Sequence record: PP496444.1 | DNA length: 64,000 bases | Strand: one strand, 5' to 3' | Shown here: one piece after another, positions 1 to 64,000 of the stretch | Position numbering within the stretch: position 1 is the first letter of the stretch | Layout of the letters: each line of letters starts with the position of its first letter | Notes under the pieces: generated by a model | The model's database searches: none | Told to the model about the DNA's origin: nothing | What the model saw: only the letters and a program-made list of their open reading frames with translations | Translations under genes and position numbers: made by a program

Positions 1-20
1 TGGATCGTATTCATTTTCCT

Positions 21-245
21 ATGGACTTCTCCGCTATAGAGGAACGTGCAGCTCGGTCGATGTTCTTCGACTCATTCTCAGATTTCTCGGGTACGGATAC
101 TGGATCAGACAGGGATCAGTTCAAGCGTACACCTACTGCTCGCATCACACCGCATCCGTTGAAGGCTCTGGACTACATCCAGAAGGGTAGCGGAAGACTC
201 TCCAAAGGTATGAAACTCATGCTGAAAAAGCAAAGGGGTTGGTAA
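21..245 (+). CDS. hypothetical protein (74 aa)
   Basis: ORF whose TAA abuts the next ATG at 247; no recognisable motif. Confidence 0.5.
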   Translation: MDFSAIEERAARSMFFDSFSDFSGTDTGSDRDQFKRTPTARITPHPLKALDYIQKGSGRLSKGMKLMLKKQRGW

Positions 246-246
246 C

Positions 247-1269
247 ATGACAGATGCAACGTTGGATACGTACGGTGACGTGCTGGTGCAAGATGCGGCC
301 AAGATCATCACCGACTTCGTGGATAATGTAATCGCTCCGGTTACTCTGGCGTCGGATAAAGACTACCCGGCCAAGTTCAAAGTCCTAAAGACTAAGCTGG
401 CCCAGATGGCTGGCAGTGCCATGAGCCTCCCGATATCCGTTGTGGTGATGCGCAACCTTCCTTTTTACGTGTTGCTGAGTTCGCCGAAACAGGTAAGCCA
501 CATCATCACTCTGGCCAAAGCCATGATGCCCGAAGGTCTTCCACTGAAAGCACTCGGCGCCACATACCACGAGAACGTGGTCAACATACTGTCTCAAGTG
601 CTGGTCGAGCGCGGTGTGGGTGAGATGTTCCTCGGTAATAGACTGGCCGATCTGCCCAAGTCACCAGTGACGGAAGCCGAACGCAAGGAAGATCCATTCG
701 CCCCAGTAGATCACGATGACGACAACGTGCACGAACTGAGCAGAATGCTTTCTCCGCAAGGTGCTCCGTGGTACATCACCAACGACCAGATCAGGGCTGC
801 GCGTAAGGACGCAGGCGGGTCGATGGACGCTGCCATGGTGATGGTTAGCGAGCGCCACGCCAAACGCCACCTGGTCGAGCTAGTGAACGCTGCGCTGCTA
901 TTCAAGCTGCCGGTCACGCATCCCTATCCCATCTCGGAGTATTCAGCCGAGGATTGGTGGGTGAAAGAGATTGCGGGCATTGCATCTTCACTGGTGCCGC
1001 TGACCGCAGACCAGTACCGTGCTATCCACATCGCCCGGAACTTCGCCCGTCTGGTGTTCGACACAATCAAGGCACCGAGCGATGAAGAGTTGGTCTATCA
1101 GTTCCGCTCGCGCTGGGATACGGAAGATGAGTGGAGCGGTTGGACTAGCACCACTAAAGATGTATTCGATACACGCAAGGAGAGACATGCTCAAGAGCTT
1201 ACCCTAAAGCTGCATGAGTTCCGTGTCCTGCGCGTTATGCCGGAGGTGAGCAATGACATCCCCAACTGA
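247..1269 (+). CDS. hypothetical protein (340 aa)
   Basis: Long ORF with protein-like composition, first large gene of a tightly packed + strand run. Confidence 0.8.
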   Translation: MTDATLDTYGDVLVQDAAKIITDFVDNVIAPVTLASDKDYPAKFKVLKTKLAQMAGSAMSLPISVVVMRNLPFYVLLSSPKQVSHIITLAKAMMPEGLPLKALGATYHENVVNILSQVLVERGVGEMFLGNRLADLPKSPVTEAERKEDPFAPVDHDDDNVHELSRMLSPQGAPWYITNDQIRAARKDAGGSMDAAMVMVSERHAKRHLVELVNAALLFKLPVTHPYPISEYSAEDWWVKEIAGIASSLVPLTADQYRAIHIARNFARLVFDTIKAPSDEELVYQFRSRWDTEDEWSGWTSTTKDVFDTRKERHAQELTLKLHEFRVLRVMPEVSNDIPN

Positions 1270-1537
1270 ACAGGTGATACCGACCGTCGCGTCGGTGGAA
1301 GATATCGTGACCACCGGCGTCTACCGGGTTGACGACCTAATGGTGATGCAGATGAATTTCACACCTGAATTCACGTCTAGCGTTAAGTTCACACGGGAGA
1401 TCGTCAACCCGGAAACCAAGAAGATAGTATCCCAGCAGGTGGGGTTTGAAGACGGAAGCATCTTCAGTCGTACCCACGGGGAGGATGGGGACTGGACGTA
1501 TGGGCCGTGGGTGAAGGAGGTGTCAGATGTATCGTAG
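1253..1537 (+). CDS. hypothetical protein (94 aa)
   Basis: Start overlaps the end of the upstream gene, preceded by GGAGG. Confidence 0.65.
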   Translation: MTSPTEQVIPTVASVEDIVTTGVYRVDDLMVMQMNFTPEFTSSVKFTREIVNPETKKIVSQQVGFEDGSIFSRTHGEDGDWTYGPWVKEVSDVS

Positions 1538-1686
1538 CGCAGTGAAGTACAAGGATCACGGGTATCTTGCTCCGGGTAGCCGTGCGTTTGAACTCTACCA
1601 CGACAAATCCGACAAAGGCCACAAGTTGCTGGATCAGCACATGGCCGAGGTGGATGCCGCGTGGCGTAAACTGGAGGGGCGCAAGA

Positions 1687-1977
1687 ATGGAAAGTAACAT
1701 TGTCCCTCTCAAGTCGGTTGCCCTGAGAAAGGCAGTAAAAGAAATCCGGGGGAGTATCCCTGAGATAAATGAGAGATTGTATCGACTAGAACAGGATGTA
1801 CGATCTTTGTCGGTCCTTATCTGGGGTACATCACTAGAGCAACGGGACACTAACATCAATTCTGCTATCGGGAACATACGAGAGGCTCAATGGCGATTGG
1901 GACTGTTTCTAGAAAATGGATTCACACCTAGCGACTTCCCCGTACTCGACATCAAAGGTGACGACGATGAAAGCTAA
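1687..1977 (+). CDS. hypothetical protein (96 aa, coiled-coil-like)
   Basis: ORF track 1567..1977; start moved to ATG 1687 (MESNIVP) behind GGAGGGG. Confidence 0.65.
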   Translation: MESNIVPLKSVALRKAVKEIRGSIPEINERLYRLEQDVRSLSVLIWGTSLEQRDTNINSAIGNIREAQWRLGLFLENGFTPSDFPVLDIKGDDDES

Positions 1978-2419
1978 TCTAGCCAAGGTAAAGTCCATCA
2001 TGCTTACCCAGCTGGTTCTTGTGCTGATCATCTCCGGGTACTACATGTTCACGGTCGGCCAGCACCGAGATGAGAAAGTCATGCGGTATGCTCTGATGGT
2101 GGATACCAGTGCAGACTCCAGCTACCATAAGTCCAACTACTCGTACAACACGTCTGGGTACTACGTGGACGAAGAGACCAAACTGTACTTCCGCGACGAC
2201 ATCTCGGACAAGCTGTACCGGCAGTTCGAGGCTGGAGGGAACAAGCCTATTAGGATGAGCTGGCCCTACAGCATCGACAAGCGCGAGCAGACAAGCATCG
2301 GCTTCTTCTACATTATGGGCGGCGTAATGTTAGAGGCCATCGCAATCATCCTCCTGATCCACCTAGTTATGAAAGCGTGGGCCAGACATGTACGGGAGCA
2401 GAAACCTAATGTGGATTGA
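1967..2419 (+). CDS. hypothetical membrane protein, two hydrophobic segments
   Basis: ORF track 1916..2419; ATG 1967 overlaps the upstream gene end; hydrophobic runs MLTQLVLVLIISGYYMF and IMGGVMLEAIAIILLIHLVM. Confidence 0.7.
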   Translation: MKANLAKVKSIMLTQLVLVLIISGYYMFTVGQHRDEKVMRYALMVDTSADSSYHKSNYSYNTSGYYVDEETKLYFRDDISDKLYRQFEAGGNKPIRMSWPYSIDKREQTSIGFFYIMGGVMLEAIAIILLIHLVMKAWARHVREQKPNVD

Positions 2420-2807
2420 CTACGTCTGGGGTTACAAACTGTTCGGTGACCTGTACGAAACGGTGCGGGTCAAGTTCCAAAGTCCAGAGATGGATGAACT
2501 GGATAACGTCTTCGTCAAGGAAGCGGATGCGCAGAAGGCAGTGGAGGTGTTGAACCACAAGCCGGAACCCGAAGACACCCTGCTGCATACGTATGCCATG
2601 GGCCGACTGCTTATCGAGATGGTGCAGGGTGAACAGGCCGTGTACAGTATCTTGGCACCTTTGCAAGGGCAAGGGTCAGACTATGATGGGTCCGATGAAT
2701 CCTTTGAGAACAAACTACTGCTCCGAGCCAAGACGGCGTGCTTGATTCGCTTCGACCGACGTGTCACCAAGAACCCACGTAACCTTTCTCTGGCGGCGAT
2801 CCTATGA
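2409..2807 (+). CDS. hypothetical protein
   Basis: ORF track 2388..2807; ATG 2409 overlaps the upstream gene end; ATGA overlap with the next gene. Confidence 0.7.
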   Translation: MWIDYVWGYKLFGDLYETVRVKFQSPEMDELDNVFVKEADAQKAVEVLNHKPEPEDTLLHTYAMGRLLIEMVQGEQAVYSILAPLQGQGSDYDGSDESFENKLLLRAKTACLIRFDRRVTKNPRNLSLAAIL

Positions 2808-3400
2808 ATTCGTATGAGATAAAAGAAGTGCAGGTAGGTATTCATCATAACAATCCAACCTTTAAGTTGATGCGGCGGATACCTAGTCATACCCATCGTG
2901 GTCATATCATCTCGGATGAACAGTTCCGGGTTAAGATGGACACCGTTATGCTGATGGATCTGGCCCACATCACCGAAGCCGAAGTGAATGCAAAGGTGGA
3001 GGAAAGGTGGGTCAAGGACTTGAATTTTAGTCTTCCGGCTGGGGAGGGTGAATACCCTGATCTGAAACTAACGGATGAAGAGATAGCAGCCCACCGCCGC
3101 GCTGATCCAGAGTCGCGACGAGTGACGAAGTATGCCAACGAAGAGAATGGCAACTACAGCAACCAGTGCGCGCACTGTAGTTCTACCTTCATCGGTTACA
3201 AAGGTTTTGGTTCCTGTCAACTGTGCAGTGATCTTCTGTCGTTCCGCCGAGATCAGCGTGAGTTTGAATTCCATGCCAAGGAGAACTTGGGGTTAAGTAC
3301 CAAGAAGCTGGCATCAGGGGAATACCAATCATTCGGGGCTCAGATGGCGTGGGTTACCTGGCAGTACACGGGTGGATACAACAGAGGTGGAAACAAATGA
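2804..3400 (+). CDS. hypothetical protein with CxxC..CxxC zinc-ribbon motif
   Basis: QCAHCSSTFIGYKGFGSCQLC; ATGA coupling at both ends. Confidence 0.75.
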   Translation: MNSYEIKEVQVGIHHNNPTFKLMRRIPSHTHRGHIISDEQFRVKMDTVMLMDLAHITEAEVNAKVEERWVKDLNFSLPAGEGEYPDLKLTDEEIAAHRRADPESRRVTKYANEENGNYSNQCAHCSSTFIGYKGFGSCQLCSDLLSFRRDQREFEFHAKENLGLSTKKLASGEYQSFGAQMAWVTWQYTGGYNRGGNK

Positions 3401-3846
3401 GCGACGATAAAGATCAAGTAGTTGAAGACCGTGACTATCAACAGCCGGTCAACGTCGGCACCGTAGTTACTGACCCGCCAGAAGTTGGCACAGTAGACGG
3501 ACGTAAGATCGTCGTTGTCGGGTCTGGTAGTGGAGGATCTGTGTTCGGGTGTAGCCGCAGTGAAAGAATAAGTACGGCTCGGCGCAGCATAGGTCTGGCC
3601 GTTGCAGCAATGGCTCTTGCTGGTTCCATGGCTATGCCGTCAAACCGTGAAGTAGAACCTTCCCGTCGACGTAAGCCGGAACGTATGGTACCTCGGATAA
3701 TGCCCAAGCAGTGGTACATGGACAGCGGTGGTCACTACAAGAAGACCCCCGTGACCGAGGACGATCATGCAGCCGTCTCAGCCGCCGAAGCCAAACGCCA
3801 GCGGAAAGCTAAGAAGCTTGCTGCCACCCAACCAAAGGAGTCTTGA
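3397..3846 (+). CDS. hypothetical protein
   Basis: ORF track 3349..3846; ATG 3397 in ATGA overlap, SD GAGGTGG upstream. Confidence 0.7.
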   Translation: MSDDKDQVVEDRDYQQPVNVGTVVTDPPEVGTVDGRKIVVVGSGSGGSVFGCSRSERISTARRSIGLAVAAMALAGSMAMPSNREVEPSRRRKPERMVPRIMPKQWYMDSGGHYKKTPVTEDDHAAVSAAEAKRQRKAKKLAATQPKES

Positions 3847-4274
3847 TCATGGCACCACAAAAGAAAGCTAAGCCTGCACCCAAGGATGTACCCGGTCGAG
3901 ATGATGGGAAGTTCGTTACCCGGCTGGGCGCCCTCCGCGATCTGGTCGCTGCCCGTGCTAAGGAACAAGGCGTCAGCATGAACACCTGGTTGGTCAGCGC
4001 GGTGGCTCAAAGCCTCGGAGTGGAAAAGGATGAGGCAGGCAATCAGTTGCTCATCCCCCATCTTGGGCAGAGCCAGCCCCCGTTAGTACCGGGCATGATG
4101 GTGCGCAACAAGAATGCGCCCTATCAGGTGTTCCAAGTCAACACGTTCTCCATCAGCCGATCCGTTGAAGCGGCGAAGCAGGTGGATCAGCGCCAGTTCA
4201 TCAAGGTGTATGGCATTGATCTTAAAACGGGTAAGGGTGTCTCGGCATCGCTGAAAGACGTGACGGTGGTGTGA
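3843..4274 (+). CDS. ribbon-helix-helix (Arc/HicB C-terminal-like) DNA-binding protein
   Basis: GKFVTRLGALRDLVAARAKEQGVSMNTWLVSAV matches the RHH pattern GKFxLR..A..EGVSLN.WI. Confidence 0.65.
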   Translation: MIMAPQKKAKPAPKDVPGRDDGKFVTRLGALRDLVAARAKEQGVSMNTWLVSAVAQSLGVEKDEAGNQLLIPHLGQSQPPLVPGMMVRNKNAPYQVFQVNTFSISRSVEAAKQVDQRQFIKVYGIDLKTGKGVSASLKDVTVV

Positions 4275-4275
4275 C

Positions 4276-4557
4276 ATGGGCGCTCGGTCTGATGCAGCTC
4301 ATGCACAACTCAGCAGGGAGATGACGAGCGTTCTGAACCGCCGCCAGCGTCTTGATCGTACCGTGGACATCCTACTACGAGCTCTCGGGATGGACGATGA
4401 CGACGCGGACAAGATGTTGGACGACGTACAGGCGTGTGACTTCCGGTCGCTGGGCAAACTCCTGCAAGAGAAGTTCCCGGACAGCCCAGATATCGAGTGG
4501 TGCCTGAAAACGCATCAGGACTATGCCATGGTTCCAGTTGAGAGGAATAAACCATGA
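4276..4557 (+). CDS. hypothetical protein (93 aa)
   Basis: Packed between neighbours, ATGA overlap with the next gene. Confidence 0.7.
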   Translation: MGARSDAAHAQLSREMTSVLNRRQRLDRTVDILLRALGMDDDDADKMLDDVQACDFRSLGKLLQEKFPDSPDIEWCLKTHQDYAMVPVERNKP

Positions 4558-4862
4558 AGGACCTTCAGGAACACTTCGCAGAGAACTTTGAACGTACTGA
4601 TCTTACTGGCGCAATCCATTGGGCGCAGAAGTGGTACAAGGAAATGGAACAGGTGCTTCCGGGTGAGGATAAAGCTCAGTTCACCTGTAGATCAATGGCC
4701 GGTCATATTTCAGACTATCTGGAAGGATATACTGGAGCAGAGATAGAATCGTTTAATCAGGGTGCATGGCATGACAATGCTACCTACATGGACACGAAGT
4801 ATGGTTCGACGGTCTACAGCTTTATGTTTGGAGGCGATTACCCATCCGTTGAGAAGTCCTAA
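4554..4862 (+). CDS. hypothetical protein (102 aa)
   Basis: SD GAGG, ATGA overlap with the upstream gene. Confidence 0.7.
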   Translation: MKDLQEHFAENFERTDLTGAIHWAQKWYKEMEQVLPGEDKAQFTCRSMAGHISDYLEGYTGAEIESFNQGAWHDNATYMDTKYGSTVYSFMFGGDYPSVEKS

Positions 4863-4900
4863 TTACTGACTGATGATTCAACTCACTCAGGAAGATAGTT

Positions 4901-5581
4901 ATGACCATTGCACTCTCGAAGTTCGTTGTCACCACGCCGATGACCGCCAAGGTAGTTAAGGGTAAGAACATTGCCCTTACGGTCAAGGGTGACGAGGCAT
5001 GTTCCCGTTGCGCGGAGTTCATCTCGGTCAACGCTGACGAAGAACTGGACTTGTTCGCACCGACCCACGGCGCGGCCACCGAGTCGGTACACAGAACACG
5101 TACCGAACTGATGGAAGAAGACTACTGGGCTTTGGACTCTGCCGCTCACCACTGGCTGCGCATGGCGATGACCGTCAAGTGCGTCAACCAAGGCGGCCGT
5201 GTGGTAATTGCCCAGTGCCACGTGAAGAACAGCAACAACCCGATGATCAAGATCTTTTGGGACAAGGGTGCCATCAAGATCGGCTTCCGTCGAAAGGAAA
5301 GCGATGAGCCTGTCACCACCACCGTCCGCAAGGGCGTCAAGGAAGGTGATCGGTTGGCACTGGCACTTCACCTAACCAAAGCGGGCAGCGTCTCGTTGAA
5401 CGTATCGTCGAATGGCCAGAAGGATAACTTCACCGAGAAGCTGGACCCGTCGTGGCAAGACTTCACGTTGAACTTCCACGCCGGCCTGTACAACCAGCTG
5501 GACTACTCGGACAAGATCCCGACCACTGACTGCTCCCGTGCGACCATCCACACGCTGGGCGTAGACCACGACGCAGCCTAA
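4901..5581 (+). CDS. polysaccharide lyase family 7 (alginate lyase-like), no signal peptide
   Basis: The three PL7 motifs in order: RTELME (RxELRE), IAQCH (QIH), FHAGLYNQ (YFKAGxYxQ). Confidence 0.75.
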   Translation: MTIALSKFVVTTPMTAKVVKGKNIALTVKGDEACSRCAEFISVNADEELDLFAPTHGAATESVHRTRTELMEEDYWALDSAAHHWLRMAMTVKCVNQGGRVVIAQCHVKNSNNPMIKIFWDKGAIKIGFRRKESDEPVTTTVRKGVKEGDRLALALHLTKAGSVSLNVSSNGQKDNFTEKLDPSWQDFTLNFHAGLYNQLDYSDKIPTTDCSRATIHTLGVDHDAA

Positions 5582-5680
5582 GCCCCACCAGCCGCTGCAG
5601 GCTGAATGATCCACCCGTGACATGGGCCATCGGTCCGGTTATCCGGTAGCGTTCAGCCTGCGAGCGTATACGCGCCCACA

Positions 5681-5726
5681 AAAAAGCCCCACTCACTCGG
5701 CACTTGACCGGATGGTGGGGCTTTTT
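5681..5726. terminator. bidirectional intrinsic terminator between convergent genes
   Basis: AAAAAGCCCCAC (5681-92) / GTGGGGCTTTTT (5715-26) inverted repeat with A/T tracts on both sides. Confidence 0.85.
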
Positions 5727-5730
5727 CGTC

Positions 5731-8577
5731 TTACATGGTTACCAAGGTGATGAAGCGGTTCGACATTGCACGCGCAGTCAGAAGAGTTGTCAGCAATCCT
5801 GTATCTGCCCGGTACTTCAATACCACCTTGTACACTTTGCCCGGCGTCAGACCAGTCGCCACATACTCCCAAGAGCAAGTTGCGGCGGCAGCGGAGTAGC
5901 AGCTACGTGCATCATCTGCTGGCAACACCACCGTTGCGTCTTGACTCAGGACGAAGCTGACTCGCGTACCTGCAGCGCACTGTGCACCAAAGGTAATACG
6001 GATCAGTCCCGATGCCCCACACGTGATCTGCGAAGTCGGTCCCACGGTGGCTAGGTCAACGTACGTCGTGCTCAGTGTACCTTCAGCTGCGGGGATTGTG
6101 TTGTTGACCAGACCAGTGGTGTTCGGCGGCGTAGCGTACGTGCCGTCTGCTCGGAGGAACTTGCCAGTGTCAGCAATCTTCGGCGCCGGAACCAGACCAT
6201 GCTTGCCATCGGCAGTGACAGTAGATCCAACCATGTCGGCAAGCCCGGCCAGCACGTTCGCCATGAAGGTGGAACTGTCCTTGACCGCCATCAGGCTGCG
6301 CCCGTAATCCGTGGTCAGGAACGCCTTCACCGAACTTGCCAGTGCATCCCCCATGAGTACAGCATTCTCAGGAAGGGACAGCGCCGAGATGTTGCTGAGG
6401 ATCGTAGCTTTGGCTTGATACCCCGACAGGTCTGGTGGTGCCACAACGGGTTGACTGCCTTCCAGCTCCACCGTGGTCACCTTGATGGCGTTGTCCGGTA
6501 TTGCAGGCTCGGTGACCAGTCCATTGGTTTCCGTACCTTTGCGCAACTTGAACGTACCGGTCGTGTCCGCGTAGATCAAATCGATCCGTTGCTGACTGGT
6601 ACCTGCTGCGGCAATCGTGAACGTCACTGAGGTACCATTTATCGTGTACGTGGTTCCCTTGATCCGCCACTGGATCTGGTTGCCACTACGCACGGTCAGA
6701 GTGACGTTCAAGCCCACCTGCGTGACTTCCAGCGGAGTCAGCAACCCATCTGCCAATCCCGCTTTCAATGCCAGCTGCTGGGTGATCGAATCCAGTGCCT
6801 GCTGCACCGTCTTGGGAATCGGCTTGTCAGCGTCTGCCGTGTTGTCCACATGATCCAGTCCGATGTTCGCACGCACCTGAGCTTTCTGTGCGTCGGCCAG
6901 CGTCTGAACATTGTAGCGTACCAGTTCGGTGATGCCCAGATTAGCCCTTACCTGTGCACGCTGTTCAACCGTGAAGGTCTGCTCGGCATCATAGCGCAGG
7001 AAGTACCCGGTCAGCAGATCACGCAAGGAGGGACTGTCACCCAAGCCCAGTACCTTCAAACCGAAGTCGGTGTAAGGCACATTGACGTTGCTGCCGTCCA
7101 GCTTGAAACCTAGGAGTGTGGCCGGAGTGGTTCCCATCTTGGCGAGTGCATCCAGTACCAAACTCTTGGCTTGGAACCCGGACAGATCCGGTGGTGTCAC
7201 CATTGGCTGTGCACCTTCCACGAACACCGAGGTGATCCGAATGGTGTTGGCCGGGAGTGCAGGCTCTACTGCGGTGACGTTGGACTCCACGCCTTTGAGG
7301 ACGTGCACGGTGCCTGTGATGTCGCCGTACAACAGGTCGTAACGCTGCATACCCACGCCAGACGCATCCAGCACGAAGGATACCGAAGGTGTTGGTGACG
7401 TGTAGGTTACCCCGTCGATCCGCCATTGCAGGTTGCTGCCGGTGTCACTTGCCAGTCCGATCATCAGACCGTTGTTGCTGGTCGAGATGGGAGTGAGCAA
7501 ACCGTCCTGCAGATCAGCCTTTCCGTCCAGCAACGTCAAGATGTTGGACAGCTGGTGCATGACCGAGGTGGGGATGGGCTTGTCGATGTCGGCGGTATTA
7601 TCCACCTTGTCCAAGTTCAGGTCAGCCAGTGTCACCGCACCTGTCAGTCCATTGATCGACGCCACCATCAGGCTATCCTTGAGCCGGTCCCACGTGGTGC
7701 CGTTGGAGATGATCCAGTCACCGATCTGCCATTCCTTGTTGCCATCGATGTTGGTCGTGCCTGCCACCTTGACGATGTAATACAGGCCCTTGTTCGCCGT
7801 GCTTGCCGCTGGCATGCTCGGAAGGTTCTTGTCCGCATCCCACGTCCCGGCATATCGCAGGCTACCGAGGATGGATTCAGGAAGAAAGGACAGATCGATC
7901 TTCCGATTGTCGTCCAGTGGTACGATACCACCTGCCTGCCCCTTGAGCATAGAGTCCAGTTTGGAATCTAGCGCCATCTGCTGCGGAATGGAGATGGGTT
8001 TCTCCAGATCCGGGATGTTGCTCACGTGTTCCAGACCAACCGCTGCGGGTGTCAGCACGTCGAGCAGGCGGTCACCCCGGATGTACTGGCGATACGTACC
8101 CAGAGGGATCAGGGAACTGATATCCGGCGCAGTCACCTTACCCAAGTCAGCCAACGTTCCGTCTGTGTACATCACCATCAGGTTACCGGCACCGTTGATC
8201 ATCGACGAGGCAATGCCCCGGCCCGCAGACCCTTTCACCGTACCAGCCATCTCCTGATCACCGTTGGCATAGGTGATGAGCAAGCGCCCATCCGCCGTCA
8301 CCTGAGCTTTCTGTACCACCTTGCCCGTGGTATCGCTACTGGCGTCAGAGGTAAGCTGAGCCTGCGCAGAAGTGAATGATTCATAGCTGGTCATCAATGA
8401 CGGGCGGGAGCAGATCAGCAACTTGCGGTTGACCAGCTTCGACAACTCTTTCCAGTTGGTGTCTACGAAGGGCAGTGGCACATAGTACCAGTCGTCTACC
8501 CGCATGCGTTGTCCGTTAACCTGAACATCTTGTTTCACGTTCGGAAATTTCCGGAAGCCTACTAATACGTTATCCAT
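5731..8577 (-). CDS. modular virion fibre protein (head or tail fibre)
   Basis: Fibre motifs LDKVDNTADIDKP (x3 variants), QKAQVRANIG, GTWDA..GDWIISNGTTW, GLVPAP..KFLRADGTYATP; start moved from GTG 8586 to ATG 8577 behind AGGTG. Confidence 0.75.
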   Translation of the reverse strand: MDNVLVGFRKFPNVKQDVQVNGQRMRVDDWYYVPLPFVDTNWKELSKLVNRKLLICSRPSLMTSYESFTSAQAQLTSDASSDTTGKVVQKAQVTADGRLLITYANGDQEMAGTVKGSAGRGIASSMINGAGNLMVMYTDGTLADLGKVTAPDISSLIPLGTYRQYIRGDRLLDVLTPAAVGLEHVSNIPDLEKPISIPQQMALDSKLDSMLKGQAGGIVPLDDNRKIDLSFLPESILGSLRYAGTWDADKNLPSMPAASTANKGLYYIVKVAGTTNIDGNKEWQIGDWIISNGTTWDRLKDSLMVASINGLTGAVTLADLNLDKVDNTADIDKPIPTSVMHQLSNILTLLDGKADLQDGLLTPISTSNNGLMIGLASDTGSNLQWRIDGVTYTSPTPSVSFVLDASGVGMQRYDLLYGDITGTVHVLKGVESNVTAVEPALPANTIRITSVFVEGAQPMVTPPDLSGFQAKSLVLDALAKMGTTPATLLGFKLDGSNVNVPYTDFGLKVLGLGDSPSLRDLLTGYFLRYDAEQTFTVEQRAQVRANLGITELVRYNVQTLADAQKAQVRANIGLDHVDNTADADKPIPKTVQQALDSITQQLALKAGLADGLLTPLEVTQVGLNVTLTVRSGNQIQWRIKGTTYTINGTSVTFTIAAAGTSQQRIDLIYADTTGTFKLRKGTETNGLVTEPAIPDNAIKVTTVELEGSQPVVAPPDLSGYQAKATILSNISALSLPENAVLMGDALASSVKAFLTTDYGRSLMAVKDSSTFMANVLAGLADMVGSTVTADGKHGLVPAPKIADTGKFLRADGTYATPPNTTGLVNNTIPAAEGTLSTTYVDLATVGPTSQITCGASGLIRITFGAQCAAGTRVSFVLSQDATVVLPADDARSCYSAAAATCSWEYVATGLTPGKVYKVVLKYRADTGLLTTLLTARAMSNRFITLVTM
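6408..7615 (-). repeat. internal ~150-aa duplication in the fibre gene (about 7165-7615 and 6408-6860)
   Basis: LDKVDNTADIDKPIP..DGLLTP..QWRIDG..QRYDLLYGD.TGT..PPDLSGFQAK versus LDHVDNTADADKPIP..DGLLTP..QWRIKG..QRIDLIYADTTGT..PPDLSGYQAK. Confidence 0.9.
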
Positions 8578-8606
8578 TATACGCACCTATAACCGGACTA
8601 CAGAAT

Positions 8607-8638
8607 AAAAACGGGGAACCAGTTTAAGGGTTCCCCGT
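8607..8638 (-). terminator. intrinsic terminator after the SGNH fibre gene
   Basis: ACGGGGAACC / GGTTCCCCGT hairpin followed by a T run on the - strand. Confidence 0.75.
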
Positions 8639-8658
8639 GGGACTTAGATTTAGGTAGA

Positions 8659-11208
8659 TTAGATCAGGTTTGCTTTACGGATGAAGCAGCAAGGGATGTC
8701 AATGGTCAAGGAAGACGCAATACCTGTGGCCGTGAACATCGGACGGAACTCGATAGCCAGTGAGGCTGGAACCGTAGCTGGAACTGTGTAAGGCGCCGAC
8801 AGGGAAACCCCGGTGAAAGCCTCTACTACGGAAGCAGGCATCATGTTGTCACCACCCAACGACAGACCACCGTATACACGATCTGCTGCAACGTTCGGGT
8901 CGATCATCACGGTCGGAGCCGAGAAGTTCACGTGACCCGCAGCGGCTACAACCTCGTAACCAGCGACCAACACGTCACCCGGCGAGCAACTCGGTGCAAT
9001 GCTTGGGGTACGCAGGCGTACATACGCGTTGGTGGCCGTTGTGGTGCCTGACACGACCATGCGATATGCGCCACGGCCGTCTGCCAGTGTTACAAAGCTA
9101 CCGACTACGGTGAGACCGTTGGACGTGGACAGGGTGTAGTTGGTTGGAACCACACCAGTTGCACCTGCACCCAGCGTACCCGTAGTACCTTGCATCATCG
9201 GGTTGGAGTTGAGGCAACCGCCGGGGTTGGCTACAGCATCGAACAGGTCGCCGTTGGACGATGGCACCCAGTTGGCAGGTGGTACGAACTTGATCAGTTC
9301 CTGTGCACCGAGCTTACCTGTGAGGTAACCGATACCTGGACTGTTGTGCAGGCCGTCTTGGTTGATCATGTTCGGCAGTGGAATGCCTACCAGAGCAGCC
9401 GGATCAACGGCACGAGGCCATACGTCGATGACGGTGATAAGCGGGTCAGCACGCAACGATCTGATCCAGTTAGCGTAACGGTACATCAGCTTGTAGGAAT
9501 CAGACGACATGTAACCTGTGGTGCCTACAACGGTGCCATAACCACGAGGCCATTCAGCGATGATGCAGATCTTCTTGCCCAGATCCTTGAATTTCTGGAT
9601 GATCGCCAGCAAGTCAGACTGCATGCTTGCCAGAGGAATTAGGGAGTTGATGCTGTTGGTGCCGATCAGGATCAGAGCAATGTCGTAACCTGCCGAACTC
9701 GGCTTCATGCCGTAGGCGTTGGCTACGTCACCGATTACTCGGTCTTTCAGGTTGGTAACGCTGTCGCCCGATACGCCAAAGTTGAAAAGGTGGTTACGTA
9801 GGAGCCGACCGTGAGACAGGGTCTGAATCCACCATACTGGACTTCGAGCCAGAGGGGCTGGAACTGTCAAGCTGGCGTACGATTCGTTCTGGTAGGTCCG
9901 GCTGTCACCGAATACGGCAATGGTGCGCTGAGGCGTAGTGAGCCAGCCGGGCAACCCATCTTTGCCGTTCGTGCCATTAGTCCCGTTCGTGCCATTGGTG
10001 ACTGTAGGCGCTATTACCCACGCACCGTTCTTACGTTGATACGCGTTGGTATCCTTTGGTGCATCGAGGAGATAGTTACTCAGGTCTTGAGCAGTGTACG
10101 GCGTCCACGTCTTCCCTACGGCCAGATAGGATTTGCCATCCTCTGGTGCCGATGGCATCAGCCCATCCAGATCTGTTTTGCTTGCCAGATTAGCAATTTC
10201 GGTCTTGGTCGCTGCGGCGGATACGCCCTGACCCAAAGTACTGAGCGAGTTAGCCAGACCGTTGATCGTGTTGATCTCTTGAGTACCCGTGTGAGTACCC
10301 CGGTCACGAAGGCTGGCGTCCGTATCGTTCTTGGTGGCGCCGACGGCAATACCCGTGAGCTTGTCTTTGTCGGCGGTTACGTAGGCGTTGGTGTCCGGGT
10401 TGCTTTCGTACAGGGTCTTAACCTGTGAAGCCGTCAGCGGGGTAGAACTACTGGAACTCAAGATCCACTTGCTGTCCGAAGCGTCCCAGATATACCGGGT
10501 GGCATCCGCGCCCGCAGTGTCTACATCGGCGTAGTTACCTGCAACCGGGTTGGCTACCCCTGCGGTAAGCGCGGACAGCGACGTGAACGTACCTCGGAAC
10601 ATCGGGCCTTCAATCCCGGCCAGCTTGGTCTTCTCCGATTGGGTGAAGTTGGCCTGGGACAGCGAGTAGCCCGTCTGCTTTTCTACCTTGGTGTCCATCA
10701 AGTTCTGCAAGACGGCCCGCACGTAGGCATCGTCATAGTTGAACAGGTTGGCCAGCTTGGTCTTCTGCGCTGCATCGAAATCGTTGGTGGACAACGCCTT
10801 GCCGGGAACAACGGCGACCGCACCGATGTCGGAGGCCTTACTCGGGATATACGGGGCGTCTACCAGATCCTCGAACAATCCGGAAATGGCTACCTTGGCG
10901 AGTCCGGGAACAGTACCTGAACCGCCACCCGATCCATCGCCTGCAGCCACTGCCGCCGCCGTACTGGTACTGATCGAGGGGTCCATAACTCGACGATGGA
11001 ACTCGTCTGCGGTGGCGTAGGAAAGGATAGACTCTTCAGAACAAGCAAGCCAACCCCGTGCTACTTGAGCCCGCAGCATCTCGAAACTTTTCAGTAAGAA
11101 TCTTTCAGTGGGGTAGAAGAACCGACCCTCCGTCAGCGTAGTCCCCTCGATGGATAGTCCCTTCGGGGCGGATGCCGTTCGTTTAAAGCCAATAGATGAT
11201 GCTGCCAT
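8659..11208 (-). CDS. modular fibre/spike protein with foldon-like and collagen-like segments, SGNH hydrolase and C-terminal beta-sandwich
   Basis: Fibre motifs (LAKVAISG..DL, GKALSTNDF..QKTKL, LRDRGTHTGTQ); DAPKDTNAYQRKNGAWV; (GTN)n GKDGLPG; SGNH blocks FGDSRT, GVSG, IGTNS, DGLH. Confidence 0.8.
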   Translation of the reverse strand: MAASSIGFKRTASAPKGLSIEGTTLTEGRFFYPTERFLLKSFEMLRAQVARGWLACSEESILSYATADEFHRRVMDPSISTSTAAAVAAGDGSGGGSGTVPGLAKVAISGLFEDLVDAPYIPSKASDIGAVAVVPGKALSTNDFDAAQKTKLANLFNYDDAYVRAVLQNLMDTKVEKQTGYSLSQANFTQSEKTKLAGIEGPMFRGTFTSLSALTAGVANPVAGNYADVDTAGADATRYIWDASDSKWILSSSSSTPLTASQVKTLYESNPDTNAYVTADKDKLTGIAVGATKNDTDASLRDRGTHTGTQEINTINGLANSLSTLGQGVSAAATKTEIANLASKTDLDGLMPSAPEDGKSYLAVGKTWTPYTAQDLSNYLLDAPKDTNAYQRKNGAWVIAPTVTNGTNGTNGTNGKDGLPGWLTTPQRTIAVFGDSRTYQNESYASLTVPAPLARSPVWWIQTLSHGRLLRNHLFNFGVSGDSVTNLKDRVIGDVANAYGMKPSSAGYDIALILIGTNSINSLIPLASMQSDLLAIIQKFKDLGKKICIIAEWPRGYGTVVGTTGYMSSDSYKLMYRYANWIRSLRADPLITVIDVWPRAVDPAALVGIPLPNMINQDGLHNSPGIGYLTGKLGAQELIKFVPPANWVPSSNGDLFDAVANPGGCLNSNPMMQGTTGTLGAGATGVVPTNYTLSTSNGLTVVGSFVTLADGRGAYRMVVSGTTTATNAYVRLRTPSIAPSCSPGDVLVAGYEVVAAAGHVNFSAPTVMIDPNVAADRVYGGLSLGGDNMMPASVVEAFTGVSLSAPYTVPATVPASLAIEFRPMFTATGIASSLTIDIPCCFIRKANLI

Positions 11209-11344
11209 TATAATCTCCAGTTCGGTCCTAACTGCGTGTATTGTCTATACCACCTTTTATTAGGTGGGACGGAATGCCCGAAAACAAATCTGGGAAATAA
11301 CGTCCGGATTTAACCTGGTATGCGTGTAATTAGGTGGTTCAGAC

Positions 11345-11378
11345 AAATAAAAGCCCGCACGGCTGGGCCAATGCGGGC
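11345..11378 (-). terminator. intrinsic terminator
   Basis: GCCCGCA / TGCGGGC hairpin plus TTTTATTT just after the stop at 11384. Confidence 0.75.
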
Positions 11379-11383
11379 GATTA

Positions 11384-12598
11384 TCATGCAGCAGGTACTG
11401 GGTCCCAGCTCACCTTGAACAACTTGCCGAGGTATTTGACAACCCGGCTGTAGTTCTTGGATTCTTCCATAATGCCGATCACGTAGTTGAGCACGTCACC
11501 GCGAATCTGCGACTGACTCCACGCTTGTGGCACACCTTTCATATAGTCCAGTGCTTTGCCCTGCATCCACTTGGCGCTGACGGCGGAATGCAGCGTCAGG
11601 TTAGTGTTGCCCGTATCGGTCAGCTTGATCGCACCCAAGTCTCGCAGGACCAGTATCAAGGTGTTCATCGACCGGTAACTCGGCAAGTCCATCTTGCGGC
11701 ACACCGCTTGCACCGTGGCGAAGTCGATGTACTCTTTGGGTTTGAACATTTCCGCAGGCTTCGGGTAACCATCGATAGCCTTGAACGGTTCGTAGTACGG
11801 CCCTCTGGTGGGCACTGGTTCCGTTTCTGGTTCCTTGTCCATGGAGCTGACCAGGTCGTCAATCGCTGCCGGGCACATGGGATCTTCGCGCAGTGGCTCG
11901 CTGACGATGGTAGCCAAGACCTTAGGGGTGGTCTCCGCTGGTTCTTTCGCGGACAGTGGCGGCGACGGATCAACGGCCAGCACCGGCTCGGGAACTTCCG
12001 GTTTTGCCGGGGCCACCGGCTTCGCAGGCTGCGTTTTGGGGCGCTTTGTGCGTTTCGCCGGGGATTGTGCCGGTTTCGGGACTTTGTTCAAGGCGGAGCG
12101 TTTTACGGGCTTGCGTGTGGCGAGCATGATGTCAAGCGTGTGCTTGGTCTTTGGACACTCACACGCGTTCATCAGGTCAATGATTGTGCTGATCGGCAGC
12201 ATCATGCTCTCAGCTTGCACATCACCGTCGGGAATCTTGATCGCTTTGTTCTGGCCGGGCTGACGCACCACTTCATAATGCAGCAGGTTATCAGCCAGTC
12301 CCGGAATGTTGGCCCAGTACTCACAGACGGCTTTGATGTCATCGTGAGTCTTAGGCAGTTGAAGAAGATGCTTGCGCAGGGAAGCGCCGGAGTAGTTGAG
12401 CCCGCAAGACTTTAGTGCCGAAGCAATCTGCTCGAACGAGGCGCCATACGTACGCATCCTGACAATACCCGGTAATGCCTTGTCCAACAACAACTGTACT
12501 TCTTTTCTTACCTTACGCGGACCATCGTAGTCGTAGTCTTCTGCCAGCTTTAGGAACTGGTCAAGATCGAACTGTGGTTTATCAGTTGTGTCTTTCAT
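11384..12598 (-). CDS. hypothetical protein; N-terminal helix-turn-helix-like region, Pro/Lys-rich linker
   Basis: GASFEQIASALKSCGLNYSGASLRKHL is HTH-like; 404-aa ORF. Confidence 0.75.
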   Translation of the reverse strand: MKDTTDKPQFDLDQFLKLAEDYDYDGPRKVRKEVQLLLDKALPGIVRMRTYGASFEQIASALKSCGLNYSGASLRKHLLQLPKTHDDIKAVCEYWANIPGLADNLLHYEVVRQPGQNKAIKIPDGDVQAESMMLPISTIIDLMNACECPKTKHTLDIMLATRKPVKRSALNKVPKPAQSPAKRTKRPKTQPAKPVAPAKPEVPEPVLAVDPSPPLSAKEPAETTPKVLATIVSEPLREDPMCPAAIDDLVSSMDKEPETEPVPTRGPYYEPFKAIDGYPKPAEMFKPKEYIDFATVQAVCRKMDLPSYRSMNTLILVLRDLGAIKLTDTGNTNLTLHSAVSAKWMQGKALDYMKGVPQAWSQSQIRGDVLNYVIGIMEESKNYSRVVKYLGKLFKVSWDPVPAA

Positions 12599-12698
12599 TT
12601 AGGGTAGTCTCAATGTGGGGAGGAACCTACCCTCTCCATTATACGTGTGGGTGAAAGAGTGGCCTACGCATTGCAGGTCCACCCCGGTTGCTTCGGTG

Positions 12699-12986
12699 TT
12701 AATCGACTCGTACGTTGACGACGGTTACGCCTTCGTATTCCTTCAATCGTTCTATGAAGGTAGATGCTATCTCTTCGGTGGGCACGAAGAGCATATCACG
12801 GGCCACAGTTTCCACCGCGAAGAAGTTGGCATCCGTTTGTACCGAAAGGACCGAAGCCCCTGACATAGAAGACCGATGGGTACTCGCTTCTGTGCCTACA
12901 TCTACGGTAGTGCGAAGCGTGACGCTATACATCTTTGTCACTACGCCTTGTTCCGGCTCAAGTCTCCCAGCTGGCTTATCATTCAT
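12699..12986 (-). CDS. hypothetical protein (95 aa)
   Basis: ORF track 12699..13091; ATG 12986 overlaps the recA end. Confidence 0.6.
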   Translation of the reverse strand: MNDKPAGRLEPEQGVVTKMYSVTLRTTVDVGTEASTHRSSMSGASVLSVQTDANFFAVETVARDMLFVPTEEIASTFIERLKEYEGVTVVNVRVD

Positions 12987-14538
12987 CTTCTTCCACTTCC
13001 TCTTCTTCCTCGTCCAACCCAGCGCCGGACAAGTGGTTGAAATACAACTCCAGGCCACGACCCGAAGAAATCTGAGCGGCCAGCACTTCACGGATGTCGA
13101 AGTCTTTAACTTCCCATTCCGCCGTCAGTTCCTTGCGCGCCTTGCCTTTGAACAGGACCAGTTGTTTAAGGTCCTCCCACGTCAAGTCCAGCTCAGGGAT
13201 AGACTTGCTGTCGGCATGCAGCGTGAAAGACTTCATGTTGCCGGACAGCTGGCCGGTCATACGCAGGTAGTACCACGTGTCCCAGACCGGATCGAAACCA
13301 CGACCTTTACCAGTGGCGTCGCTGATCCACAAGCGCTGCCAGATTTCAAGGTTGTCAACCCCGTACTTGTTCTTGATCGCCTTCATGTTGATGAAGCGAT
13401 AAGTGTCTGTACCGGACGCACCTACGCTTGGTTCTTCCATCGTGGCGCCAGTGGCCGAGATGAAGTCCGGGCAGGATCGAGGGGTCTGCATGATCCGTGC
13501 ACCGGTGGCGTGCTTGATCGCCATGCCGCCAGGTTCATAGTTCGGGTTGCCCATTCGCATGCCCGGATTCTGACGGATCTGGTTGATCGACACCACGGTC
13601 GCCATCTTCTTACGGAGTCGGCCCCACACCTTCTTGATGTGCTTGGAGTGCATACGTGCATCCAGAGCCATACCCCGGCTACCGTCACCGTCTTCCCCTT
13701 CGTCTTCCTCGGTGGTCATCGAGGCAATGGAGTCGAGCAGGATAAGGCACTGCATCATGCCGCCGTTGGGCGACTTCATCCGCAGCTTGCCTTTGTAGAC
13801 GGTGTACTTGCCCTTGAACTTGCTCATGTTCTCTTTGGTGCGGTCATACAGCAGATACCACTCGCCGTTGATATGCACCTTGTCGGGCAGCTTTTTCAGG
13901 ATCGACGACATAACCTTGTAGAACTTCTCGCCCGACGATTCGTTGTAGTAACGAACGCGAGGTGGAACGACGTAGTTGCCTTTGTCGTCCTTCACGCCGA
14001 ACATACGCTTCATGCTGATCTTGATGCCTTGAGCTTCGAGCATGTTGACGATGTAGTCTTCGGCACCGGTGTTCTCATAGTCCCACCAAAAGGACATTGG
14101 AACGCCAGCCAAACAGATGGAACCCAACCACGACATCAGGTTGGTGGACTTGCCCGAGCCTTCCGGCCCTGAGAAGTTGTACCAGCCGCCGGGATAGATA
14201 CCACCCGCCAGCATTAGGTCGGTGCACAGCATCCCCGTGGACACTCGCCCTTCCCGGAGGATCTCCAAGTCCGATACACCTTGGACGATGTTGAAGTGTT
14301 CCTCCACCTCGTCGATCATGGCGGTGACGCCCATCATCTCAAGGATTTCGTCTACCATGTCTTCGCGGGACTTGGCAGGTGGTTCAGCTTTTGCAGCAGA
14401 TGCTTTGCTGGCCCCACGCTTGGCGGGTACCTTGGCATCCTCGATCAGCTTCTCCGCGAGGGCACTGACCTTTTTCTTGGCGGCTACTGTCGCCGTCTTG
14501 ACGGGTTTCGGCTTAGCTTTGGTAGTGGCTGCTGCCAT
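12979..14538 (-). CDS. recA: RecA/UvsX-family recombinase with basic N-terminal and acidic C-terminal extensions
   Basis: VSTG..DL.L.GG; Walker A GPEGSGKST; Walker B ILLDSIASM; ALDAR; INQIR; GG.AIK. Confidence 0.92.
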   Translation of the reverse strand: MAAATTKAKPKPVKTATVAAKKKVSALAEKLIEDAKVPAKRGASKASAAKAEPPAKSREDMVDEILEMMGVTAMIDEVEEHFNIVQGVSDLEILREGRVSTGMLCTDLMLAGGIYPGGWYNFSGPEGSGKSTNLMSWLGSICLAGVPMSFWWDYENTGAEDYIVNMLEAQGIKISMKRMFGVKDDKGNYVVPPRVRYYNESSGEKFYKVMSSILKKLPDKVHINGEWYLLYDRTKENMSKFKGKYTVYKGKLRMKSPNGGMMQCLILLDSIASMTTEEDEGEDGDGSRGMALDARMHSKHIKKVWGRLRKKMATVVSINQIRQNPGMRMGNPNYEPGGMAIKHATGARIMQTPRSCPDFISATGATMEEPSVGASGTDTYRFINMKAIKNKYGVDNLEIWQRLWISDATGKGRGFDPVWDTWYYLRMTGQLSGNMKSFTLHADSKSIPELDLTWEDLKQLVLFKGKARKELTAEWEVKDFDIREVLAAQISSGRGLELYFNHLSGAGLDEEEEEVEEDE

Positions 14539-14561
14539 GGAGATGTACCTGCGTCGTAAAT

Positions 14562-14603
14562 AAAAAATGGGGCACCGACCAGCGAACCGGCAGATGCCCC
14601 ATT
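14562..14603 (-). terminator. intrinsic terminator
   Basis: AATGGGGCA / TGCCCCATT hairpin followed by TTTTTT on the - strand. Confidence 0.8.
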
Positions 14604-14619
14604 AGGGTTGCGCAACAAA

Positions 14620-14796
14620 TCACCTGGATGACTTGCGGCGCTTCGCTTTGACCGTACTCACCGCCTTAAAGCCGGGCTTATTGTAGTCCGGTCTGGCATC
14701 GGCGGCGAGGTTGAACAACCCCCCGCTGCTCGGGTCAAAGCCTTTGGCGGATCGGCTTTTCGGCTTACCGCCGCCGACCTTACCGCCGGCCTGCAG
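14620..14796 (-). other. 58-codon in-frame open extension after the TGA of the acidic protein (candidate readthrough segment)
   Basis: Hand translation LQAGGKVGGGKPKSRSAKGFDPSSGGLFNLAADARPDYNKPGFKAVSTVKAKRRKSSR*; no convincing own start; ends just before the terminator. Confidence 0.5.
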
Positions 14797-15606
14797 TCAC
14801 TCGATGTCGAGATCGATTTTCAGCTTTTTGGCCGCTTTGAGGATCTTGTCCTTACCGGCTTCGACAACCTTCTCGGCGATGGCGTCGGTGTCGTCTTTCT
14901 TGCCGATGGTGATCTTCAGCGCTTTGGCCAGCGACTTGAGTTCGTCTTCGTCGAGTTCTTCGAGGGCGTCTTGGAGTTCTTCTTCCTCCTCCTCTTCCTC
15001 CTCGTTTTCTTCCTCTTCTTCCTCGGACTCCTCGCCCAGTTCGATGTCCAGCTCTTCAGCTGCGTCACGAACGTCGTCTTCGTCTTCTTCGAGCAGCTTC
15101 TCGATGATGGCCGCTTCGTCGTCCTTCTTGCTGAGCTTGATTTCAAGCTCTTTGGCCAGCTTTTTCAGGTCGCCGATGTCGAGTTCTTCGAGTTCGGCTT
15201 CGAGGTCGCCTTCCTCTTTCTCCTCTTCTTCCTCCTCCTCGTCTTTTTCTTCTTCCTCTTCCTCGGACTCCTCCAGTTCGAGTTCGATGTCCAACGCGTC
15301 AGCCGCGTCTTCGATTTCGTCCTGCGTCGCGCCTTCGGCCAGCGCTTCGGCCATGGCTTCTTCGTCAGCGCCCTTGGCGAACTTGACCTTAAGCTTTTTG
15401 CCCAGCTGTTTCAGTTCGTCTTCTTCCAGCTCGGCCAGCGCTTCGATCAAGGCTTCCTTGTCGTCGCCGCCGTCTTTTTCATCACCGCCGTCTTCATCGA
15501 GCTCTTCAGCCAGCTCGATGATTTCCTTGAACGCCGCCTTGGCTTTCTTGTCCTTGGTTGCTTCCATTGCTTCTTCGGCCAGTTCAACGATTTTTTCAAC
15601 AGACAT
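14797..15606 (-). CDS. hyper-acidic protein with three Rho-N/HeH-like repeats
   Basis: ALAELEEDELKQLGKKLKV / ELEELDIGDLKKLAKELEI / ALEELDEDELKSLAKALKI separated by poly-E tracts; SD GAGGA. Confidence 0.85.
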   Translation of the reverse strand: MSVEKIVELAEEAMEATKDKKAKAAFKEIIELAEELDEDGGDEKDGGDDKEALIEALAELEEDELKQLGKKLKVKFAKGADEEAMAEALAEGATQDEIEDAADALDIELELEESEEEEEEKDEEEEEEEKEEGDLEAELEELDIGDLKKLAKELEIKLSKKDDEAAIIEKLLEEDEDDVRDAAEELDIELGEESEEEEEENEEEEEEEEELQDALEELDEDELKSLAKALKITIGKKDDTDAIAEKVVEAGKDKILKAAKKLKIDLDIE

Positions 15607-15704
15607 GATACATCCTCATTACTGGTAGGGTGCCAACTAAGGCTCTTTAATCAACGGGGCGCCTTTTGGCTCACCCCGTTATATGAATGATTTACAGCGG
15701 TTCT

Positions 15705-16787
15705 TCAGCGACGACTTGAACGCGTGGATCTTGTCGAAGTTTTCTCTTTGTCGCGGCTGGTACGGCTGCTGCGTTCCGACCGGCTCGACGTTGATTTACC
15801 GGACTTCTCCGGCTTGTCAGCTTTCGCAGTCTTTTCGCGGCGGGAAGTACGCTCCGGCTTCTCTTCACGGCTGCTGCGCTTGCTGCCTCGCAGTGGACGA
15901 TCCGATTCACGTTTACGCTTGCTGCCCCGGTCGAGATCCTTACCGGCTTTCCCTTCCTCTTCCTCGACTTCCTCAGCATCAGGAGCCTTGGATTCCAAAC
16001 TTGCCACTTCCTTTACAGCATCTGCATAGGACATTGGCTGGTCGAGGTTGCCGAGGATGTCCCACTGCAGATACTTCTGCTCGGTACGGCTCAGCGGGGT
16101 ATGGCCTGTGCTGGAGTCCAGCTGCACGTCATACATATCCGACGCCGACTTCGCGTCTTTGTCGTACGACACCAGCAGGTCACGACCGAACTCGGGATCA
16201 CCCAGCGGCATGATCTGCACGCCCTGCTTGGTTTTCACCTTGTTAGTGTCTTCCAGCTTCTTGATCTTGCCAGCGATGCGGTCAGTAACCCGCATGACGC
16301 GAACCGGGGTCCACGAGGCGCTGTTGATGTTGTCCACGAAGCCGGTCTTCTTCTCGTTGGCCGAGTGTTCTGGGACGCGCTTCGGCTCGCTGTCTTGCAG
16401 TTCCCGCACAATTACCGGTACGTAGTAGTACTTCTTGGTCTGCTTGGGGTTGCTGATATCAGCGAACGGGCATTCGATGGTGGTGTCGAAGGTATCCGCG
16501 TCCCGGTCGAAGTTCAACGGGGTATGCGAGATATTGAACTCACCCTTCGGTGTAACGATCTGGATCGCATACACCACCTCTGGAATCGGATCACCGACGA
16601 TACGCACAGCGATGAAAGCACCACCTGGCGGGTATTCCAGCATCTTCACTTTCTTGTTGAAGTACACCCGCTTGCCGCCGGTCTGGCCAGCATTGGTCGC
16701 ACCGAAACCTTTACGAGCCGGGGCAGCACCAACGCTACCACCTCCGCCAGTACGGGTACGACCTGTTCTTGCACTGTCACGTGCCAT
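15705..16787 (-). CDS. gp32-like single-stranded DNA-binding protein with Arg/Ser/Lys-rich C-terminal tail
   Basis: AVRIVG..; CPF; YYVPVIVR; LGDPEFGRDLLVSYDK..MYDV resembles the gp32-like D.TDPE.GRD....YD pattern; near recA. Confidence 0.65.
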   Translation of the reverse strand: MARDSARTGRTRTGGGGSVGAAPARKGFGATNAGQTGGKRVYFNKKVKMLEYPPGGAFIAVRIVGDPIPEVVYAIQIVTPKGEFNISHTPLNFDRDADTFDTTIECPFADISNPKQTKKYYYVPVIVRELQDSEPKRVPEHSANEKKTGFVDNINSASWTPVRVMRVTDRIAGKIKKLEDTNKVKTKQGVQIMPLGDPEFGRDLLVSYDKDAKSASDMYDVQLDSSTGHTPLSRTEQKYLQWDILGNLDQPMSYADAVKEVASLESKAPDAEEVEEEEGKAGKDLDRGSKRKRESDRPLRGSKRSSREEKPERTSRREKTAKADKPEKSGKSTSSRSERSSRTSRDKEKTSTRSTRSSRR

Positions 16788-16819
16788 GGGACATCCTCTT
16801 TCGGTTAGCTTACATCCCG

Positions 16820-16826
16820 TATTTAC
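16820..16826 (-). promoter_or_regulatory. candidate phage promoter motif GTAAATA (also 21713-19, 26294-300, 57362-68)
   Basis: Same 7-mer 32-69 nt upstream of four - strand starts. Confidence 0.4.
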
Positions 16827-16846
16827 AGGATCTGATTTGGGGTGGA

Positions 16847-17356
16847 TTATTTCGGATCTGAAACTGGCTGCATATCCATCAATTTACCGGACACCAGTAC
16901 AAACACCTCAAGGAAAGCGCGGGTGACCACGTTCTTCTTGCGCTGGGACTCTTGAATCTGCAGCATGGAGTGGAAGACGGCTTCCCGCAACGACGCCGAG
17001 TTACTAAGAGCAGCGTCGAAATACTCGGTAAGAGCCATACCCTCCAGAATCTTGAACGGAATACCCGTGGCCTTCCATTCAACGGGCAGGATCATGGAGT
17101 CTTTGTCGCCCATATAATTAGGCCAGCCCGACTTACCCAGATTGGGAACGTACACCGAAGCGGCATCCAGACCGGACTTGCCAATCTCGGACAGCACACG
17201 ATCCACCTGCATGTCGAACCACGCCCGCAGCGTAGGGTCCATGGCCTCGAACTGGGCAAGGCTCATGGTGGACAGGATCACCGGGGTCAGCGCTGTCTCG
17301 TTCGTGAACACCGGCAGTTCTTTATCGAACGGTGAGCTCTCGTCAGGATTGAACAT
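16847..17356 (-). CDS. hypothetical protein (169 aa)
   Basis: ORF in a co-oriented run, overlapping the upstream gene end. Confidence 0.7.
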   Translation of the reverse strand: MFNPDESSPFDKELPVFTNETALTPVILSTMSLAQFEAMDPTLRAWFDMQVDRVLSEIGKSGLDAASVYVPNLGKSGWPNYMGDKDSMILPVEWKATGIPFKILEGMALTEYFDAALSNSASLREAVFHSMLQIQESQRKKNVVTRAFLEVFVLVSGKLMDMQPVSDPK

Positions 17357-17891
17357 CGGTATCCACCTTAGACGCGCGGACTAACTGTTTGGTCCAGTTG
17401 TCCATGGTGAATGTAGCAGGTTTGTCCGCTTCCGACTTGATCACGTCGAGCAGGCCTTTACGTTCCAACCACGTCTCGAAAGCAGTGATGGCAGGGCTCG
17501 CTTCATGGTGGGAGCTGAGAGTGGTAACTTCGTCACGGCTGGTCAGATAGCCGAGAAAGTCAAGGATCGCCATCTGCACCAGTTCGGAATTGAACAGTGC
17601 CTGATCCGGGTGTGGCTGGTAGTTCTTACTGAAAATGGTCTGTCCAGTGGCTACGAAGTGGGCGGTATCGCCTGCCAGTTCTTGTTGTAGGCGGACCAGT
17701 CCGTCCAGTCCTGCATAACCTGGGTGTTCGGCGGCTTGTGCAGCGGAATCAATAGCGGTCTTGACGGCTGCATGTTGATCTGGAGTCAGTTCCTCCACTT
17801 TGGCGTATGCGACGCCCGTGGTGTTCAGCTGCTTGATCTGATCTTCGGTCAGTTGCGCGCCCATGGATGGATAGTCTTTCTTATCAGTCAT
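17343..17891 (-). CDS. hypothetical protein
   Basis: ORF track 17343..17945; start moved to ATG 17891 (MTDKKDY) behind GAGGC. Confidence 0.7.
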   Translation of the reverse strand: MTDKKDYPSMGAQLTEDQIKQLNTTGVAYAKVEELTPDQHAAVKTAIDSAAQAAEHPGYAGLDGLVRLQQELAGDTAHFVATGQTIFSKNYQPHPDQALFNSELVQMAILDFLGYLTSRDEVTTLSSHHEASPAITAFETWLERKGLLDVIKSEADKPATFTMDNWTKQLVRASKVDTDVQS

Positions 17892-17962
17892 GTCAGATGC
17901 CTCATTAGGATAGGAACACCAGATGTCGTACAGTGGTGTGTGCATGGTAATCGGCCTTATGT

Positions 17963-18922
17963 TCAGTCCAAGTTGAATGCTGATCTAGCGTAACCAACCG
18001 GGTCTGCGTACACGCATAGCTGGTAGATGCGGTCCGTGCTGTTCTGCTCCACGATAGCTTCTTCGTAAGACGGAACCGAAACCTCTTCCACCGAAGGGTC
18101 GTCCATTCCCGTGTACAGATTGGTTTGGCCTTCACCCTCTACTGCCTCCACACTCGGGACGTAGTACGCCAGCCCCAGATAGTGGTTGAATTCGTTGCTG
18201 GTCTTCGCATCCTTTACCCAAAACTCAAGGTAGGATGTGAATGTACCCTTGCTGACCTTGTACTTGTTGATCGCCCGCAAGGTGGCCAGCATGTAGTTCT
18301 GGGCCATGTCGCTGATATCCACCTTGACCGAGGACACCGTGACTTCCTTGCGCACCTTGGAGAACAACCAGCGGCTGTACTTCTTGGCGATCAGCTTGCG
18401 CAACTCATTGGCCAGACCGTACCACATGATCACCTGACGGCGTGCAGCCCATAGATCTCGGTGGCCGGTGTAGCGCACGCTGGCTTCAATCTCCGACTTG
18501 CGGCGCACCAGCGTATGGTAGTTCGCCTTGGTGGCGGATGCCAGTTCAAGGCACACACCGTCATACTCAGTCGTCCGGTCAAGGAACGCCTCGATGATGG
18601 CGTGGTACATGGTTCTTTCCAGCTGCATGTCAAAGAACAGCGTCAGCTTTTCCTGTGGATCTTTCACCGACAGGAACCCGGCCATCAGGGATACAACGTC
18701 ACCCCGTGAGAAGGAGGACAGCTTGCGGCGCTTGTTCATCATCTGCCACGACATGGTAGTGGCAACCACCTCGTCGGCAATCAGCGTGGTTTGGAAGATG
18801 ACCAGTAGTGCCCGGCCAATGAGATCATCGAGTAGGCCGAACATCTGTGCACTGGTCAGAGTGAGGTCGTATGGATTGTTAGACTTCATCCAGCCCATTA
18901 CGTCCTGAGGTTGACCGGCCAT
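17963..18922 (-). CDS. phage sigma-70-like transcription factor
   Basis: DISDMAQNYMLATLRAINKYKVSKGTFTSYLEFWVKDA matches sigma region 2 (EDL.QEG..GL..A..KFD..KG..FSTYA.WWI); no clear region 4. Confidence 0.75.
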   Translation of the reverse strand: MAGQPQDVMGWMKSNNPYDLTLTSAQMFGLLDDLIGRALLVIFQTTLIADEVVATTMSWQMMNKRRKLSSFSRGDVVSLMAGFLSVKDPQEKLTLFFDMQLERTMYHAIIEAFLDRTTEYDGVCLELASATKANYHTLVRRKSEIEASVRYTGHRDLWAARRQVIMWYGLANELRKLIAKKYSRWLFSKVRKEVTVSSVKVDISDMAQNYMLATLRAINKYKVSKGTFTSYLEFWVKDAKTSNEFNHYLGLAYYVPSVEAVEGEGQTNLYTGMDDPSVEEVSVPSYEEAIVEQNSTDRIYQLCVYADPVGYARSAFNLD

Positions 18923-18925
18923 GAC

Positions 18926-19615
18926 CTACTCCTTACCTAGAGGCCCGGAAAGTTCGAGCCGGATGGCATCAGTATGCTTTGTGTCTTCGGGGGTCAGTGG
19001 CTTACCGTCTACGGCGTCATCATATCGACGAACTGCCAAGGTCATACGGGTGCCCGTTTCCCCGCTCTCATACCAGAAATCTTCTGAGTCAACCCACTGA
19101 TACACGTACTTGCCTTCGGAAATACCGAAGTCCTCGATGTTCTCCTTGATTCGTTCCAAGGTGATACGAGTGTGCATTGCCTTGTGGTTGTTCAGCCACA
19201 GAGTGCGTGCTTCGTAATCCACATAGGCCGTCATCTCGGGGATGTTATGCCGATGGTGTAGGTCAACTTTCCACCCGATGGCAGTAAGCACCTCTTCCAT
19301 CTGCCAGATCAAGTCAGTGTTTTCACCAGCACTGCCGGGGTGGGACTTCATCTCCGTTTCAAATTCCTTGGAGATGCGCTTACGGCGATCGGCCTTGCTT
19401 TCAAACTCAACAACGTTGGTCTTAACAAGTCTAGCGCTGATGCAGCTGAGAGTGTATGAGCAGTTAGGATCACCACCTTCTCGGAGACACAGGCCATGAG
19501 CTGCTTGCTTCCGGGCTGAGAGTTCATCATCAGCTTCAACAACACCCAGATCGCGTTTGTCAGGGTGGTCCATGCCTTGAACCATGTGATAGAACTTTAC
19601 CTTGTACTGCGGCAT
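18926..19615 (-). CDS. hypothetical protein
   Basis: ORF track 18926..19669; ATG 19615 follows the SWIM gene stop. Confidence 0.7.
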   Translation of the reverse strand: MPQYKVKFYHMVQGMDHPDKRDLGVVEADDELSARKQAAHGLCLREGGDPNCSYTLSCISARLVKTNVVEFESKADRRKRISKEFETEMKSHPGSAGENTDLIWQMEEVLTAIGWKVDLHHRHNIPEMTAYVDYEARTLWLNNHKAMHTRITLERIKENIEDFGISEGKYVYQWVDSEDFWYESGETGTRMTLAVRRYDDAVDGKPLTPEDTKHTDAIRLELSGPLGKE

Positions 19616-19617
19616 GA

Positions 19618-20070
19618 TCAGTATCCTTTGGCCTTGATAGCCATAAGCAGTCGCAAGACGTGCTTGCATACCAGTGGGACCATTGAGGCGTTCTTGACGA
19701 TGGGCTTCTCACCGTTGGAGTACACGATGTCGGCGGCACCCACACGGAACAAGGCTACTTCCCACGTGAAGCAATGGTCTTCGCAGTCGCACTCCACCTT
19801 GATACCCGCAGCCCGTGACATCTTGGTAGCCCGATCCAGTGCAGTGATCTTCACCCGGCGCTTCTGAGGATTGGTGTTGATCCGGGTGCGGCGGCTCTTG
19901 GCCGTACACTCCACGACGTAGTTACCTTCCTTGTCCACGGTGCGCTTCGGGGAATACAGGCGAACGTCACGGCTGCGCTCATACGTGTAAGGCATGTAGC
20001 GCACGGTTTCGTTGATCAGCTTCTTGAGGGGCAATCCCTTCTTACTTTTTTGCTTTACTACGCTCGCCAT
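19618..20070 (-). CDS. SWIM-type zinc-finger protein
   Basis: VECDCEDHCF...LVCKHV (CxC..CxH); start moved to ATG 20070 (MASVVKQK). Confidence 0.7.
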   Translation of the reverse strand: MASVVKQKSKKGLPLKKLINETVRYMPYTYERSRDVRLYSPKRTVDKEGNYVVECTAKSRRTRINTNPQKRRVKITALDRATKMSRAAGIKVECDCEDHCFTWEVALFRVGAADIVYSNGEKPIVKNASMVPLVCKHVLRLLMAIKAKGY

Positions 20071-21643
20071 CGCTCTGCTTCCTTCTCTTGGCAACCCGGT
20101 CCCGTGCTTCCTTGGAAGCCTTCGAGCCACGTTTGGTTGAAGTACTGGATGCCTTAGTGTGACCCTTCGGTGCACCGGTCTTGGACTTCACGCCGTGCTT
20201 GACCTTGGCTACCGTGTCGGACTCGTAGCGCTCCAGAATGCTGGTGATACGATCGCGTGCATCTTCCTCGGTGATTTCCGGGACAGGATTGCCTGCCTCA
20301 TCCAGCACTTGCGCTTCCGGGACCGAGGCGAACAGGGAGGATGCCTTGCCCGGCCCGGACGTTGGTAGTGTGTTCAGGAAGAAGGAGTACTTGTTCCGGG
20401 TGGCATCGTAACCTACATCCACCACGCTGTCGATCAGATCGTACAGCTTCATCGACTCACCCTTGCCGCCGCGTGTCTTCAAGTGACCGTTGACCACCTC
20501 ACGCACTTCCTTGTCGGTAGAGTTCATGATGATCTCGGTCATCGATGTCACAATCCGGTTGTAGGTGTACATGTTGTGGTAGGCCAGCAGGAAGGTGGCC
20601 ACGTTGCCGCCGATCACGCTGAGAACGTCGGTGTACTTGATCGCGGTACACACCGGGCAGTTGCACGGCAGATGGTTGAACGGGCTCGGGTAGTTCACCT
20701 TGTCGAACATCTTGAAGAAGCCCGGCGGGGTGCTGATGTGCTCTTGGAAGTAGTAGCCCTTGGATACCGATTCCTGCAACCACGTCGAGGCGTCACTGGT
20801 GATCAGCGGTGCCAAACCTTTCTTCGCCATGTAGATCAGCGGATACACCAGCGAGAGCTTGGCAACGCCGAGCATGTGATACTGCTCGTATTTGCGCCCG
20901 GTCACCATCTGCTGGATGATCTTGGCGATGGCCGTCATCTGGGTATCGTAATACGTACCACCCATGGCCAGACGAGTGATGTCGTCGCGCTCTACCAGTT
21001 CCCGATAGCGGCTCACTTCTTCCTGCGTGTTACCGTGGAAGATGTTCATCAGCTCCAGACTGGGGCGCTTGTTCTGCATCATCAGTTCGGTGTTCGCCGC
21101 CTGCACTCGGCCCAAGCGCTGATACAGCTCTGGGTCGTTGAAGTGCATCGGGATATCCAGCACGATACCGATGTCTGCGTTGTTGTTGTACCACTGGATG
21201 ATCTCCATCGGGTCTAGGTAGTCGAGACGACCCATACCGAGTTGGAAACCCCCGGAGTCCGCGACGATGTGCCGGGACTTTTCTGCGAAGGTGGTCACGT
21301 CACCCTTGCGAGTGTTGTGAGAGATGCTGTCTTTGTTGATGTGCTGAGTGTAGTTGACCATGTACTGGCTGACGCCCATGTCTCCGGCGGTCAGATCGTC
21401 AAACGCACTCATGTGGTACATCTCGTCGAACGAACCATCAGCCCAGCGGGTAGAGACCGCATGGTGAGTGTTGGACACGATGAACAGATCACGGTCGGGA
21501 CACTTGAGGAAGATGTGGTTGCCGCCGATTTCCACTAAGTCGATCTTGTTGGGGTTCTTGGCGTAACGGACGTATACCGAAATGCCTCCATGCGCGGGAT
21601 AGAACACTCCAGCAGGCACCAGTTTGAATTGACCAGGCGTCAC
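20042..21643 (-). CDS. tRNA-guanine transglycosylase superfamily protein (TGT/DpdA-like)
   Basis: DSGGFQ, LDIP, AMGG, HMLG, SDASTW and zinc site PCNCPVC..HN; GTG start with SD AGGAG. Confidence 0.85.
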   Translation of the reverse strand: MTPGQFKLVPAGVFYPAHGGISVYVRYAKNPNKIDLVEIGGNHIFLKCPDRDLFIVSNTHHAVSTRWADGSFDEMYHMSAFDDLTAGDMGVSQYMVNYTQHINKDSISHNTRKGDVTTFAEKSRHIVADSGGFQLGMGRLDYLDPMEIIQWYNNNADIGIVLDIPMHFNDPELYQRLGRVQAANTELMMQNKRPSLELMNIFHGNTQEEVSRYRELVERDDITRLAMGGTYYDTQMTAIAKIIQQMVTGRKYEQYHMLGVAKLSLVYPLIYMAKKGLAPLITSDASTWLQESVSKGYYFQEHISTPPGFFKMFDKVNYPSPFNHLPCNCPVCTAIKYTDVLSVIGGNVATFLLAYHNMYTYNRIVTSMTEIIMNSTDKEVREVVNGHLKTRGGKGESMKLYDLIDSVVDVGYDATRNKYSFFLNTLPTSGPGKASSLFASVPEAQVLDEAGNPVPEITEEDARDRITSILERYESDTVAKVKHGVKSKTGAPKGHTKASSTSTKRGSKASKEARDRVAKRRKQSDGERSKAKK

Positions 21644-21667
21644 TGCGCGTACTCCTATGTAAGGGTT

Positions 21668-21702
21668 AAAAACCCGCGTCCCAGTTTCCCAGAACGCGGG
21701 TT
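21668..21702 (-). terminator. intrinsic terminator
   Basis: AACCCGCGT / ACGCGGGTT hairpin plus TTTTT on the - strand. Confidence 0.75.
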
Positions 21703-21736
21703 GGTTACACGCTATTTACAGGCGTGCTGGCCCTAC

Positions 21737-22306
21737 TTACTTCGAGTCTTCCTTGTTTTGCTTCTTCGCTTCCTTTTCCGCAGCGTCGGAATCAGCCTTG
21801 GTGAAGATCGCTTGGATCAGGTGAGCGGCCGCACGTGGGTTGTGGCTGTTGCGTTCCAGAATCGTGCGGATCTCTTGCAGGCTGGCACCGGCGCCCGACT
21901 TGCCGGACGTGGACTTCGCGCCTTCGTCGTGAGCATTGATCTGGACGGCGTGCAGTTCGTCCTTGGTCAGCAGGGTCAGGCCGTTGGCTTCAACGTAGCG
22001 GTCTACGACCAGCTTCGTATCGGACTCGGACAGGTTCTCCGGGTTGAACGACTTGATCTGTTCGTTGCCGACTTGACCTTCCACGTCGGAACCGATCACG
22101 TTGTCAGCCTTGGCCAGGTCTTCCGGGGTGGCTTTGTCCTTCGCAGCCGCTTGACCTGCGCCGCCGGTATCGACCGCGCTCAGATCAGACGAAGTGGAGG
22201 GCGTAGGCTTGGCCGGGGTTTCAGGCTTGGCCGCTTCCTTGACTTCCGGGGTCGCTTTGGTTTTGGTCTTGTCTTCGGCAGCAGGTTTCGAGGATTTAGC
22301 AGTCAT
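21737..22306 (-). CDS. hypothetical protein, Ala/Lys/Pro-rich N-terminus
   Basis: ORF track 21737..22339; ATG 22306 behind AGGAGA. Confidence 0.8.
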   Translation of the reverse strand: MTAKSSKPAAEDKTKTKATPEVKEAAKPETPAKPTPSTSSDLSAVDTGGAGQAAAKDKATPEDLAKADNVIGSDVEGQVGNEQIKSFNPENLSESDTKLVVDRYVEANGLTLLTKDELHAVQINAHDEGAKSTSGKSGAGASLQEIRTILERNSHNPRAAAHLIQAIFTKADSDAAEKEAKKQNKEDSK

Positions 22307-22386
22307 GGTGAATCTCCTGTCATTGGAATTACCACCCAAGAGGCCTCTCGGTGTGGCTCGTTGCAGTGCAGCACTTACGGTAGGTG

Positions 22387-23484
22387 TTACTCGGGGTTCC
22401 GGTCGAAGCCCTTGCCGCGCATGGCGGTGAAGCTCTTCTCGACCAGACGATGAATCGATTTCGGCAGCTTCTCACCCATGGCGTACCAGCGCACGGCTTC
22501 GCAGAAGAATTCCGATGGGTTCTTCTGACTGTACTCACCGATAGGTGATTCCATGATGTTGACCGGCAGGTCAGTGGTCGGCCACACGGCGTCGGGAACC
22601 AGATTACCGGACAGGAGGATGTTCAGCTTTTCCTCATCCAGATAGTGGTTCTCACCGACGTACGTGATGATCGCCGCCAGCGCTGCTTCGTCTTTCTCGT
22701 TCATGCTGGCATAGGCCAGTTCGGTGTTGCCCTTCTTGACCAGCGTACGCACGATCCGATCCAGCTGCTTCTTGGATGCTGTATCTTCGATCACGTGCTT
22801 GTGGTACTCGCTGATCCAGAGTGCCTGAATGGAATCGGGCATCAGTCGGCTCATCAGGCCGTGGGCGAATTCGTGGGCCACCAGATGCTGCACGTAGTTG
22901 ACGTTCTGGGCTTCCTTCGGTCGCAGACGCACACGGTCCATTGGCTCTTTCGCCATGTTCACCGTGGTGTAGTCACCGTCGTACTTACCTTTCGGCTCAT
23001 GCAGCTCGATGCGCAGCGGGAAGATGGCATCCAATCCCCAGCCCTTGTACTGCTCGTACACCTTGTCCAGCCCGGTCATCAAGCCTTTGAAGCTGGCTTC
23101 CTCCAGATCGGGGATGTAGCTGAACACCGGACCGTAAGGCTTGTCGTCGAAGCTGTCGTGGCGCAGCAGAATGGTGCAACCGTAGACGCTGCCCGGCTCG
23201 GGGCGTGGGCCAAGGTTGAGGATGACTTGGGCGTGCGGTACGCGAGTGAGCATCTCGTCGTCCAGCTCGTAGTCTTCCGACTTGTTCAGCGCATTCAGAT
23301 CAGCGCCGGTGACTTCGGAACCTTTGAGGCTGTACACACGCAAGGCCAGCTTGCGGTACTTGGGCTCGCCGCCTTCGTCATCGTTCTTGGACGACTTGCT
23401 GATCTTGACGATCACGATATCCCCAGCGTTAACCGGGACCAACGGCACCTCGGGTGCTGCCTTGTTACGGTCTTTCTTTTTCAT
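22387..23484 (-). CDS. putative zincin metallopeptidase
   Basis: VAHEFAHG (HExxH) plus downstream EYSQKNPSEFFCEA (Y..N..E.F.E). Confidence 0.7.
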   Translation of the reverse strand: MKKKDRNKAAPEVPLVPVNAGDIVIVKISKSSKNDDEGGEPKYRKLALRVYSLKGSEVTGADLNALNKSEDYELDDEMLTRVPHAQVILNLGPRPEPGSVYGCTILLRHDSFDDKPYGPVFSYIPDLEEASFKGLMTGLDKVYEQYKGWGLDAIFPLRIELHEPKGKYDGDYTTVNMAKEPMDRVRLRPKEAQNVNYVQHLVAHEFAHGLMSRLMPDSIQALWISEYHKHVIEDTASKKQLDRIVRTLVKKGNTELAYASMNEKDEAALAAIITYVGENHYLDEEKLNILLSGNLVPDAVWPTTDLPVNIMESPIGEYSQKNPSEFFCEAVRWYAMGEKLPKSIHRLVEKSFTAMRGKGFDRNPE

Positions 23485-23503
23485 CGGTAGGGTCTCTTGC
23501 GGA

Positions 23504-23791
23504 TTAAAGGCGGGCAGCGAGTAGTTCGCAGAACTGCTGCACGGTTAGATACTGGGCCTCGGACTGCTTGACCAGTTCGCTGACCAACTTATCTGGCACA
23601 TCACAATCAATGCCTTCGTAGTCCTCCAGTGACATGGCAAACTCTACCCAGTCCAGCGAGTCAAGGCCCATATCGATAACCAGTGTGTCTGGCTGGGCCA
23701 TGTAAGGAGCGGTATTAACGTTCAACCTCGGTGTGGGTAGTGCATGCAGGCATTGGATGACCGCAGATGTGACAACATTGACGTGAAGCAT
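23504..23791 (-). CDS. acpP: acyl carrier protein
   Basis: DMGLDSLDWVEFAMSLED (phosphopantetheine Ser in GLDSL) and C-terminal TVQQF..LL. Confidence 0.8.
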   Translation of the reverse strand: MLHVNVVTSAVIQCLHALPTPRLNVNTAPYMAQPDTLVIDMGLDSLDWVEFAMSLEDYEGIDCDVPDKLVSELVKQSEAQYLTVQQFCELLAARL

Positions 23792-23816
23792 ACATCTTAC
23801 CTATACAAATACTGAC

Positions 23817-23845
23817 AAAACCCGCCAGACGGTAGCCTAGCGGGT
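23817..23845 (-). terminator. probable intrinsic terminator
   Basis: ACCCGC / GCGGGT hairpin followed by TTTGT on the - strand. Confidence 0.55.
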
Positions 23846-23853
23846 GCTGGGGT

Positions 23854-24474
23854 TTAGTTTACCGCGGTCTCAACCTCGGGTGCTTCCGGGATCGCATTAT
23901 CCCGGATACGCGCGGCCCAAGGCTTGTCAGCGAAAGTGCCTCGCTTGAGTTGAAGATGCGGCAGGATCGGATCAGGGATAGCCTGATTGGGTAGCAGCGT
24001 CGTCTCGATGCGCTTCCCGTTACGCTTGCGGGCGCCCAGCTGGAAGATGTAAGTCGGAACCCGACTCCCGGCCACCAGCTTGGGAAACCTGCTTGACAGC
24101 GTGAGCTGATGTTCTACGTCTTTCGCTTGATGCAGGAACACTACACCGACCAGATTGGGATTCGCCAAGATGACGATATCCCGCTTGACCCCGGCCAGCT
24201 TGTTGTACTCTTTGCCGTCAGTCCGGTGGCCCAGGTAACAGGGCTCGGAAAGATCACCCCACGGCATCTCCACGCTGACCGGATCGTTCCCCAACTCATC
24301 CAGACAGTATGAAGCGGCATGGGTTTCCGCACCTCGGCAGCGACTGTTGATAATCGCCACCTCCTTCGGGTTGAGTCCCATGTGCTGGATCACAGAATTC
24401 AAGCATGCGACCATCAATGGGTAGGTGGTGAAACCGTAATCCCCAATCACGGCAATCAGCTTCTTATCGGACAT
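23854..24474 (-). CDS. SLOG-superfamily (YspA/DUF2493-like) protein
   Basis: LIAVIGDYGFTTY, IINSRCRGAETHAASY, YNKLAGVKRDI resemble GSR.F.DY / GGA.GAD / AG..RN; ATG 24474 behind AGGAG. Confidence 0.6.
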   Translation of the reverse strand: MSDKKLIAVIGDYGFTTYPLMVACLNSVIQHMGLNPKEVAIINSRCRGAETHAASYCLDELGNDPVSVEMPWGDLSEPCYLGHRTDGKEYNKLAGVKRDIVILANPNLVGVVFLHQAKDVEHQLTLSSRFPKLVAGSRVPTYIFQLGARKRNGKRIETTLLPNQAIPDPILPHLQLKRGTFADKPWAARIRDNAIPEAPEVETAVN

Positions 24475-24521
24475 GGTAGTGCTCCTACAGGTAGACTTAT
24501 GGGTAGTGTTGACCCATTGAA

Positions 24522-25139
24522 TTAGTAGGTATAACGGGGAGCTGCCGGGGCCTCGGAAATGACCAGTTGGTGGGTAGGGAAGAGCGAACCGATCACGATG
24601 CGGAAGTACTGACCTTCGGCGCACTCCGGGACGTTGAACGATACGAAGAACTTGCCGTCGGCGTCATTGCCGCTTTCCAGTCCCATTTCTTCCCAGCGCA
24701 GGATCTTCTGAGCTTCCAGATACTTGGTGTCAGCGATCTCGACGATGGTGACCTCTTTCAGCAGGGTCATCAGGCTGGCGCTGCCCTTCAATGCCTTGAG
24801 CGACAAGCGATAGTACTCATAGCACAGGTCGTTGACCACCTTGAGGAACGTTACGTCACTCACCTTGGGCAGCTTGGTGAAGTCCACCGTGTGGGAATAG
24901 CCCTGCGAACCCAGCTTGCCGCTGATGTTGCGGGTCATTGCAGGTGCACGGGGTGACGAATCTTGGTTGTATTGGGCCAGCGCCTCACGAACGTTGTCCT
25001 GCGCTTCACGTGCTGCCTGCTGCGCTTCGGTCAATGGCCGGTGATGCTGGCCGCGACGAGAACTGGCGTGCTGGAAGGCATCTGCGTTGGAAGCGTTGTG
25101 TTCGGTGCGATAGGCCGGGGTAGGTGCTGGGATAGTCAT
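24522..25139 (-). CDS. hypothetical protein
   Basis: ORF track 24522..25181; ATG 25139 follows the Cas4-like gene. Confidence 0.7.
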   Translation of the reverse strand: MTIPAPTPAYRTEHNASNADAFQHASSRRGQHHRPLTEAQQAAREAQDNVREALAQYNQDSSPRAPAMTRNISGKLGSQGYSHTVDFTKLPKVSDVTFLKVVNDLCYEYYRLSLKALKGSASLMTLLKEVTIVEIADTKYLEAQKILRWEEMGLESGNDADGKFFVSFNVPECAEGQYFRIVIGSLFPTHQLVISEAPAAPRYTY

Positions 25140-25149
25140 GGTGGTATTC

Positions 25150-26250
25150 CTAGAGGTTGCGGACATTAATGAGATTGCCACTGGATGCGGCGACTAACAT
25201 GGTCTTGGTCAGGCCGCGCTTGCTAAAGCACAAATCGTCTTCGGCCAGCGGGCATGTGAAATAATCATTCTTCATGATCTCGTCGTGATCCGCCTTGCAA
25301 TGGCAGGGACGCAACTTTTCGATCTTGTCGAATGTGGTCAACAATGCTGATTTACTGCGAACTTTCAACAAGTCCCTCCAGAGCTCCCATCCCAGCTCAT
25401 ATTCTGCCATGAGTTTACGCAGCTGGCGCTTCTCTTTATCTGGCAGGATATCGCCCACAATAACGCGGCGGTGGAAGTTGTCTCGGGTGATGTAGATCAG
25501 CATCCATCCTTCAATGGTGATGTTGTGCATCATCTCAAGCAGCACGATGTACGACTTGATCTGCGGCACGTTGGCTTTGGCCGGGAACACGCCACCTTCT
25601 TTCTGATGCTTCATAACCTTGTAGCTGGACGTGGTCTTGTAGTCGATCACGTAGTACTTGCCGTCGAGCCAGAGCAGCCCGTCGGTGTGGCCGGTGATGT
25701 TCTTGCCGTACGTAACGGCCAGCTCTTCATAGCGGAAGAACTTGTGTCCACACTTGACGCACTTGCCGGGATGGGGCGAGAATTCGTGGTTGTGTTTACA
25801 CTTCTTGCAGTAGTAGTCACCAACGATGGCCCGCTTGAGGCCTTTCATAAAGCGCTGGCGACTCAGCTTCTTCTTCGTGGCTTGGTCAAGGATCTTGGCG
25901 TTGCGGCGTGCCGAATCTCCCATGGCGAATGGGGTCAGGCTGACGGCGTGCTGGAACGTCTCGTGCACCGCCGTACCAATGGACGTATAAAAGCCGCCGC
26001 CGACTACCTCTTCCTCGCGTTCCATGACCAGACCGCTTTCCAGCGTGGCAATGGCGTGATAGATCGGGCAGAACGGAAAGGAGCTGGGGTGCAGGTCCAT
26101 CACCCGTGTTTCAGACATATGGCGAACGTCCGTGACTTTGCACGCCTCCGCCATGATGCGTTCCATCTCCTTGAGCGCGTCAGCCATCGGTCCTGATGCA
26201 ACCTGATGCTTACTCACTAACCCGATGTTTGCTTTTCCGAAACCTTTCAT
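25150..26250 (-). CDS. Cas4-like PD-(D/E)XK exonuclease with inserted zinc ribbon
   Basis: HPSSFPFCP, GTAVHE, TGHTDG, IDYKT, QIKSY; C-terminal PCHC..CPL; internal CKKC..CVKC. Confidence 0.85.
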   Translation of the reverse strand: MKGFGKANIGLVSKHQVASGPMADALKEMERIMAEACKVTDVRHMSETRVMDLHPSSFPFCPIYHAIATLESGLVMEREEEVVGGGFYTSIGTAVHETFQHAVSLTPFAMGDSARRNAKILDQATKKKLSRQRFMKGLKRAIVGDYYCKKCKHNHEFSPHPGKCVKCGHKFFRYEELAVTYGKNITGHTDGLLWLDGKYYVIDYKTTSSYKVMKHQKEGGVFPAKANVPQIKSYIVLLEMMHNITIEGWMLIYITRDNFHRRVIVGDILPDKEKRQLRKLMAEYELGWELWRDLLKVRSKSALLTTFDKIEKLRPCHCKADHDEIMKNDYFTCPLAEDDLCFSKRGLTKTMLVAASSGNLINVRNL

Positions 26251-26313
26251 GGGGTACTCTTTTAGGTCGGGTAAATGTTCGATAATTATGGGCTATTTAC
26301 CGAGGTAATGGCA

Positions 26314-27432
26314 ATGGCCAGCCAAGTCAAGCAAGATTATGCAGCGATCAGTGCGGCGCACCGTACGATCCTGCGGGAGATCGAAAGAATCCCCGGTCGA
26401 AAGAAGCACAAGCCGACCAACATTGAGATTCAGTGCCCGTTCCACCCCGGAGACAATACACCGTCTTGCGGCATTTATATAGGCACGGGCGGCACGCTGC
26501 CCCTAGGTTGGTTCTACTGCTTGGGGTGTGGTGCCAAAGGTCCGTGGAACAAGCTGGCCGAGAAGTTGAAGCTGCAAACCATTGCACGGTCTGATACCAA
26601 ACGGGACAGCGCCTCCGTGTCCAGTACGGAAATGGACCGGGCCAGATTGAAGTGCTTGGGCGACGACAAGACCGGGGTGGATCAGTACGCCAGCGTAATG
26701 CGTCTGGGAATGCCCAAGCCGTTCGACAGACCCAAGTGGCGGGGTATCAGTGGCGCCTTGATGCGGGACTTGGGTGCACAGATCGCGGTGGACACGACCA
26801 GCAAGAAACTGCGGGAGGTGTTGCTACTGCCACTGACTCTATATGGGGAATTGGTTACCGTCATCAAGGCAGCGATGTACAAAGTGAAGGGTGACCTGAG
26901 CTATATCGTGTATGACGAAGCGGACACCAAGACGAAAGGGTTGTTCGGTTTCGATCTAGTGGTCGCCATGCTGAACAAAGGCAAGTACAACTGGGTGGTG
27001 CTGGTGGAAGGTCAGCGTGACGCATTGCGCCTGATCCAGTACGGCGTCCCGGCCATCGCCATCCTTGGCACCCAGAGTTGGACCCCGGAGAAACGGGACC
27101 TGTTGGTGGGCTTGGGCACAGGCATAGCCGTGATGATGGATGGTGACCCAGCAGGTGTAGCAGCGGCGAGGAAGATCATGCCGGACTTGCGCCGCCTAAC
27201 CGATGTCAAGGAAATCGATCTGATGCCGCTGACCGAGGACTACGGCCAGAAGGTGGACCCCGGCAACATGCCCATCTGGAAAATCAAGGAGCTGCAGGCA
27301 CTCAATGTCAGCAGCCGTAAACTTCGGGGGCGCAGAGTTCCCCGGTACAGTCGCAGGCAGGAACGTGTGGATAAGCAAGCACGTCAAGGCCAAGTTAACC
27401 GATATCAAGTTGAACTGGAGCAGTCAGAATGA
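26314..27432 (+). CDS. dnaG: DNA primase (zinc finger + TOPRIM)
   Basis: CPFH..D.TPSC..FYCLGCGAKG; VLVEGQRDAL; MMDGDPAG; start moved from 26275 to ATG 26314 behind GAGGT. Confidence 0.88.
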   Translation: MASQVKQDYAAISAAHRTILREIERIPGRKKHKPTNIEIQCPFHPGDNTPSCGIYIGTGGTLPLGWFYCLGCGAKGPWNKLAEKLKLQTIARSDTKRDSASVSSTEMDRARLKCLGDDKTGVDQYASVMRLGMPKPFDRPKWRGISGALMRDLGAQIAVDTTSKKLREVLLLPLTLYGELVTVIKAAMYKVKGDLSYIVYDEADTKTKGLFGFDLVVAMLNKGKYNWVVLVEGQRDALRLIQYGVPAIAILGTQSWTPEKRDLLVGLGTGIAVMMDGDPAGVAAARKIMPDLRRLTDVKEIDLMPLTEDYGQKVDPGNMPIWKIKELQALNVSSRKLRGRRVPRYSRRQERVDKQARQGQVNRYQVELEQSE

Positions 27433-28367
27433 AAAAGAGTTCGTGGGGTGCCATCCTTCGCTATACGTGGGCAGACATGTTCAAAGGGAGCAGCGAAGAC
27501 TGGCCCCGTATGTGGAAAGATATACACGGAGGTCTATACGGGCCTAATACGCCACTGATGTGGGTTCTTAAAGCGATCATCACCGTGATCATAATCTTAG
27601 TATCCATGGTGGTGTTCGTTATTCCTCTTATGATCACGGTGTTCTTCGGCAACTTGTGGGAGAACTACAAACGGTTCCGTAACCCGGACAGGCACTATGT
27701 CGCCGGTCGCCGGAGGAAAAGAAAGATTGATCTTTTGCTTCGTGCGTATAACGTCGTGGACGTAGACCGCGAGCAAGGAACTCGGCCAATGTTGCGTGAG
27801 GTTTTGTTTGAACCTTTCTGGGGTGACTTCATTCGCCGCTGGGTCTCAGTAGCTTCCGATAAACCTGTGAGTCGTGACGATATCCCCAAGCCGGATGCGT
27901 CCGGGGCTATTCCAGCCGTGCGCCCGCTTGTGCGTAACGCCGCAGGCGGGGTTTCCGACATTCCGGCGCCCCAACGTATCACTCCCCGCGTATCGAAGCG
28001 CCTGCGGCTTCCTGTGAAGCTCGTTCCCGTATCCGTGGATGTCACTATGACGGAAGGGGAGACGTGGATTGACCCAAGCACACTCCCTGAGATGTATAGG
28101 ATGTCCGTAGTTGGGGGCGGAGGCCGGTCGATATTGGTAACGGGGAGTGGGGGTCGATCAATCCAGATACCAGCGGGTATGCCCATTCGTATGGGGGAGG
28201 CAGTGGTTATCAAAGAGAGCGTGGCATTGGCTTTCGATCACGCAGACCGAACTCGCTACTATATTGGAGGTGGCCGTTGGACATACGACTATGAAGAGGC
28301 CATCCGGTTCAAGCTGTTCTTTCAAGAGCTGGTAAAAGAGTTAGTTGACGTAATCGTCGAGCAGTAA
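27429..28367 (+). CDS. hypothetical protein with N-terminal transmembrane segment
   Basis: Hydrophobic run VLKAIITVIIILVSMVVFVIPLMITVFF; ATGA overlap with the primase stop. Confidence 0.7.
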   Translation: MKKSSWGAILRYTWADMFKGSSEDWPRMWKDIHGGLYGPNTPLMWVLKAIITVIIILVSMVVFVIPLMITVFFGNLWENYKRFRNPDRHYVAGRRRKRKIDLLLRAYNVVDVDREQGTRPMLREVLFEPFWGDFIRRWVSVASDKPVSRDDIPKPDASGAIPAVRPLVRNAAGGVSDIPAPQRITPRVSKRLRLPVKLVPVSVDVTMTEGETWIDPSTLPEMYRMSVVGGGGRSILVTGSGGRSIQIPAGMPIRMGEAVVIKESVALAFDHADRTRYYIGGGRWTYDYEEAIRFKLFFQELVKELVDVIVEQ

Positions 28368-28430
28368 GAAATAAAAACCCCCAAGCATTCTCGGACATAG
28401 CGCCGGTGGCTTGGGGGTTTTTATTTCTTA
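28365..28430. terminator. bidirectional terminator, 22-bp perfect inverted repeat
   Basis: TAAGAAATAAAAACCCCCAAGC (28365-86) / GCTTGGGGGTTTTTATTTCTTA (28409-30). Confidence 0.9.
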
Positions 28431-28874
28431 CTTGACGGCCCCGCCGACAATTGCGGCTGCAGGGCTGAACTTCGCCATCGGGTCTTCCGGCAATGGAACG
28501 TCTTTGCACTGGTCCTCCTTAAGGTCACGTCGGTAGTAACACAGGAGCACCTTGTCCGACTTGATATACCCCATGATCGATTGCAGGTTGACACCCATGG
28601 TCAAGTAGTCTTGCCATGACAGTGCCACGAATGTGGTCTTACCATCAGCCACTTGCTTCTCGAACTCGTCGATGTTCTTGTCGCTGACCACTTTCCAGTT
28701 GACCGACTTAAGGCTTAGCGCTTGCTGCCTTGGCGGGTGGAACTGCGGGATTACTTCCGCATCTGCCGCCGGTTGCACATTGGAGGTCGTTGAGCACGCT
28801 GTTAGAAGCGTTATTAATACGACGCTCAACAAGGGTAGGCTTCTTGCGTACGACGTCTTCAGTCTTTTTATCAC
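28428..28874 (-). CDS. o-spanin (Rz1-like lipoprotein)
   Basis: Lipobox LLTAC after a hydrophobic signal; start lies inside the i-spanin gene (GTG 28874 behind GGAGA). Confidence 0.75.
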   Translation of the reverse strand: MIKRLKTSYARSLPLLSVVLITLLTACSTTSNVQPAADAEVIPQFHPPRQQALSLKSVNWKVVSDKNIDEFEKQVADGKTTFVALSWQDYLTMGVNLQSIMGYIKSDKVLLCYYRRDLKEDQCKDVPLPEDPMAKFSPAAAIVGGAVK

Positions 28875-29211
28875 GGTGACTCTCCAATTTATCGGTAGCG
28901 TTTTCCTTCTCACTGCGAATGACGTTCAACTGCTCATTGACGGCATTGGCGAAGAGCTGGGTACTGGTTGCGGCGGTCTGCAGGCGGGAGATCTGAAAGG
29001 CAGCTTGACCCAGTTGCAGATCACGCTGAGCGATAGTCCCCGCCTGTTTCTGGTTTTCATCCTGAAGGTGATACACCATGAGGATGCTGGCGCCGAGAAG
29101 GGTTGCCAGTACAATCACGACCCCGATCATCACCTTTCCCAGCAGTGACCCGAACAGGCTCTTGCCCCCGTTCATAACCGCCGTCTCAACGGTATCTATC
29201 ACGTTACTCAT
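28708..29211 (-). CDS. i-spanin (Rz-like)
   Basis: N-terminal TM helix then coiled coil; C-terminal Cys pair; overlaps the lipoprotein gene. Confidence 0.75.
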   Translation of the reverse strand: MSNVIDTVETAVMNGGKSLFGSLLGKVMIGVVIVLATLLGASILMVYHLQDENQKQAGTIAQRDLQLGQAAFQISRLQTAATSTQLFANAVNEQLNVIRSEKENATDKLESHRDKKTEDVVRKKPTLVERRINNASNSVLNDLQCATGGRCGSNPAVPPAKAASAKP

Positions 29212-29524
29212 TGGTAGGATCTCTAGTAATGATTACTGATGGAGGTGGTCCAGTGTCGAACTTCCCGTTCGGACCGGTTTCTACGTAAAACTTGAAATAG
29301 GCCGCAGCAGAGCCGACCGTTGCACCCAAGATCGCAGCCGCTCCCAGACCATCCATCGACGACGCCTTCATCCAGTTGACGACATCGAACGACAGCTTCA
29401 TCCAGAAGAACAGCAGCATGATGGGGAAGATCCGCCATGCGACCATGACGTATTGCACGTGGTCCACAACAGACCTGAACCACGGATTGATGTGTTGCGG
29501 ATCAGGTTTCTGTGACGAAGCCAT
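29204..29524 (-). CDS. putative holin
   Basis: 106 aa, two hydrophobic helices, between the amidase-like and spanin genes. Confidence 0.6.
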   Translation of the reverse strand: MASSQKPDPQHINPWFRSVVDHVQYVMVAWRIFPIMLLFFWMKLSFDVVNWMKASSMDGLGAAAILGATVGSAAAYFKFYVETGPNGKFDTGPPPSVIITRDPTNE

Positions 29525-29996
29525 ACGGCACCCCTTGCAGTGTTTGCACTAGCGCTTGTACGTCGAAGCATGGACTCTCAGTCGGCGGTTGTCCCTCCAC
29601 CTGGGGATGTTCCTTGGCCCCACGTATCTCCGTGACGGGAATCCTGTACTTGCTGACCAGACTGTCCAGCAGATAGCGCAGTGAGTCCTTCTGCACCGGC
29701 GTGAAGTTGTCCACCCATTCGCCTTTGTTGTTCAATCCCCCGATCAAGCAGATACCCAAGTTGCCCTGAGTCTTGTTCGGGGTGTGCATGCCCACTGACC
29801 TGTCGTCCCGACCATTGACCACGTTCCCGTTCGGCAGGATCAGGTAGTGGAAGTCGATGAACAGTCCGGTGTGTGAGCACTTGCGCTTCGGGTCTGACTG
29901 GCATGCCTTCATGGTCTGGGAGTTCAGGAATTCAAGCCATGAGAACCCCGTCATCTTCTCAGTCCCGGAGCAATGGATTGTTACCTCTGAAATCAT
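29502..29996 (-). CDS. T7-lysozyme-like N-acetylmuramoyl-L-alanine amidase fold, apparently lacking catalytic residues
   Basis: TIHCS, HYLI..NG.V..GR, GMH, NLGICLIGG, FTPVQKDSL, PCFDV. Confidence 0.8.
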   Translation of the reverse strand: MISEVTIHCSGTEKMTGFSWLEFLNSQTMKACQSDPKRKCSHTGLFIDFHYLILPNGNVVNGRDDRSVGMHTPNKTQGNLGICLIGGLNNKGEWVDNFTPVQKDSLRYLLDSLVSKYRIPVTEIRGAKEHPQVEGQPPTESPCFDVQALVQTLQGVPYGFVTET

Positions 29997-30463
29997 TATA
30001 GAACCCCTTGCAGCAATTGGCGGGTGTTGCCAGTCTTCCCTATTAGGCCTAAGTCTTTGGTGAAGAAGTCAAACAGGACTTTGCCCGTGACCGCATGGTT
30101 CTTTGGCATCACTTCGATACCGTTCTCGCGAAGGCACTCGGAGATCAGTTCAAAGCAGTACCACCTGTCCTTGGAGTGAATGTGCAGGAACCACAAGGCG
30201 ATCCCGAGGAAGTCATACTTGCGGCCTCTGTTCCGCAGCAAGAAGTCCTTGGCATCCATCTGTGGGAAATCGAACACCATGATGGTGCGATCCATTTCAT
30301 GCTCTGGGAACGTATTGATATCGAGGTAGCCCCGAGCCATGTTCGAGTCCCAGACTTCGTCTCCCTGCACGATGGACGCATGCGAAACAGGATAGCCTGT
30401 GCCGATACTGACAGCCATCGATGCGATATCGTAGACATAGGCTTGATGAAGAATAACGCGCAT
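29996..30463 (-). CDS. permuted papain-like NlpC/P60 (YiiX/YaeF-like) enzyme
   Basis: SHASIV (His before Cys), GRKYDFLG, WYCFEL. Confidence 0.7.
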   Translation of the reverse strand: MRVILHQAYVYDIASMAVSIGTGYPVSHASIVQGDEVWDSNMARGYLDINTFPEHEMDRTIMVFDFPQMDAKDFLLRNRGRKYDFLGIALWFLHIHSKDRWYCFELISECLRENGIEVMPKNHAVTGKVLFDFFTKDLGLIGKTGNTRQLLQGVL

Positions 30464-30555
30464 GATCCTAACCTTCCATATTAAGCGGGGTCACTGGTGA
30501 CGTGGATACCTGTCTGGTGTAACGGATTAGGGTAGGCAGTCCTTTGCCTAGATGT

Positions 30556-31113
30556 TCAGTCCCAGCCGATGGCGTAGACTTGGTCTCGGGTCTTGGCCGC
30601 AGTTAGCTTGGCTTCCAACGTGTCCTTCTTGGCGAGGGTAGCCAGTATAAAGGCCTTGGCATCCTGACCAACTTTCTGAATCTGGGCTTTGTTGTGCAGC
30701 TTGTACTGCGCTGCCATGTCTGGACCCGTGCACCAGAATGGAGTCTGCCAGTTGTCGTCGTCCTTACTGAGTAACGAGTCTACAACGGATGCCGTCAGGT
30801 TAGCCTGATCCGTAACCTTGGAAGGGTACGTGTGAGTTGTCCCCAAGGCATCACTGGGGAATCCACCCGTGATGGTAGTCGCACATCTACTGGCAATCTC
30901 CTGATACTTGGCGGTTTTCACCACCTCTAGATCGGGGAGAGGAATTGCAGGCGTGGTGTCAGTAAACTCTCCAGAGTTATAACTCCATCCGATGCTGACG
31001 GGGGTATTGTCCGGCAGGTGAATCGCTTGTCTATCAGGACCAGGTTGCCATTCCCCCTTGTCCCAATTGATCATGTTCTCTACTTTTCCTTTGTAGATGA
31101 TGGCGTACAGCAT
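30556..31113 (-). CDS. tail fibre assembly protein (DUF4376-like)
   Basis: SIGWSY..GEF; TYPS..DQANL; FWC; C-terminal ..AIGW; directly downstream of the tail fibre. Confidence 0.75.
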   Translation of the reverse strand: MLYAIIYKGKVENMINWDKGEWQPGPDRQAIHLPDNTPVSIGWSYNSGEFTDTTPAIPLPDLEVVKTAKYQEIASRCATTITGGFPSDALGTTHTYPSKVTDQANLTASVVDSLLSKDDDNWQTPFWCTGPDMAAQYKLHNKAQIQKVGQDAKAFILATLAKKDTLEAKLTAAKTRDQVYAIGWD

Positions 31114-31155
31114 AGTTACATCTCCGTTAAGGGGCGATTACCGCCCCTATTCAGA

Positions 31156-34100
31156 TTAATATTCGATGAGGATGAAGCCCGGCATGCCTTGGCTACCAGC
31201 ACCACCTGAACCGGCAATGGTGGTGCTTGGGGCATAAGCAGAACCACCACCGCCACCACCTGCACCGTACCCAGTGCCGTTACGGCCCGGCTGAGCACCA
31301 CCTTGAGCAGCTCGGCTACCCCCACCTGCAGTACCGAATGGAGTAGATCCACCAGTACCACCATTACCACCGAGGGTGTAGATGATCGAACCCGAACTAT
31401 CTGCGGAGCGGAAACCGTCACCACCTTGAGTCGCCCCCAGTCCAGCGGACAGACCACCGGCACCAGAAACTGTACCCCCAGCTTGACCAGCGATACCACC
31501 ACCATAGGTTACGATGCCTGCAATCGTGGTGTTCCCGCCGTTACCGCCGTTAGTGCCGTTACCTGCGTTACTACCCGTCAGCTGTGTAGCAACTCCGCCT
31601 TGACCAGCGCTACCTCGGGCACCAATGGTGATCGCGTAACTCTGACCTGGAACTACGGTGTAGGGTTCGCAGATACCGTATTGGGCTGCACCACCACCAC
31701 CACCACCACCTGAACCAGTCGGGGAGTTACCTGCACCCCCGCCACCGCCACCGCCACCGCCACAACCCGAGACGAATATCCGGGTAACGCCGGGAGGGCA
31801 TACCCAAGTACCACTGGTTGCAAATACGTCTTTGCCCGTGATTCGAGCGATTGCCTCGTTAGGGGAATCAATAGAACCTCGGTCAACAACCCAGTAGGTA
31901 GTACCACTGGCCGTAAGCTCCATCGTCTCGTACGGTTGCAACGTGATCGATTGAAGCGAGGTGACCGTGGAGATTGAGGAACCGGATGGCGCCGTCAACG
32001 TCTGAACGGTTGAAGTCGGGTTACGGAAAACGAACGTCTGACCTGCGCCAATCGTGGTGATGTCCGGCAGGGTGATGTTCAACGAACTCCCCGCCAGGTT
32101 CAACCAATAACCAGCATGAGAGGAGTCCATCACCAGGTTGGTCGTTACCCCGATGCCCACACCTTTGAACTTACGTGCAGATGAAAAGTTCAAGTTCTGG
32201 GCGTACTGCGTGGTTGCCAACTTGTTGCTGTTGTCTGTTGTAACAGGCGTTGGTGCAGTTGGTGTACCAGCCAGAGCTGGGGAATCCAGTGCAGCAGACT
32301 CGCTCCATGCCGACCAGTTCCCGCCCGCCTGACTCCGCCAGAACATCCGGTTACCCGATGTGAGTGCCGTTGCAATCTGGAGACAGCCTCCAGAGTTATA
32401 AGGCACCACGATAACTGAGAAGTTAGCCGAGATCGGGATGTTGGCAGTGGTAGACGAGGCGCGGTACAAGCCGCCGAGTACCGCCTGGTTCATGTCGTTG
32501 CCGGTGACGATGTTGCTTGTGGTAGTTCCCAGACCCCATGCAGCCAATTGAGCTGTTACGAAAGCCGTGTTGGCGATGGTCAGGTCATTGTCGCCCAGTG
32601 CAGCGGTCGGAGCCTGCGGATCGCCAGTTAATACCGGAGAGTTGGTACTCGCAATCTCAGCCCATGGATACCAAGTCGAATCGTGCTTGACCCGCGTGAA
32701 GGTACGGTTGCGACCAGCCCCAAAGACTGAGTTGGCGTACTGGGTGACTCGCGCTGCACCAGATACCCCAACGGTGATCAAGGTGAAGGCTACTGCCGTT
32801 GTGCTGCCGATGCCCAGCAAAGGTCGGTTGTACGTGGTCGAGTTAGCCTCAGTACCTTCAGCCTTGACGAAGGAGTTCAACGGCGCATCGTTGAAGTTCA
32901 GAGTGTCACCGCTGATTGCCTGCCCACCCAAACCGGAAGCATTCAACAAGCCTTGAACAAACGCGGTGTTCGCGATAGTCAGGTCGCTGTCCGACAATGC
33001 AGCAGTCGGAACCTTTGGATCACCGGTGAATGTAGGCGAGTCCAACCCAGCGATCTCGCGCCATGCTGACCACTGCGTGACGTTGTTCACCTGCCCATTG
33101 GAATATCGCTGGAACATGCGGTTAGTAGCCTGCGGCATGAAAACCTGCTGGCTGTAATACAAGGCATTGCTTGAAACGATCACAACACCGGACAGGTAGT
33201 TCGCACCGTTGATCGTGATAGTGGAACTAACCTGATACGTACCGCCTTCGGTCAGTGTATTGACGTCGGCGGTGGTATCATCCAGATCCGCTGTACCGAT
33301 ACCATACTTCGCCATGACTGCGCGAACGAACGCCGTTGTTGCGAGCGAGGTGTCGTTGTCAGTAGTGGCCGGGGTTGGTGCCTTCGGGTCACCCGTGAAC
33401 ACCGGGGAGTCCAGACCAGCGAACTCTTTCCATGCGTTCCATGCGTTGGAAGAACGAGTACGCCAGAAGATACGGAGTGGGTTAGCGGGGGTTGCCCAGA
33501 TCTGCAATGCTGCGCTGCCGTCTCCGAACGGAGTATGGATCAGCAGGCCGTTAGACGCAACCGGCAGGCCTGTGGCCGTGGTCGCGGCGTTGTAGTAGAA
33601 GCCACCGTTGATGACGGAGTTCAGATCGGTGACGTTGGTTGCACCTGCTGTACCTACACCAAGAGCGGCCATGGCCGCTCTTACGAACGCCGTGGTAGCA
33701 ATAGAGGTGTCGTTGTCGGTAGCCGCTGCCGTCGGAGCCTTCGGATCACCCGTCAAGGTTGGCGAATCAATCGGAGCCTTGGTCGCGATCAGCGCGTTGA
33801 TCGTGGTCGCGAAGTTGGGATCGTCTCCCAGTGCCGCAGCTAGTTCGTTCAGAGTGTCCAATGCACCTGGCGACGAATCAACCAATGCCGCAATTGCCAG
33901 CTTCACGAAGGCCGTGGTGGCAATCGATGTATCGTTGTCTGTCAGCGGTGGGGTTGGAGCCTTCGGATCACCGAGGAAGGTCGGGCTGGTGATTGGGGCA
34001 TACGCCGTCAAGTCAACCTTCGAGCCGCTTACCAGTTGGAAGCGCGTGCCGTCGTAGAAGACGTCGTGCACTTTGCCGACCGACAACTCACCGCCTGTGA

Positions 34101-35193
34101 GCGAGTCAGTCCCGTTGACCGAGATCGACTTGGCACCCAGACCGTTGATGTTCAGGGAGGCAGAGCTGGTGTTGGCCGTAGCCACCGTGAACTGGAAGCG
34201 CTGGCCTGCCGCGTAGGCTGTCATCACCTGACCCAGTGCACCCGCCGTTGGCAGCGTGGCAGACAGGGTGTTGGTGGTGGACTGCGTGACCTGACCGAGG
34301 AAGGTAAGCGCCATGCCGCGCTGTGCTGTGGTCTTGACGAAGCCCGAAGTGAGCGAGTCGTCTACTACGCGCCAGCCCGTGGTGCCGTCAACGTACTGGT
34401 AACCTTTGACGCCGCTGATGAACTGGATGTTGTCAGAACCAACAACGGTGCCCTCGAAAGACTGACCTGCAGCCGCTGTGACCGTGATCGGGAACTGGTT
34501 GGAGTTCTTGGAGTAGTCGCCGACGAACACCAGGTCACCTACGCGACCCGCTGGCAATACTACCTTGGGGTTGGCGATGGCGTTGGTGTTGTTGATCCAA
34601 AGCATCTCACCTTTGCCGACCGTGATGTTGGCGGCGGTCGGAATCACGACCCGGCTGTTACCGAAACCGCCGACACCCATCTGACCTACGGCCAGTTGAG
34701 AATCCCACGATGCGCCGTTCCAGATGAACCGGTAGTCGGCGTACGGGGTTGCCATGATGAAGGTAGGCAAGCCGTCGATGCTGGTGCCGTTACCCGAGAT
34801 GGTCACCGGGTACGTGCCGATGGTGCCGCCCGTAACCTGAACCCGCACCGCATCACCTACGACCAGTGCGGTACGTTTGGTGACGTCTGTCTGGTTGGGT
34901 ACCTGCTTGTCCGTCGGCAGGAGCATGGTGACCGGGTTGAGCAACGCCTGATGCTGGTACATGCCGTTGGCAAGCAGCAGAGTGTTGTTGTCCGAACCGT
35001 TGGTGGTGCCCAGTGTCAGGTAACCGCCAATGGCTTGTTGCAGCATCTCAGTGCTCTGATACAGGTTATAGATCGGCCTGTTCAGTACACCTTCCGTGGG
35101 TACGGGTGGTTCTTGGATCGAACCGTCAGCATGCTCGCCGTCTTTAAACCAGCCGATCAATGCTTTCGGAATGAATCTTAAATTGATAGCCAT
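31156..35193 (-). CDS. long tail fibre protein (1345 aa)
   Basis: Six SP.(F/L).G.P.APT..TDND..IATTAFV repeats; SSPGALDTLNELAAALGDDPNFATT; knob-like modules; Gly-rich C-terminal domain. Confidence 0.92.
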   Translation of the reverse strand: MAINLRFIPKALIGWFKDGEHADGSIQEPPVPTEGVLNRPIYNLYQSTEMLQQAIGGYLTLGTTNGSDNNTLLLANGMYQHQALLNPVTMLLPTDKQVPNQTDVTKRTALVVGDAVRVQVTGGTIGTYPVTISGNGTSIDGLPTFIMATPYADYRFIWNGASWDSQLAVGQMGVGGFGNSRVVIPTAANITVGKGEMLWINNTNAIANPKVVLPAGRVGDLVFVGDYSKNSNQFPITVTAAAGQSFEGTVVGSDNIQFISGVKGYQYVDGTTGWRVVDDSLTSGFVKTTAQRGMALTFLGQVTQSTTNTLSATLPTAGALGQVMTAYAAGQRFQFTVATANTSSASLNINGLGAKSISVNGTDSLTGGELSVGKVHDVFYDGTRFQLVSGSKVDLTAYAPITSPTFLGDPKAPTPPLTDNDTSIATTAFVKLAIAALVDSSPGALDTLNELAAALGDDPNFATTINALIATKAPIDSPTLTGDPKAPTAAATDNDTSIATTAFVRAAMAALGVGTAGATNVTDLNSVINGGFYYNAATTATGLPVASNGLLIHTPFGDGSAALQIWATPANPLRIFWRTRSSNAWNAWKEFAGLDSPVFTGDPKAPTPATTDNDTSLATTAFVRAVMAKYGIGTADLDDTTADVNTLTEGGTYQVSSTITINGANYLSGVVIVSSNALYYSQQVFMPQATNRMFQRYSNGQVNNVTQWSAWREIAGLDSPTFTGDPKVPTAALSDSDLTIANTAFVQGLLNASGLGGQAISGDTLNFNDAPLNSFVKAEGTEANSTTYNRPLLGIGSTTAVAFTLITVGVSGAARVTQYANSVFGAGRNRTFTRVKHDSTWYPWAEIASTNSPVLTGDPQAPTAALGDNDLTIANTAFVTAQLAAWGLGTTTSNIVTGNDMNQAVLGGLYRASSTTANIPISANFSVIVVPYNSGGCLQIATALTSGNRMFWRSQAGGNWSAWSESAALDSPALAGTPTAPTPVTTDNSNKLATTQYAQNLNFSSARKFKGVGIGVTTNLVMDSSHAGYWLNLAGSSLNITLPDITTIGAGQTFVFRNPTSTVQTLTAPSGSSISTVTSLQSITLQPYETMELTASGTTYWVVDRGSIDSPNEAIARITGKDVFATSGTWVCPPGVTRIFVSGCGGGGGGGGGAGNSPTGSGGGGGGGAAQYGICEPYTVVPGQSYAITIGARGSAGQGGVATQLTGSNAGNGTNGGNGGNTTIAGIVTYGGGIAGQAGGTVSGAGGLSAGLGATQGGDGFRSADSSGSIIYTLGGNGGTGGSTPFGTAGGGSRAAQGGAQPGRNGTGYGAGGGGGGSAYAPSTTIAGSGGAGSQGMPGFILIEY

Positions 35194-35252
35194 GTAGAAA
35201 TCCCTGAATCAATGGTGGCTGTACGTCTGAGGGTGTCTAGGCATGATCAGGA

Positions 35253-35849
35253 TCAAGCAAACACAATTGTCCATCTCAGCACAAGTTTGCGCTGGTTGGT
35301 CTTGACCAGTGCCGGAAACGTTTCACGGCAGAACAAGTTGCCGTTGACGCTGAACATCCCTGCTTCGGTGTAGGCCAAGCCTGCCGATGGCGTGGTGGGG
35401 TTGTTACCTTCGGACTTGTCGATGACCAGCGTGTACTGCACCTGGGTCTCGCTGCCGACTGGCTGGTACGTGTAGTCTTTCGGATCGACCGACGTGTTGA
35501 AGAGCTTGCTGAACACCGAGGACGTAACGTCCAGCAGGCCAGTGTCGGTTTCCTTCGGCGCAACCGGAGTCATAATGTCGCCGGTGGTCAGGTTGTGCCC
35601 TTTGGTGCCGAACTTGAACGAAGCGATGGAGTAGGCAGCGTCTGCGGACGCCAGCAAGTGGGCCAATGCCTTGGCGCCGAGCGTCACAACGAGGTTGGGT
35701 TTGAAGTGCACCAGTCGAGTGACACCGTCTTCCTCGATGTAGGCTTCGACCTGACCACGGCACTTAATTCCTTCAACCTTGTCCATACCGATACCCGACT
35801 CCATTGATGCCTTTGGCTTGATGGCCTCTACAGTTTGATGCGTGCTCAT
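35253..35849 (-). CDS. baseplate/tail-fibre attachment protein
   Basis: NLVVTLG..LA.LL, FGT.G, YTEAGMF..GNLFCR.TF..LVK..LRWTIVF; position in the baseplate operon. Confidence 0.7.
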   Translation of the reverse strand: MSTHQTVEAIKPKASMESGIGMDKVEGIKCRGQVEAYIEEDGVTRLVHFKPNLVVTLGAKALAHLLASADAAYSIASFKFGTKGHNLTTGDIMTPVAPKETDTGLLDVTSSVFSKLFNTSVDPKDYTYQPVGSETQVQYTLVIDKSEGNNPTTPSAGLAYTEAGMFSVNGNLFCRETFPALVKTNQRKLVLRWTIVFA

Positions 35850-37042
35850 GTGGTCTCCTCAGCTGGGGCATAGTCTACCCATTCAGCGTCAATATAATCG
35901 TGTGCGTAGATGTTGGAACCACCGATCCACTTGCCTTGGGTTGCCGGGGTTGCTCTCACTACATCGGGATTGTTGATGTAGAACCCACCGATGACCGGCA
36001 TGCCTCGCCCGTTACGGCTTGGCTCGCTGATATCCGTGATTATCTCACCTGCGTCGAATTCGAGCACTGACAACGAAGACGAAGGAGCCGCCGGTTGCGT
36101 GATCAATACCTCGATATCGAAGTCTAAAGTAAGCTCTAGGGCCTTGATGCGGGGTTCAACCACATCATGGTAGCTTTCGATTGAATTAGCATCGAGGTAC
36201 TTTTTGACGATATCCCGGAAGTCACCCCCGTAGAAGTCCATGTCATAGATGTCGTACCAGCCGTCCAAGGCATTGATCGGTTTGTTGCGATGGTGGCCTC
36301 CGATAGTCGGGTACGGATACGGCAGCGGGGCACCTTGACCGATGAAGAACCCACCAATGTCGAACGGCGGGTATGGGTAGTCTCGCAGCTTGCCGACACG
36401 GAACGGCTGGCGAATGTCTTCGTTGATCTGTTCCTCGATATCCTCGGTGAACAGCGCCACGTCTTTGATGTTGACGCCCAGCTTGAACCCGATGATGTTG
36501 GAGCAGACCCACATGAATTCTCGGGCCAGTACCAGCAGCTGTGCTTCGGTTAGCAGATCGGGTGCACTGGTAGGGGATGCCTCCAGTCCGATCAGGATCT
36601 CGCAGTTGTTCAGCCCGACCAGCTCCGGGTCATCTGCCCATGCCACCCCGTTGGCGGTTTGCAGTTCGATCTCACGCTGCACCCGTGTGCCTTCGTAGAT
36701 GGTCGCACCGATGCCCAGCAGGCGAAGGATGAACACCAGTCCACGTGACGTACCTTTCAACCGGTAGATCATGCGGGTAACGCCGACCAACGAACGGTCT
36801 TCGATAGCCGCACCGGCAGAACTCAGGATGCGCTTGATCTCCTCGGCACCGAACTCATCCGCACCAATGCCCGGATCGTACGCATCACCTTGAATGTTGA
36901 ACCGCTCCACCATCTCTTCCACGTTAGCATAGTGGTTGGTCAGCGAGATGAAGTCCATGATCGCTGACACTTTCTGGAAGATGGGGCGGTCGCGAAGTTT
37001 CTCTGGAACCAGCTGAATGCTTGGCAGGATCTCCATAGCCAT
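35846..37042 (-). CDS. baseplate wedge protein (gp7/gpI-like)
   Basis: YRLKGTSRGLVFILRLLG motif; follows the gp6/gpJ-like gene. Confidence 0.6.
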   Translation of the reverse strand: MAMEILPSIQLVPEKLRDRPIFQKVSAIMDFISLTNHYANVEEMVERFNIQGDAYDPGIGADEFGAEEIKRILSSAGAAIEDRSLVGVTRMIYRLKGTSRGLVFILRLLGIGATIYEGTRVQREIELQTANGVAWADDPELVGLNNCEILIGLEASPTSAPDLLTEAQLLVLAREFMWVCSNIIGFKLGVNIKDVALFTEDIEEQINEDIRQPFRVGKLRDYPYPPFDIGGFFIGQGAPLPYPYPTIGGHHRNKPINALDGWYDIYDMDFYGGDFRDIVKKYLDANSIESYHDVVEPRIKALELTLDFDIEVLITQPAAPSSSLSVLEFDAGEIITDISEPSRNGRGMPVIGGFYINNPDVVRATPATQGKWIGGSNIYAHDYIDAEWVDYAPAEETT

Positions 37043-37045
37043 GGC

Positions 37046-38530
37046 TTAATCCTCTGTAACGACGGTGTAACCCGTGGAGAGATCGCCGTCATCAGGCCCA
37101 AAGTTAGCCAGTTGGGTTTCGTCTGTGGTGAACGTGACGCTCAACTCTCCGGGGATGAAGTACTGGTAGAAGCGAAGTTTCTTGTCCTTGATTGGCGTCT
37201 TGACGTACACCCGAGTTACCTTGTCCAGCTTTTGCCCGATGCCGCCGGTGAAGAACGTTCCACCCAGCTTGTAGCACTGCGCTAGGCGTTGCTTGGCAAT
37301 GGCTGATTCCATCGTGGTGGTGTCTGCCGTCTTGTCGATGACCAGTACCAGCTCAAGGTCAACCCGTACTGCAACCGGATCGATCCACACAATGCCTTCA
37401 GCACTGATTTTGAACTTGGCCAGGTAGTCCAGCAGCGCCAGTTCTTCCAGTGGGGAAAGTGCATGGGTATCGTCGAACAGGTAGGCAATGGCGCAGCGGC
37501 AGCAACCCTCCTGCTTACCGTCATCCCATGCACCACCTGCAGCAATGCACGCCTCCTTGCTCCACTTGTCGTCCAGACTGCATTCGCCCCGGTGGAACTT
37601 GGCGTCCAGCATACCTGGGTACGACTTCACCAACGCCTCGTGGTCGCTCGGTGTCACCATACGCCTTTGCGTCGAGTGATAGGCCGGGGCCAGCGTGGCG
37701 ATCTTTTCCAGCGTGTCTGCAGGGTAGAACGGGGTAGACGCTTCGATGGCTTGAGGCGTCATGAACGTGGAGTCCAGTGCTACCTTAGGCAGTGCCAGAT
37801 TGAAACTCGCCAGTGCACGGGTATCAATGACTCGCAGATACGACAGCGACACCTTACCGTTGAACGGCAGTCGGTAGCCGATGGCCCCGTCACCTGATTT
37901 CAAGGCCAGTGCGTCTGGGAGGGTGGCGATAGGCAGCGCACCTTCGTACATGTCGTCGGTGAACTTGCTGTTCGGCACCACGGCGTCTTCTACAGTTACC
38001 TGAACGAACTTGTTGTCCACGGTCATCACGTCTTCGACGGGGATCACGAACGTGTAGAAATCGGTGTCGGAGTCCACGAACGTGTCGATGGTCTCCCATG
38101 TGCCTAGCAGCAGAGTCAGCTTGTGCGTACCGACCGCCAGGTACTGGGACTCGCGCAAGGAGAGTGGTTGGCTGTCAACGTAGCCGAACGGTTGCTCGCG
38201 CAAGAAGTAATTCGCTTTGGTCACCTGAACCGTGACATCGATGGTCATGGCTGTACACCGGTTGACCGGATAGTCCAGGTGGTACGCGATGTTCAGGATG
38301 GTGCTCTGGAGTTTTGCAGTGACCAGCGAGCGTTCCCGTAGCAGGGACATACTGTGGAAACGCAAAAATGCCCCCAGGCCAGCAGCCAATTCCTTGACGA
38401 CTGTACCTGTGGACATGCTGAAATAGTCTTTCCACTTTGCTGCGTCGTCTTGACCGTCCAGAAATGCATTCAGGTCGTCCAAGATCGTGGCTTGGGAAAT
38501 GCGACTGGGATCTATGATGGTAGTGCCCAT
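37046..38530 (-). CDS. baseplate wedge protein (gp6/gpJ-like)
   Basis: TAKLQSTILNIAYHLDY and QRRMVTPSDHE motifs. Confidence 0.75.
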   Translation of the reverse strand: MGTTIIDPSRISQATILDDLNAFLDGQDDAAKWKDYFSMSTGTVVKELAAGLGAFLRFHSMSLLRERSLVTAKLQSTILNIAYHLDYPVNRCTAMTIDVTVQVTKANYFLREQPFGYVDSQPLSLRESQYLAVGTHKLTLLLGTWETIDTFVDSDTDFYTFVIPVEDVMTVDNKFVQVTVEDAVVPNSKFTDDMYEGALPIATLPDALALKSGDGAIGYRLPFNGKVSLSYLRVIDTRALASFNLALPKVALDSTFMTPQAIEASTPFYPADTLEKIATLAPAYHSTQRRMVTPSDHEALVKSYPGMLDAKFHRGECSLDDKWSKEACIAAGGAWDDGKQEGCCRCAIAYLFDDTHALSPLEELALLDYLAKFKISAEGIVWIDPVAVRVDLELVLVIDKTADTTTMESAIAKQRLAQCYKLGGTFFTGGIGQKLDKVTRVYVKTPIKDKKLRFYQYFIPGELSVTFTTDETQLANFGPDDGDLSTGYTVVTED

Positions 38531-38547
38531 ACGTTCCTCGGTTTCGG

Positions 38548-38931
38548 TTAGGAGGCTGGGCGTTTAAGGTCGCCACCAACGGAATAGTTACCGTCCAAGC
38601 CTTGGATATAGAAGTTCAACTGGACGTAGTACATCTGAGCGTCCATGTAGGGAATAATCGAGGACGTCTTCATGTCCAACCGAAGGCGGGGTTCATGCTT
38701 CTGCACGTTGCCCACGAAGTGAGCCATGATCAAGGAGGCCGTGTCGGAATCGATGGGCTCGAATAACAGGTCTCGAAGGTCTGAATCAATGTCGGGTCGA
38801 AACAAGCGCTGCTTCTTCCCGGTGTTCATCAAATTATCCAGCGCCTGATAAACCGCTGACTCATTGACCTGCAGCGGAAGCCCGGCCATTGGATCATTGC
38901 TCAAGTCGCTGTAGAGTACCGTGATTGCCAT
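38548..38931 (-). CDS. gp25/gpW-like baseplate protein
   Basis: LDNLMNT.K..RLFRPD..SDL..LLFEP..EPR. Confidence 0.85.
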   Translation of the reverse strand: MAITVLYSDLSNDPMAGLPLQVNESAVYQALDNLMNTGKKQRLFRPDIDSDLRDLLFEPIDSDTASLIMAHFVGNVQKHEPRLRLDMKTSSIIPYMDAQMYYVQLNFYIQGLDGNYSVGGDLKRPAS

Positions 38932-39066
38932 GTCCGGCTCCAGCTTGCCGCCCGTATACGCTCACAGGCGGGGTTTTACGTAATGAGTGGTTAAATGGTA
39001 CGTCCCGATGACTAACGAGCCCACCTGCCGCCGCTGGGGGCCGTTACAGTCCAACCTGATTCCACG

Positions 39067-39564
39067 TCAGTTCTTGCCGCGTAGTTCCAGTGTGCTTGCC
39101 GACGGTGTCGGAAAGAACTCTACTACAGGGTCTCCCTTGGAATCAGTGAAAAGCCGCTCCGGTAGATTAACCTCAGGGATTGTCGTTGCGGCGTTGGAAG
39201 CCGCTGACGGAGATAAGCTACTGGGAGGTGGAACGGCTACCATTTTTTCCTTTTCGTCTCCGTCCTTGGAGCGTGTCGCATTGAACCTGGAGTACAGCTC
39301 GCTGATCTGACTCTGTTGATTTCGGAACTGCTCCGTGGTTTCCCGGTTGAACTTGGTCTGGGTAGACACGAAGGAGATTACCGTCTTCTTCAAAGCATCG
39401 ATGTCAGCACTCACAGGCGCTTGCTTGGCGTAACGATCCTCCACAAAGAAGTATATGGAGAATACCGCGACGACAATAGCTATTACTTGGGTAGGCGAGA
39501 GACGGATGGCAGAAACTTCTGTGTTAGCAGAAGGCGCGCCTCCGTTTGCGGGTTGACCAGCCAT
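39067..39564 (-). CDS. hypothetical membrane-anchored protein
   Basis: TM segment VIAIVVAVFSIYFFV followed by a coiled-coil region. Confidence 0.65.
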   Translation of the reverse strand: MAGQPANGGAPSANTEVSAIRLSPTQVIAIVVAVFSIYFFVEDRYAKQAPVSADIDALKKTVISFVSTQTKFNRETTEQFRNQQSQISELYSRFNATRSKDGDEKEKMVAVPPPSSLSPSAASNAATTIPEVNLPERLFTDSKGDPVVEFFPTPSASTLELRGKN

Positions 39565-39602
39565 ACTACCGTCCTCTACAGGCCATCAGGCAGTGGGTTA
39601 TC

Positions 39603-40610
39603 TCAGGCGAGGAATCTGTGTAAGCCCGAGGAATATTTGTTCTGGTACATGGTCATCACCTTATTGGACGCGGTGGTGGCTCTATTACCAGATCGGTTAA
39701 ACGACATATGCAGCCAAGGGCGGTTCCCGTGCTCAAAGATGAACTGGTCATAGTTGATGTTGTCTTTGACCCAATTGGCACGATCCCAATACTCTTGATT
39801 GCTAATGCCGGGCCACTGTACATCGATGGCTTGCCCCGTCTCATGTTGGGACCTACCATTCTGCTGTGTACGAAAACCGGAGTTGAAGGAGAAACCTGGG
39901 TAGGCGTCCCACAATGGTTCCAGTATATGCTCGGCCAATGCCTTGAGGTTGCACACGATCTCCTGTTCCGTCAAGCCCCGTTGAGCCTTGATGGTGTGAG
40001 GGAACGCAGTCTTGATCGACACGTTAGCCAGCGTAAACCTTGCGGATAAACGCATGCCGTAGTCCAGCGGTAGAGTAATCATGGCGCAGTCAGTGATCGG
40101 CGTAACTCGGTCTGGCGGGGCTACCGTGTTCTCTTCCTGCGCGGGTGTATCGATTGGCGGTGGAGGTGAAGTCTGGGGCGCCGGTGGGTAGCTCATCTGC
40201 GGAGTACCGGGACTGGTCTCGTATTCATCCGCGAAGGCATCGTAACCGACATTCCGAATAAGCTTGGCTGCGTTCTCGGGGCTGGTCTGATCCACCGGAA
40301 TGATGGTGGCGGCAACAATCTCCACCTTACCCTTATCCGATGTACCGTCACCTACCAGCACCGTGGGCGAACCGGTCATGGGCGCGTCATTGTCTTGGAA
40401 CCCATCACCCATGCGGGCGACCGGAAGACCGTTGGTGAACACCGTGGCGCTACCCACTCTCTGCGACGTGGGACCGGGTGGACCAATCCAGGTGTCAGTG
40501 ACTCGTACTACAGGGAAGCCATTGACCATGTGGTTAGGTGATCCAGACACTGCCACCCGTTTAGCGTTTGACAAGTCTGGGCCTTGCCGGGCCACTGGTT
40601 TCAATGCCAT
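39603..40610 (-). CDS. PAAR-repeat spike-tip protein fused to a peptidase M15 domain
   Basis: PVARQG, GSPN.MVNGFPVVRVTD, GSATVFTNGLPVARMGD, GSPTVLVG; C-terminal NSGFR..SQH..G.AID and WLHMS. Confidence 0.8.
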   Translation of the reverse strand: MALKPVARQGPDLSNAKRVAVSGSPNHMVNGFPVVRVTDTWIGPPGPTSQRVGSATVFTNGLPVARMGDGFQDNDAPMTGSPTVLVGDGTSDKGKVEIVAATIIPVDQTSPENAAKLIRNVGYDAFADEYETSPGTPQMSYPPAPQTSPPPPIDTPAQEENTVAPPDRVTPITDCAMITLPLDYGMRLSARFTLANVSIKTAFPHTIKAQRGLTEQEIVCNLKALAEHILEPLWDAYPGFSFNSGFRTQQNGRSQHETGQAIDVQWPGISNQEYWDRANWVKDNINYDQFIFEHGNRPWLHMSFNRSGNRATTASNKVMTMYQNKYSSGLHRFLA

Positions 40611-40619
40611 GTGCCCACC

Positions 40620-41258
40620 TTACGGGTTGTCCTGAATTTGTCCAGCCTTACGTGTCTCGATACCGATGGTGTTGGTATCCTTGGCACCTTCCACGTTCTC
40701 AGCCAGATTGCCTTTGACCAGTACCGCGCTGTCGCCCACCACTTGCCGTGAGAAGTTCCTGCCGACAACCTCGATCAAGTCCCGCTTGGCAGTTCTGATG
40801 ATGTCGCCGTCGTTGGTGAACTTCTCTGTACTGCCGGTATGGTGAATGAACGTCACCTCGCCGCTGGTAAGGTCTGTGATCCACTGGTTACCCGACGCAT
40901 CGATCTGGCCGTACGTGGTGGGGTAGTTGGTACCCGACACGTCCGTCTGTTGCGTGCCCGCCGACTTCCAGAACCCGGTGTATATCGGGAAGTGTGGGTC
41001 TTGGCTGGGGAACTCGATGATCAGCTCAGAGCCAACGATGGGAACACCGAAGGAACTGGTACCACCTCCGCCACCCTGATCAGCAGGAACCTGAGCGTAG
41101 CACCACGGCAGTGAGTCCACGTCTCCGTCGATGAACGGCGGAATGCGGCACTTCACCCGTGAGATGCCACGCGGGTCTTGGTTGCTGACCACGATGCCTT
41201 TGAGCGGCTGATCGAAGAACCGCCGGGGCTTCATCACTTGATTGATAGAAAAGAGCAT
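40620..41258 (-). CDS. baseplate central spike (gp5/gpV-like OB fold + beta helix)
   Basis: GIVVSNQDP...RVKCRIP..PWC..G...P.VGS...F...DP.FP.Y.G; short beta-repeat C-terminus. Confidence 0.85.
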   Translation of the reverse strand: MLFSINQVMKPRRFFDQPLKGIVVSNQDPRGISRVKCRIPPFIDGDVDSLPWCYAQVPADQGGGGGTSSFGVPIVGSELIIEFPSQDPHFPIYTGFWKSAGTQQTDVSGTNYPTTYGQIDASGNQWITDLTSGEVTFIHHTGSTEKFTNDGDIIRTAKRDLIEVVGRNFSRQVVGDSAVLVKGNLAENVEGAKDTNTIGIETRKAGQIQDNP

Positions 41259-41276
41259 GTGAACCTCTCGCGCCGG

Positions 41277-42098
41277 TTAGAAGTATTCCGGCTTGAACTG
41301 CTCGATCTGGACTTGGAATTCCTTTTTCAACTTCTCCTGACGTTCCTGATCTTCCATCACGATGATGTGGCGGCGGATCTTCGAGCATGCAGTCAAGTCA
41401 CCGGCTGCGCGCTCCAGCTGGCGGGCGTAATCTTCAAGCTCGCTGATCTGTTTGTCCAGCTTGAACGTGGTCTCACCCTTCACGTACTTCTGGATGTAGA
41501 ACTTGCGCATCTGCTTGTTGTACATGTTGCGGTAGGTCTTCTCGTACTCCGCCAACGCTTCGGCTGGCTTCATCTTGAGCGGACCCTTTTGCACTTTGTC
41601 TATCTTGACAGTGTGCACGACATCCTTCGTTTCTACCTGCTTGATCGTCGGCAGCAACGGGTTCTTCTTGTCAGCTTGGGTTTGCGTCGGGATCTGCGCG
41701 ACTGGCTTTTCCTTGGCAACCTTGACGGTGGTGTCCACCTTGGGACGTGCACGACCGAGGAAACCCGCGACGTCGTCTGGGCTGATCCACTTCGGCAGAT
41801 CCTTGACCGGCAGTGCAGTCTTGCGCACCTTGTTGCTGGTGCACTTGCCCAGTACCCACTTGCGGGTGGCCGGGAACTCTGCGACTTCGCCGTCGTCGAA
41901 ACGGATGAACAAAGTCTTGTCCGCCACGCTGCGCTTGGATACGGTGCCGATGAAGATCAGCGGGTCCTGCTTCTTGCCGTCGTAGTTGATAACGAGCCGG
42001 TCACCCTTCTTGAAGTCATCAATCAGGGCTGACGTTTCGATCTCTTGCTTGTCGTGCGACGACGTAGAGCGGGCCGGGTTAAGAGTCCGAATGCTCAT
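41277..42098 (-). CDS. hypothetical protein with N-terminal Tudor/SH3-like domain
   Basis: KKGDRLVINY..FIGTV..IRFDDGE; paralogous to 58935..60083. Confidence 0.75.
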   Translation of the reverse strand: MSIRTLNPARSTSSHDKQEIETSALIDDFKKGDRLVINYDGKKQDPLIFIGTVSKRSVADKTLFIRFDDGEVAEFPATRKWVLGKCTSNKVRKTALPVKDLPKWISPDDVAGFLGRARPKVDTTVKVAKEKPVAQIPTQTQADKKNPLLPTIKQVETKDVVHTVKIDKVQKGPLKMKPAEALAEYEKTYRNMYNKQMRKFYIQKYVKGETTFKLDKQISELEDYARQLERAAGDLTACSKIRRHIIVMEDQERQEKLKKEFQVQIEQFKPEYF

Positions 42099-42166
42099 TA
42101 TTTTCTCCTGTTCGGGCGCTGTGCCATGTCATTCAAATCATGCCCATAATTAGGCCTTTTGTGTGT

Positions 42167-43330
42167 TTAGCGGACGTTGCCTTTGAGGGCAGCTGGCGCT
42201 TCCCGACTCATCTCAACCCGAGTAACCATGGACCCGTTAACGATCCGTCTTGCGACCATGTTGACCAAGTACATACCGGTATACGTCTCGGAGGTTTGCT
42301 TGTTTTGGTTGTTCACCTCAAGCTCATCATCCTTGAACAGTACCAGATCCAGTAGCCGCACTGGATAGAATTCATTCTTGAACGACACGTCCACCGTGCA
42401 GGCGGAATAGCTGCACAAGTAGTTCAGGTTGTTGATGTAGGACTCGTTGTACCGGGCGTGCACGTTGTCTCCGGCGAAGGAGTTCGGCACCCGACGAATC
42501 TTGACATCCGCGTTTCGGCCCAGTGTGGCAGATGCAGCCAGCAGAGTGGACACCGTACTGCTCCGGCCAATGCTGCCGCCGCTGTCCAGGTTGTACTCCA
42601 GCGTTTCCAGACCATACCCGGCGAACTGGTTCAGCAGGCCATTGGACAGCTGAATGGTGTACTCACCTTCAATGGCGATTTGAACGCTCTTGGATTTCTG
42701 GTCCGGGGCGGTGGCGCCATACGTGAAGATGTATGACGGTGCCAAACTCAGCATGGCCTTCAAGCTGCGGAACCGGAAGATGGAGTCCGAGGAAATGCCG
42801 ATCAGCGGGACGTTGTTCAGGCCCACATCCGTACGTAGCCAGGTGCTGTTGACGAACGCCCGGTCTGTGGTGTACGGCTGAATCCACTTCATCTTGTCCG
42901 CCGACGCCGGAAGGTTGGTGTCGAACTTCATGTTGTTCCGTTCGGCTACCCCGGCCATCACCTGCACGCCCGACATCATCGAGGTAATCTGCTGGTGGCA
43001 GTCGTTCACGTAAGACGGATGATAGGCCAGCCCCGACAGGTTGAACACGTACTCCGATTGACCATTCCGCTTGATCTTGGGATTCAGAATCCAGAGGCGG
43101 TAGTCCATCATGTTGTCCGCTGTCCGGCCAATGGAGATGGTCAGCGGGTTACCTTCGTTCATGTTGTACAGCACTTCCTTGTTCCCCGTGGAGAACGTCA
43201 TCTCGAACTGCGGCAGCTCCCCGCCCGCGCGCTCGATGATCTGGAAGTCCGTCAACTGGTCTCCCGTCAGGAAGTCCTTGATGGTGCCGATGGAAGCTGA
43301 CAGGCGCCACTGGCCGTTAACGCCGATCAT
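42167..43330 (-). CDS. baseplate hub protein (gp27/gpD-like)
   Basis: 387 aa; position between the gp53-like and spike genes; MKWIQP, LLDLV..Y.G.YLV. Confidence 0.65.
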   Translation of the reverse strand: MIGVNGQWRLSASIGTIKDFLTGDQLTDFQIIERAGGELPQFEMTFSTGNKEVLYNMNEGNPLTISIGRTADNMMDYRLWILNPKIKRNGQSEYVFNLSGLAYHPSYVNDCHQQITSMMSGVQVMAGVAERNNMKFDTNLPASADKMKWIQPYTTDRAFVNSTWLRTDVGLNNVPLIGISSDSIFRFRSLKAMLSLAPSYIFTYGATAPDQKSKSVQIAIEGEYTIQLSNGLLNQFAGYGLETLEYNLDSGGSIGRSSTVSTLLAASATLGRNADVKIRRVPNSFAGDNVHARYNESYINNLNYLCSYSACTVDVSFKNEFYPVRLLDLVLFKDDELEVNNQNKQTSETYTGMYLVNMVARRIVNGSMVTRVEMSREAPAALKGNVR

Positions 43331-43716
43331 AATGGAGAACTCCCGTACGACGTGGTGGCGACACCTGACGACTTCAACGGCTTGAGCCGGAAGTACAGGT
43401 CCTCCAAGTCCGAGACGCGGAAGTAGTTCATCACGGTACCCACCTTAAGCTCGGTGAACAGGCACTTGTTGTTGTAGTGCATGAGCAAGGCCCAGTAGTC
43501 CACCGTGCCGTAGATGGTGTACGACAGGAACTCCGGGTGATACTCGTCGTCTGCGCCGACCAGCAACGTACCCGCCTTTTCCAACAACGAGAGCTGCTTG
43601 AGGAACACGCTGCTCAAGGGGTCGTACATGTCAACCCCACCGGCGCTGACCACCTGAATGAACTTCTCCAGATCGTATCGGCCATCACCTTTACTTTCGT
43701 CAATGATGAAACCCAT
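43327..43716 (-). CDS. gp53-like baseplate wedge protein (LysM-like)
   Basis: HPEFLSYTIYGTVDYWALLMHYN matches RPD.ISY..YG..DYWW.I..YN. Confidence 0.75.
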   Translation of the reverse strand: MGFIIDESKGDGRYDLEKFIQVVSAGGVDMYDPLSSVFLKQLSLLEKAGTLLVGADDEYHPEFLSYTIYGTVDYWALLMHYNNKCLFTELKVGTVMNYFRVSDLEDLYFRLKPLKSSGVATTSYGSSPL

Positions 43717-43724
43717 GACTCACC

Positions 43725-44600
43725 TCAATTAAGCTTGGCCGCGCCGGAAGTCAATAGGTCCTTCAACTGCGCTGTGGTCTTGGTGCCTATCGCGGTGGCA
43801 CTGGCATAAGACTTATCGAACTCCGAGGAGATCTGATCCAGCCGTTGCTGATTGGTAAGCGAAGGGGTTGCGGCGGCAACGGCGGGCGCGGAGGCTGTAG
43901 CCGTTAGGCTGGACAGCAACCCTAAGCCTACGTCGCGGAAGTACGCGAGGAACTCTTGGTCGGATACCAGACGGTACGGTTGCACCGTCAAGGAACCTGT
44001 GGCGTACAACGGCGTGCCGTCCACGGTGATGGCTTGGGAGAACTCGAAGTTGGCGTCTACCAAGATCAAGTTGGTGGCCCGGAACCACTGGCCGATCTCA
44101 AGTGTCCATGTACCCTGTGCTTCGGTCTTACCCGAGGGCAAGTAGCCGCCCGGCGGGGTGAGGAATGCCGAGAGGAAGGAATCGACGCCTACCTTTTCGT
44201 TCTTCCCTTCCCCGATCCGTGGATACAGGTAGCTTTGCAGCTTGGCGGACTTCAGGTGTACGGGTTCCTCGCTCTCGTTGTAGCGCACGATGGCGATCTG
44301 CAGCGGGAACGTGGGGCGCTGTGTGCCGTTCCAGGTAGACACCGTGTTGAGCAGCGTCTTGATTTGGAAGGTCTTGAAGTCCGTACCGAAGGCGATGTTG
44401 GTCGCCGTGGTCAGCTCGGTGAGCTTCTGGGACTTGTCGTTGAAGAATTGTTCAAATGGACTCTCATAGTTGGCCGAAGAGTTGATACCGAACGGCGCTG
44501 TGATGATGCACTTGAACTGATAGAGGTCTAACTGGTGGGAGAGGCGAATCGTATGATCCGCACTCCCCATCAGCGCGTTATAGTCTAAACCGGCGCTCAT
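43725..44600 (-). CDS. tail tube/baseplate junction protein (gp48/54-like)
   Basis: Position downstream of the tape measure; beta-rich core; call mostly positional. Confidence 0.55.
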   Translation of the reverse strand: MSAGLDYNALMGSADHTIRLSHQLDLYQFKCIITAPFGINSSANYESPFEQFFNDKSQKLTELTTATNIAFGTDFKTFQIKTLLNTVSTWNGTQRPTFPLQIAIVRYNESEEPVHLKSAKLQSYLYPRIGEGKNEKVGVDSFLSAFLTPPGGYLPSGKTEAQGTWTLEIGQWFRATNLILVDANFEFSQAITVDGTPLYATGSLTVQPYRLVSDQEFLAYFRDVGLGLLSSLTATASAPAVAAATPSLTNQQRLDQISSEFDKSYASATAIGTKTTAQLKDLLTSGAAKLN

Positions 44601-44609
44601 GGTATCCCC

Positions 44610-47600
44610 TTAGAATGCTGAATTGTTGACCATCATCACCATAATGTCATCGATGTTCTTGGCCGCTTTGGATGTACCGTTGCCAGAGTTGGTGCCGCCA
44701 CCACCAGACTGAATAACCTGTGGAGCTGGCTGCTCTTTAACCGCACTGGTGGTACGGTCCTGCGTTTGGATAAGCGCTGCCGTCTGTGCAGTCTGCAACT
44801 GGGTACGGCTCTCGTTGACGCTGCTTCGGGCCGACCCTACATCCTGCAGAGTTCCGTTGGCGGCATCGATGGACTTCAGAGCACCCTTTACTGGTGCGGG
44901 TGCTGCGTCTACCGGCTTGATCATCGACAAGCGTTGTGCGGGCTCGGTCAGCGTACCTTTGGTGACGGTAGTGTCCGGGGTAGCCGAGGAATCCGCAGGC
45001 TTGCTTTGAATGATCGGGACCGGGCTGGTGATACCCTTGGCCGACATCATGGACTGATTGGCAGCAGGCGTAGCCACGGTGTTGGCTGGCAACGGCGTGA
45101 TGCCTGGAATGAACGGTGGGGTCGGTGCCGCTGTACCTTTGGCGGGTACGTCGGTGGCCGGGCCAGGTTTGCCGATAGCCATTGGCGTTACTATCTTGCC
45201 GTTGGTATCCACCTTAGGCACGGTCATAGATGTGCTGATCGCCGCGTCCACTTTGTTCTTCATGTCCTTGCTGTACTTCTGGGTGTTCTCCGTGCCGTTC
45301 CATGCGTCGAGCATTTCGATGTCCGAGATCTGACCTTGGTAGCCTTCCTGACGGAATACAGCCTTGGCAATCGCCATCATGGTCTTCTGATCGTTCGGGT
45401 CCAGCTTCTGGTTAGGATCGATGCCCGTCTCTTTGGACACGGCAGTCACATATCCGCTGGTATCGTTCTCGTTCGGCGGGGTCAGCTTGTTGACCAGTTG
45501 CTTCAAGGTCATGCCTTCCGCACCTACGTGCTTACGAGCCAGCTTGAACCAAGCCCTTGCGCCGTGCACCACGGTGTCGAACTTCTCGAAACCACCTTCC
45601 TGACCGACTTCGCCTACCCACTGGTTCTTGTCGCTGGCCCGGATGTTACCGGGGTTGAAGTTCCGGGTTGCCAGTGTGGCTTGGCCTTTGAGCGGACCGG
45701 AACCACTGCCCTGATATGATACGCTCTGATCCAGTGTGCCCGGCTGCGGCAGAACAGGAATGGCTTGGCCTTTGATGTTCGGCGACGCACTGATATCCGT
45801 GGATGAGCTGGAGACCTTTTCTTCCTTCGAGTCGAACCACGTCATCGGGTTGATGCGCGTAGCTAGATCCTTGGCTTTGGAAACCAGATCCGCAATACGG
45901 TTCGGGTTGCTGAAGAAGTCAATTGCGGCACCGACTGCGGCACCCGCCGGGCCGAAGATGGCACCCTTGAGTCCGTTCTCCCCAAGATAGTTGTGGGCAG
46001 TGTCCAGCATCTCTGTACCGAGTTTGGTCACAGAGTCGAGTGTACCCGACGCCAGATCCTGCACCGACTTCCAACCTTTGGTGCCCCACGACTCAACGGT
46101 TTCCCAGCCTTTGTTCAAGCCGCCCATCATGTCTTGGGTGAAGCCTTCCATGTACTTCGATGCTTTGTCCAGGCCTGCGCTAACGGTGTCCGTGACGAAC
46201 TTCGAGGCTGGACCCAGTACATCAGTAATCTTGTCCAGTCCGGCATAGATGTCTTTGGTATCGATCAACCCGAAGGTCAATCCCGACGCAATGGACGACA
46301 GTGCAGCCTGTGACTTCTGACCGAACGTAGCATCTTGGCCGGGTTTCAATCCAGCGATATCCGAGGCATTGTTCCAACCGTCGAACCCATCGTATGCCGC
46401 CATTGCAGCGATGCCGATAGGACCTAGCAGTTTGCCTGCCCCGGAGATCAGCCCACGACCCGCACGTAACGCTACCTTACCCCCGGACTTCGCCAATCCA
46501 CCTGCACGGCTGGCGAGCTTGCCTGCACGGGTTGCTGGTCTTGGTCGAGCTGGTGGCGTTACATCCCCGGCAGTGGGACCAGATGGAGTGTGTGGCGTAG
46601 CGGGGTTGCGCGGACTCACCTCACCCGTGACAGTATCCAGAACAGCATCGGATTCCTCACTACGTGCACCTCGGCGCAAGCCTACCAGACCACCGATAGC
46701 CCCGGCACCCGCACCGACCAGCGCAGCCATCTTACCCACGCGTCCAGTAGCGAAGCGGCCAACACCTTTGGCAGCACGCCCCAGACGACTACCGCCACGG
46801 GCTGCACCTTCAGCTGTACCCGCAGCCCCTCTTTCGGCACCCCTACGTGCGGCCCGCCCTGTGAGGATAGCCGAGCCAGCAGCCCCAAGGCCACCCACGA
46901 TACCATCGGACAGACCCAATGCGGCGTCGAAGTTACCCAAGCCCAGAGCGTTGAGGATACCCGAGATGGCAGTGGACGCCGCGCCCTTACCAGCCGCAAC
47001 AATGCCTGGGTTACGGACGAAGCGGTCACTCAGTTTGTTCTTTTGCAGTCCGGTCTCTACGTCGCTGTGATCCAGCAACGACTCATCGAACTTCTCGTTC
47101 AACTCCTTCAGGTTGAATACGATCTTTTCGTCAGTGGTGTCGGCTTGAATGCGTTGCAGGATGTTCGAGACTTTCTTGCTGGTGTGTGCGTTCAGCTTGC
47201 CGTCTGCCCGGAACGCTTTCTGCATTGCCACCACTTGCGCGGCGAACTGCGGAATGGCAGACAGTTGCTTGATCACACCTTGCATCGCGTCCTTGCGTTC
47301 GTTCAGGTTGCCGGACTTCAATGTCTTGATGGCACCGGCCAAGTCAGCATCTACCGACTGGCGCTGGAATGCAACCTTCTCATATCCCTTGAGCATGGTT
47401 GCAATCTGGGCGTATTCCTTCTCCGAGATGTCGCTGTTGTGAGACAGCAGTTTCTCGATGTCTTTCAGCTGCGGGTTGTCTTTAAGCTGGCGGGACTGGC
47501 GCAGGAAACCCACGGTCTCACCGGCAATGGTGCTCCGGTAGTTCTTGCCCAGTCGGCGGTCCGTGATCCGGTCCGTCATCTGATTTACGACTTTGCTGCT

Positions 47601-48131
47601 ATCTACGTGCGCAATCGGAGCAACTGCTTTGAGGTCAGTTGCCACGGCTTTGGCAGATTCAACAACGGCGTGTGCCTGATCGGAGTCAACGGACTTCCGG
47701 TTCAACACATCTTCGTACAGCTTGCGCTCGGGACCGGAGCGGAACTTCTGCAGACGGTCCAATGCGTTCAGCTGGTTTTGAATGGTCTCTTGCAGGGACT
47801 CATCACCCTGCTTCTGAGCCTTCTTCATTTGCTTCATCAGTTCCAGCTGGGTCTTGCTGTAATCCAGCAGATCCGACTGGTTGCTCACCGAGTCCAGAAT
47901 GGTGGTCAACTGATCGTGCAGGCCTTTACCCATCAGGAAGGTGGGCACCATGGACTTCATAGCCCGCTTGAGCACATCCACGCCTTCAGTGAAAGCGTTG
48001 GAGGCCAATGCGTTTGACCTTTCCGCCATCCTGAGTTGCTTCTCCGCCATCTTGTCACGGTCAATGGAGGCCGGGTCAATGTTGTTACTTCTGAGGATGT
48101 CTAGATAGGATTCGTTGATTAGCGTCGGCAT
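44610..48131 (-). CDS. tape measure protein with C-terminal lysozyme-like domain
   Basis: 1173 aa helical, Gly/Ala-rich; RNFNPGNIR..F.KFDT..G.RA..PPNENDT.GY..IAKAVFRQEG. Confidence 0.8.
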   Translation of the reverse strand: MPTLINESYLDILRSNNIDPASIDRDKMAEKQLRMAERSNALASNAFTEGVDVLKRAMKSMVPTFLMGKGLHDQLTTILDSVSNQSDLLDYSKTQLELMKQMKKAQKQGDESLQETIQNQLNALDRLQKFRSGPERKLYEDVLNRKSVDSDQAHAVVESAKAVATDLKAVAPIAHVDSSKVVNQMTDRITDRRLGKNYRSTIAGETVGFLRQSRQLKDNPQLKDIEKLLSHNSDISEKEYAQIATMLKGYEKVAFQRQSVDADLAGAIKTLKSGNLNERKDAMQGVIKQLSAIPQFAAQVVAMQKAFRADGKLNAHTSKKVSNILQRIQADTTDEKIVFNLKELNEKFDESLLDHSDVETGLQKNKLSDRFVRNPGIVAAGKGAASTAISGILNALGLGNFDAALGLSDGIVGGLGAAGSAILTGRAARRGAERGAAGTAEGAARGGSRLGRAAKGVGRFATGRVGKMAALVGAGAGAIGGLVGLRRGARSEESDAVLDTVTGEVSPRNPATPHTPSGPTAGDVTPPARPRPATRAGKLASRAGGLAKSGGKVALRAGRGLISGAGKLLGPIGIAAMAAYDGFDGWNNASDIAGLKPGQDATFGQKSQAALSSIASGLTFGLIDTKDIYAGLDKITDVLGPASKFVTDTVSAGLDKASKYMEGFTQDMMGGLNKGWETVESWGTKGWKSVQDLASGTLDSVTKLGTEMLDTAHNYLGENGLKGAIFGPAGAAVGAAIDFFSNPNRIADLVSKAKDLATRINPMTWFDSKEEKVSSSSTDISASPNIKGQAIPVLPQPGTLDQSVSYQGSGSGPLKGQATLATRNFNPGNIRASDKNQWVGEVGQEGGFEKFDTVVHGARAWFKLARKHVGAEGMTLKQLVNKLTPPNENDTSGYVTAVSKETGIDPNQKLDPNDQKTMMAIAKAVFRQEGYQGQISDIEMLDAWNGTENTQKYSKDMKNKVDAAISTSMTVPKVDTNGKIVTPMAIGKPGPATDVPAKGTAAPTPPFIPGITPLPANTVATPAANQSMMSAKGITSPVPIIQSKPADSSATPDTTVTKGTLTEPAQRLSMIKPVDAAPAPVKGALKSIDAANGTLQDVGSARSSVNESRTQLQTAQTAALIQTQDRTTSAVKEQPAPQVIQSGGGGTNSGNGTSKAAKNIDDIMVMMVNNSAF

Positions 48132-48141
48132 GGCCTGTTAC

Positions 48142-48351
48142 CTATTTCCGCTGGAGCAAATTGGAGAGCATCTTCAACATGTTAGCGTTGCGGTCAGCCT
48201 CCTCTTTGAGGCGGATCGTTAACAGGTTGTTCAACTTCACCAGTCTGTCGTACGGCATGAATTGAATATGGAAGGCGTCAACTATTCCCTCTGCGGCCAA
48301 ATCGCAAGCCATTTTTAGAAGTTGGCGTGGCTCCACGAAAGGGTGTGACAA
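48142..48351 (-). CDS. small tail-assembly-chaperone C-terminal (T-like) ORF
   Basis: In the +1 frame, overlapping the end of 48278..49285, directly before the tape measure; LLKM.CDL..IQFMPYD.L..L. Confidence 0.6.
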   Translation of the reverse strand: MSHPFVEPRQLLKMACDLAAEGIVDAFHIQFMPYDRLVKLNNLLTIRLKEEADRNANMLKMLSNLLQRK

Positions 48352-49285
48352 GCATCGAGTCCTCCTTCACCTCGACACGAACATTTTTGATGACCCGTTC
48401 AATGTACTGAGGATAGAAGTTCTTCTGACCTTCTTCCTTTTCTGTTTCCATCTTGACCCAGTCTTGGTTGAGCGACTTTTCCTTGAGCGGAATGATCAGG
48501 TCGGAAATGCCATGGTAGAGCATGGTGTCGATGGCGGTCAGCATCATCATGCGTTCGCCCGTGGCGTCGGCCACCAGCTTCAACATGGGTTCCAGATCCT
48601 GATCACTGCCCAGAGCCAGCCAAGCGTGTGCCTGATTGATACCCTTTCGGACTTCTTCCGGGACGTTGAGGTAGGCCAGGTGCTGGCGCAGGGTGACCGG
48701 CATGAACTCGATGCTCTGCATACGACCACCAACCTCGGTGTCGAGGATGATCGGCAGCTCTACGGTCAGTTCGTCGAACGACAGCTCAGACGCACGCATG
48801 ACGTGATGGTGCTCGGCGTCGTCTACCACGAACGTCAGCTGTACTTCTTCCGTACCCATGGTGGCGAACTTGCGGTACATCGCGATACAGATGAAGTCAC
48901 CCATGGTCAGATCGAGTACATCAATCCCCGTGGCCGTGATGCCTTCGAGAATGTGCATGAACCGCTCGATCTCATTGAACCGCCCTTCGCTGACCGTTTC
49001 AATCTCGGCAAACGTGTAGGGGCGATAAGATACCGTGGTGCCCGCTGGGTAAGGCCGGAACTGACTCGGCAGTTCTTTCATCAGGAACCATGGCACGTCC
49101 ACTTCTTCAGTGGTGAGCTTCTGCGGAGGCAATGGTTCTGGTGCAGCCGCCATTCGCTTCGCCAAACTGACCGGGCCATCGTCATTGATCTCCTGATCAA
49201 CGTCACCCCAGTCCAGGCTTTCTTTCTTGGGGTCCGGCGTATCAGGTTGCCGCTGGTGCGGGGGTACGGGATTCTGGGTGAACAT
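48278..49285 (-). CDS. tail/baseplate assembly chaperone (gp26/gp51-like)
   Basis: LPSQFRPY..VSYRPYTF.E motif; upstream of the tape measure. Confidence 0.7.
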   Translation of the reverse strand: MFTQNPVPPHQRQPDTPDPKKESLDWGDVDQEINDDGPVSLAKRMAAAPEPLPPQKLTTEEVDVPWFLMKELPSQFRPYPAGTTVSYRPYTFAEIETVSEGRFNEIERFMHILEGITATGIDVLDLTMGDFICIAMYRKFATMGTEEVQLTFVVDDAEHHHVMRASELSFDELTVELPIILDTEVGGRMQSIEFMPVTLRQHLAYLNVPEEVRKGINQAHAWLALGSDQDLEPMLKLVADATGERMMMLTAIDTMLYHGISDLIIPLKEKSLNQDWVKMETEKEEGQKNFYPQYIERVIKNVRVEVKEDSMLVTPFRGATPTSKNGLRFGRRGNS

Positions 49286-49312
49286 TTTGGTTACCTCACT
49301 TATAGGTAGGGT

Positions 49313-50395
49313 TTAGCTGAAGAACTGACCGATGCTGCTCTTGGCCGACTTGTAACCGCTGGCTACTTTGTCTGCGCCGCTGTTGAACGCGTTGTTCGCG
49401 GACTGAGAGATTCCGCTGGTGGCACTGTCGAACTTGCTGGAGACGGAACCGAGGGCGCTGGTGTACGCATTGCTCACGTCGTTTTGCAGTGTGGTCAACC
49501 CGGTGGAGATGCGGTCGATGGCACTGTTCGCCGTGCTGCTAAGGCCTGCTGCGCTCTTGAGCAAGCTGGATGCGGCGCCGGATGGATCAAGGTCGTTGCG
49601 GGTAGCACCCGGCGATCCGATCACCTCAAGCTTGAGCACGTACTGGCTCAGGTCACCCTGCGACTTGCCGGAGAACGTCAGCGTACCAGAAGGAACTACC
49701 TTGTACGGGCGAATCTCCACGGTGTCCTTTTGCCGCGACATCTTCTTGATGTACAGCATCTTGTACGCATCACCCATGGGCACGATGCGACCACCGGCAC
49801 CGCCAATGTTCTGGTTCATCCACGTGGTGAAGTAGTTGAACAGGCTGTTGACATGATCGTCCAAGAACACAATCTGGATCGACATGGCATGCGTACCTTC
49901 CATGATGGTGATCGTGGTCGGCCCCATCTGGAAGTCACGGGTGGTCACATGCGCTGCGTCTTCCTCTAGGTCGATGACCGGGAGCCAAGACTGGAAGTAG
50001 GACGGCAGCGCATTGGCGTCGGCCAGCTTGATGTCCCACAGATGGTCCGTGTTCCATTCAACCTGTTGCAAGTCCAGCACGTTCTGCAAATAGCCGGAGT
50101 GGGCCGGGATAGGAGGTGACGCGTTGGCGTAGTTCCCCAGACTGCCTTGAAACAGTCCTAGACTTGTCAGCCCACTCTTGATGGCACCCAGCGACAGGGA
50201 GTTGTCACCTGTGATGCGGTACAGCTTGTCATTGATCTTCTGCTCGACGTAGCTGCCCACCCGACTCTGGATGGTGTTGCCGATGATGCCTGTTACCGCG
50301 CCAAGTGATCCACTCTTGCGATAGGTACTGATTGCCTCGATACCCGTAGTGAATGCCCCCAGCGCGCTATTGGTCTTCAAACTGAAAAGGCCCAT
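49313..50395 (-). CDS. tail tube-fold protein (gp19/gp54-like)
   Basis: IQIVFLDD..LFNYFTTWMN; ORF track start 50428 moved to ATG 50395 behind GAGGA. Confidence 0.6.
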   Translation of the reverse strand: MGLFSLKTNSALGAFTTGIEAISTYRKSGSLGAVTGIIGNTIQSRVGSYVEQKINDKLYRITGDNSLSLGAIKSGLTSLGLFQGSLGNYANASPPIPAHSGYLQNVLDLQQVEWNTDHLWDIKLADANALPSYFQSWLPVIDLEEDAAHVTTRDFQMGPTTITIMEGTHAMSIQIVFLDDHVNSLFNYFTTWMNQNIGGAGGRIVPMGDAYKMLYIKKMSRQKDTVEIRPYKVVPSGTLTFSGKSQGDLSQYVLKLEVIGSPGATRNDLDPSGAASSLLKSAAGLSSTANSAIDRISTGLTTLQNDVSNAYTSALGSVSSKFDSATSGISQSANNAFNSGADKVASGYKSAKSSIGQFFS

Positions 50396-50433
50396 ACCGA
50401 TATCCTCTTGTATGTAGCGGCGGCGCATACACG

Positions 50434-50440
50434 TAATTAG
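50434..50440 (-). promoter_or_regulatory. candidate phage promoter motif CTAATTA (also +4859-65, -11327-33, -42147-53)
   Basis: Same 7-mer upstream of four starts, twice right after a terminator. Confidence 0.4.
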
Positions 50441-50467
50441 CGTCAGGGCATAGTTGCCGCGCAGACG

Positions 50468-50504
50468 AAAAAAAGCCCGCGCAGCTGGTGGGCCGGGCGG
50501 GCTT
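50468..50504 (-). terminator. intrinsic terminator
   Basis: AAGCCCGC / GCGGGCTT hairpin plus T7 on the - strand. Confidence 0.8.
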
Positions 50505-50524
50505 GAGATGAATCAATGTAGCGT

Positions 50525-51016
50525 CTAGCGCTTGTTCAATAGTTGCATGATTGCCAGCAACCGATCCTTTGTTGTGGCTTCGCCTGATGCGATTGGGGGT
50601 GTTTCCGGGGTTTCCTCCACCGCTGATACGTCCAGCGGGGTGATCGTGTCGCCTGCGGCTTCCTGCGTCGGCTCCAGTGCATCGGCCACGGCCAGCGCAT
50701 CGACCCACGTTGAATCTTGCGGACCACGCACTACGTCACGGCCAGTCAGATCGACATTGGTGGCAACGATATGTTGATCGTCTTCCGCGTCCACGGCTCC
50801 ACCCTTCTTGACGGACAGCACTGAAATGATCTCCTTGACCAGCAGTACATCGTTCAGGTTGATTTGCTTGGGGTAGCGCTGCACACTCTTGCTTCGCATG
50901 TAGGACACGTAAGCGCGAGTGGTAGGTGCGTCCCATACACCAGGTTCATAATCATCGTGCAGCAGACCACGGCGTATGAACGCCCGCTGCACCTTGGCTA
51001 GCAAGGCGGTATCCAT
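50525..51016 (-). CDS. hypothetical protein, N-terminal peptidoglycan-binding-like region
   Basis: AKVQRAFIRRGL..PGVWDAPTTRAY loosely resembles PG_binding_1; SD AGGAG. Confidence 0.6.
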   Translation of the reverse strand: MDTALLAKVQRAFIRRGLLHDDYEPGVWDAPTTRAYVSYMRSKSVQRYPKQINLNDVLLVKEIISVLSVKKGGAVDAEDDQHIVATNVDLTGRDVVRGPQDSTWVDALAVADALEPTQEAAGDTITPLDVSAVEETPETPPIASGEATTKDRLLAIMQLLNKR

Positions 51017-51037
51017 TCAACAACTCCTCTTGGTAGG

Positions 51038-51067
51038 CAGGGTGGATGGGAATTCCCATCCACCCTG
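51038..51067. repeat. 30-bp perfect palindrome in an intergenic gap
   Basis: CAGGGTGGATGGGAATTCCCATCCACCCTG is its own reverse complement; no T tract on either side. Confidence 0.9.
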
Positions 51068-51076
51068 AATCACGTG

Positions 51077-54000
51077 TTACGCCACCTCACGCAGCTTCCA
51101 CTTGGTTTCGGCCTTGACGGCTTTCGCCAGTGCCCGACCGGCAGCAGCCTCGCTTACTTTGCCGAGGTCTGTATTGCCGTCCTGCGTTTCGAGCACGTAG
51201 CCATCCTTGGTCTTGACCAGTGCGATGAAGCGTGTGCCGGACTTGGTCTGGAAGCGACGTATCGTCTTGCCGGTTACTTCGGTGTTCACCTTGGCAGCGG
51301 GTGTACGCTTCTTCGTGCGCAGCGTCAGCGACTTGATCGTGTCCATGACCTCGTCGTAGTTGCCCACACTCACACCTGAACGCACGATGGCGTCCAGCTC
51401 TGCCTTGGCTTCCGCCTTGGAGTTCGACAGGATGAACCATTCGCTGTCCGAAGATTCCCACTTGACCGTAGGGACTATAACCTTGCGACGCACCTGAACA
51501 GCCGATGGTTGCTTGGTCATGTCTACCAAGATCCAGCATTCGCCTTCGTAGAACATCACGTATGGACGCAGTTCACCTTTCGGCACCGCGCGCTTGCGGT
51601 CCAGGTGGAAGTTGCGAACGTCGGTGTCGAGTGCAGCCTCGAAGTTCAGGAGTTTGCGCTTGCCTTGTGTGAACGCGGCCAGTGCGGATTCCAGATCCTT
51701 CAAATAGCGCGGCTGAATCTCGAAGTTCTCTTTCAGCTTGTCGATGACGTTGGACAACGCCCGGTAGGTAGGCACGATTGCGTAGATGAACTTCCCGGTT
51801 TCGCGGAAGCCCAACTGAGTCGCCATCTTATCCGTGACATCCGGGTCTTCGCGATCCAATGCCAGCTGGATCATGTTGTTCAACACACCTGGGTACACGA
51901 AGATCTCACCGTCAAGATCACGGTTACGTTCCACCACGGCTTTCTTGACCGGGGCATCCGGGATTGGAGCGGGCTCGTCTTCCGGTTCCTCGGCGTCATC
52001 ATCTGCTTCCGGTTCCTCTACCACTGGATCGGATTCAGGCGTCGTGTACTGCGTGGCGCGTTCCGGCATGCCCACCATCTCGGCCAGTCGCTGGCGTACG
52101 GGCACCTTGTTCGGCTTGAGGATCACGAACACCGCCAGCTTGTTCACTGAGACAGTGCCGATTTCCTTGATCTTCACCTTGAGGGTGTTTTTACCGGAGC
52201 TGACTACCTCACCATCCCCGTATTCGGTGTGCACCTGCAAACCTTTCATGTCGGCTTCATCAGCCGTCAAGTCATTGTCTGCCAGCCAGTCGGCCACCGG
52301 AATGATACCCAGTGCGTCTGTGAACGGCAGCTGCATGTTCGAGGTGTACGGCACCGTGATCAGCGCGGAGCCCGGCAGGTTACCCGCTGTCGGAATCTCC
52401 TTGGCTTTCGTTGGGCCGTCGTACGTCTTGAGGAAGTCGGCGTACTCATCCCGGCGGATCTTGGTGTACTGCCCGTAAGCATCTACATAGCTGAACAACG
52501 AACCCTGATCGTCTTCCGAACCGAACTTGTTGGCGTCCATGATCGAATCAAGAGTCATGCTGACCAGCGGCAGGTTAGGCAGCTTGTCGTAACGGGCGTC
52601 CGATGCCTGGAAGCGAACCATCGTCAAGAGCTTAGACATCATCCGTGCGGTCTTGGTCACGTCGATAGTGCCGTCGGCAATGATGCGGTCGAAGAAGATC
52701 TTGCTGCGTGCGCCGTACTTGTTCTTCGGGTCGGGGCGGTTGAGTCGCGACTGCCCTTGCTCGAATTCCCCCGGCGACCATACCGAGTCCGTCGAGATCA
52801 AGCGGTTGACGAACTGGAAGTTATGACCTGTGTTCAGGGACGTCTCTACCCCGATCAAGCCGATGATGCTTTCATCCTTCTCGAACTTCGGCAGCAGCTT
52901 GTCCTTGTCTGCGGCGTAGTACAGGATGACCTTCTTCTGGAGTTCCGGTGGAAGCGACGCGTGCAATGCCTGAGCCGATGCCACATACGCGCAGAAGATC
53001 AGCACTTTGCCGTTCGTCTTGTCGCGGCTGTGCTCGTCGAACAACCGGATGATCTCTTTGGCTTTCGGGCTGATACGATCGGTGCCCTGCAATACCTTGT
53101 CACCCACCTTGTCGTGCGCGGGTGCCGAGATGAACATTTCCAGTCGCTGCAAGTACGGACGCAGCAGCATCTCGATGTTGGCGACGTTTTCCTCGCCTTC
53201 ATCCGACGCTTTCAGTTTCTTCATCAGATCCGCGTCGGCCATGATGGCTTCAACGGCATCGTTCAGAATGTCCTGATACACGGCCATCTGTTTCTTCGAC
53301 AGCGACACCTTGTGGAACGTTTCGGTGGCCGCTGGCAACAATGCTGCCCACTCACGCCGTGAGACGCGCACGTAGTCCGCTGCACTGTTCATCTGGTTAC
53401 GCACGTCACGCTCGGCGTTGTTCTTCCAGCTGAGCGGCTTGCCTTGGAACGTCTCGGCAGCGTACCGCTCGATGAAGTCCTTCTTGGAACCGAACGTCGA
53501 TGGCGACATGATCGAGAACTGACCAGCCGCATCCGTCAGTTGCCCGTGCACGTAGGTACCTGTGGTCTGGCGGAGGTTGTCCGACAGGGTGGCCTGTGCC
53601 CGTACCGAGGAAGATCGTGCACTGTCCAAGTTGGCCAGATACTGCGATTCGTCCATGGACAAGTAGATCCACTCGAAGCGACGCATCAGCTCTGAGTTGT
53701 TCGACAGGATCAGATCGGTGTTGCCGTACTGAATGCTGTACTGCCCGTTCTTGGGGAAGTCGAAGTCACACAGAACCAACGTGTTGACCGGCGCGTTGTA
53801 GATCAAGTTGTACATGTAGTCGTGACCGTAACGGTTGATCACGTCTGTGGACAGCACGACCACGTTGACCGAACCTTGCGTCAAGTAGGTGATATCCTCG
53901 ATGTAGTTCTTGATCAGGTTCTTCGGGCACATCATCAGCGGACGCTTCTGCTGATTGCCTTTCAGATCGCCACGCTCGTAATACTGACCGAGAGTGAACA

Positions 54001-56830
54001 GGCAGTCCAGCACGTTCATCAGCGTCTTACCGCCGCCCGCATCCACGTGGTCAACCTTCTTGTCCGGCTGGCGCTGACCCGACACAATGGGACGTATCTG
54101 GTGAGCCAGTGCGGAGAAGTCTGGGCGAATGAATGGCACCGGGGCCACTTCCGTCTCGTCGTTGACCTTGACCGGGTTCAGCGAGTACTTCGCCTGCTTG
54201 GCCGACACTTGAGCCTTCAGTTCATCCTTGGCCGACTGCTCTGCATACTTCGACATGGCGAAGATGGACGCCACACCCTGCATACGACTGGTGACCGACA
54301 GCACGTTGCTGGTGCCGATGGCCTTCGGATCACTGAGGACCTTGAACAACGAGTCCGCACCGTCTTGCATGGCTTCGACCGCGATACGGCCAATGCCTCG
54401 GAGCATGGGGATGTCGGAATCTGCGGTCAAGTGACTGATACGCAAGTCCTTGAAGATTTCCTCGAACGGGTAGTCGTCTGTCGCGATGTCACGATCAACC
54501 AGACGCTTCGCCAGTGACGTAACCGATTGCAGCACCTCGTGGATCGAAGGGTTATTTCCGTCGGGGAACAGGAACTCTTGAACGCTTTCACCCAGCACGT
54601 CGGTGACTGCCGCAGGAACCTCGAAGTCGCTTTCCTCGAAGTAGTCGGTAACCTTCTTGCCTTTGTAGTTCACCCACGCCGTCAGCGAGTTACGCAGATA
54701 GCCGAACGACAGTGCCTTGGGGTTTACTTTTTCCTCCAGCGACTTCTGGTACTCCATGACGCTGGCCGGGGAATAAGCCGAGACGTCAGCAGTAACCAAC
54801 CCACCTGATGCTGTGGTGTAGCTGAGGATGTCTGCGCCCCAGTCAGTGAAGACGTAGTAGGAACGGAGACGGCCTTGAGCGAACGACTTGATAACCAGAT
54901 TGTCCGTCTTGGCGTTGTCCGGGACCATGTACTGGTTCTGGATGCTGATCTCAGGAGTTTCCTGACCCTCAACCTCTTTGAACTTCGCTTTCACGCCGCC
55001 CATGCCCACGTCTTGGCGGGTGTACTCGTTGTCCGCGAAGGCGCCGCGATACGAATCCTCGATGGCCTTCTCGTACTGCGCAACAATCTGCGCGTCAGCA
55101 GTCGGTACGAATACCAGATCAGCGTCAGGGCCGATCATCATCTGGTCGCCGTTCAAGCGCGAACGCTGCGGCAGCTCACGGGTGTCCGAGATTGCCTTGC
55201 CCACGGCGCGATAGAACGATGCGTCCGTCTTGGCGAACGAGTACTGCGCGTCCGTCATCTGGTACGCCCACTCGGCCACGTCAACCGGGGCGGGTGGAGA
55301 GTGCTGAGTCACGAATGCCGCTACGTCTTCCGAGATGGTGAACTCGGAGAAAGCAACCACTTCGGCTTCACCACCTTGGCCGATGTCAGCCAGTCGGCAC
55401 ATGAACGAGCGGGACTTCAGACGCGCCATGGCATCCTTGTAATCCGCTTTGTCCACCACGTCGGTCTGCAGGGACGGTGGCACCGGCATCTTGTTGGTTG
55501 ACAACCAGCCATTGAGGCGGGTCATCGGTGTGTTTTCCAGAAGCCAGTTCATGAAGTCCACTGGGCGATCTGGCATGGTTGGTTCTTCAGGCGCACCCGC
55601 CGTCAGATTGCCATCCAGTCCACGGTACGCATGGTTCCAGTTCTTGAGCAGGCGCTCCAGAATCTTGCCGCCCACTTCATCCTTCACACGCTGGAAGGAT
55701 GGCTTGTCCTCTTTCGAGTAGGCGAAGATGATCTTGGCGACCATGCTGTCGTTGACATCGGACCAGGTGTTGTCGTAGTCCAGATCCTCGATGCGATACT
55801 TGCGCAGCACGTCCAGCTCTTGCTGGTTGGCAAAGCTGCAATACATCGCGGTCTCGCCAAGGGTACGGCGAACGTACGGCAGCTTGCCGCCTGTGCCGGT
55901 GCCATTGATGAAGCTGACCTCGTTGGTGCTTTGTATCCCAGAGTTGTTGCGGGGTGGCGACACTTCGATCAGCAGGTTGAGCCCGGCGACCACTTCCTTC
56001 AACCCGTCCTTCTCGAAGGCGAAGTCATTCTCGCCCAGCAGAACTTCCTTGTCGATGAACGGGCTGTTCAAAGCAGACTTGAAGTTGACCGGGATACGCA
56101 AGCGCATCTGGCGAGTCATGTCGTCCAGCGCCAATGGATCTTCCATGAACTTGCCCAGTGCAGTCTTGAGCAGTTCCAGTTGGCTGGTCATCAGTGCATC
56201 GACCTTGGTTTGCATCCGGGTACGTTCTTCCGGCGGCAGATACACCATGGCGCTTTGCAGCATTCTCAGGCGGGGCACGACATAGGACGTGTCGACCTTG
56301 CTGGCTTCGCAAATGCCCATCGCGTCGAACATCTCAGGGATCGAGAAGCCGGGAATGCGGGACTCTGTGACGAAGTTGCCCATGGCCGGGATAGCCAGCG
56401 TGAAGTCACCTCGACCGTTCGCCGTCACCTTGGTATAGGGTGCCAGTGTACGCATGCCTTCCGACATCTCGTCCCACTTCTCAGACTTGATCGTGGCACG
56501 GTTGGCGCGGAACTTGACCGGTGGGGTCTGGCCGTAGTCCATGAACTCCAGGCTTTCTTTCATGTCCTGCAACAGACGCTTGCCGTTGTCGAACAACTTC
56601 GGCAGCTCGGTCTCGAACAGGTTAGGCACCTTGGTCAGTTCGTCCATCAGCGTAGCGCCACCTACGGACAGCACAGCGTATGCCATGGTGTGCAGGTCGC
56701 CCAGCTTGTAGTCGTAGTTGATCTCGTAATCTTCCGGTTCTTCAACCGGCTCGGCCAAGGGTGCGGCCAGCGAACGTAAGCGTTCCATCTCTTCCGGGTC
56801 GCGACGACGCCTGCTTGCTCTTTTGCTCAT
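51077..56830 (-). CDS. giant (~1917 aa) protein with SNF2-family helicase/ATPase domain
   Basis: Motif I VDAGGGKT, Ia MCPKNL, II MDESQ, III TTGT, IV KVLIFC, V LNTGHNFQ, VI EQGQSRLNRP; ATG 56830 behind AAGGTG. Confidence 0.85.
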   Translation of the reverse strand: MSKRASRRRRDPEEMERLRSLAAPLAEPVEEPEDYEINYDYKLGDLHTMAYAVLSVGGATLMDELTKVPNLFETELPKLFDNGKRLLQDMKESLEFMDYGQTPPVKFRANRATIKSEKWDEMSEGMRTLAPYTKVTANGRGDFTLAIPAMGNFVTESRIPGFSIPEMFDAMGICEASKVDTSYVVPRLRMLQSAMVYLPPEERTRMQTKVDALMTSQLELLKTALGKFMEDPLALDDMTRQMRLRIPVNFKSALNSPFIDKEVLLGENDFAFEKDGLKEVVAGLNLLIEVSPPRNNSGIQSTNEVSFINGTGTGGKLPYVRRTLGETAMYCSFANQQELDVLRKYRIEDLDYDNTWSDVNDSMVAKIIFAYSKEDKPSFQRVKDEVGGKILERLLKNWNHAYRGLDGNLTAGAPEEPTMPDRPVDFMNWLLENTPMTRLNGWLSTNKMPVPPSLQTDVVDKADYKDAMARLKSRSFMCRLADIGQGGEAEVVAFSEFTISEDVAAFVTQHSPPAPVDVAEWAYQMTDAQYSFAKTDASFYRAVGKAISDTRELPQRSRLNGDQMMIGPDADLVFVPTADAQIVAQYEKAIEDSYRGAFADNEYTRQDVGMGGVKAKFKEVEGQETPEISIQNQYMVPDNAKTDNLVIKSFAQGRLRSYYVFTDWGADILSYTTASGGLVTADVSAYSPASVMEYQKSLEEKVNPKALSFGYLRNSLTAWVNYKGKKVTDYFEESDFEVPAAVTDVLGESVQEFLFPDGNNPSIHEVLQSVTSLAKRLVDRDIATDDYPFEEIFKDLRISHLTADSDIPMLRGIGRIAVEAMQDGADSLFKVLSDPKAIGTSNVLSVTSRMQGVASIFAMSKYAEQSAKDELKAQVSAKQAKYSLNPVKVNDETEVAPVPFIRPDFSALAHQIRPIVSGQRQPDKKVDHVDAGGGKTLMNVLDCLFTLGQYYERGDLKGNQQKRPLMMCPKNLIKNYIEDITYLTQGSVNVVVLSTDVINRYGHDYMYNLIYNAPVNTLVLCDFDFPKNGQYSIQYGNTDLILSNNSELMRRFEWIYLSMDESQYLANLDSARSSSVRAQATLSDNLRQTTGTYVHGQLTDAAGQFSIMSPSTFGSKKDFIERYAAETFQGKPLSWKNNAERDVRNQMNSAADYVRVSRREWAALLPAATETFHKVSLSKKQMAVYQDILNDAVEAIMADADLMKKLKASDEGEENVANIEMLLRPYLQRLEMFISAPAHDKVGDKVLQGTDRISPKAKEIIRLFDEHSRDKTNGKVLIFCAYVASAQALHASLPPELQKKVILYYAADKDKLLPKFEKDESIIGLIGVETSLNTGHNFQFVNRLISTDSVWSPGEFEQGQSRLNRPDPKNKYGARSKIFFDRIIADGTIDVTKTARMMSKLLTMVRFQASDARYDKLPNLPLVSMTLDSIMDANKFGSEDDQGSLFSYVDAYGQYTKIRRDEYADFLKTYDGPTKAKEIPTAGNLPGSALITVPYTSNMQLPFTDALGIIPVADWLADNDLTADEADMKGLQVHTEYGDGEVVSSGKNTLKVKIKEIGTVSVNKLAVFVILKPNKVPVRQRLAEMVGMPERATQYTTPESDPVVEEPEADDDAEEPEDEPAPIPDAPVKKAVVERNRDLDGEIFVYPGVLNNMIQLALDREDPDVTDKMATQLGFRETGKFIYAIVPTYRALSNVIDKLKENFEIQPRYLKDLESALAAFTQGKRKLLNFEAALDTDVRNFHLDRKRAVPKGELRPYVMFYEGECWILVDMTKQPSAVQVRRKVIVPTVKWESSDSEWFILSNSKAEAKAELDAIVRSGVSVGNYDEVMDTIKSLTLRTKKRTPAAKVNTEVTGKTIRRFQTKSGTRFIALVKTKDGYVLETQDGNTDLGKVSEAAAGRALAKAVKAETKWKLREVA

Positions 56831-56840
56831 GAGGTGCACC

Positions 56841-57317
56841 TTACTTGACTAAACCGTTGTTGTTGACCAGTAGATCCCAGTACGGAATCGGCGGAGTGAG
56901 TTTGCGGCGCTGGAAGAAAACCAGAATGGTCTTGGCCACCTTGATACGGTCGTAGGCACGCAAGCCTTCGATCAGTGTAGGGCCGTACAGCGTCTCCGCC
57001 AAGTTGCTGGCCTCTCGATCCGTGTAGCCATCCAGATTGGTTGCGATGACCGTGCAGAGTCGATCGACCGGCATGTCCAGACCGTTTTCATACAGCTGGA
57101 CGTGCATCTCGTTGATCTGCCCACGAAGACGGCGCAGCGTGTTGTACAGCTGCGTGATCTGCTGGGCGTTGAGCTGGGGCACTTCCATAGTGCCTGAATC
57201 ATCGGCGCCGGGAACGGGGGCCACCAGACTCTCAGCCGTGGTCACGTCCTGAATCAGCCTCTCGTACCGATCCAGCATGGTGACATCGACACTCTTGATG
57301 CCTTTTTCTTTGTTCAT
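56841..57317 (-). CDS. hypothetical protein (158 aa)
   Basis: Co-oriented ORF with SD AGGAG; stop abuts the next gene. Confidence 0.75.
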   Translation of the reverse strand: MNKEKGIKSVDVTMLDRYERLIQDVTTAESLVAPVPGADDSGTMEVPQLNAQQITQLYNTLRRLRGQINEMHVQLYENGLDMPVDRLCTVIATNLDGYTDREASNLAETLYGPTLIEGLRAYDRIKVAKTILVFFQRRKLTPPIPYWDLLVNNNGLVK

Positions 57318-57364
57318 ACGGGTGCTGCTCCTACTCTCGAATTGGCATATATCAATACGGCTAT

Positions 57365-57775
57365 TTACCGTTTGTTTTGCCGTGCGATCTTCTTCCGCTG
57401 TTCATCCTTGTACAGATGACCATGCAGGAAATTCTTGGAATGACACGCTGGACACAACGGGATCAGGTTGGACTTGCTATCAGTGCCGCCACGAGACGCC
57501 TGCTTGATATGGTGCAACGCAAGTCGGCCACCGTCAGGGATCTTGCTCTGATGGATACCACAACGACCGCAGCAGTTGTTGAAGACTGCCTTGACTTCCT
57601 TCTTGCGGTCCTTCCACTCATCCGACTTGAGACCGCCCAAGTAGTTAGCCTTCTTGGCGCGGCGCACAATCCCGGTCTTGCTGATACCCGCACCAGTCGA
57701 TGGGCGTGCAATCTTGATGCCCGGTTTGCCCGGTTTACGGGGGCCATTGATCCGGGCACGGGGCGGCGTTTTCAT
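57365..57775 (-). CDS. HNH endonuclease with basic N-terminal tail
   Basis: CGRCG..LALHHIKQASRGGTDSKSNLIPLCPACH. Confidence 0.88.
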   Translation of the reverse strand: MKTPPRARINGPRKPGKPGIKIARPSTGAGISKTGIVRRAKKANYLGGLKSDEWKDRKKEVKAVFNNCCGRCGIHQSKIPDGGRLALHHIKQASRGGTDSKSNLIPLCPACHSKNFLHGHLYKDEQRKKIARQNKR

Positions 57776-57778
57776 AGC

Positions 57779-58528
57779 TTACTCCAGAAACGATTTCAAG
57801 TCAACGTTGATCTTTCCGTACATTTCCTCGGTCCTCTTGCCCATGTCGCGGAAACATTGCAGCACGGCGTCTTCAACCTTGGCCCAACGCTTGTCCTTAA
57901 TGTGGGGCGCCAGCGCGGTCTTCAGCATGTTGGCCTGACTCACGTACATGTGCGCGAAGCCAATGAAGATCGGGTACATCACCTTCTCGCTGATGTTGGC
58001 CGCGAGATTGCTTTGCTCCTGATTCGCCTGCATGTCGTTGATCAGTTCTCGAATCGAGTTGATCATCGCGTTCAGGGAGTAGACAGCGGACTGTGAACCT
58101 TCCGTGTTCCGCACTCGCAGTTCGAGAATGGGCACCATGTCGATCAAGGTGATCAACATGCGTACCTGGAACATGGAAAAACCCCGATCTTTTTCCTCAG
58201 CGGACGAGATCAGGGACATGATTTTGCTTGAATCAGTGCCGAAGATCGACTCCAGCATATCCGGGTCAACCTCCAGATCACCACCTTCCGACATGGTGGT
58301 TTTCATCTTCACCAAGTAGTCCCGCAACTCATCCGGGTTCTTGTCGGATACGATGTCAACCCCGGTGTACCCACAAGAGTCACACACAGGATCATCGTTG
58401 AGTATCTCGGAGGACAACTCATCTGGTGCACGGCATTTGTTGCACCGGCACTTGAACGTGTCTTTGGTCAAAGTCTTCACGACACGGAACGCGCCGTAAG
58501 TGGCCTTCACCTTAATGGGATCAGCCAT
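57779..58528 (-). CDS. hypothetical protein, N-terminal zinc ribbon and helical C-terminus
   Basis: CRCNKC..CDSCG. Confidence 0.75.
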   Translation of the reverse strand: MADPIKVKATYGAFRVVKTLTKDTFKCRCNKCRAPDELSSEILNDDPVCDSCGYTGVDIVSDKNPDELRDYLVKMKTTMSEGGDLEVDPDMLESIFGTDSSKIMSLISSAEEKDRGFSMFQVRMLITLIDMVPILELRVRNTEGSQSAVYSLNAMINSIRELINDMQANQEQSNLAANISEKVMYPIFIGFAHMYVSQANMLKTALAPHIKDKRWAKVEDAVLQCFRDMGKRTEEMYGKINVDLKSFLE

Positions 58529-58928
58529 GGTTGAGCACCTCTAATACATTCACGGTAGACAGGAAGTGTCGGGTCGGCGGATTGGTCTGGAATAGGCGGA
58601 GCATGTTCGGCTGAATCCACAGGAACCTGTCATGTTCATCGTTCAAGGTAATGGGCGGCACACTGGTCAGGTTGATCAGGACGTACACTCGGTCGGGGTC
58701 CAGCTTATCCGCCTTGATGCGCTTCCATGGTTCACTCTTGATCGTATGCCAGCCCAGTTCCTCTGCCAGTTCCCTACGCAATGCTTCCGCAGCCTTCTCC
58801 CCGGCGTCCAACCTACCACCGGGAAGATTCCACATTCCTGCGTTGTTCACCTTAGCGCTGCGGCGTGCCAGTAGCACATCGCCTGTTGCGGTGTTTCTGA
58901 TAATGGCGTACACGCCGCGCTTGTCCAT
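58521..58928 (-). CDS. Nudix hydrolase
   Basis: Complete Nudix box GGRLDAGEKAAEALRRELAEELG. Confidence 0.92.
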   Translation of the reverse strand: MDKRGVYAIIRNTATGDVLLARRSAKVNNAGMWNLPGGRLDAGEKAAEALRRELAEELGWHTIKSEPWKRIKADKLDPDRVYVLINLTSVPPITLNDEHDRFLWIQPNMLRLFQTNPPTRHFLSTVNVLEVLNHG

Positions 58929-58934
58929 ACCTAC

Positions 58935-60083
58935 TTACCCTTGACGTGAAGCCCATGCCTCAAGAATCTTTTCCGCTTGCTCGGCTACGTCACCTGCGAA
59001 CTTCGGATTGGGTTTCTGTTGCTTCGAGCTCTTGACAGCCCACTGACCAATCTGAATCGTCGGACACGCTGGAACACCGGTCTCTTGAACGGAGGCCATG
59101 AGTTGTGCAAACTCGACTGTCCCATTTACTGCTTTGTTCAAGACATCCCGTGCGAAGCTGTTCAGACGCTCGGCGGATGCAGTGCCGGCCTTGAACGCCA
59201 TGGTGACGATGAACGACGTGGTGCTCTTGTCCACCGAGATGACCAGTGGCAGGGTATCCGTGATGCTGCCCGATGCACTAGACGCTGTGATGCGCTGCAC
59301 GTCGCCGCTGGCCAGACCCTTGAGTGCGTCCAGTTCTTTCTTGCCGAGCGAAGTCATGGCCGCTTTGATCTTGTCAAGGCTGGTGTAGTCTTCGATGCGG
59401 AACGTGGACTTGTCTTTCAGCAGGGTGAACTCCTTGCGGAATCCAGTCTTGGAACCGATGTAGATGGCGAACGTGTCGTCTTCGTACGAACGGTACACTG
59501 CGTAGTTCTTGTCGCCGGGATCAGCGAAGAAGAACTGGTGAATGACACCACGGGCCGAGTCCAGCGTACCTTTGGCGACTTCCTTGAACTTCAACGTCTT
59601 GACCAGTTCGGTGAAAGACTTACGCAGCTTGCCGTACGTACTATCTTCGTCGCCGTACAGGATGAATACGTCTTTGCCGTTGGGGTTGGCCTTCACTTTG
59701 TCCAGACCCAGCGATTCGGTCAGCTGATCCACGTACCGTCTGACGACAGTGCTGCGGCCCGTGTCCGGGTTGAGCTTCTCGAAGTCTTCCGGCACTACCC
59801 ACTTGGAGAGCTGACTGGCCGGGATGGGTTTGGCGCGGGCTGTGAGAATGGCGGCGCGACCGATGATGCCAGACATGTTCATCATGGCGTAGTACATCGC
59901 CACGTCGTCGTCATCGAACAGCACCTTGATGCTGTCTTTGCCCCGGTACTTGGAGAACTCAGTGATCACTACGGTGTAGTAATACGGATCGTTCTTGTCA
60001 CCGTAGTTGACGATGATGCGGTCGTTGATCTTTACGGGTGGGAGAGCCGCGGCCACCACAATTTCGGCGTGCATTAGGGGCAT
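58935..60083 (-). CDS. hypothetical protein with N-terminal Tudor/SH3-like domain
   Basis: KINDRIIVNY..DP..KVLFDDDDVA; paralogous to 41277..42098. Confidence 0.75.
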   Translation of the reverse strand: MPLMHAEIVVAAALPPVKINDRIIVNYGDKNDPYYYTVVITEFSKYRGKDSIKVLFDDDDVAMYYAMMNMSGIIGRAAILTARAKPIPASQLSKWVVPEDFEKLNPDTGRSTVVRRYVDQLTESLGLDKVKANPNGKDVFILYGDEDSTYGKLRKSFTELVKTLKFKEVAKGTLDSARGVIHQFFFADPGDKNYAVYRSYEDDTFAIYIGSKTGFRKEFTLLKDKSTFRIEDYTSLDKIKAAMTSLGKKELDALKGLASGDVQRITASSASGSITDTLPLVISVDKSTTSFIVTMAFKAGTASAERLNSFARDVLNKAVNGTVEFAQLMASVQETGVPACPTIQIGQWAVKSSKQQKPNPKFAGDVAEQAEKILEAWASRQG

Positions 60084-60121
60084 GATTTATTACCTTGGGT
60101 TGCGTGTCCACATGCGTTAAA

Positions 60122-60670
60122 TTAGACAGGCGGGAAAGTGAAGGCCGTGTGGCGGGTAACATCAGAGCCGCTGGCATTGATGGCGTCGTCGATGAATGAC
60201 AAGACATCCCACTCGCGATCTTCAGCGTAGCGGGTCAGTGCAATCTTCGCCATGTCCGGGACGGATACCGGCGGGCATTCAACCTCGCGCAGTGGGTCCA
60301 CTTGGGATACAGCGCCTTGAAGTTCGTCAACGACCATCACGACGCCTGTGATGTTGCCGCTGGCGTGCATGTTCAGGAGGACATCTACTATCGTACCGAT
60401 AACACGAGACTGATCTTCGCGGTCGGCCATCAACGCCATGACGACATTGCTGTAGATATCAGGAATAGACAGGTTCCACACGGTATCCAGCGCGTACGCC
60501 GGGGTAGGATCGATCAGCAGGTCAGCCGCCACTCGGTCCAGGTCAATGCGGAACTGCGGCAGGTTGGGTACCGATACGATGGCCTGCATTTTGTTAGGTG
60601 CCTGCAATGACCAGCTCCAATACAGCGGGTCGAAATAGGCCAAGGAGATCACCTTTACTTGTTTGATCAT
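60122..60670 (-). CDS. hypothetical protein
   Basis: ORF track 60122..60694; ATG 60670 behind GAGGTG. Confidence 0.7.
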   Translation of the reverse strand: MIKQVKVISLAYFDPLYWSWSLQAPNKMQAIVSVPNLPQFRIDLDRVAADLLIDPTPAYALDTVWNLSIPDIYSNVVMALMADREDQSRVIGTIVDVLLNMHASGNITGVVMVVDELQGAVSQVDPLREVECPPVSVPDMAKIALTRYAEDREWDVLSFIDDAINASGSDVTRHTAFTFPPV

Positions 60671-60691
60671 TGGAATGTCACCTCGCACATA

Positions 60692-60724
60692 CAAAAATGG
60701 GGGATGAACGTGTCATCCCCCATT
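60692..60724 (-). terminator. intrinsic terminator
   Basis: AATGGGGGATGA / TCATCCCCCATT hairpin plus T run on the - strand. Confidence 0.8.
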
Positions 60725-60748
60725 GGGTGCTTCATCTGCAGCTACCGA

Positions 60749-61021
60749 TTAACGGTCGCCCAGTTTGATCTTGACTGGAGCACCAACCTTGCTACGTTTG
60801 CGAGTGACACGCAGGTCACCCTTGGCTTTCCGCGAACGGCGAAGCTTGGCCCGTTTCAGGATCTCGGACTTGTTCTTGCGGTAGTACTGCTTGCTCGCCA
60901 GCTTGCGGGCAGCTTTGTTCTTGCGCGCTTCCATCAGAGCCTTTTTGCGCTCGGCGGCAGTACGGGGTTTGGTACGACGGGTCAGGCCATTGCCTTTCAG
61001 CTTCAACCGTTTCATAGCCAT
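60749..61021 (-). CDS. small highly basic (Lys/Arg-rich) protein, possibly DNA-condensing
   Basis: 90 aa dominated by K/R with very few acidic residues; followed by its own terminator. Confidence 0.75.
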   Translation of the reverse strand: MAMKRLKLKGNGLTRRTKPRTAAERKKALMEARKNKAARKLASKQYYRKNKSEILKRAKLRRSRKAKGDLRVTRKRSKVGAPVKIKLGDR

Positions 61022-61037
61022 GGTGGTATATCTCCAG

Positions 61038-63017
61038 TCAATTGATTCCGTACTTTTCGATGAAAGCGGAATAAGGGGTTTTATCGCCTCCGAAGGAATT
61101 GACCTTCGAGTTACTTGCCCCGTCTTTGTAGATCAGGGTCGTGGTAAGATTCGCGCTGAATGGCCCGATGACGCCGCCGTTCTTCACGATGAACTCGTTT
61201 ACCTTGCTGTCCCGTACGCCGGTCAAGTAGAAGCGCTGACCTTTGAACAACTGGGACGCCACCCGAACCTTCTTCGGGGGTTTCGGCAGCACGTACGTCA
61301 ACCCAGCCTTGGTGTACGCCATAAAGGCGGTCATGAAGGCCGGAAGTGCTGCAATGAACTGATCCGCACGCTTAGGTCCGAATCCATCCAACTCTGCCAG
61401 CTTTTCCCGCAATGCCTCACGGGCAGCTCTGGTCCGCTGCAAGCCCGCAGGATCGCCCAGGCTCAACGCTGCCGGTTTCAGCAGTGTGAGTCCCATGCCG
61501 TGGCCGAACGCCCCGCTGGCAACCATTAGGTCGGCCAGGTCAGCGTCCACGATACAGTCGGCCAGCGCCGCAACGAACTTCTTGGCCGTCGGGGCGCCGA
61601 AACCGGCTTGCTCGACCAGTTCTTTGGCGAACCGGATCGGAGTTTTGGTCACTTTACGAATTAGGCCCTGTACGCCGCCAACGTCCATGTACTCTAGCAT
61701 AGCGTCAAACGTGGCTTCCTTGAACCCTTCCAGACCGAGCGTCACGAAGAAGAACGTCATGGACTTCGTGAGCTGTTGCTCTCCGCTGCCGATGGTGCGG
61801 ATGTTGACGCTGTTCTCATCCCAGTCGTACGAACCGGCTTTGGGCAGATCGGCTTTGCGTGCCGGAGTGACCACACCTGTGATATAGGGGATCACGTCAC
61901 CAGACCGGACTAGGGTAATGACAGCACCCTTCCCGATCTTGTTGTCCTTGATGAACTTGGCATTGTGCCCTGTGGCCCACGTCACCTTGACGCCAGCCAG
62001 TCGTACCGGTGTGATCTTGACGCGGGGCTTGAGTGTCCCGTATCTTGATTCGTTCCACTGGACCAGCTCGACCGTTGCCGTTGCCACCTCTGACATCAGT
62101 GCGGACTTGAAGGCGAACTGATAGTCCGGGTTACCTGCGCTCGACGGAATACGACCCACCTTGGTCGTGGACACGATCACGCCGTCCATCTCGTATATCG
62201 ACTTCTTGCGCCGGTCCAGCAGATACGTGGTCAGCTCATTGATGTCCAGCCGCAGCACCTTCTTGACCGTGGGGATCAGGAAGCCCATGGCCTTGAGTTT
62301 GGCGAACTGCTTGTCCACGTCCATGGCAGGCTTGACGATCTGGTACATGACCACTTTGATCTTCTTGCCTTTGAATACTGGCGGAATGATCTTGCTGTTC
62401 GCGGCACCGGCCACCAGATTGCGTGGGTTGGCAAAGTCATCCTTGAACTGCTCGAAGGTGGCCACCGGCATGATCAGCTCGCCCCTGCCTTGCCAGCCAT
62501 TGGGAATCGGTGGCAGGTCCAGATAAGGCGCCACGTGGCTGATGTCCAAGCCTTGGTTACCATCGCCACGGGTGTACAGCCCCGGCTTCTTGGGATTGGC
62601 TGTCCCTTTGATGCCGATGGAGATACCGTCCAACTTGTCCGACAGCACATAAGGGCCTGGGTTAGCCACGGCCCAGCGCTGGATGGACTTCTCATCCAGA
62701 TACTTGTTCATGCTGCCCATACCGAACGGGAGCGATGTCTTGTTCAGCTCGTTGGACTGCGAACCCACCTGATACAGCTTCTTGTCCACGGTGAGGATTA
62801 CGGTCTCGTACTTGTTGAACTCCTCATCCGTCACGACAGGCACACCGGCGTAGTAGGCGTCTTTCAACAATCCGTAGGCTTCAGCCAGTTGCTTCTTGGG
62901 TACGGACTTCGCCGCTTCCACCTGCATGGCTTTATTAGCCGTGTGGATAATACCGAACACGAAGTCTTTCAGTTCTTGGCGACCTTTTTTGGTGCCTATG
63001 GTGAACTTGGTCGCCAT
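61038..63017 (-). CDS. ligA: NAD+-dependent DNA ligase
   Basis: YYAG..VTDEEF (Ia), SDKLDGIS (KxDG), RGDG..G.DI, RGEL, NPRN..AG, DGVIV, HN, SGDVIP, C-terminal BRCT-like FYLTG. Confidence 0.92.
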   Translation of the reverse strand: MATKFTIGTKKGRQELKDFVFGIIHTANKAMQVEAAKSVPKKQLAEAYGLLKDAYYAGVPVVTDEEFNKYETVILTVDKKLYQVGSQSNELNKTSLPFGMGSMNKYLDEKSIQRWAVANPGPYVLSDKLDGISIGIKGTANPKKPGLYTRGDGNQGLDISHVAPYLDLPPIPNGWQGRGELIMPVATFEQFKDDFANPRNLVAGAANSKIIPPVFKGKKIKVVMYQIVKPAMDVDKQFAKLKAMGFLIPTVKKVLRLDINELTTYLLDRRKKSIYEMDGVIVSTTKVGRIPSSAGNPDYQFAFKSALMSEVATATVELVQWNESRYGTLKPRVKITPVRLAGVKVTWATGHNAKFIKDNKIGKGAVITLVRSGDVIPYITGVVTPARKADLPKAGSYDWDENSVNIRTIGSGEQQLTKSMTFFFVTLGLEGFKEATFDAMLEYMDVGGVQGLIRKVTKTPIRFAKELVEQAGFGAPTAKKFVAALADCIVDADLADLMVASGAFGHGMGLTLLKPAALSLGDPAGLQRTRAAREALREKLAELDGFGPKRADQFIAALPAFMTAFMAYTKAGLTYVLPKPPKKVRVASQLFKGQRFYLTGVRDSKVNEFIVKNGGVIGPFSANLTTTLIYKDGASNSKVNSFGGDKTPYSAFIEKYGIN

Positions 63018-63028
63018 CTGGATCGTCC

Positions 63029-63622
63029 TTATATGGGAATGGTGTCTATGTCAGCGAATCGCTGCATGCACCACTTGACGTAGGGTTTAACCTGCTCTGG
63101 CCATCGCTTCGTATACCCACGGGCGTACAACTCTACCATGCCGGGCACAGCTTCATAGTAGTTGCCGAAGGGATAAACGTCGAAGTTCTTGAGTTTCAAG
63201 CCGAGCAGCTGCATCAGTAATTTACCGTTCTGGATAGTCGTGGCATACGCCGGATTATCGTAGGTAAACCCCTTACGCCATTCGTTGAACTTCGGGTCTT
63301 GCGGGTTCTGGCCGAGCAGGGATAGCAGCAGGTCACCACTACGCAGTTGTTGCAGTGTCGTTCCCTCTTTCTCCAGCAGCGCGTGCGTGCACTCATGCAG
63401 CAGAGTGGCCCATGCTTTCGGCTCGGTGAAGAAGGAGTCCCGGAGTAGGCAGGTGCCGCCGGTGAATGAAGCGGTAGGTTGGCCTTTGCCCGGAATCAAC
63501 GTGAAGGTGTGAGTCCGTGCATAGCCATAGACGGGCGCCCGCATGTTCTGCGGCATCTTGTCGATGATCTTCAGTAACGCCGAGTTGTCAACCTCATTCC
63601 CGCTTCGATCCACCGTCGTCAC
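63029..63622 (-). CDS. hypothetical protein with HExxH motif
   Basis: LLHECTHAL; GTG start overlaps the upstream stop. Confidence 0.65.
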   Translation of the reverse strand: MTTVDRSGNEVDNSALLKIIDKMPQNMRAPVYGYARTHTFTLIPGKGQPTASFTGGTCLLRDSFFTEPKAWATLLHECTHALLEKEGTTLQQLRSGDLLLSLLGQNPQDPKFNEWRKGFTYDNPAYATTIQNGKLLMQLLGLKLKNFDVYPFGNYYEAVPGMVELYARGYTKRWPEQVKPYVKWCMQRFADIDTIPI

Positions 63623-64000
63623 TTTGGGACTTCGGCAATCTCCATCAGGTGTGCCACTTCCGCGAACTTCTCCGCAGTAGCGAGAGCCGACATGCGTTCC
63701 CGGTACAGCTGAATCTCGATAGGTTCCTCCAGCTCTTTCAGGAACTTTTCCAGCTTGGTTTTGAACCGCTCGGTATACGGCTTCTGGATGGTGATGTGTG
63801 CCTTGTAGTCCGGGAACGTCGGCGCTGCACCAATGCCCAGCAGCTGGTTGTGCAGGTCAGTCAGTTCCTTGCAGTTGACCAGCAGCACCAGAGTGTCTTC
63901 TTTGGGACCGAACACATCGACGCCAGTAACCTCAGCGGTGTACTTGTGCGAAGGGTTGAGCACACCTCGTGCGGCCGCATCGTCAATGGTGGCCGAAGAG
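63619..64000 (-). CDS. 2H phosphoesterase, Acb1 (T4 gp57B)-like; 5' end lies beyond the window
   Basis: DTLVLLVNCKELTDLHNQLLGIGAAPTFPDYKAHITI; frame is open to the window edge (SSATIDDAAARG..). Confidence 0.7.
   Translation of the reverse strand, partial: SSATIDDAAARGVLNPSHKYTAEVTGVDVFGPKEDTLVLLVNCKELTDLHNQLLGIGAAPTFPDYKAHITIQKPYTERFKTKLEKFLKELEEPIEIQLYRERMSALATAEKFAEVAHLMEIAEVPK

What the first reader, a model, noticed from the sequence alone, without database searches (positions are those of the whole stretch)
8395..11190. Two adjacent fibre proteins share an otherwise unassigned ~55-aa N-terminal module in ungapped register
Seen: with start 8577, both proteins have GF at residues 7-8 and align without gaps: GFRKFPNVKQDVQVNGQRMRVDDWYYVPLPFVDTNWKELSKLVNRKLLICSRPSL versus GFKRTASAPKGLSIEGTTLTEGRFFYPTERFLLKSFEMLRAQVARGWLACSEESI. 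Identities are G,F,G,Y,F,L,V,R,L,C,S,S (12 of 55), with many conservative swaps. The rest of the two proteins differs. Inference: a virion-docking adaptor that lets different payloads (binding modules or an esterase) plug into the same capsid or tail site, i.e. a modular display system separate from the main tail fibre. I do not recognise the domain.
Basis: partly seen in the sequence, partly recalled or inferred. Interest (0 to 1): 0.75.

Follow-up and report, generated by a model that had tools for sequence, protein, structure and literature searches.

The report
Shared N-terminal anchor of phage fibres
Two neighbouring fibre genes of a 200-kb Pseudomonas putida phage really do begin with the same ~65-residue domain, which a third gene in sister phages also carries; it is most likely a lineage-specific plug that fixes exchangeable fibres and sugar-modifying enzymes to the virus particle, which is a well-known design built here from an undescribed domain.

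Summary
The window is Pseudomonas phage vB_PpuM-Peetri (PP496444.1). Peetri_00091 ('minor tail protein', 948 aa) and Peetri_00092 ('lipase', 849 aa) share an ungapped N-terminal module of about 65 residues, with 12 identities in the quoted 55.

The match is far above shuffled controls. A profile built without gp91 finds gp91 genome-wide at E 1e-5. A third carrier, Voja6_00227 (module plus a different SGNH esterase), sits as a cassette in four of nine sister phages and bridges the two families.

Nothing outside this genus carries the module in 1.8 billion protein representatives, IMG/VR, JGI metagenomes or GTDB genomes. It matches no Pfam, PHROG, PDB or BFVD entry.

From residue ~112-122 onward both proteins are mosaics of widespread tail-fibre modules. 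In Peetri the gp92 payload has been replaced by one typical of P. syringae phages.

Best reading: a genus-specific virion-attachment domain for trimeric side fibres with exchangeable distal parts. This is the known 'conserved N-terminal anchor, variable payload' design. Docking itself, the site and virion presence are all inferred, not shown.

Novelty: new member of a known kind. Interest is moderate to low.

The parts
8659..11208 (-). Peetri_00092 (gp92), 849 aa, annotated 'lipase'. Fibre-like protein made of N-module, Gly/Ser-rich linker, shaft, foldon-like motif, SGNH esterase and a C-terminal beta-rich part.
11011..11208 (-). gp92 N-terminal module, aa 1-66. Similarity to Voja6_00227 runs on to about aa 85.
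   Evidence: AlphaFold2 model with mean pLDDT 80: short strands, helix 35-51, strand, two short helices
10159..10908 (-). gp92 shaft, aa 101-350. It is 82-94% identical in sister phages. From aa ~112 it resembles tail-fibre proteins of Vibrio, Ruegeria, Rhizobium and other phages.
10000..10098 (-). gp92 foldon-like trimerisation motif, aa 371-403. It lies just inside the segment that differs from the sister phages.
   Evidence: Pfam Fibritin_C at 19.2 bits, below its cut-off of 21; PDB hits to a 27-aa 'Fibritin' chain and to the C-terminal ends of engineered trimers
9346..9915 (-). gp92 SGNH/GDSL esterase domain, aa 432-621, with GDS at 434, GTNS at 516 and DGLH at 618.
8662..9933 (-). Peetri-specific payload of gp92, aa ~426-849. 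It is about 20% identical to the payload in sister phages, 63% identical to a protein of P. syringae phage PHB09, and 34-46% identical to many other P. syringae phages.
5731..8577 (-). Peetri_00091 (gp91), 948 aa, annotated 'minor tail protein'. N-module followed by a fibre body built of widespread tail-fibre modules.
8380..8577 (-). gp91 N-terminal module, aa 1-66.
   Evidence: AlphaFold2 without the other families is low-confidence (pLDDT 55) but gives the same order of elements, strands then helix 35-48
7135..7626 (-). gp91 internal repeat, copy 1 (aa 318-481).
   Evidence: 49% identical to copy 2, E 9e-53
6379..6870 (-). gp91 internal repeat, copy 2 (aa 570-733).
5734..6177 (-). gp91 distal part, aa 801-948. 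Residues 801-900 are the least conserved stretch against sister phages (68-76% against about 90% elsewhere), as expected of a receptor-contacting tip.
11352..11369 (-). Terminator-like hairpin between Peetri_00093 and gp92.
   Evidence: consensus scan only
8611..8638 (-). Terminator-like hairpin (10-bp stem, T run) between gp92 and gp91.
   Evidence: consensus scan only

Best explanation
The first ~65 residues of gp91, gp92 and, in four sister phages, Voja6_00227 are one small alpha/beta domain. It has diverged to 20-36% identity, is restricted to this genus of P. putida jumbo myoviruses, and always sits at the extreme N-terminus.

I read it as the virion-attachment (anchor) domain of accessory side fibres. 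On this reading each protein trimerises through its shaft and foldon-like elements. It plugs by its N-terminal domain into the same kind of site on the particle, either a tail or baseplate-periphery protein or an adaptor. It then presents a different distal part:
- a receptor-binding fibre tip in gp91;
- an SGNH esterase that would remove acyl groups from O-antigen or exopolysaccharide in gp92 and Voja6_00227.

Because the anchor is lineage-specific and the distal parts are cosmopolitan, recombination can replace or add payloads without touching the docking interface.

Shown: homology, N-terminal position, three carriers, payload exchange, fibre and esterase identity of the remainder, and absence of the module elsewhere. 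Inferred: virion incorporation, trimer state, docking function, docking site and esterase substrate.
For: **Homology of the module.** Shuffle test 0 of 5000. Genome-wide HMM hit at E 1.1e-5 and hhalign 93.8% against at most 11% in controls. Voja6_00227 matches gp92 at E 1.4e-9 and gp91 at E 0.016 in a six-frame search of the Peetri genome; these are the two best hits, both in register.

**Only three carriers, all starting with the module.**

**Third carrier is a self-contained cassette.** It is a 1.7-kb gene with its own terminator, present in 4 of 9 sister phages and cleanly absent from Peetri.

**gp92 payload exchange.** Residues 1-350 are 82-94% conserved, while residues 351 to the end are replaced in Peetri by a module 63% identical to one in a P. 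syringae phage.

**Payload relatives carry other N-termini.** PHB09_031 homology starts near residue 97. Xanthomonas, Sinorhizobium and Gordonia relatives of Voja6_00227 match only from residue ~134 on, and several are annotated as minor tail proteins.

**Shafts are tail-fibre modules.** They match tail-fibre and minor tail proteins of many phages from residue ~112-122 on, whereas residues 1-~110 match only within the genus (PHROG hits).

**Other support.**
- Foldon-like motif.
- Intact SGNH motifs.
- These phages need O-antigen to infect: 18 of 22 species, including G3, fail on wbpL and wbpM mutants (10.1101/2024.03.26.586772).
- The design is established in other phages with several receptor-binding proteins (PMC6872550).
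Against: - No proteomic or imaging data place either protein in the virion. The source preprint has none.
- No docking partner was identified. No T4gp10-like or other known branching domain was detected in gp91, gp92 or ten baseplate and fibre-cluster proteins.
- The genes lie among replication and recombination genes, 19 kb from the tail module.
- The fold has no significant structural relative that would tie it to a known anchor.
- The model of gp91 alone is low-confidence.
- The module is not more conserved than the shaft between Peetri and its sisters, so there is no special signal of constraint.
Confidence: 0.6

Rival explanations
1. Same anchor idea, but the partner is another fibre or a dedicated adaptor. 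This would be a branched receptor-binding complex as in G7C, K1-5 or the Ackermannviridae, not a direct site on capsid, neck or baseplate.
For: Branched complexes are how most phages with several receptor-binding proteins are built (PMC6872550). Three different proteins share one N-terminal unit. One of them is optional, which is easier to accommodate on a branching adaptor.
Against: No T4gp10-like branching domain was detected in gp91, gp92 or the baseplate-cluster proteins with Pfam or PHROGs. The module is a 65-residue folded domain, not a 7-29-residue docking peptide.
Confidence: 0.2
2. The shared module is only a relic of tandem duplication. It would serve the fibre itself, for example as a trimer nucleation or folding cap at the N-terminus, and not as a docking unit.
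For: gp91 and gp92 are adjacent and co-oriented, as expected after duplication. Nothing demonstrates an external interface.
Against: Everything else in the three proteins has been replaced, while this unit was kept at 20-36% identity and in exact N-terminal register. One carrier lies 115 kb away in sister genomes. Payload relatives in other phages fold without it.
Confidence: 0.12
3. The proteins are soluble enzymes or lectins released at lysis and are not virion parts. The N-module would then target something in the cell or on the cell surface.
For: PHROGs file the esterase payload under 'moron / auxiliary'. The neighbouring alginate lyase has no such module and may well be soluble. The genes lie outside the tail cluster.
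Against: Both proteins have long shafts homologous to tail-fibre and minor tail proteins and a foldon-like motif. There is no signal-peptide-like hydrophobic N-terminus (sequence).
Confidence: 0.07
4. Chance resemblance of two unrelated N-termini.
For: The full-length pairwise BLASTP is not significant, and identity is only 22%.
Against: Shuffle test 0 of 5000. Genome-wide profile hit at E 1.1e-5. A bridging third family exists.
Confidence: 0.01

Closest known systems
Conserved N-terminal anchor domains and 'conserved peptides' of phages with several receptor-binding proteins (Klebsiella KP32-, Menlow- and PhiK64-1-group phages; E. coli G7C and K1-5; Ackermannviridae TSP1-4), as reviewed in PMC6872550
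   Same: Several receptor-binding or enzymatic proteins of one phage share a lineage-specific N-terminus. The central and C-terminal parts are diverse and horizontally exchanged. One of the proteins may be optional. G7C also carries an SGNH esterase as payload (my own knowledge of G7C gp63.1; the branched G7C complex is described).
   Different: There is no sequence or fold similarity to those anchors. No T4gp10-like branching domain was found. The unit is a 65-residue folded domain, neither a short peptide nor a ~150-residue T7 gp17-type anchor. The genes lie far from the tail cluster.
T4 fibritin (Wac) collar and whisker fibre
   Same: gp92 has a foldon-like motif. The gene lies away from the baseplate genes. 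It is a fibre attached by its N-terminus (attachment of Wac by its N-terminus is my own knowledge).
   Different: The Fibritin_C score is below Pfam's cut-off. The motif is internal, not C-terminal. Nothing matches the fibritin N-terminal or coiled-coil parts.
SGNH/GDSL esterase-bearing tail proteins of P. syringae, Xanthomonas, Sinorhizobium and Gordonia phages (PHROG 6102, 19495, 8480)
   Same: The payloads of gp92 and Voja6_00227 are members: E 4e-51 to 1e-86 and 2e-65 against these PHROGs, and up to 63% identity to PHB09.
   Different: Those proteins have their own, unrelated N-termini. The N-module studied here is absent from them.

Membership tests
Any described protein family, for the N-module | Significant match of residues 1-70 to a Pfam, PHROG or PDB sequence profile | tested here: not met
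   No Pfam or PHROG hit covers residues 1-110 of either protein. The PDB profile search gives a best E of 0.054, to an unrelated protein.
Any known fold of a phage fibre anchor (T7 gp17 N-terminus, P22 tailspike head-binding domain, T4 gp10/gp12 N-termini) | Structural match of the predicted N-module to a solved or predicted anchor domain | tested here: not met
   Foldseek against PDB gives a best E of 2.5 (B. subtilis YqbF, TM 0.37). Against BFVD the best E is 0.15, to 51-68-residue uncharacterised phage proteins. None of the named anchors came back.
Branched receptor-binding complex of the G7C / Ackermannviridae type | A T4gp10-like branching domain in a primary fibre or adaptor | tested here: not met
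   No such Pfam or PHROG hit in gp91, gp92 or ten proteins of the baseplate and fibre cluster. Profile libraries may miss remote versions.
Branched receptor-binding complex of the G7C / Ackermannviridae type | Secondary fibres share a conserved N-terminal docking element | tested here: met
   Three protein families share the N-module.
Branched receptor-binding complex of the G7C / Ackermannviridae type | Physical attachment of the N-terminus to the partner in the virion | not testable with these tools
   Needs virion proteomics or cryo-EM.
SGNH/GDSL hydrolases (gp92 payload) | Pfam PF13472 above the gathering score, with Ser (GDS), Gly/Asn and Asp-x-x-His blocks present | tested here: met
   49.5 bits against a cut-off of 32.9. 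GDS at 434, GTNS at 516, DGLH at 618.
T4 fibritin | Fibritin_C (foldon) above the gathering score at the C-terminus, preceded by a coiled coil | tested here: not met
   19.2 bits against a cut-off of 21, at an internal position 348-402 of 849. A foldon-like motif only.
Phage tail fibre / minor tail proteins (gp91 and gp92 bodies) | Significant similarity of the shaft to annotated tail-fibre proteins | tested here: met
   phrog_13892 'minor tail protein' at E 7e-27 and others. tblastn hits to tail-fibre and minor tail genes of Gordonia, Agrobacterium, Rhizobium, Vibrio and Salinivibrio phages. The annotations in those records are themselves mostly predictions.

The most novel reading that the evidence does not exclude
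The module is a new structural class of docking domain that roots accessory fibres at an unusual place, such as the neck, sheath or capsid of a jumbo myovirus. Its cognate receptor protein would be an undescribed socket that accepts any protein bearing the 65-residue domain. That would make it a natural plug-in display system distinct from T4gp10-type branching.
Probability: 0.12. Interest if true: 0.55.

Novelty: new member of a known kind. Interest (0 to 1): 0.33.

Why it matters
The result gives a concrete, testable annotation for the first ~65 residues of three 'lipase', 'minor tail' and 'hypothetical' proteins in a newly described genus of P. putida jumbo phages. It also marks where the lineage-specific part ends and the exchangeable, host-facing parts begin.

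It shows natural module exchange between P. putida and P. syringae phages at a defined junction. It adds one more unrelated solution to the general rule that phages keep a private anchor and trade payloads.

It does not open a new class of mechanism. The docking site and partner remain unknown, and only those could turn out to be surprising.

Tried and rejected
**Searches for relatives outside the genus.** All returned only genus members.
- tblastn of both N-termini against 50,697 phage records.
- Word-indexed protein searches restricted to residues 1-70 of gp92 and of P0005.
- A full HMMER scan of 1.84 billion representatives with the two-sequence profile.
- Pattern scans of IMG/VR, JGI metagenomes and GTDB genomes.

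**Hits rejected as chance.**
- The MW202496 tblastn hit (E 0.2) lies on the opposite strand of a portal gene.
- P0003, P0004 and P0006 match only profile positions ~10-43, 5 to 18 times per protein. P0004 and P0006 were read and are repeat proteins that match through a recurring short Trp/Tyr-rich motif. P0003 was not read. All three are treated as repeat-inflated scores, not relatives.

**Structure.**
- Fold searches of the pLDDT-80 model gave nothing significant.
- The independent model of gp91 was too poor (pLDDT 55) for a fold comparison. Only the order of secondary-structure elements could be compared.

**Docking partner.** The search for a T4gp10-like domain among baseplate proteins was negative.

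**Shared promoter.** By eye there is no common motif upstream of gp91, gp92 and structural genes. A CCTAAT-type candidate is not enriched: 2 matches against 1.1 expected.

- In some searches my script read 'P0005' and 'P0001' from an alignment file with gaps. In one search this merely shortened the Voja6_00227 slice to 69 residues. The motif positions printed for those two proteins were wrong and are corrected.
- I stopped and it entered no tool call or result. The foldon-likeness stated here rests only.
Full report
**Identity of the window.** Window 5700-11300 is 100% identical to Pseudomonas phage vB_PpuM-Peetri, PP496444.1 (window position = record position minus 62000). Peetri is a 200,264-bp myovirus of P. 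putida from the CEPEST collection. Eight sister phages are about 83% identical over this region. The source preprint places all nine in a new genus cluster, G3, of jumbo phages (10.1101/2024.03.26.586772).

The finding covers the 5' ends of two co-oriented minus-strand genes:
- Peetri_00091, 'minor tail protein', window 5731-8577, 948 aa;
- Peetri_00092, 'lipase', window 8659-11208, 849 aa.

It has a Shine-Dalgarno-like AGGTG at the same spacing as the GGAG of gp92. Each gene is preceded by a terminator-like hairpin.

- The best ungapped segment scores 53 (BLOSUM62), against 18.7 +/- 3.3 in 5000 shuffles, none of which reached it.
- Pairwise BLASTP is significant only when the search space is restricted: E 5e-4, against about 68 for full length versus full length. 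I therefore tested it with profiles.
- hhalign of five gp91 orthologs against five gp92 orthologs gives 88.6% probability over columns 4-62 in register.
- Adding the third family raises this to 93.8%, while 200 column-shuffled controls never exceeded 11%.
- An HMM built only from gp92 orthologs and the third family, containing no gp91 sequence, retrieves gp91 residues 5-68 at E 1.1e-5 among all 2622 stop-to-stop ORFs of the Peetri genome. The next hit has E 0.63.

No third copy exists in Peetri. Outside the module the two proteins share nothing significant.

**A third carrier.** A profile of the two N-termini was scanned against 1.84 billion representative proteins. It found the gp91 and gp92 orthologs and one further N-terminal, in-register hit, P0005 (544 aa, E 9.5e-6, profile positions 5-62 on residues 3-59).
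- P0005 is Voja6_00227 of sister phage Voja-6, encoded just upstream of the DNA polymerase gene.
- It consists of the module, an unrelated middle part and a different SGNH esterase (PF13472; GDS 348, GTND 415, DGIH 518).
- Its module is 32-35% identical to that of gp92 (E 2e-11 and 1.4e-9) and 23% identical to that of gp91 (E 0.016). These are the two best hits in a six-frame search of the whole Peetri genome.
- The gene is complete in Voja-6, KoPa-5, Amme-1 and Pori-4 and absent from the other five phages.
- Against Peetri it is a clean 1.7-kb insertion or deletion comprising the gene, about 58 nt upstream and its own terminator hairpin.
- The three-family alignment keeps G7, F8, G22, Y32, L45, V49, C56 and S57 (gp92 numbering) invariant.

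**Where else does the module occur?** Nowhere that I could detect.
- tblastn of either N-terminus against 50,697 phage records returns only the nine genus members. A chance hit lies on the wrong strand of a portal gene.
- Word-indexed searches of 5.8 billion proteins return only genus members.
- Pattern scans of IMG/VR, JGI metagenomes and GTDB genomes return nothing.
- Three further hits match only a short internal part of the profile many times per protein. The two I read are repeat proteins. I treat all three as repeat-inflated scores.
- No Pfam or PHROG model covers residues 1-110 of any carrier, and a PDB profile search finds nothing.

**Structure.** AlphaFold2 on gp92 residues 1-85, with the five-sequence, three-family alignment, gives mean pLDDT 79.9 and pTM 0.66. 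The model has short strands, a helix at 35-51, a strand at 54-56, helices at 59-63 and 67-75, and then disorder.

Foldseek finds no significant relative. Against PDB the best E is 2.5. Against BFVD the best E is 0.15, to 51-68-residue uncharacterised phage proteins.

An independent run on gp91 with only its own ortholog is low-confidence (pLDDT 54.8). It gives the same order of elements, strands followed by a helix at 35-48. This is consistent with a shared fold but is not a test of it.

**What the rest of the proteins are.**
- *gp92.* After a Gly/Ser-rich linker, residues ~112-350 resemble tail-fibre proteins of Vibrio, Ruegeria, Salinivibrio, Rhizobium and other phages. Residues 371-403 form a foldon-like motif: Pfam Fibritin_C at 19.2 bits, just under its cut-off of 21, plus PDB hits to a 27-residue 'Fibritin' chain and to the C-terminal ends of engineered trimeric constructs, which I take to be their foldon tags. 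Residues 432-621 are an SGNH esterase with intact catalytic blocks.
- *gp91.* From residue ~122 it matches minor tail and tail-fibre proteins of Gordonia, Agrobacterium, Rhizobium and Janthinobacterium phages. It contains an internal duplication, 318-481 against 570-733, at 49% identity. Its least conserved stretch against the sister phages is 801-900.

Both are therefore fibre-type proteins assembled from cosmopolitan modules behind a private N-terminus.

**Payload exchange.** Peetri gp92 is 82-94% identical to Voja-6 and Aura gp92 over residues 1-350, but only about 20% identical from 351 to the end.
- The Peetri-specific part (aa ~426-845) is 63% identical to PHB09_031 of a P. syringae pv. 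actinidiae phage. It is 34-46% identical to proteins of many other P. syringae phages.
- In PHB09 the homology begins near residue 97, behind a different N-terminus.
- Likewise the payload of Voja6_00227 (aa ~134-540) matches proteins of Xanthomonas, Sinorhizobium and Gordonia phages. Several are annotated as minor tail proteins, and the match never includes the module.

**Mechanism.** The pattern is a lineage-restricted unit at the extreme N-terminus, kept in three otherwise unrelated fibre or enzyme proteins, with distal parts replaced or added by recombination. This is the signature of a virion-attachment domain.

It corresponds to the established 'anchor domain / conserved peptide plus variable payload' architecture of phages with several receptor-binding proteins (PMC6872550). 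The esterases fit a role in modifying O-antigen or exopolysaccharide. G3 phages, like 18 of the 22 CEPEST species, cannot infect O-antigen-deficient mutants.

I put about 0.6 on the anchor function. A further 0.2 goes to the branched-complex variant, in which the partner is another fibre or adaptor. The site is unknown. I found no T4gp10-like branching domain in gp91, gp92 or ten baseplate-cluster proteins, and no proteomic or imaging data exist for these phages.

Remaining alternatives are a fibre-intrinsic folding cap retained after tandem duplication (0.12) and soluble, non-virion enzymes (0.07). Chance is excluded.

**Comparison and novelty.** Functionally this is the known design. As a sequence and fold family the module is undescribed and, so far, confined to nine genomes. 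It differs from described anchors in three ways:
- it is a ~65-residue folded unit, neither a 7-29-residue peptide nor a T7 gp17-type domain;
- it is encoded 19 kb away from the tail genes;
- it precedes esterases twice.

I rate it a new member of a known kind, of moderate-to-low interest (0.33). The interest would rise only if the docking site proved unusual.

All functional statements beyond homology and domain content are inferences. Two script errors (gapped P0005 and P0001 sequences) were found and corrected and do not affect the conclusions.

Noticed in passing
window 4901-5581 (+), Peetri_00090: This gene is annotated 'hypothetical protein' but is a full-length alginate lyase (Pfam PF08787 Alginate_lyase2, E 2e-34, 120 bits against a cut-off of 29.7). 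It is convergent with gp91 and lacks the N-module. Together with gp91 and gp92 it forms a small cluster of genes aimed at surface polysaccharide.
   Followed up: partly
window 8662-10158 (-), gp92 aa 351-849: The distal half of gp92 is replaced in Peetri relative to all eight sister phages. The replacement is closest (63%) to a protein of P. syringae phage PHB09. The CEPEST preprint reports Peetri as the only G3 phage that lyses P. syringae B728a. This is a correlation only and is confounded by the next item.
   Followed up: partly
window 31156-35193 (-), Peetri_00117 main tail fibre: tblastn matches the sister phages only over residues 1-1190 of 1345, at 78% identity. The C-terminal ~155 residues, inside the Gly_rich_2 domain, also differ in Peetri. 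Peetri therefore differs from its sisters at the tips of at least two fibre proteins.
   Followed up: partly
L011 9943-11665 (Voja-6, PP496442.1 about 186734-188456); Peetri counterpart L009 about 45131-45137: Voja6_00227 sits in a moron-like cassette (short leader, gene, own terminator hairpin). The cassette is inserted directly after the terminator of the upstream gene and ahead of the DNA polymerase gene. It is present in 4 of 9 genus members.
   Followed up: yes
window 6379-6870 and 7135-7626 (-): gp91 contains a 164-residue internal duplication (49% identity, E 9e-53). Each copy starts with a motif typical of tail-fibre repeats.
   Followed up: partly
window 39603-40610 (-), Peetri_00123: A PAAR domain (PF05488, aa 19-69) is fused to a C-terminal part that matches an endolysin PHROG (phrog_894, aa 184-328, E 2.6e-10). 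This may be a spike tip carrying a wall-degrading domain.
   Followed up: no
BFVD hits to model m525679fd1267: The best structural neighbours of the N-module are many 50-70-residue uncharacterised phage proteins, for example from Xanthomonas phage DIBBI (Foldseek probability 0.96 but E 0.15, TM 0.72 on the target). The best PDB neighbour is the prophage protein YqbF. None is significant, but the recurrence of tiny phage proteins is unexplained.
   Followed up: no

Follow-up and report, generated by a model that had tools for sequence, protein, structure and literature searches.

The DNA analyzed here (the window) is a stretch of 64,000 nt from the genome of the Pseudomonas putida jumbo phage vB_PpuM-Peetri (PP496444.1), a 200-kb myovirus with a genome GC content of 56%; a window position equals the record position minus 62000, and the 4-kb region around the locus matches the Peetri record at 100% identity. 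In the paper on the CEPEST collection (PMC7616413), which makes no mention of recoding, Peetri and its sisters make up the “genus cluster G3 jumbo phages”. Eight sister phages are 91–94% identical to Peetri over a 4-kb query (window 12900–16900). The minus strand of the locus carries, in order, (i) a sigma factor, (ii) two small genes, (iii) a single-strand DNA-binding protein (SSB), (iv) a hypothetical protein of 269 residues, (v) a gap of ~258 nt, and (vi) a UvsX-like recombinase. The hypothetical protein is hyper-acidic, and its reading frame continues past its TGA stop codon into the gap (Table 1).

Table 1. Positions of features in the Peetri SSB–UvsX interval (window coordinates)
Feature	Position	Strand	Remarks
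Phage single-strand DNA-binding protein (SSB)	15705..16787	(-)	Upstream neighbour; phrog_15004, E = 1.4e-34; basic Ser/Arg/Lys C-terminal tail
Hyper-acidic ORF, Peetri_00095, annotated “hypothetical”	14797..15606	(-)	269 aa; 42% Asp+Glu; net charge -77
In-frame TGA, proposed leaky stop	14797..14799	(-)	Ends the acidic ORF; preceded by GAG, followed by C
Candidate readthrough extension	14620..14796	(-)	58 sense codons (14623-14796) plus TGA stop (14620-14622); net charge +11, pI 11.2
Conserved peptide core of the extension, codons 19-42	14671..14742	(-)	Gly-Gly pair invariant in 5/5 lineages, then two hydrophobic residues
C-terminal Lys/Arg cluster of the extension, codons 50-58	14623..14649	(-)	Lys/Arg-rich terminal run in 5/5 lineages
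Intrinsic-terminator-like hairpin and U-run, GC-rich	~14562..14601	(-)	18 nt past the stop of the extension; conserved in sister phages
UvsX/RecA-like recombinase	12979..14538	(-)	Downstream neighbour; gene start at 14538

A preliminary description of this locus reported a frame that stays open for 58 codons after GAG TGA (14797–99), and both the coordinates and the frame are reproduced. The extension has the gene-like third codon positions that had been claimed for it: GC content is 0.55/0.57/0.78 by codon position, and GC3 in the neighbouring genes is 0.67–0.73. A terminator just past the second stop was also correctly described. The extension is unannotated in all 11 GenBank records. Both other minus-strand frames contain stops in this region. 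Within the Peetri extension, canonical in-frame starts are limited to a TTG at codon 27, which falls in the conserved core, and a GTG at codon 46. A second occurrence of the tail motif, which would be a sign of a shared docking site, was not found elsewhere in the Peetri genome.

Taken alone, the open frame is insignificant, as 9 of the 58 long ORFs in the window are followed in frame by an open stretch of 58 codons or more. The chance of such a frame, estimated from base composition, is P ~0.13. A 58-codon open frame is by itself within chance, and its significance comes from comparative data only. TGA is the commonest ordinary stop, ending 29 of the 58 long ORFs in the window, and TGA-C is also a common stop context.

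The acidic protein

As read from its sequence, the Peetri acidic protein consists of three repeats of ~55 residues, each a helix pair, with poly-Glu runs between them. Homologous acidic proteins occur in seven lineages, and the net charge of their bodies ranges from -29 to -77. Sequence searches of Pfam, PHROGs, NCBIfam, and the PDB gave no significant family assignment. Direct Pfam matches are sub-threshold, with DUF7440 at 19.5 bits (cut-off of 25) and FANC_SAP and Slx4 weak, and low-complexity candidates overwhelmed the results of a profile search with the alignment of the acidic proteins. In a profile-profile comparison, the seven-lineage profile aligns with residues 258–355 of the metagenomic protein P0039 at 95% probability. 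The aligned stretch includes the Ish1 (257–292) and Rho_N (260–291) matches of P0039, and its best SAP match (134–153) lies outside. Because the P0039 match covers the Ish1/Rho_N region, the repeats are probably helix-extended-helix (HeH) modules of the SAP/Rho_N type. An AlphaFold2 model of the acidic protein, built from the single sequence, is all-helical and of low confidence (pLDDT 62), and it is left out of the interpretation.

Conservation of the extension

The TGA, the 58 open codons beyond it, and the stop of the extension are common to all nine cluster-G3 phages. These are nine independent assemblies with an identical TGA, and sequencing error is therefore ruled out. Over the 174 nt of the extension, the nine phages differ in 13 columns, distributed 3/3/7 by codon position. 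The extension and both flanking intergenic regions are ~98% conserved, more than the neighbouring genes, and dS among the G3 phages is 0.10–0.13 in the extension vs 0.18–0.44 in the flanking genes.

More distant relatives of the locus were found with the extension peptide and, in a protein database, with UvsX as the anchor. Four deep lineages have the extension, namely the Vibrio phages GR11A (L010) and GR7B (L011) and the metagenome contigs L016 and L017. Their UvsX proteins are about 47–53% identical to that of Peetri, and DNA similarity is absent outside recA. The Peetri group and these four form a single clade, and the five lineages are thus not fully independent samples. The two Vibrio phages, both of V. 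coralliilyticus, came from a tblastn search with the 58-residue peptide, in which they gave the only matches, both very weak (E = 6 and 9). Each match coincides with the unannotated gap that lies, in synteny with Peetri, just before recA.

In all four deep lineages, SSB is followed by the acidic repeat gene with its TGA, then the in-frame extension, the hairpin, and RecA. In GR11A and GR7B (UvsX 47–48% identical to Peetri), a sigma factor precedes the SSB-like gene, and the extensions run for 50 codons (L010:3453-3602) and 44 codons (L011:3471-3602), respectively. The acidic gene of L016 (2207–3184; UvsX 53% identical) ends in TGA and is followed by 79 in-frame codons, and that of L017, whose UvsX is 49% identical and carries an intein, has its TGA at 266–268 with 41 in-frame codons beyond it. 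Hairpins directly follow the extension stop in all four. With a terminator 3′ of the extension stop in every lineage, the extension is therefore part of the mRNA. Orthologues, to which the preliminary description had looked for a decision, keep the TGA, with no sense codon in its place, in the nine G3 phages and the four deep lineages, and the downstream peptide is conserved.

Outside these lineages, the locus takes two other forms. Two relatives, L019 and L020 (UvsX 45–47% identical), have an acidic repeat gene without an extension, and their genes end in TAA-TAG and TAA, respectively. A separate acidic gene is absent from the loci of UvsX homologues with identities of 40% or less (L021, L026–L029) and from PaBG, JA11, RSL1, and the NCTB phages. 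In the phages that lack it, the SSB itself has a long tail in which acidic and basic stretches alternate, and RecA comes directly next.

Peptide conservation was gauged by comparing local alignment scores with those of 2000 shuffles. The Peetri extension scores z = 11.8 against GR11A, 10.3 against GR7B, and 8.7 against L017, while L017 scores 15.3 against GR11A and 15.6 against GR7B. The L016 extension reaches z = 2–4 with Peetri, GR11A, and GR7B and about 0 with L017; it has only the Gly-Gly-hydrophobic core and the Lys tail in common with the others. In the five-lineage alignment, the Gly-Gly pair, one Ala, and two Lys columns are invariant, and the Pro, Ser, hydrophobic pair, Asn, Asp, and Asn-x-Pro positions around Gly-Gly are common to 4 of the 5 lineages. 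The net charge of the extensions is +6 to +11 across the five. The tail is more than a basic patch, as it holds a conserved non-basic peptide core.

Between GR11A and GR7B, the extension has a near-saturated dS of 1.31 and a dN/dS of 0.17, compared with 0.20 for the acidic ORF and 0.07 for RecA, and the differences in its ungapped part fall 6/3/15 by codon position. By these measures, the downstream frame evolves as protein-coding sequence under purifying selection. The other sense frames were rejected as coding, with background scores across lineages and stops in most of them; their scores are raised solely between GR11A and GR7B, which reflects the DNA similarity of these two phages. Antisense coding was likewise rejected. 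No antisense frame is open in all lineages; one has intermediate scores, which is what the strand facing a conserved coding frame should show.

The tail has no homologue in PHROGs, Pfam, or NCBIfam and no match in a word-index search of 5.8 billion proteins. Searched exhaustively with HMMER, 1.84 billion representative proteins gave two matches, P0036 and P0037. The latter is a spurious repeat protein, and P0036 (E = 1.7e-11, 59.7 bits, reported without a matched stretch) is treated as compositional, BLASTP giving no alignment between it and the tail. Searches by tblastn with the GR7B and L017 tails gave no additional phages. Likewise, no further clade members were found in IMG/VR, JGI metagenomes, or GTDB genomes with UvsX/tail alignments or a degenerate DNA pattern, and the JGI metagenome search returned PaBG-like loci only (L027–L030).

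Probable translation of the extension by readthrough

The locus probably represents conserved programmed (leaky) UGA readthrough, shared by a clade of tailed Pseudomonas and Vibrio phages with genomes of ~200 kb. The observations that bear on how the extension is reached are (i) its frame, which is that of the acidic ORF with no intervening stop in 5 of 5 lineages; (ii) the distance from the TGA to the core, which differs by several codons among lineages while the frame is kept, so that indels are always of whole codons; (iii) the stop of the acidic gene, which is TGA in 5 of 5 lineages, as against 3 of 22 neighbouring genes ending in TGA in the four AT-richer lineages; (iv) the stop of the extension itself, which is TAA in 4 of 5 lineages and doubled in the two Vibrio phages; and (v) a weak similarity, in an Asn/Gly-rich stretch, that begins within the first few codons past the TGA. 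A protein in which a sense codon replaces the stop and joins the two parts was found neither in protein database searches with the tail nor in the lineages examined.

The main rival explanation is a separate small gene with its own, partly non-canonical initiation, whose frame would match that of the acidic ORF by coincidence. Selection on the peptide is by itself silent on the route of translation. Furthermore, GR11A has an in-frame ATG with a plausible AAGGG-type Shine-Dalgarno-like sequence before the core and GR7B an in-frame GTG, and internal initiation is possible in these two phages. However, the L017 extension lacks any in-frame ATG, GTG, or TTG, and Peetri and its eight sisters have no canonical in-frame start before the core. 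A separate gene also leaves the same frame, the lack of an intervening stop, and the use of TGA specifically, all kept in 5 of 5 lineages despite indels, as accidents, and it fits poorly with similarity that starts so close to the TGA. This explanation is unlikely, although it retains more credit than the others.

UGA is the leakiest of the stop codons, and readthrough extensions are typically disordered C-terminal add-ons (PMC7026636). The preliminary description invoked UGA followed by C as a weak stop context. That this context weakens termination is documented (PMC7026636; PMC5009743, in its available part), and it is real in Peetri, but it is not a conserved determinant, with a +4 base of C/A/A/A/G across the five lineages. 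The 5′ codon is also unconserved. No RNA structure after the stop is conserved or unusually stable in the five lineages (z = -0.6 to -2.0). Because neither the +4 base, the 5′ codon, nor an RNA structure is conserved, readthrough efficiency may be only at the basal level. A stimulatory context (C at +4 or a 3′ structure) is common but not obligatory for bacterial readthrough.

It is quite improbable that the conservation marks an RNA or DNA element, such as a 3′UTR regulatory structure, a small RNA, or a UvsX expression signal, and not a peptide. The near-identity of the stretch and its intergenic flanks among the G3 phages, together with their low dS, favors such an element, and some nucleotide-level constraint may overlap the coding constraint. 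However, the deep lineages lack nucleotide similarity, yet their amino-acid similarity is clear in exactly one frame, and GR11A and GR7B differ with a strong third-position bias at a dS of 1.3. In addition, Rfam yields no match, and none of the folds is conserved or significantly stable.

A different recoding of the UGA is just as improbable, whether as selenocysteine, by a phage suppressor tRNA or code change, or by in-frame “stop hopping”. In favor of this class, UGA, which encodes selenocysteine and is reassigned more often than the other stops, is found here in every lineage, and stop hopping could mimic readthrough, according to the available part of PMC5009743. Against selenocysteine stand the lack of an Rfam element and the folds of the five lineages, which share no hairpin at a fixed distance 3′ of the UGA. 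An ARAGORN scan of the whole 200-kb Peetri genome gives no suppressor tRNA, its lone match being a doubtful tRNA-Gly inside a CDS, and a code change is at odds with the role of TGA as the commonest normal stop in the window. Hopping requires that the codons flanking the stop match each other, which they do not. Separately, frameshifting was considered and rejected, the extension being in frame and the stop having no slippery run.

The alternatives that the preliminary description itself had listed, namely that the open frame arose by chance, by a sequencing error, or through a recent nonsense mutation that shortened the gene, can point to the frequency of equally long open stretches in a genome of 56% GC, but they are excluded, to the extent that hardly any probability remains, by a TGA that is identical in nine independently assembled G3 genomes and present in four deep lineages, and by an in-frame peptide still under purifying selection at near-saturated synonymous divergence.

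In the programmed readthrough proposed here, most ribosomes would stop at the UGA and yield a strongly acidic, all-helical protein with SAP/HeH-like helix pairs and poly-Glu linkers. A minority would decode the UGA with a near-cognate host tRNA, most likely tRNA-Trp by analogy with other bacterial cases, and go on for 41–79 codons to a strong stop just before the transcription terminator. The two isoforms suggested in the preliminary description, one acidic and one acidic-plus-basic, are thus considered likely on the grounds of TGA conservation, frame upkeep, and selection on the peptide; as that description proposed, they may differ in their DNA binding. The long isoform would gain a Gly/Lys-rich linker, a conserved peptide of ~20 residues (Gly-Gly and hydrophobics), and a terminal Lys/Arg cluster. 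The conserved peptide may be a docking motif and the basic cluster an anchor to nucleic acid or to an acidic surface; the pair would hold a small, constant share of the acidic protein on a partner in replication and recombination. Translation past the stop, the inserted residue, the efficiency, and the role of the tail are all predictions drawn from sequence comparison.

A bolder version, which is doubtful, would make readthrough a regulated switch. The phage, or the physiology of the infected cell, would shift UGA decoding in the course of infection, e.g., through RF2 availability or tRNA state, and the tailed isoform, specific to a stage, would dock the acidic protein with its SAP-like repeats onto the SSB/UvsX machinery or DNA. 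If true, this would amount to a recoding-based developmental timer in jumbo dsDNA phages.

Related recoding systems and implications

Few cases of functional stop-codon readthrough are well supported in bacteria and their viruses, with the RNA phage Qbeta as the textbook case among phages. Mechanistically, the closest systems to the Peetri locus are the Qbeta A1 protein and the conserved readthrough extensions of eukaryotes. The minor coat protein A1 of coliphage Qbeta arises by UGA readthrough of the coat gene at about 5% (PMC7026636, Table 1). The scheme proposed for Peetri resembles it in relying on a single UGA, a near-cognate host tRNA, and a minority C-terminally extended isoform made from the same mRNA, and in needing no suppressor tRNA or code change. 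However, Qbeta is a small ssRNA phage whose extension is a large folded virion-protein domain, with a product that has been demonstrated experimentally. In contrast, Peetri is a 200-kb dsDNA phage in which a short, probably disordered, predicted extension belongs to an SSB/recombinase module.

The conserved readthrough extensions of animals and fungi, e.g., the peroxisomal targeting tails of MDH1 and LDHB, were found by comparative genomics (PMC4207609, PMC5133446) and bear the same signature as the phage locus, i.e., a conserved leaky UGA with a protein-coding pattern beyond it. In these cases, a short linear motif alters the location or binding of the protein, as the Peetri tail may do. They differ in being eukaryotic, in having eRF1, and in a defined context of the UGA-CUA type, whereas the +4 to +6 context is unconserved in the Peetri clade.

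Tailed phages are known for isoforms made by programmed -1 frameshifting, e.g., the tail assembly chaperones of the G/GT type (PMC5009743, available part). Like the scheme proposed for Peetri, they arise where a gene of a dsDNA phage is recoded near its 3′ end, and a short and a C-terminally extended protein are made in a set ratio. G/GT frameshifting uses a slippery heptamer and a change of frame, while the Peetri extension is in frame, lacks a slippery site, and would be reached by decoding a stop codon. The SSB tails of the PaBG/RSL1/JA11 type belong to the same module (sigma factor, SSB, RecA) and combine long low-complexity acidic stretches with Lys-rich ones. Their acidic and basic repeats, however, lie within the SSB polypeptide, without a separate acidic gene, TGA, or extension.

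No report of the Peetri locus, or of conserved readthrough in a tailed dsDNA phage, was found in the literature searched, which is not proof of novelty. Similarly, no tailed dsDNA phage case is listed in the review PMC7026636 or in the available part of PMC5009743, which is mainly on frameshifting.

The locus is a readthrough candidate that is backed by deeply diverged Pseudomonas and Vibrio phages and sits in a core SSB/recombinase module, with the tail-less, TAA-ending relatives (L019 and L020) serving as natural controls. It also reveals a conserved peptide that is absent from annotation pipelines and from protein databases, here represented by 1.84 billion representatives. If readthrough is confirmed, it would justify comparative “beyond-the-stop” scans of phage genomes and provide, for further study, a natural bacterial readthrough context that functions with no obvious stimulator. 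Confirmation would also add a hidden isoform to the replication biology of jumbo phages.

Inteins, an antisense ORF and a doubtful tRNA

Pfam matches to LAGLIDADG and intein_splicing place inteins or homing endonucleases within several of the UvsX/RecA homologues found in this phage group. Antisense to the acidic gene runs a Ser-rich ORF of 305 codons, which is no gene but a by-product of a sense strand rich in GAA/GAG; a naive longest-ORF choice is misled by it. Run across the complete Peetri genome, ARAGORN gives a single match, a tRNA-Gly(GCC) of 81 nt inside CDS Peetri_00006. Since the Peetri CDS numbering skips locus tag 00007, this tRNA was probably called by the original Prokka run; it may be a false positive.

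Coordinates of the features discussed (window positions unless a locus is named)
Feature	Locus	Position (strand)
Interrupted UvsX/RecA homologue	metagenome contig L017	1281-3962
Interrupted UvsX/RecA homologues	proteins P0008, P0013, P0032	
Tandem TAA TAA, GR11A	L010	3603-3608
Tandem TAA TAA, GR7B	L011	3603-3608
ORFs open beyond TGA	window	24567-24956 (+), 29502-29996 (-), 61038-63017 (-)
Flanking intergenic regions	window	14539-14619, 15607-15704
Antisense ORF	window	14711-15628 (+)
tRNA-Gly(GCC)	L022 (PP496444.1)	8353-8433
Peetri SSB	window	15705-16787 (-)

Stop codons and conservation around the acidic gene

In both Vibrio phages (GR11A and GR7B), a single TGA precedes the extension of the acidic gene, in contrast to the tandem TAA TAA that closes it. 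Open in-frame stretches of 70-92 codons also lie beyond the TGA stop of other window ORFs. Among the nine sister phages (Peetri and eight close relatives), the intergenic regions on either side of the acidic gene and extension are ~98% identical, exceeding the 93-96% of adjacent coding genes, and the extension diverges less at synonymous sites than neighbouring genes do. Regulatory elements, or a tract that recombined recently, may account for the high conservation of these regions and the extension.

SSB tails and the acidic protein

A Lys/Arg/Ser-rich basic tail forms the SSB C-terminus in Peetri, the Vibrio phages, and metagenome contig L016. In more distant jumbo phages (PaBG, JA11, RSL1, NCTB and metagenome loci; L012-L015, L027, L028), SSB instead carries a 150-250-aa tail in which poly-Asp/Glu blocks alternate with Lys-rich ones, and a separate acidic gene is absent. 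The separate acidic protein may correspond functionally to the acidic/basic SSB tail of these distant phages.

Follow-up and report, generated by a model that had tools for sequence, protein, structure and literature searches.

A candidate DpdA-type DNA-guanine transglycosylase from an archaeosine-TGT-like subfamily in jumbo phages

The DNA analysed here (the window; 64,000 nucleotides in full) is an exact stretch of Pseudomonas phage vB_PpuM-Peetri, corresponding to bases 62001-126000 of record PP496444.1. The phage is a 200-kb jumbo phage of Pseudomonas putida. An ORF on the complementary strand between positions 20042 and 21643 of the window starts with GTG and encodes a 533-aa TGT-fold, DpdA-like transglycosylase, and the gene proved to be real with the extent originally predicted. 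The GenBank version of the CDS, Peetri_00102, is labelled as a hypothetical protein and comprises 456 aa starting at Met78; its start is probably truncated relative to the 533-aa ORF. An AGGAG ribosome-binding site (21652-21656, complementary strand) was read from the sequence 8 nt 5' of the GTG start. The upstream gene is separated from the transglycosylase CDS by a terminator-like hairpin (21666-21702, complementary strand), which has a 14-bp stem, a 4-nt loop and U5, with a folding energy of -23.8 kcal/mol and a z of -5.1; none of 200 shuffles was as stable.

The 3' end of the transglycosylase CDS overlaps by 29 nt another CDS (19618-20070, complementary strand) for a small basic protein of 150 aa with a CxC...CxH motif. 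Its homologues lie directly downstream of the transglycosylase in GR7B (46% identity, E 6e-38), Xanthomonas PhiXhv-15 and NCTB, and none is present in Motura or BCSR5. This conserved neighbour is possibly a partner of the transglycosylase. The 150-aa protein gave no Pfam, NCBIfam or PADLOC match, and a SWIM zinc finger, for which the motif alone spoke and which had no Pfam match, is not claimed.

The motifs from which the transglycosylase had been recognised were all found in the ORF at the places originally given. They are DSGGFQ (residues 129-134; window 21242-21259), LDIP (residues 162-165; 21149-21160), HMLG (residues 256-259; 20867-20878), and SDAS (residues 283-286; 20786-20797), all on the complementary strand, followed by the zinc site CNCPVC..H (CxCx2Cx23H; C327, C329, C332, and H356; 20576-20665, complementary strand), which aligns with the zinc motif of archaeosine TGT. 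A total of 51 relatives were collected for the enzyme family, and the family alignment comprised 43 sequences with a mean column identity of 31%. Among homologues that are 22-50% identical, 18 columns were invariant, and every catalytic and zinc residue is among them. The invariant positions include D129, S130, G131, G132, Q134, D163, H203, G204, H256, L258, G259, D284, C327, C329, C332, and H356. Such invariance across 43 sequences of this divergence indicates that the motifs did not arise by chance. The catalytic and substrate-binding residues D129, D163, and D284 and the zinc ligands align to residues of both archaeosine TGT and bacterial DpdA, and the pair H203-G204 aligns with His181-Gly182 of bacterial DpdA, whereas archaeosine TGT has Gln at the position of the His. 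On the basis of the residue roles described for the TGT/DpdA active site (PMC10164549), D129 is proposed to be the general acid/base, D163 and H203 to take part in base recognition, and D284 to be the nucleophile.

The N-terminal region (residues 1-100; 21344-21643, complementary strand) is beta-rich, with 7 strands modelled at a pLDDT of about 90, and it is conserved in the family, where P10, A11, G20, P49, D50, R51, and D73 are each at least 90% conserved in the 43-sequence alignment. An N-terminal extension of about 110 aa had been predicted. The long conserved N-terminus is genuine and has the AGGAG 5' of its GTG, but its surplus over archaeosine TGT is only about 34 residues, with the catalytic Asp at 129 here versus 95 there. 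The structural alignment pairs residue 1 of the model with TGT residues 11-20, and thus much of the region looks like an ordinary TGT N-terminal segment; residues 1-100 therefore appear to be an enlarged form of that segment. The catalytic TIM barrel follows at residues of about 120-392 (20468-21286, complementary strand), as delimited by the structural alignment and the invariant columns. Residues 393-533 were modelled as helices and disordered basic stretches, and they end in a Lys/Arg-rich tail (residues 483-533; 20045-20197, complementary strand), part of which is predicted to form a long helix (501-532). The basic C-terminal tail noted originally is real and extends across the family: the last 50 aa have a net charge of +14, compared with a family median of +11, and the charge is at least +5 in 37 of the 43 members. 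The tail presumably holds the enzyme on nucleic acid.

The AlphaFold2 model of the transglycosylase had a pLDDT of 85.5 and a pTM of 0.83. All 42 PDB matches found by Foldseek at E <= 0.001 were TGTs or bacterial DpdA. In VIA-align comparisons, archaeosine TGT was matched with a Z of 22.7 over 310 residues (4.0 A, 17% identity), and human and bacterial TGTs with a Z of 21-22; between 300 and 319 residues were aligned across the TGTs compared, and the tRNA TGTs were on a par with each other in structural score. The Pfam TGT model PF01702 scored 32.4 bits (E 6.9e-8), above its cut-off of 26.3, and TIGR00449 scored 27.7, under its cut-off of 47.6. The Pfam score and the fold Z of 21-23 support the assignment to the TGT superfamily. 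The archaeal-TGT-like character suggested from the motifs also held, as the family profile matched archaeosine TGT with 48 bits (E 7e-12) and bacterial TGT and bacterial DpdA with about 23 bits. Neither equivalog level was reached, with 36.6 bits versus a cut-off of 350 for archaeosine TGT (TIGR00432) and 16.1 bits versus 306.75 for bacterial Tgt (TIGR00430). The whole-protein Pfam scan gave no match to a PUA or other C-terminal tRNA-binding domain, the PADLOC models did not match the transglycosylase, and PHROGs gave no assignment, only a weak match to a family of unknown function. A single-protein search of the genome contigs, a method that detects close relatives only, returned no relative.

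The family resembles Tgt, archaeosine TGT, and DpdA1-4 too distantly to be placed reliably in a tree, and its placement was made by profile and structure comparison. The best match of the Peetri protein in both sequence and structure is archaeosine TGT (TgtA, PDB 1IQ8/1J2B), with which it shares DSGxFQ, LDIP, HxxG, D(S/A)S, and CxCPVC..H. Unlike archaeosine TGT, the Peetri protein is viral, has no Pfam PUA match and carries His for Gln in the base pocket, and its family sits in genomes without a convincing tRNA gene. The DNA-acting bacterial DpdA (Salmonella Montevideo, PDB 7UI4) shares with it the TGT fold and the three invariant Asp residues; the His-Gly pair at the Watson-Crick edge is likewise present, as is a zinc site, there CxCx2Cx22H. 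However, its match to the Peetri family was weak (E 2.2e-4; Foldseek rank 29), and PF23859, the model of bacterial DpdA, had no match anywhere in the Peetri genome nor in the Pfam scan of the protein at E <= 1. Bacterial DpdA also has no N-terminal lid and depends on the ATPase DpdB (PMC10164549).

Among the phage DpdA subfamilies, the family profile found no DpdA1 in the genome of phage 9g, the type for DpdA1 (hhalign probability 17.7%). For DpdA3 (phiST/CP220 type, about 260 aa), the hhalign probability was about 1% and the Foldseek match to the phiST protein reached only E 2.7e-3; that the phiST and CP220 genes are DpdA3 we infer from their position, their length and a weak DUF6610 match. 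DpdA4 (DUF6610, PF20314) had no match in the Peetri genome, with the HVTV-1 control detected at E 2.9e-58, and tblastn of the Peetri genome with DpdA1-4 representatives gave a best E of 0.26. Pfam TGT matches in the Peetri genome fell only within ORF 20042-21643, and no second transglycosylase gene was found.

The nearest phage subfamily, though still remote, is DpdA2 of KVP40 (hhalign probability 94.8%, E 5e-8, 179 columns), whose profile score was only about 25 bits (24.8) and confined to the barrel core. Foldseek also matched a 464-aa protein of Vibrio phage nt-1 (E 9e-9), which is taken to be the DpdA2 of nt-1. DSGGxQ, DIGM..D.IP, HxLGV, and SxDSST are common to DpdA2 and the Peetri family, and DpdA2 likewise occurs in large phages with FolE, QueD, QueE, and QueC (Vibrio phages nt-1, VH7D, and KVP40). 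Assayed DpdA2 members put preQ0 or preQ1 into DNA (Hutinet 2019, Cui 2023). In contrast to the Peetri family, the KVP40 DpdA2 lacks the CxCxxC zinc motif and has Gln at the position of His203, and DpdA2 does not align to the conserved N-terminal region. The CxCxxC..H motif, kept in the Peetri family, was absent from all the DpdA1-4 representatives compared. NCTB, which belongs to the same phage group as the family, was listed in 2019 with Que genes but without DpdA or DpdA2. A protein of Achromobacter phage Motura annotated as a tRNA guanine transglycosylase (QDH83434) belongs to the family as a distant relative, matched by the profile along its full length at E 2e-67 and 28% identical to the Peetri protein; it sits in a compact queC/asnB/queE/folE cluster without the small CxC..CxH neighbour, and incorporation of deazaguanine into DNA was predicted for the Motura system by Iyer et al. 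2021 (PMC7824862). By these sequence comparisons, the Peetri family would represent an uncharacterised, archaeosine-TGT-like subfamily that falls outside the curated tRNA-TGT and bacterial DpdA models and the DpdA1, DpdA3, and DpdA4 representatives.

The genes for 7-deazaguanine synthesis were examined in the whole Peetri genome. In agreement with the original prediction, the window holds no Que genes, as the QueC, PTPS, and FolE matches all lie outside record positions 62001-126000. The search of the rest of the genome that the prediction had called for revealed FolE (E 2e-39), a QueE-like radical-SAM enzyme, a tandem PTPS/QueD-like protein and two QueC-like proteins, all encoded outside the window. 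No host precursor is thus needed, and the dependence on host preQ0 or preQ1 that had been envisaged is not upheld; preQ1 as the inserted base is also disfavoured, because QueF was searched for and not found. The QueC-, QueD-, and QueE-like proteins score far under the curated equivalog cut-offs, which leaves the product of the pathway uncertain. The pathway genes in Peetri are scattered 60-110 kb away from the transglycosylase gene and therefore give no support from local context.

Dozens of metagenomic contigs carry members of the family, as do jumbo phages of Pseudomonas, Vibrio, Xanthomonas/Erwinia, Burkholderia, and Achromobacter; the GenBank names of the members are mostly 'hypothetical', 'TGT domain-containing' or 'tRNA guanine transglycosylase'. 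The gene order in Motura is queC, asnB-like, transglycosylase, x, queE, x, folE (x, any other gene), and that in BCSR5 is transglycosylase, x, queE, with folE four short genes further. One metagenome contig has the order QueC, ATP-grasp, QueC, FolE, transglycosylase, and another has transglycosylase, x, radical-SAM enzyme, FolE. FolE, QueE, QueD or QueC was encoded in the flanks of five of the eight family-level IMG/VR loci and of 43 of the best 80 loci. IMG/VR further contains a zinc-less group of roughly 500 aa.

DNA base exchange, one of the two functions originally put forward, is the best-supported one because the phage has a deazaguanine pathway of its own and because of the genes found around the homologues in relatives. 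The protein is probably a DpdA-type DNA-guanine transglycosylase of an uncharacterised, archaeosine-TGT-like jumbo-phage subfamily, and most likely guanine in the phage's own DNA is swapped for a phage-made 7-deazaguanine, presumably to evade host nucleases; we infer from these data that DNA is the substrate, which base is used and that it is protective. In the proposed mechanism, GTP would be converted by FolE, the tandem QueD-like protein and the QueE-like radical-SAM enzyme to 7-carboxy-7-deazaguanine (CDG), and one or two QueC-like enzymes would turn CDG into preQ0 or a related base. After replication, the enzyme would flip guanines out of the phage double-stranded DNA and exchange them for the phage-made base by the TGT double-displacement mechanism, in which D284 would attack C1' to give a covalent enzyme-DNA intermediate and D129 would act as the general acid/base. 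The Cys3His zinc site would be structural, and the basic C-terminal tail may prevent the enzyme from leaving the DNA. DNA modified in this way would be protected from host restriction enzymes and from other defences that target DNA. All phages known to have 7-deazaguanines in their DNA now have identified transglycosylases (PMC10516641). The literature search found no biochemical test of any subfamily member and no nucleoside analysis of a carrier phage.

A more specific version of DNA modification, possible but doubtful at present, is that the zinc-bearing family is a sixth DpdA lineage installing an undescribed hypermodified 7-deazaguanine, with the base, or its elaboration on DNA, made by a conserved module. 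The module would consist of two QueC paralogues, a PurD-like ATP-grasp ligase, a KamA-family radical-SAM enzyme and a methyltransferase-like protein. Among its conceivable products is a beta-amino-acid amide of 7-carboxy-7-deazaguanine, and the CxC..CxH neighbour might be a DNA-targeting subunit. The KamA-family enzyme resembles lysine/arginine/glutamate 2,3-aminomutases, and the methyltransferase-like match is weak and sub-threshold.

Two observations speak against the reading as a DNA transglycosylase: the sequence profile is closest to a tRNA enzyme, archaeosine TGT, and not to bacterial DpdA, and two features of tRNA TGTs, the N-terminal segment and the zinc site, are kept. On this evidence, and with archaeosine TGT also the closest match in structure, the enzyme could instead place the deazaguanine made by the phage in host tRNAs, either at G15, the position modified by archaeosine TGT, or at G34, that modified by Tgt, and so retune translation during infection. 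Such tRNA remodelling, the other function originally suggested, is less likely than DNA base exchange and on the whole improbable. The protein has no Pfam PUA match and ends in a partly disordered basic tail, it scores far below the TgtA and Tgt cut-offs, and the substrate-binding Gln is replaced by His203, as in bacterial DpdA. The phage has no convincing tRNA gene, as ARAGORN gives a single dubious tRNA located within a CDS, and the host has its own Tgt. No documented tRNA-acting phage TGT homologue was found in the literature, and those that have been assayed insert the base into DNA.

Nucleic acids of any kind would be bound by the basic tail, and the target might accordingly be phage transcripts, or host DNA attacked as a weapon, or the enzyme might excise a base without inserting another. 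These modes seem highly improbable, as both the full base-exchange catalytic set and the association with genes for deazaguanine synthesis favour the insertion of a deazaguanine, and to our knowledge none of them has a precedent in the TGT fold. Finally, a degenerate, non-catalytic TGT-fold protein with a structural or regulatory role would fit the low Pfam and NCBIfam scores and the missing PHROG assignment, but it is scarcely credible given the 18 invariant columns with all catalytic and zinc residues, which point to purifying selection on catalysis.

Modification of DNA with 7-deazaguanines is an established counter-defence of phages, with DpdA enzymes regarded as the signature. The DNA-guanine transglycosylase proposed here widens this signature to a branch missed by the current DpdA1-4, bacterial DpdA, PHROG, and PADLOC models. 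The branch is archaeal-TGT-like and lies within an enzyme class already known, so that its interest is that of a variant and not of a new principle. Its retention of ancestral tRNA-TGT features may bear on the origin of DNA-modifying from tRNA-modifying enzymes, and the module of QueC, QueC, ATP-grasp, and aminomutase may indicate a new DNA base. The Xanthomonas relatives that carry the family are biocontrol candidates. In such phages, modified DNA would bear on restriction mapping, sequencing, host range, and sensitivity to defences.

The window matches without a difference the record of Pseudomonas phage vB_PpuM-Peetri (PP496444.1) from base 62001 onward, and window bases 10000-34000 aligned at 100% identity with record bases 72000-96000. 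The open reading frame at window positions 20042-21643 on the (-) strand of Peetri, a jumbo myovirus of P. putida (200,264 bp) from the CEPEST collection, encodes a protein of 533 amino acids. The motifs DSGGFQ, LDIP, HMLG, SDAS, and the zinc motif CNCPVC...H (CxCxxC..H), on which the original prediction was built, were located in the frame at the expected places, and every residue named there was among the 18 invariant columns of the 43-sequence family alignment. In GenBank, the CDS Peetri_00102, annotated as a hypothetical protein of 456 aa, begins only at Met78, so that 77 conserved residues at the N-terminus are left out (window 21413-21643, (-) strand). Residues 1-77 were kept in relatives down to 30% identity in the 43-sequence alignment, AGGAG lies 8 nt 5' of the GTG start, and a strong terminator-like hairpin (-23.8 kcal/mol, z -5.1) lies between the GTG start and the preceding gene; therefore, the long 533-aa form is likely to be the protein made. 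The sister-phage entry Aura_00103 is also 456 aa in length and thus probably shares the same N-terminal truncation.

Homologues were detected by tblastn in eight sister P. putida phages (97%), Vibrio phages GR7B and GR11A (50-52%), Xanthomonas/Erwinia jumbo phages (35%), Phage NCTB (30%), Achromobacter phage Motura (28%, partial), and Burkholderia phage BCSR5 (22%). A word-indexed protein search yielded 51 relatives, mostly metagenome proteins and several on contigs of 127-231 kb, and the IMG/VR scan yielded at least 332 viral relatives.

The protein narrowly passed the Pfam model of tRNA-guanine transglycosylase (TGT; 32.4 bits, cut-off 26.3), and its scores for the NCBIfam equivalogs TgtA (archaeal) and Tgt (bacterial) were an order of magnitude under the respective cut-offs. 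From the family alignment, AlphaFold2 produced a confident model (pLDDT 85.5, pTM 0.83), with which Foldseek retrieved, at E <= 0.001, solely TGTs and the bacterial DNA 7-deazaguanine transglycosylase DpdA. VIA-align gave effectively tied scores for archaeosine TGT (Z 22.7, 310 residues, 4.0 A), human TGT (Z 22.0), and Zymomonas TGT (Z ~21.4). Against the PDB, the family profile matched archaeosine TGT at E 7e-12 (48 bits), bacterial DpdA 7UI4 at 2.2e-4, and bacterial TGT at 2.5e-4. Following the roles of Asp95, Asp130, and Asp256 in bacterial DpdA (PMC10164549), the alignment assigned D129 as the general acid/base, D163 as the base-binding Asp, and D284 as the nucleophile, respectively, with C327, C329, C332, and H356 as the structural zinc site. 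The family-invariant H203-G204 aligns with His181-Gly182 of bacterial DpdA, whereas archaeosine TGT has Gln at the position of H203; H203-G204 would be one DNA-type feature of the family.

The viral groups were represented by phage 9g gp03 (DpdA1), the KVP40 459-aa ORF (DpdA2), phiST gp042 and the CP220 264-aa ORF (DpdA3), and the HVTV-1 DUF6610 protein (DpdA4); for DpdA3 we infer the assignment from position (flanked by the CDG genes and the polymerase), length, and a weak DUF6610 match. Among these representatives, the family profile detected DpdA2 alone, and weakly (24.8 bits). In hhalign, the probability was 94.8% for DpdA2 (E 5e-8, 179 barrel columns) versus 17.7% for DpdA1, ~1% for DpdA3, and 1.6% for DpdA4. 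The viral structure library ranked family members first, then unnamed viral proteins, and then a 464-aa protein of Vibrio phage nt-1 (E 9e-9), taken to be the DpdA2 of nt-1, with the phiST protein far lower. The CxCxxC motif is present in all six named family members but in none of the DpdA1-4 representatives. PF23859 (bacterial DpdA in Pfam), DUF6610, and all PADLOC models gave no match on the Peetri genome or protein. Supplementary Data 1 of Hutinet 2019 lists Phage NCTB with FolE, QueD, QueE, and QueC and without DpdA or DpdA2, so the family was unrecognised at that time. IMG/VR loci L057-L128 form a large viral group of ~480-530 aa proteins with the motifs GDSGGFQIGKG, MILDIP, LQG, HFLGTS, and FDCAS and without the zinc motif, often with FolE and QueE 3-9 kb downstream. 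These proteins match the Peetri family at ~50 bits and gave no match at E 1e-3 to the KVP40, 9g, phiST/CP220, or HVTV-1 representatives; they may represent a further lineage, either unnamed or related to DpdA2.

The precursor genes lie elsewhere in PP496444.1, in agreement with their reported absence from the window. The search of the whole genome revealed FolE (194991-195731, E 2e-39), a QueE-like radical-SAM enzyme (192054-193025), a 369-aa protein with two PTPS/QueD-like stretches (17389-18498), and two QueC-like proteins (158005-158829 and 159637-160455), and the proposed dependence on host precursor was not borne out. QueF was not found in Peetri, GR7B, NCTB, or PhiXhv-15, and Motura gave a sub-threshold match at best. 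The 533-aa protein was the sole transglycosylase candidate detected in the genome. The QueC-like genes lie outside the window in a 12-gene block (PP496444.1 156530-169987; 8531-21988 of locus L008) between helicase and topoisomerase II. The block runs ligase-like, QueC-like 1, another gene, QueC-like 2, three unknowns, PurD-like ATP-grasp (694 aa), two unknowns, weak methyltransferase-like, and KamA-family 2,3-aminomutase (TIGR00238, 267.6 bits; cut-off 199.2). Four members of the block are conserved in Vibrio phage GR7B, namely the ligase-like and ATP-grasp proteins, the product of the gene following the latter, and the aminomutase. This block may be a hypermodification module; radical-SAM isomerases are also present in phage thymidine hypermodification, so more than one target base would fit.

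The gene neighbourhoods of relatives connect the family with the deazaguanine pathway. The order is queC, asnB-like, family member, one gene, queE, one gene, folE in Motura; family member, one gene, queE, with folE four short genes further, in BCSR5; and PTPS, several genes, family member, one gene, radical-SAM enzyme, FolE on a 177-kb metagenome contig. A second metagenome contig reads QueC, ATP-grasp, QueC, FolE, 62-aa gene, family member, and its two QueC paralogues pair one-to-one with those of Peetri (E 1e-14 and 5e-8), which ties the distant QueC cluster of Peetri to the 533-aa enzyme. Among the best 80 of the at least 332 IMG/VR relatives, 43 loci carried Que genes in the fetched flanks (raw counts: FolE 42, QueE 29, QueD 7, QueC 1), as did 5/8 family-level loci; flanks were truncated in many loci without them. 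In PhiXhv-15 (PV764602.1 107423-108058), the QueC match lies inside a 521-aa open frame, which may be a fusion, e.g. Gat-QueC. In BCSR5 (MW460245.1), QueE and FolE adjoin the family member, and QueC was not found at E <= 0.001. Accordingly, the family seems to be paired with differing pathway end-points. Metagenome contigs L035/L036 (11437-15366) carry a methyltransferase, a glycosyltransferase-like gene, and an NAD-dependent epimerase downstream of the family member, on the same primase...sigma...RecA backbone as Peetri.

DNA is the probable substrate predicted from these sequence features. It is favoured because the phage encodes a deazaguanine pathway, because all phages known with deazaguanine DNA now have identified transglycosylases (PMC10516641), and because the protein has the His of bacterial-DpdA type, a strongly basic C-terminal tail that is a family-wide trait, and no Pfam match to a PUA domain. 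The nearest characterised relative is archaeosine TGT, and the protein has an N-terminal segment and a zinc site of tRNA-TGT type, which would suit a tRNA substrate; this is less likely, and the lack of a convincing tRNA gene in the ARAGORN search of the whole genome also favours DNA. Its single call, an 81-nt tRNA-Gly(GCC) at PP496444.1 8353-8433, lies within CDS 7175-9379 and is probably a false positive. The original interpretation was half correct, in that base exchange in DNA is indeed likely, with a precursor made by the phage and not by the host.

A 150-aa ORF (window 19618-20070, (-) strand) with a CxC...CxH motif overlaps the 3' end of the 533-aa gene by 29 nt and gave no family match. 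It is kept directly downstream of the family member in GR7B, PhiXhv-15, and NCTB and is absent in Motura, BCSR5, and the L035 contig; it could be a partner of the enzyme. An acyl-carrier-protein-like gene (95 aa; window 23504-23791, (-) strand; PP-binding exactly at the Pfam cut-off) is syntenic with the annotated acpP of GR7B. The gene at window 25150-26250 ((-) strand), which carries the annotation 'CRISPR/Cas system associated protein', encodes a PD-(D/E)XK nuclease (E 5.8e-9); the Xanthomonas phage and metagenome relatives keep it in synteny with the primase and transglycosylase genes.

The CEPEST collection paper on Peetri mentions neither queuosine, deazaguanine, nor phage DNA modification. 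From comparative genomics, Iyer et al. 2021 (PMC7824862) ascribed to Motura and a small number of further jumbo phages a deazaguanine synthesis system whose transglycosylase would place the base in DNA, and thus the functional idea is not new. What is new is the assignment of the Peetri protein, which GenBank lists in truncated form as hypothetical, to the Motura-type family, the delimitation of this family against DpdA1-4 with the features that set it apart, and its link to the two-QueC/ATP-grasp module. The 533-aa protein is a real feature that was described correctly in the original prediction. It belongs to a known enzyme class as a variant not yet characterised, and it would gain in value if the module associated with it proved to make a new base.

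Follow-up and report, generated by a model that had tools for sequence, protein, structure and literature searches.

A putative pseudo-amidase in the endolysin position of the holin–spanin cassette of Pseudomonas phage vB_PpuM-Peetri

The lysis cassettes of phages are normally read as combinations of holin, endolysin and spanin genes. T7 lysozyme, the type protein of one group of N-acetylmuramoyl-L-alanine amidases, is known to moonlight, and animals are well known to possess Amidase_2 proteins without catalytic activity, namely PGRPs, which usually retain both the catalytic tyrosine and the residues of the groove and which are secreted or act as membrane receptors. In bacteria, the dLytM factors EnvC and NlpD have lost their metal ligands and are retained as regulators that activate the amidases AmiA, AmiB and AmiC. 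In the two-component enzyme PlyC, recognition of the cell wall is supplied to PlyCA by PlyCB.

The DNA stretch analyzed here, hereafter called the window, comprises 64,000 nucleotides of the sequence record PP496444.1, and window positions correspond to record positions minus 62,000. The 2.1 kb surrounding gp114 match Pseudomonas phage vB_PpuM-Peetri (PP496444.1; a 200,264-bp genome; host P. putida) with 100% identity, and eight sister jumbo myoviruses are ~91% identical to Peetri over the same 2.1 kb. Lysis genes are not discussed in the published description of this phage collection. Downstream of the tail-fibre genes, the cassette consists of gp115, gp114, the holin-like gene gp113, the i-spanin gene gp112 and an overlapping o-spanin frame, in this order (Table 1). 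The TAA stop codon of gp115 and the ATG start codon of gp114 have one base in common, and gp113 starts within the end of gp114, with an overlap of 23 nt. The location of gp114 next to holin-like and spanin genes, which directly follow it, is as originally predicted.

Table 1. Coordinates of the cassette genes, of other wall-related genes of phage Peetri and of the homologues used for comparison
Feature	Sequence	Coordinates	Strand	Description
gp115 (Peetri_00115)	window	29996..30463	(-)	155 aa; candidate permuted papain-like (Peptidase_C92/YiiX-type) cysteine hydrolase
gp114 (Peetri_00114)	window	29502..29996	(-)	164 aa; GenBank "amidase"; predicted T7-lysozyme/PGRP-fold pseudo-amidase
gp113	window	29204..29524	(-)	106-aa holin-like membrane protein, two hydrophobic segments
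gp112	window	28708..29211	(-)	167-aa i-spanin (Rz-like), N-terminal TM segment
o-spanin (Rz1-like) frame	window	28428..28913	(-)	overlaps 3' part of the i-spanin gene
G-V-P-Y-G segment of gp114	window	29502-29545		C-terminal
G-V-P-Y-G segment of P0003	L004	2170-2217		C-terminal
gp068 (Peetri_00068)	record	56214-56888	(-)	"endolysin", 224 aa; ~5 kb before the window, ~35 kb from the cassette
gp068/Peetri_00069 pair	record; L003	56214-57216; 6214-7216	(-)	Peetri_00069: 113 aa
Peetri_00123	window	39603-40610	(-)	PAAR protein, baseplate gene cluster
Peetri_00124				tail lysozyme, baseplate gene cluster
Peetri_00129				"endolysin", 1173 aa, tail-gene region
ME3_145	L010	4001-4507		gp115 homologue of Acinetobacter phage ME3
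P0026	L028	4001-4465		T7-lysozyme homologue
P0063	L029	574-1047		T7-lysozyme homologue
P0019	L027	145-750		T7-lysozyme homologue

Among the components of a canonical Gram-negative lysis cassette, the genes for both spanins are present. The gp112 protein matches PHROG 739 ('Rz-like spanin', 3.8e-17) and the product of the o-spanin frame matches PHROG 812 ('Rz-like spanin', 2.2e-19). In the longest ORF of the o-spanin frame the lipobox (L-L-T-A-C) occupies residues 36-40, and the true start is probably internal to this ORF. The GenBank record of Peetri lacks an o-spanin and shows only a 56-aa ORF (Peetri_00111) at this place; in the sister phage Lauda a 127-aa spanin is annotated at the o-spanin site. 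The gp113 protein was assigned to PHROG 10198, a family of unknown function, and a scan of JGI metagenomes yielded 13 relatives (L011-L023) with 38-44% identity. The seven relatives that were inspected encode proteins of ~64 aa with two hydrophobic segments and are located directly after embedded i-spanin/o-spanin gene pairs. Since these relatives consistently adjoin spanin genes, the gp113 family can be tied to lysis, and position and topology suggest that gp113 itself is the holin. No adjoining amidase gene and no endolysin gene nearby were detected on the 13 metagenome contigs. The relatives precede another TM protein of ~110 aa, and several of the contigs carry terminase genes upstream.

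The gp114 protein belongs to the Amidase_2 fold family according to both a sequence score above threshold and the predicted fold. It passes the Pfam profile Amidase_2 (PF01510) with 33.9 bits at a cut-off of 26, its residues 2-154 match PHROG 822 ("amidase", 5.7e-24), and the best solved relative is T7 lysozyme (1LBA/1ARO) with a phmmer E-value of 1.8e-16. An AF2 model built on 127 relatives has a mean pLDDT of 85 and a pTM of 0.81, with weak parts confined to an insertion at residues 35-48 and to the last ~14 residues. The top Foldseek match of the model is likewise 1LBA (E 5.7e-10; TM 0.70/0.78), followed by clostridial amidase endolysins and by insect and mammalian PGRPs, and the viral library agrees. 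An NCBIfam search with gp114 and gp115 gave no match. The gp114 gene is the sole Amidase_2 gene of the Peetri genome, and its product is characterized by lineage-specific insertions at residues ~35-46 and 131-138.

An exhaustive HMMER search provided 860 relatives of gp114, the best 30 and then 127 of which were aligned by means of MAFFT. The residue assignments were identical in these two independent alignments, and column frequencies were counted over 126 relatives. The family consensus comprises the motifs v-H-C-S-A-T, I-G-Y-H, G-A-H, G-H-R-D-aromatic-P and K-x-C-P-C-F-D. The first zinc-binding histidine (T7 His17) is retained in gp114 as H8 within I-H-C-S (His in 113 of 126 relatives). The catalytic tyrosine (T7 Tyr46; Tyr in 125 of 126) is replaced by F49, with D48-F49-H50 standing for G-Y-H; the second zinc-binding histidine (T7 His122; His in 115 of 126) is replaced by A127, with G126-A127-K128-E129 standing for G-H-R/N-D/E; and the zinc-binding cysteine (T7 Cys130; first Cys in 116 of 126) is replaced by S141, with S141-P142-C143-F144-D145 standing for C-P-C-F-D. 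These assignments bear out the original prediction, which had noted the retained histidine and the three replacements from the sequence alone. Its additional claim of a change from Lys to Glu did not hold, as the residue aligned with the lysine (T7 Lys128), two residues before the cysteine, is T139; this position contains Lys in 93 of 126 relatives and Thr in 11 that are otherwise intact.

Among 18 columns with at least 90% conservation, 13 remain intact in gp114. Four of the five altered columns (48, 49, 127 and 141) represent the catalytic tyrosine with its neighbour, where D48 occupies a glycine position (Gly in 120 of 126), and two zinc ligands. The fifth is a near-invariant asparagine (123 of 126, or 98% of the relatives), now T76, which we take to be a groove residue. 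The joint absence of tyrosine, second histidine and cysteine was encountered only in the Peetri group and in the relative P0003 among the 126 relatives. The sequence observation is confirmed and far from chance. As judged from the alignments, the changes in gp114 are concentrated on the active centre with the scaffold retained, and the canonical zinc-amidase centre is gone.

The functional consequences of such replacements are documented by the phage endolysin Ts2631, in which the single mutants Y58F, H131N and C139S have residual activities of 10%, 3% and 12%, respectively, and in which, as in PGRPs, threonine is the native residue at the lysine position (PMC4573324). Thus, of the features of an active zinc amidase, gp114 has the first histidine and an acceptable Lys/Thr residue and lacks the tyrosine, the second histidine and the cysteine. 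Since all three residues are replaced and each single change cripples Ts2631, the zinc-amidase function of gp114 would be lost, and by analogy with the homologue mutants the protein is presumably no longer a zinc amidase. With respect to the groove that binds muropeptides in the family, H8, H50, R63 and H71 are retained in gp114. The PDB entry 7nt0 describes the Y78F variant of Drosophila PGRP-LB crystallised with the bound substrate analogue TCT. The cysteine and histidine residues in and near the first insertion of gp114 (C32, C40 and H42) were considered as a new metal site and rejected: the catalytically intact relative P0004 already has the R-C-x-x-T-G insertion, P0003 does not share C32, and the model confidence in this region is low.

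The residues F49, A127, T139 and S141 occur in all five sequenced variants of gp114 (Peetri and four sister phages) from the group of nine phages. In comparisons with Peetri, the dN/dS ratio of gp114 according to Nei-Gojobori is 0.07-0.11, with about 25 synonymous and 7-11 non-synonymous differences to the sisters. This ratio is in the range of those of gp115 (0.06-0.07), the holin-like gene and the i-spanin gene. The low value, similar to that of the neighbouring genes, therefore indicates a working protein and not a decaying one, and together with the loss of the canonical zinc centre it agrees with the earlier proposal of a retained pseudo-enzyme. Position 76 varies between T, A and S among the sister phages, a hint that constraint on the former substrate groove has been relaxed.

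The only close relative of gp114 outside the Peetri group is P0003 (50% identity, 138 aa), which forms a clade with this group (support 100) on a long stem. It is encoded on a 3.1-kb contig (L004, ERR13715691_5963), where a gene for tail-fibre assembly and then one for a membrane DUF7338 protein, which is not related to gp115, precede P0003; the holin-like gene and the i-spanin gene follow it in the same order as in Peetri. The holin-like protein of this contig is 61% identical to gp113, and its gene shows the same 23-nt overlap with the amidase-like gene; the i-spanin is 39% identical to gp112. All nine phages of the Peetri group share the substitutions of gp114, and P0003 is more degenerate still: the first histidine is changed to Arg, the loop containing H71 and another loop are deleted, and the G-H-R-D and Cys motifs are also gone. 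The relative P0004, which is more distant (35% identity to gp114), contains both lineage-specific insertions, but its H/Y/H/K/C residues are all intact; its gene precedes that of a small TM protein. Because P0004 has the lineage insertions yet an intact site, the catalytic loss in the gp114 lineage is derived, and these sequence comparisons indicate that the predicted pseudo-amidase is the descendant of a normal cassette endolysin.

Further members of the pseudo-amidase clade were not detected: a word search gave only the sister phages and one canonical enzyme, scans of IMG/VR with the amidase and holin alignments gave none, and a word search with the holin profile returned only the two already known. 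The clade at present consists of nine phages and one 3.1-kb contig. The C-terminal motif G-V-P-Y-G is common to gp114 and P0003, and its codons represent the Shine-Dalgarno sequence (AAGGGG/AAGGAG) and the ATG start codon (within T-ATG-G) of the holin gene in both lineages. A role of this motif as a functional tail was rejected, and it is discounted as protein-level evidence because it coincides with the ribosome-binding site and the start codon of the holin gene.

Other wall hydrolases are encoded elsewhere in the Peetri genome (Table 1). The annotated endolysin Peetri_00129 can be regarded as a virion protein because of its size and context, and a tail lysozyme is encoded in the baseplate gene cluster. 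The gp068 protein matches PHROG 181 ("endolysin", 2.6e-64) and aligns end to end with solved GH19 phage endolysins (9eoi, 7.7e-46; 8p8e; 4ok7). By similarity it is a full-length, intact GH19 endolysin and the obvious candidate for the wall-degrading enzyme. The gp068 gene is paired with Peetri_00069, which has no family match; both lie on the minus strand, surrounded by genes on the plus strand, and are distant from the holin–spanin cassette. The Peetri_00123 protein contains a Pfam PAAR motif (1.3e-10), and no M15 peptidase domain was detected in it at E <= 0.001.

The gp115 protein matches the Pfam family C92 with an E-value of 0.0034 and 17.9 bits, which is below the 27-bit cut-off, and clusters with C92 members in a language-model atlas (score 0.96). 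His28 and Cys103 of gp115 are conserved in ME3_145 of an Acinetobacter phage, the only non-Peetri homologue in the phage collection (about 27-28% identity, E 1e-8). The ME3_145 gene is located among small hypothetical genes of a 235-kb phage, outside any obvious lysis cassette. The AF2 model of gp115, for which only two distinct sequences were available, is poor (pLDDT 52); it gave no Foldseek match at E <= 0.001, and the sequences of the PDB, searched with a profile, provided no meaningful match either. The assignment of gp115 as an NlpC/P60 or papain-like enzyme is only a lead. A catalytically competent endolysin was not recognized in the cassette by sequence, because gp114 is devoid of the catalytic centre and gp115 is only a candidate enzyme. 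The earlier suggestion that lysis is carried out by another enzyme is supported by the GH19 protein gp068 outside the window; its alternative, an adjacent NlpC/P60 enzyme, is not, gp115 being a sub-threshold C92 match.

A loss of ligands comparable to that in gp114 was found in three T7-lysozyme homologues, P0026, P0063 and P0019, which likewise lack the second zinc-binding histidine and the zinc-binding cysteine but, unlike gp114, keep the tyrosine. The genes for P0026 and P0063 lie behind RusA or endonuclease I genes, at the position of gene 3.5 in T7-like contigs, and that of P0026 has a T7-type RNAP gene upstream and a primase-helicase gene downstream; the contig of P0019 is placed at this position only through the following HTH_39 gene, which is also found next to P0026. 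This position, between the endonuclease I/SSB and primase-helicase genes and beside a T7-type RNAP gene, is one where retention is accounted for by a role as polymerase inhibitor. The three proteins may be naturally occurring gp3.5 proteins without amidase activity that are retained for a role in regulating the polymerase. Another homologue, P0024 (498 aa), is canonical except for a ~300-aa insertion right after the W-H motif, which starts with a Cys-containing motif reminiscent of an intein.

The explanation that we favour, and hold to be probable though well short of certain, is that gp114 is a former endolysin and now a dead zinc amidase, retained as a non-catalytic lysis accessory, and that the wall is cut by another enzyme. 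The ancestor would have been a T7-lysozyme-type N-acetylmuramoyl-L-alanine amidase that once served as the endolysin of this holin–spanin cassette; its fold would have been kept and its zinc and catalytic centre lost by the changes of Tyr to Phe, of the second His to Ala and of Cys to Ser. The translational coupling to the neighbouring genes and the strong purifying selection suggest that the protein is still made and needed, and wall cleavage at lysis would be provided from elsewhere, most likely by gp068 and possibly with the help of the coupled gp115. Position in the cassette and analogy point to an accessory role in lysis, which might be that of a PGRP-like binder of the wall or of muropeptides, or that of a partner or regulator of the holin or the lytic enzyme. 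The wall-binder version is disfavoured because position 76 varies and P0003 has deleted the H71 loop. It is conceivable, although we would not expect it, that gp114 represents a new class of protein in lysis cassettes, namely a pseudo-enzyme with the amidase fold on which normal lysis depends although it does not cleave the wall. Such a protein might control the opening or the timing of the holin, or it might direct a hydrolase encoded by a separate gene, gp068 or gp115, to the wall. The endolysin position and the purifying selection would also fit a gp114 that is the true working amidase of the cassette, acting by other chemistry or through a metal site rebuilt from H8, H130 and C143, a possibility raised by the original prediction for a nearby His and Cys. 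The loop 127-145 is confidently modelled (block pLDDT 89-96), H130 lies in a helical turn at i+3 from the lost histidine, and threonine at the lysine position is compatible with activity (PMC4573324). However, C143 is no compensatory gain but goes back to the ancestral CPCFD motif as its second Cys, since Cys is common there (62 of 126 relatives) in enzymes that use the first Cys, and H130 occupies a position that is hydrophobic (F/L/Y/V) in relatives and Asp in P0003, which has also lost H8 and the whole Cys motif. Moreover, the tyrosine of nearly all relatives is now Phe, a change that alone leaves ~10% activity in Ts2631 (PMC4573324), and a separate intact GH19 endolysin is encoded by gp068. 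These points weaken the idea of a rebuilt site, and a working amidase is improbable. We give about as little credence to a two-component enzyme in which gp114 is the non-catalytic wall-recognition subunit, in the manner of PlyCB, and gp115 the papain-like catalytic subunit, in that of PlyCA. The junction of the two genes with its common base, the low dN/dS ratio of both, the weak C92 similarity of gp115 and its conserved His/Cys pair are in line with such an arrangement, but the sister cassette on contig L004 has the unrelated membrane DUF7338 gene in place of gp115, the gp115 homologue of phage ME3 lies outside a recognisable lysis context, and the poor model of gp115 has no fold match.

It is very improbable that gp114 is a functionless, decaying relic whose frame is open only for the translation-driven expression of the overlapping holin gene. 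The last 23 nt do overlap the holin start, and in both lineages the codons of G-V-P-Y-G are those of the holin Shine-Dalgarno sequence and ATG; coupling, however, preserves an open frame and not an amino-acid sequence, and the gene-wide dN/dS ratio is as low as in functional neighbours, with 13 of the 18 family-invariant structural positions retained and a confident model. We attach hardly any weight, finally, to the view that gp114 retains only a second function like that of T7 lysozyme, as an inhibitory binder of a phage RNA polymerase or of another cytoplasmic protein. In its favour, the T7 lysozyme mutants Y46F and K128T still inhibit the polymerase, according to work cited in PMC4573324, and the other relatives without the second His and the Cys occupy the gene-3.5 position in T7-like genomes. 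The gp114 gene, in contrast, belongs to a late lysis cassette and is not among early or DNA-metabolism genes, and the Peetri genome yielded no T7-type RNAP: a tblastn search with a T7-like RNAP gave a best E-value of 0.36, and none is annotated. A Pfam RNA_pol search of Peetri was also negative, but its controls were silent as well, so that the tblastn search carries the weight. Because a T7-type RNAP was not found, the polymerase-inhibitor explanation is unavailable for gp114; this role was rejected, and the analogy with T7 lysozyme as an RNAP inhibitor that accompanied the original prediction does not fit.

If the preferred reading of gp114 as a non-catalytic lysis accessory is true, the lytic enzyme in this group of phages is a protein other than the annotated endolysin ("amidase"), which matters for the mining of these phages for enzybiotics against Pseudomonas. 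The gp114 lineage would then be a clear natural case of an endolysin that became a lysis factor without catalytic function, a kind of protein for which descriptions from phages are scarce, and along with the ligand-less gp3.5 homologues it would suggest that the T7-lysozyme fold repeatedly loses catalysis with other roles kept. Literature searches on endolysin pseudo-enzymes yielded nothing relevant, and a dead amidase under selection that takes the place of the endolysin in a holin–spanin cassette appears to be undescribed in the literature searched.

A comparison with known systems places gp114 between several described proteins. With T7 lysozyme (gp3.5, 1LBA) and Ts2631 it has in common the fold, the first zinc-binding histidine, the size, the single domain and the lack of a signal peptide, but it differs from both by the absence of the catalytic tyrosine, the second zinc-binding histidine and the zinc-binding cysteine and by its two lineage-specific insertions. 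Unlike T7 lysozyme, it belongs to the holin–spanin cassette of a myovirus of 200 kb in which a T7-type RNAP was not found. The non-catalytic PGRPs (Drosophila PGRP-SA, -SD, -LC and -LE; mammalian PGLYRP1/3/4) resemble gp114 in the Amidase_2 fold, with animal PGRPs appearing among its fold matches, and in the change of the zinc-binding Cys to Ser with the fold retained, as seen in S141 and the confident model; in the PGRPs this change has made a binder or sensor out of an enzyme. In contrast to the PGRPs, gp114 has also lost the tyrosine, the second histidine and the near-invariant asparagine, it would stay in the cytoplasm until the holin acts, and its binding to the wall is putative. EnvC and NlpD share with gp114 a peptidoglycan-hydrolase fold that was retained after the loss of metal ligands, with a regulator role that is putative in gp114, but they are bacterial proteins with a LytM/M23 fold instead of the Amidase_2 fold and have a known partner. 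If gp114 indeed represented a new class of lysis-cassette protein, it would correspond in phages to the dLytM regulators and to the non-catalytic PGRPs.
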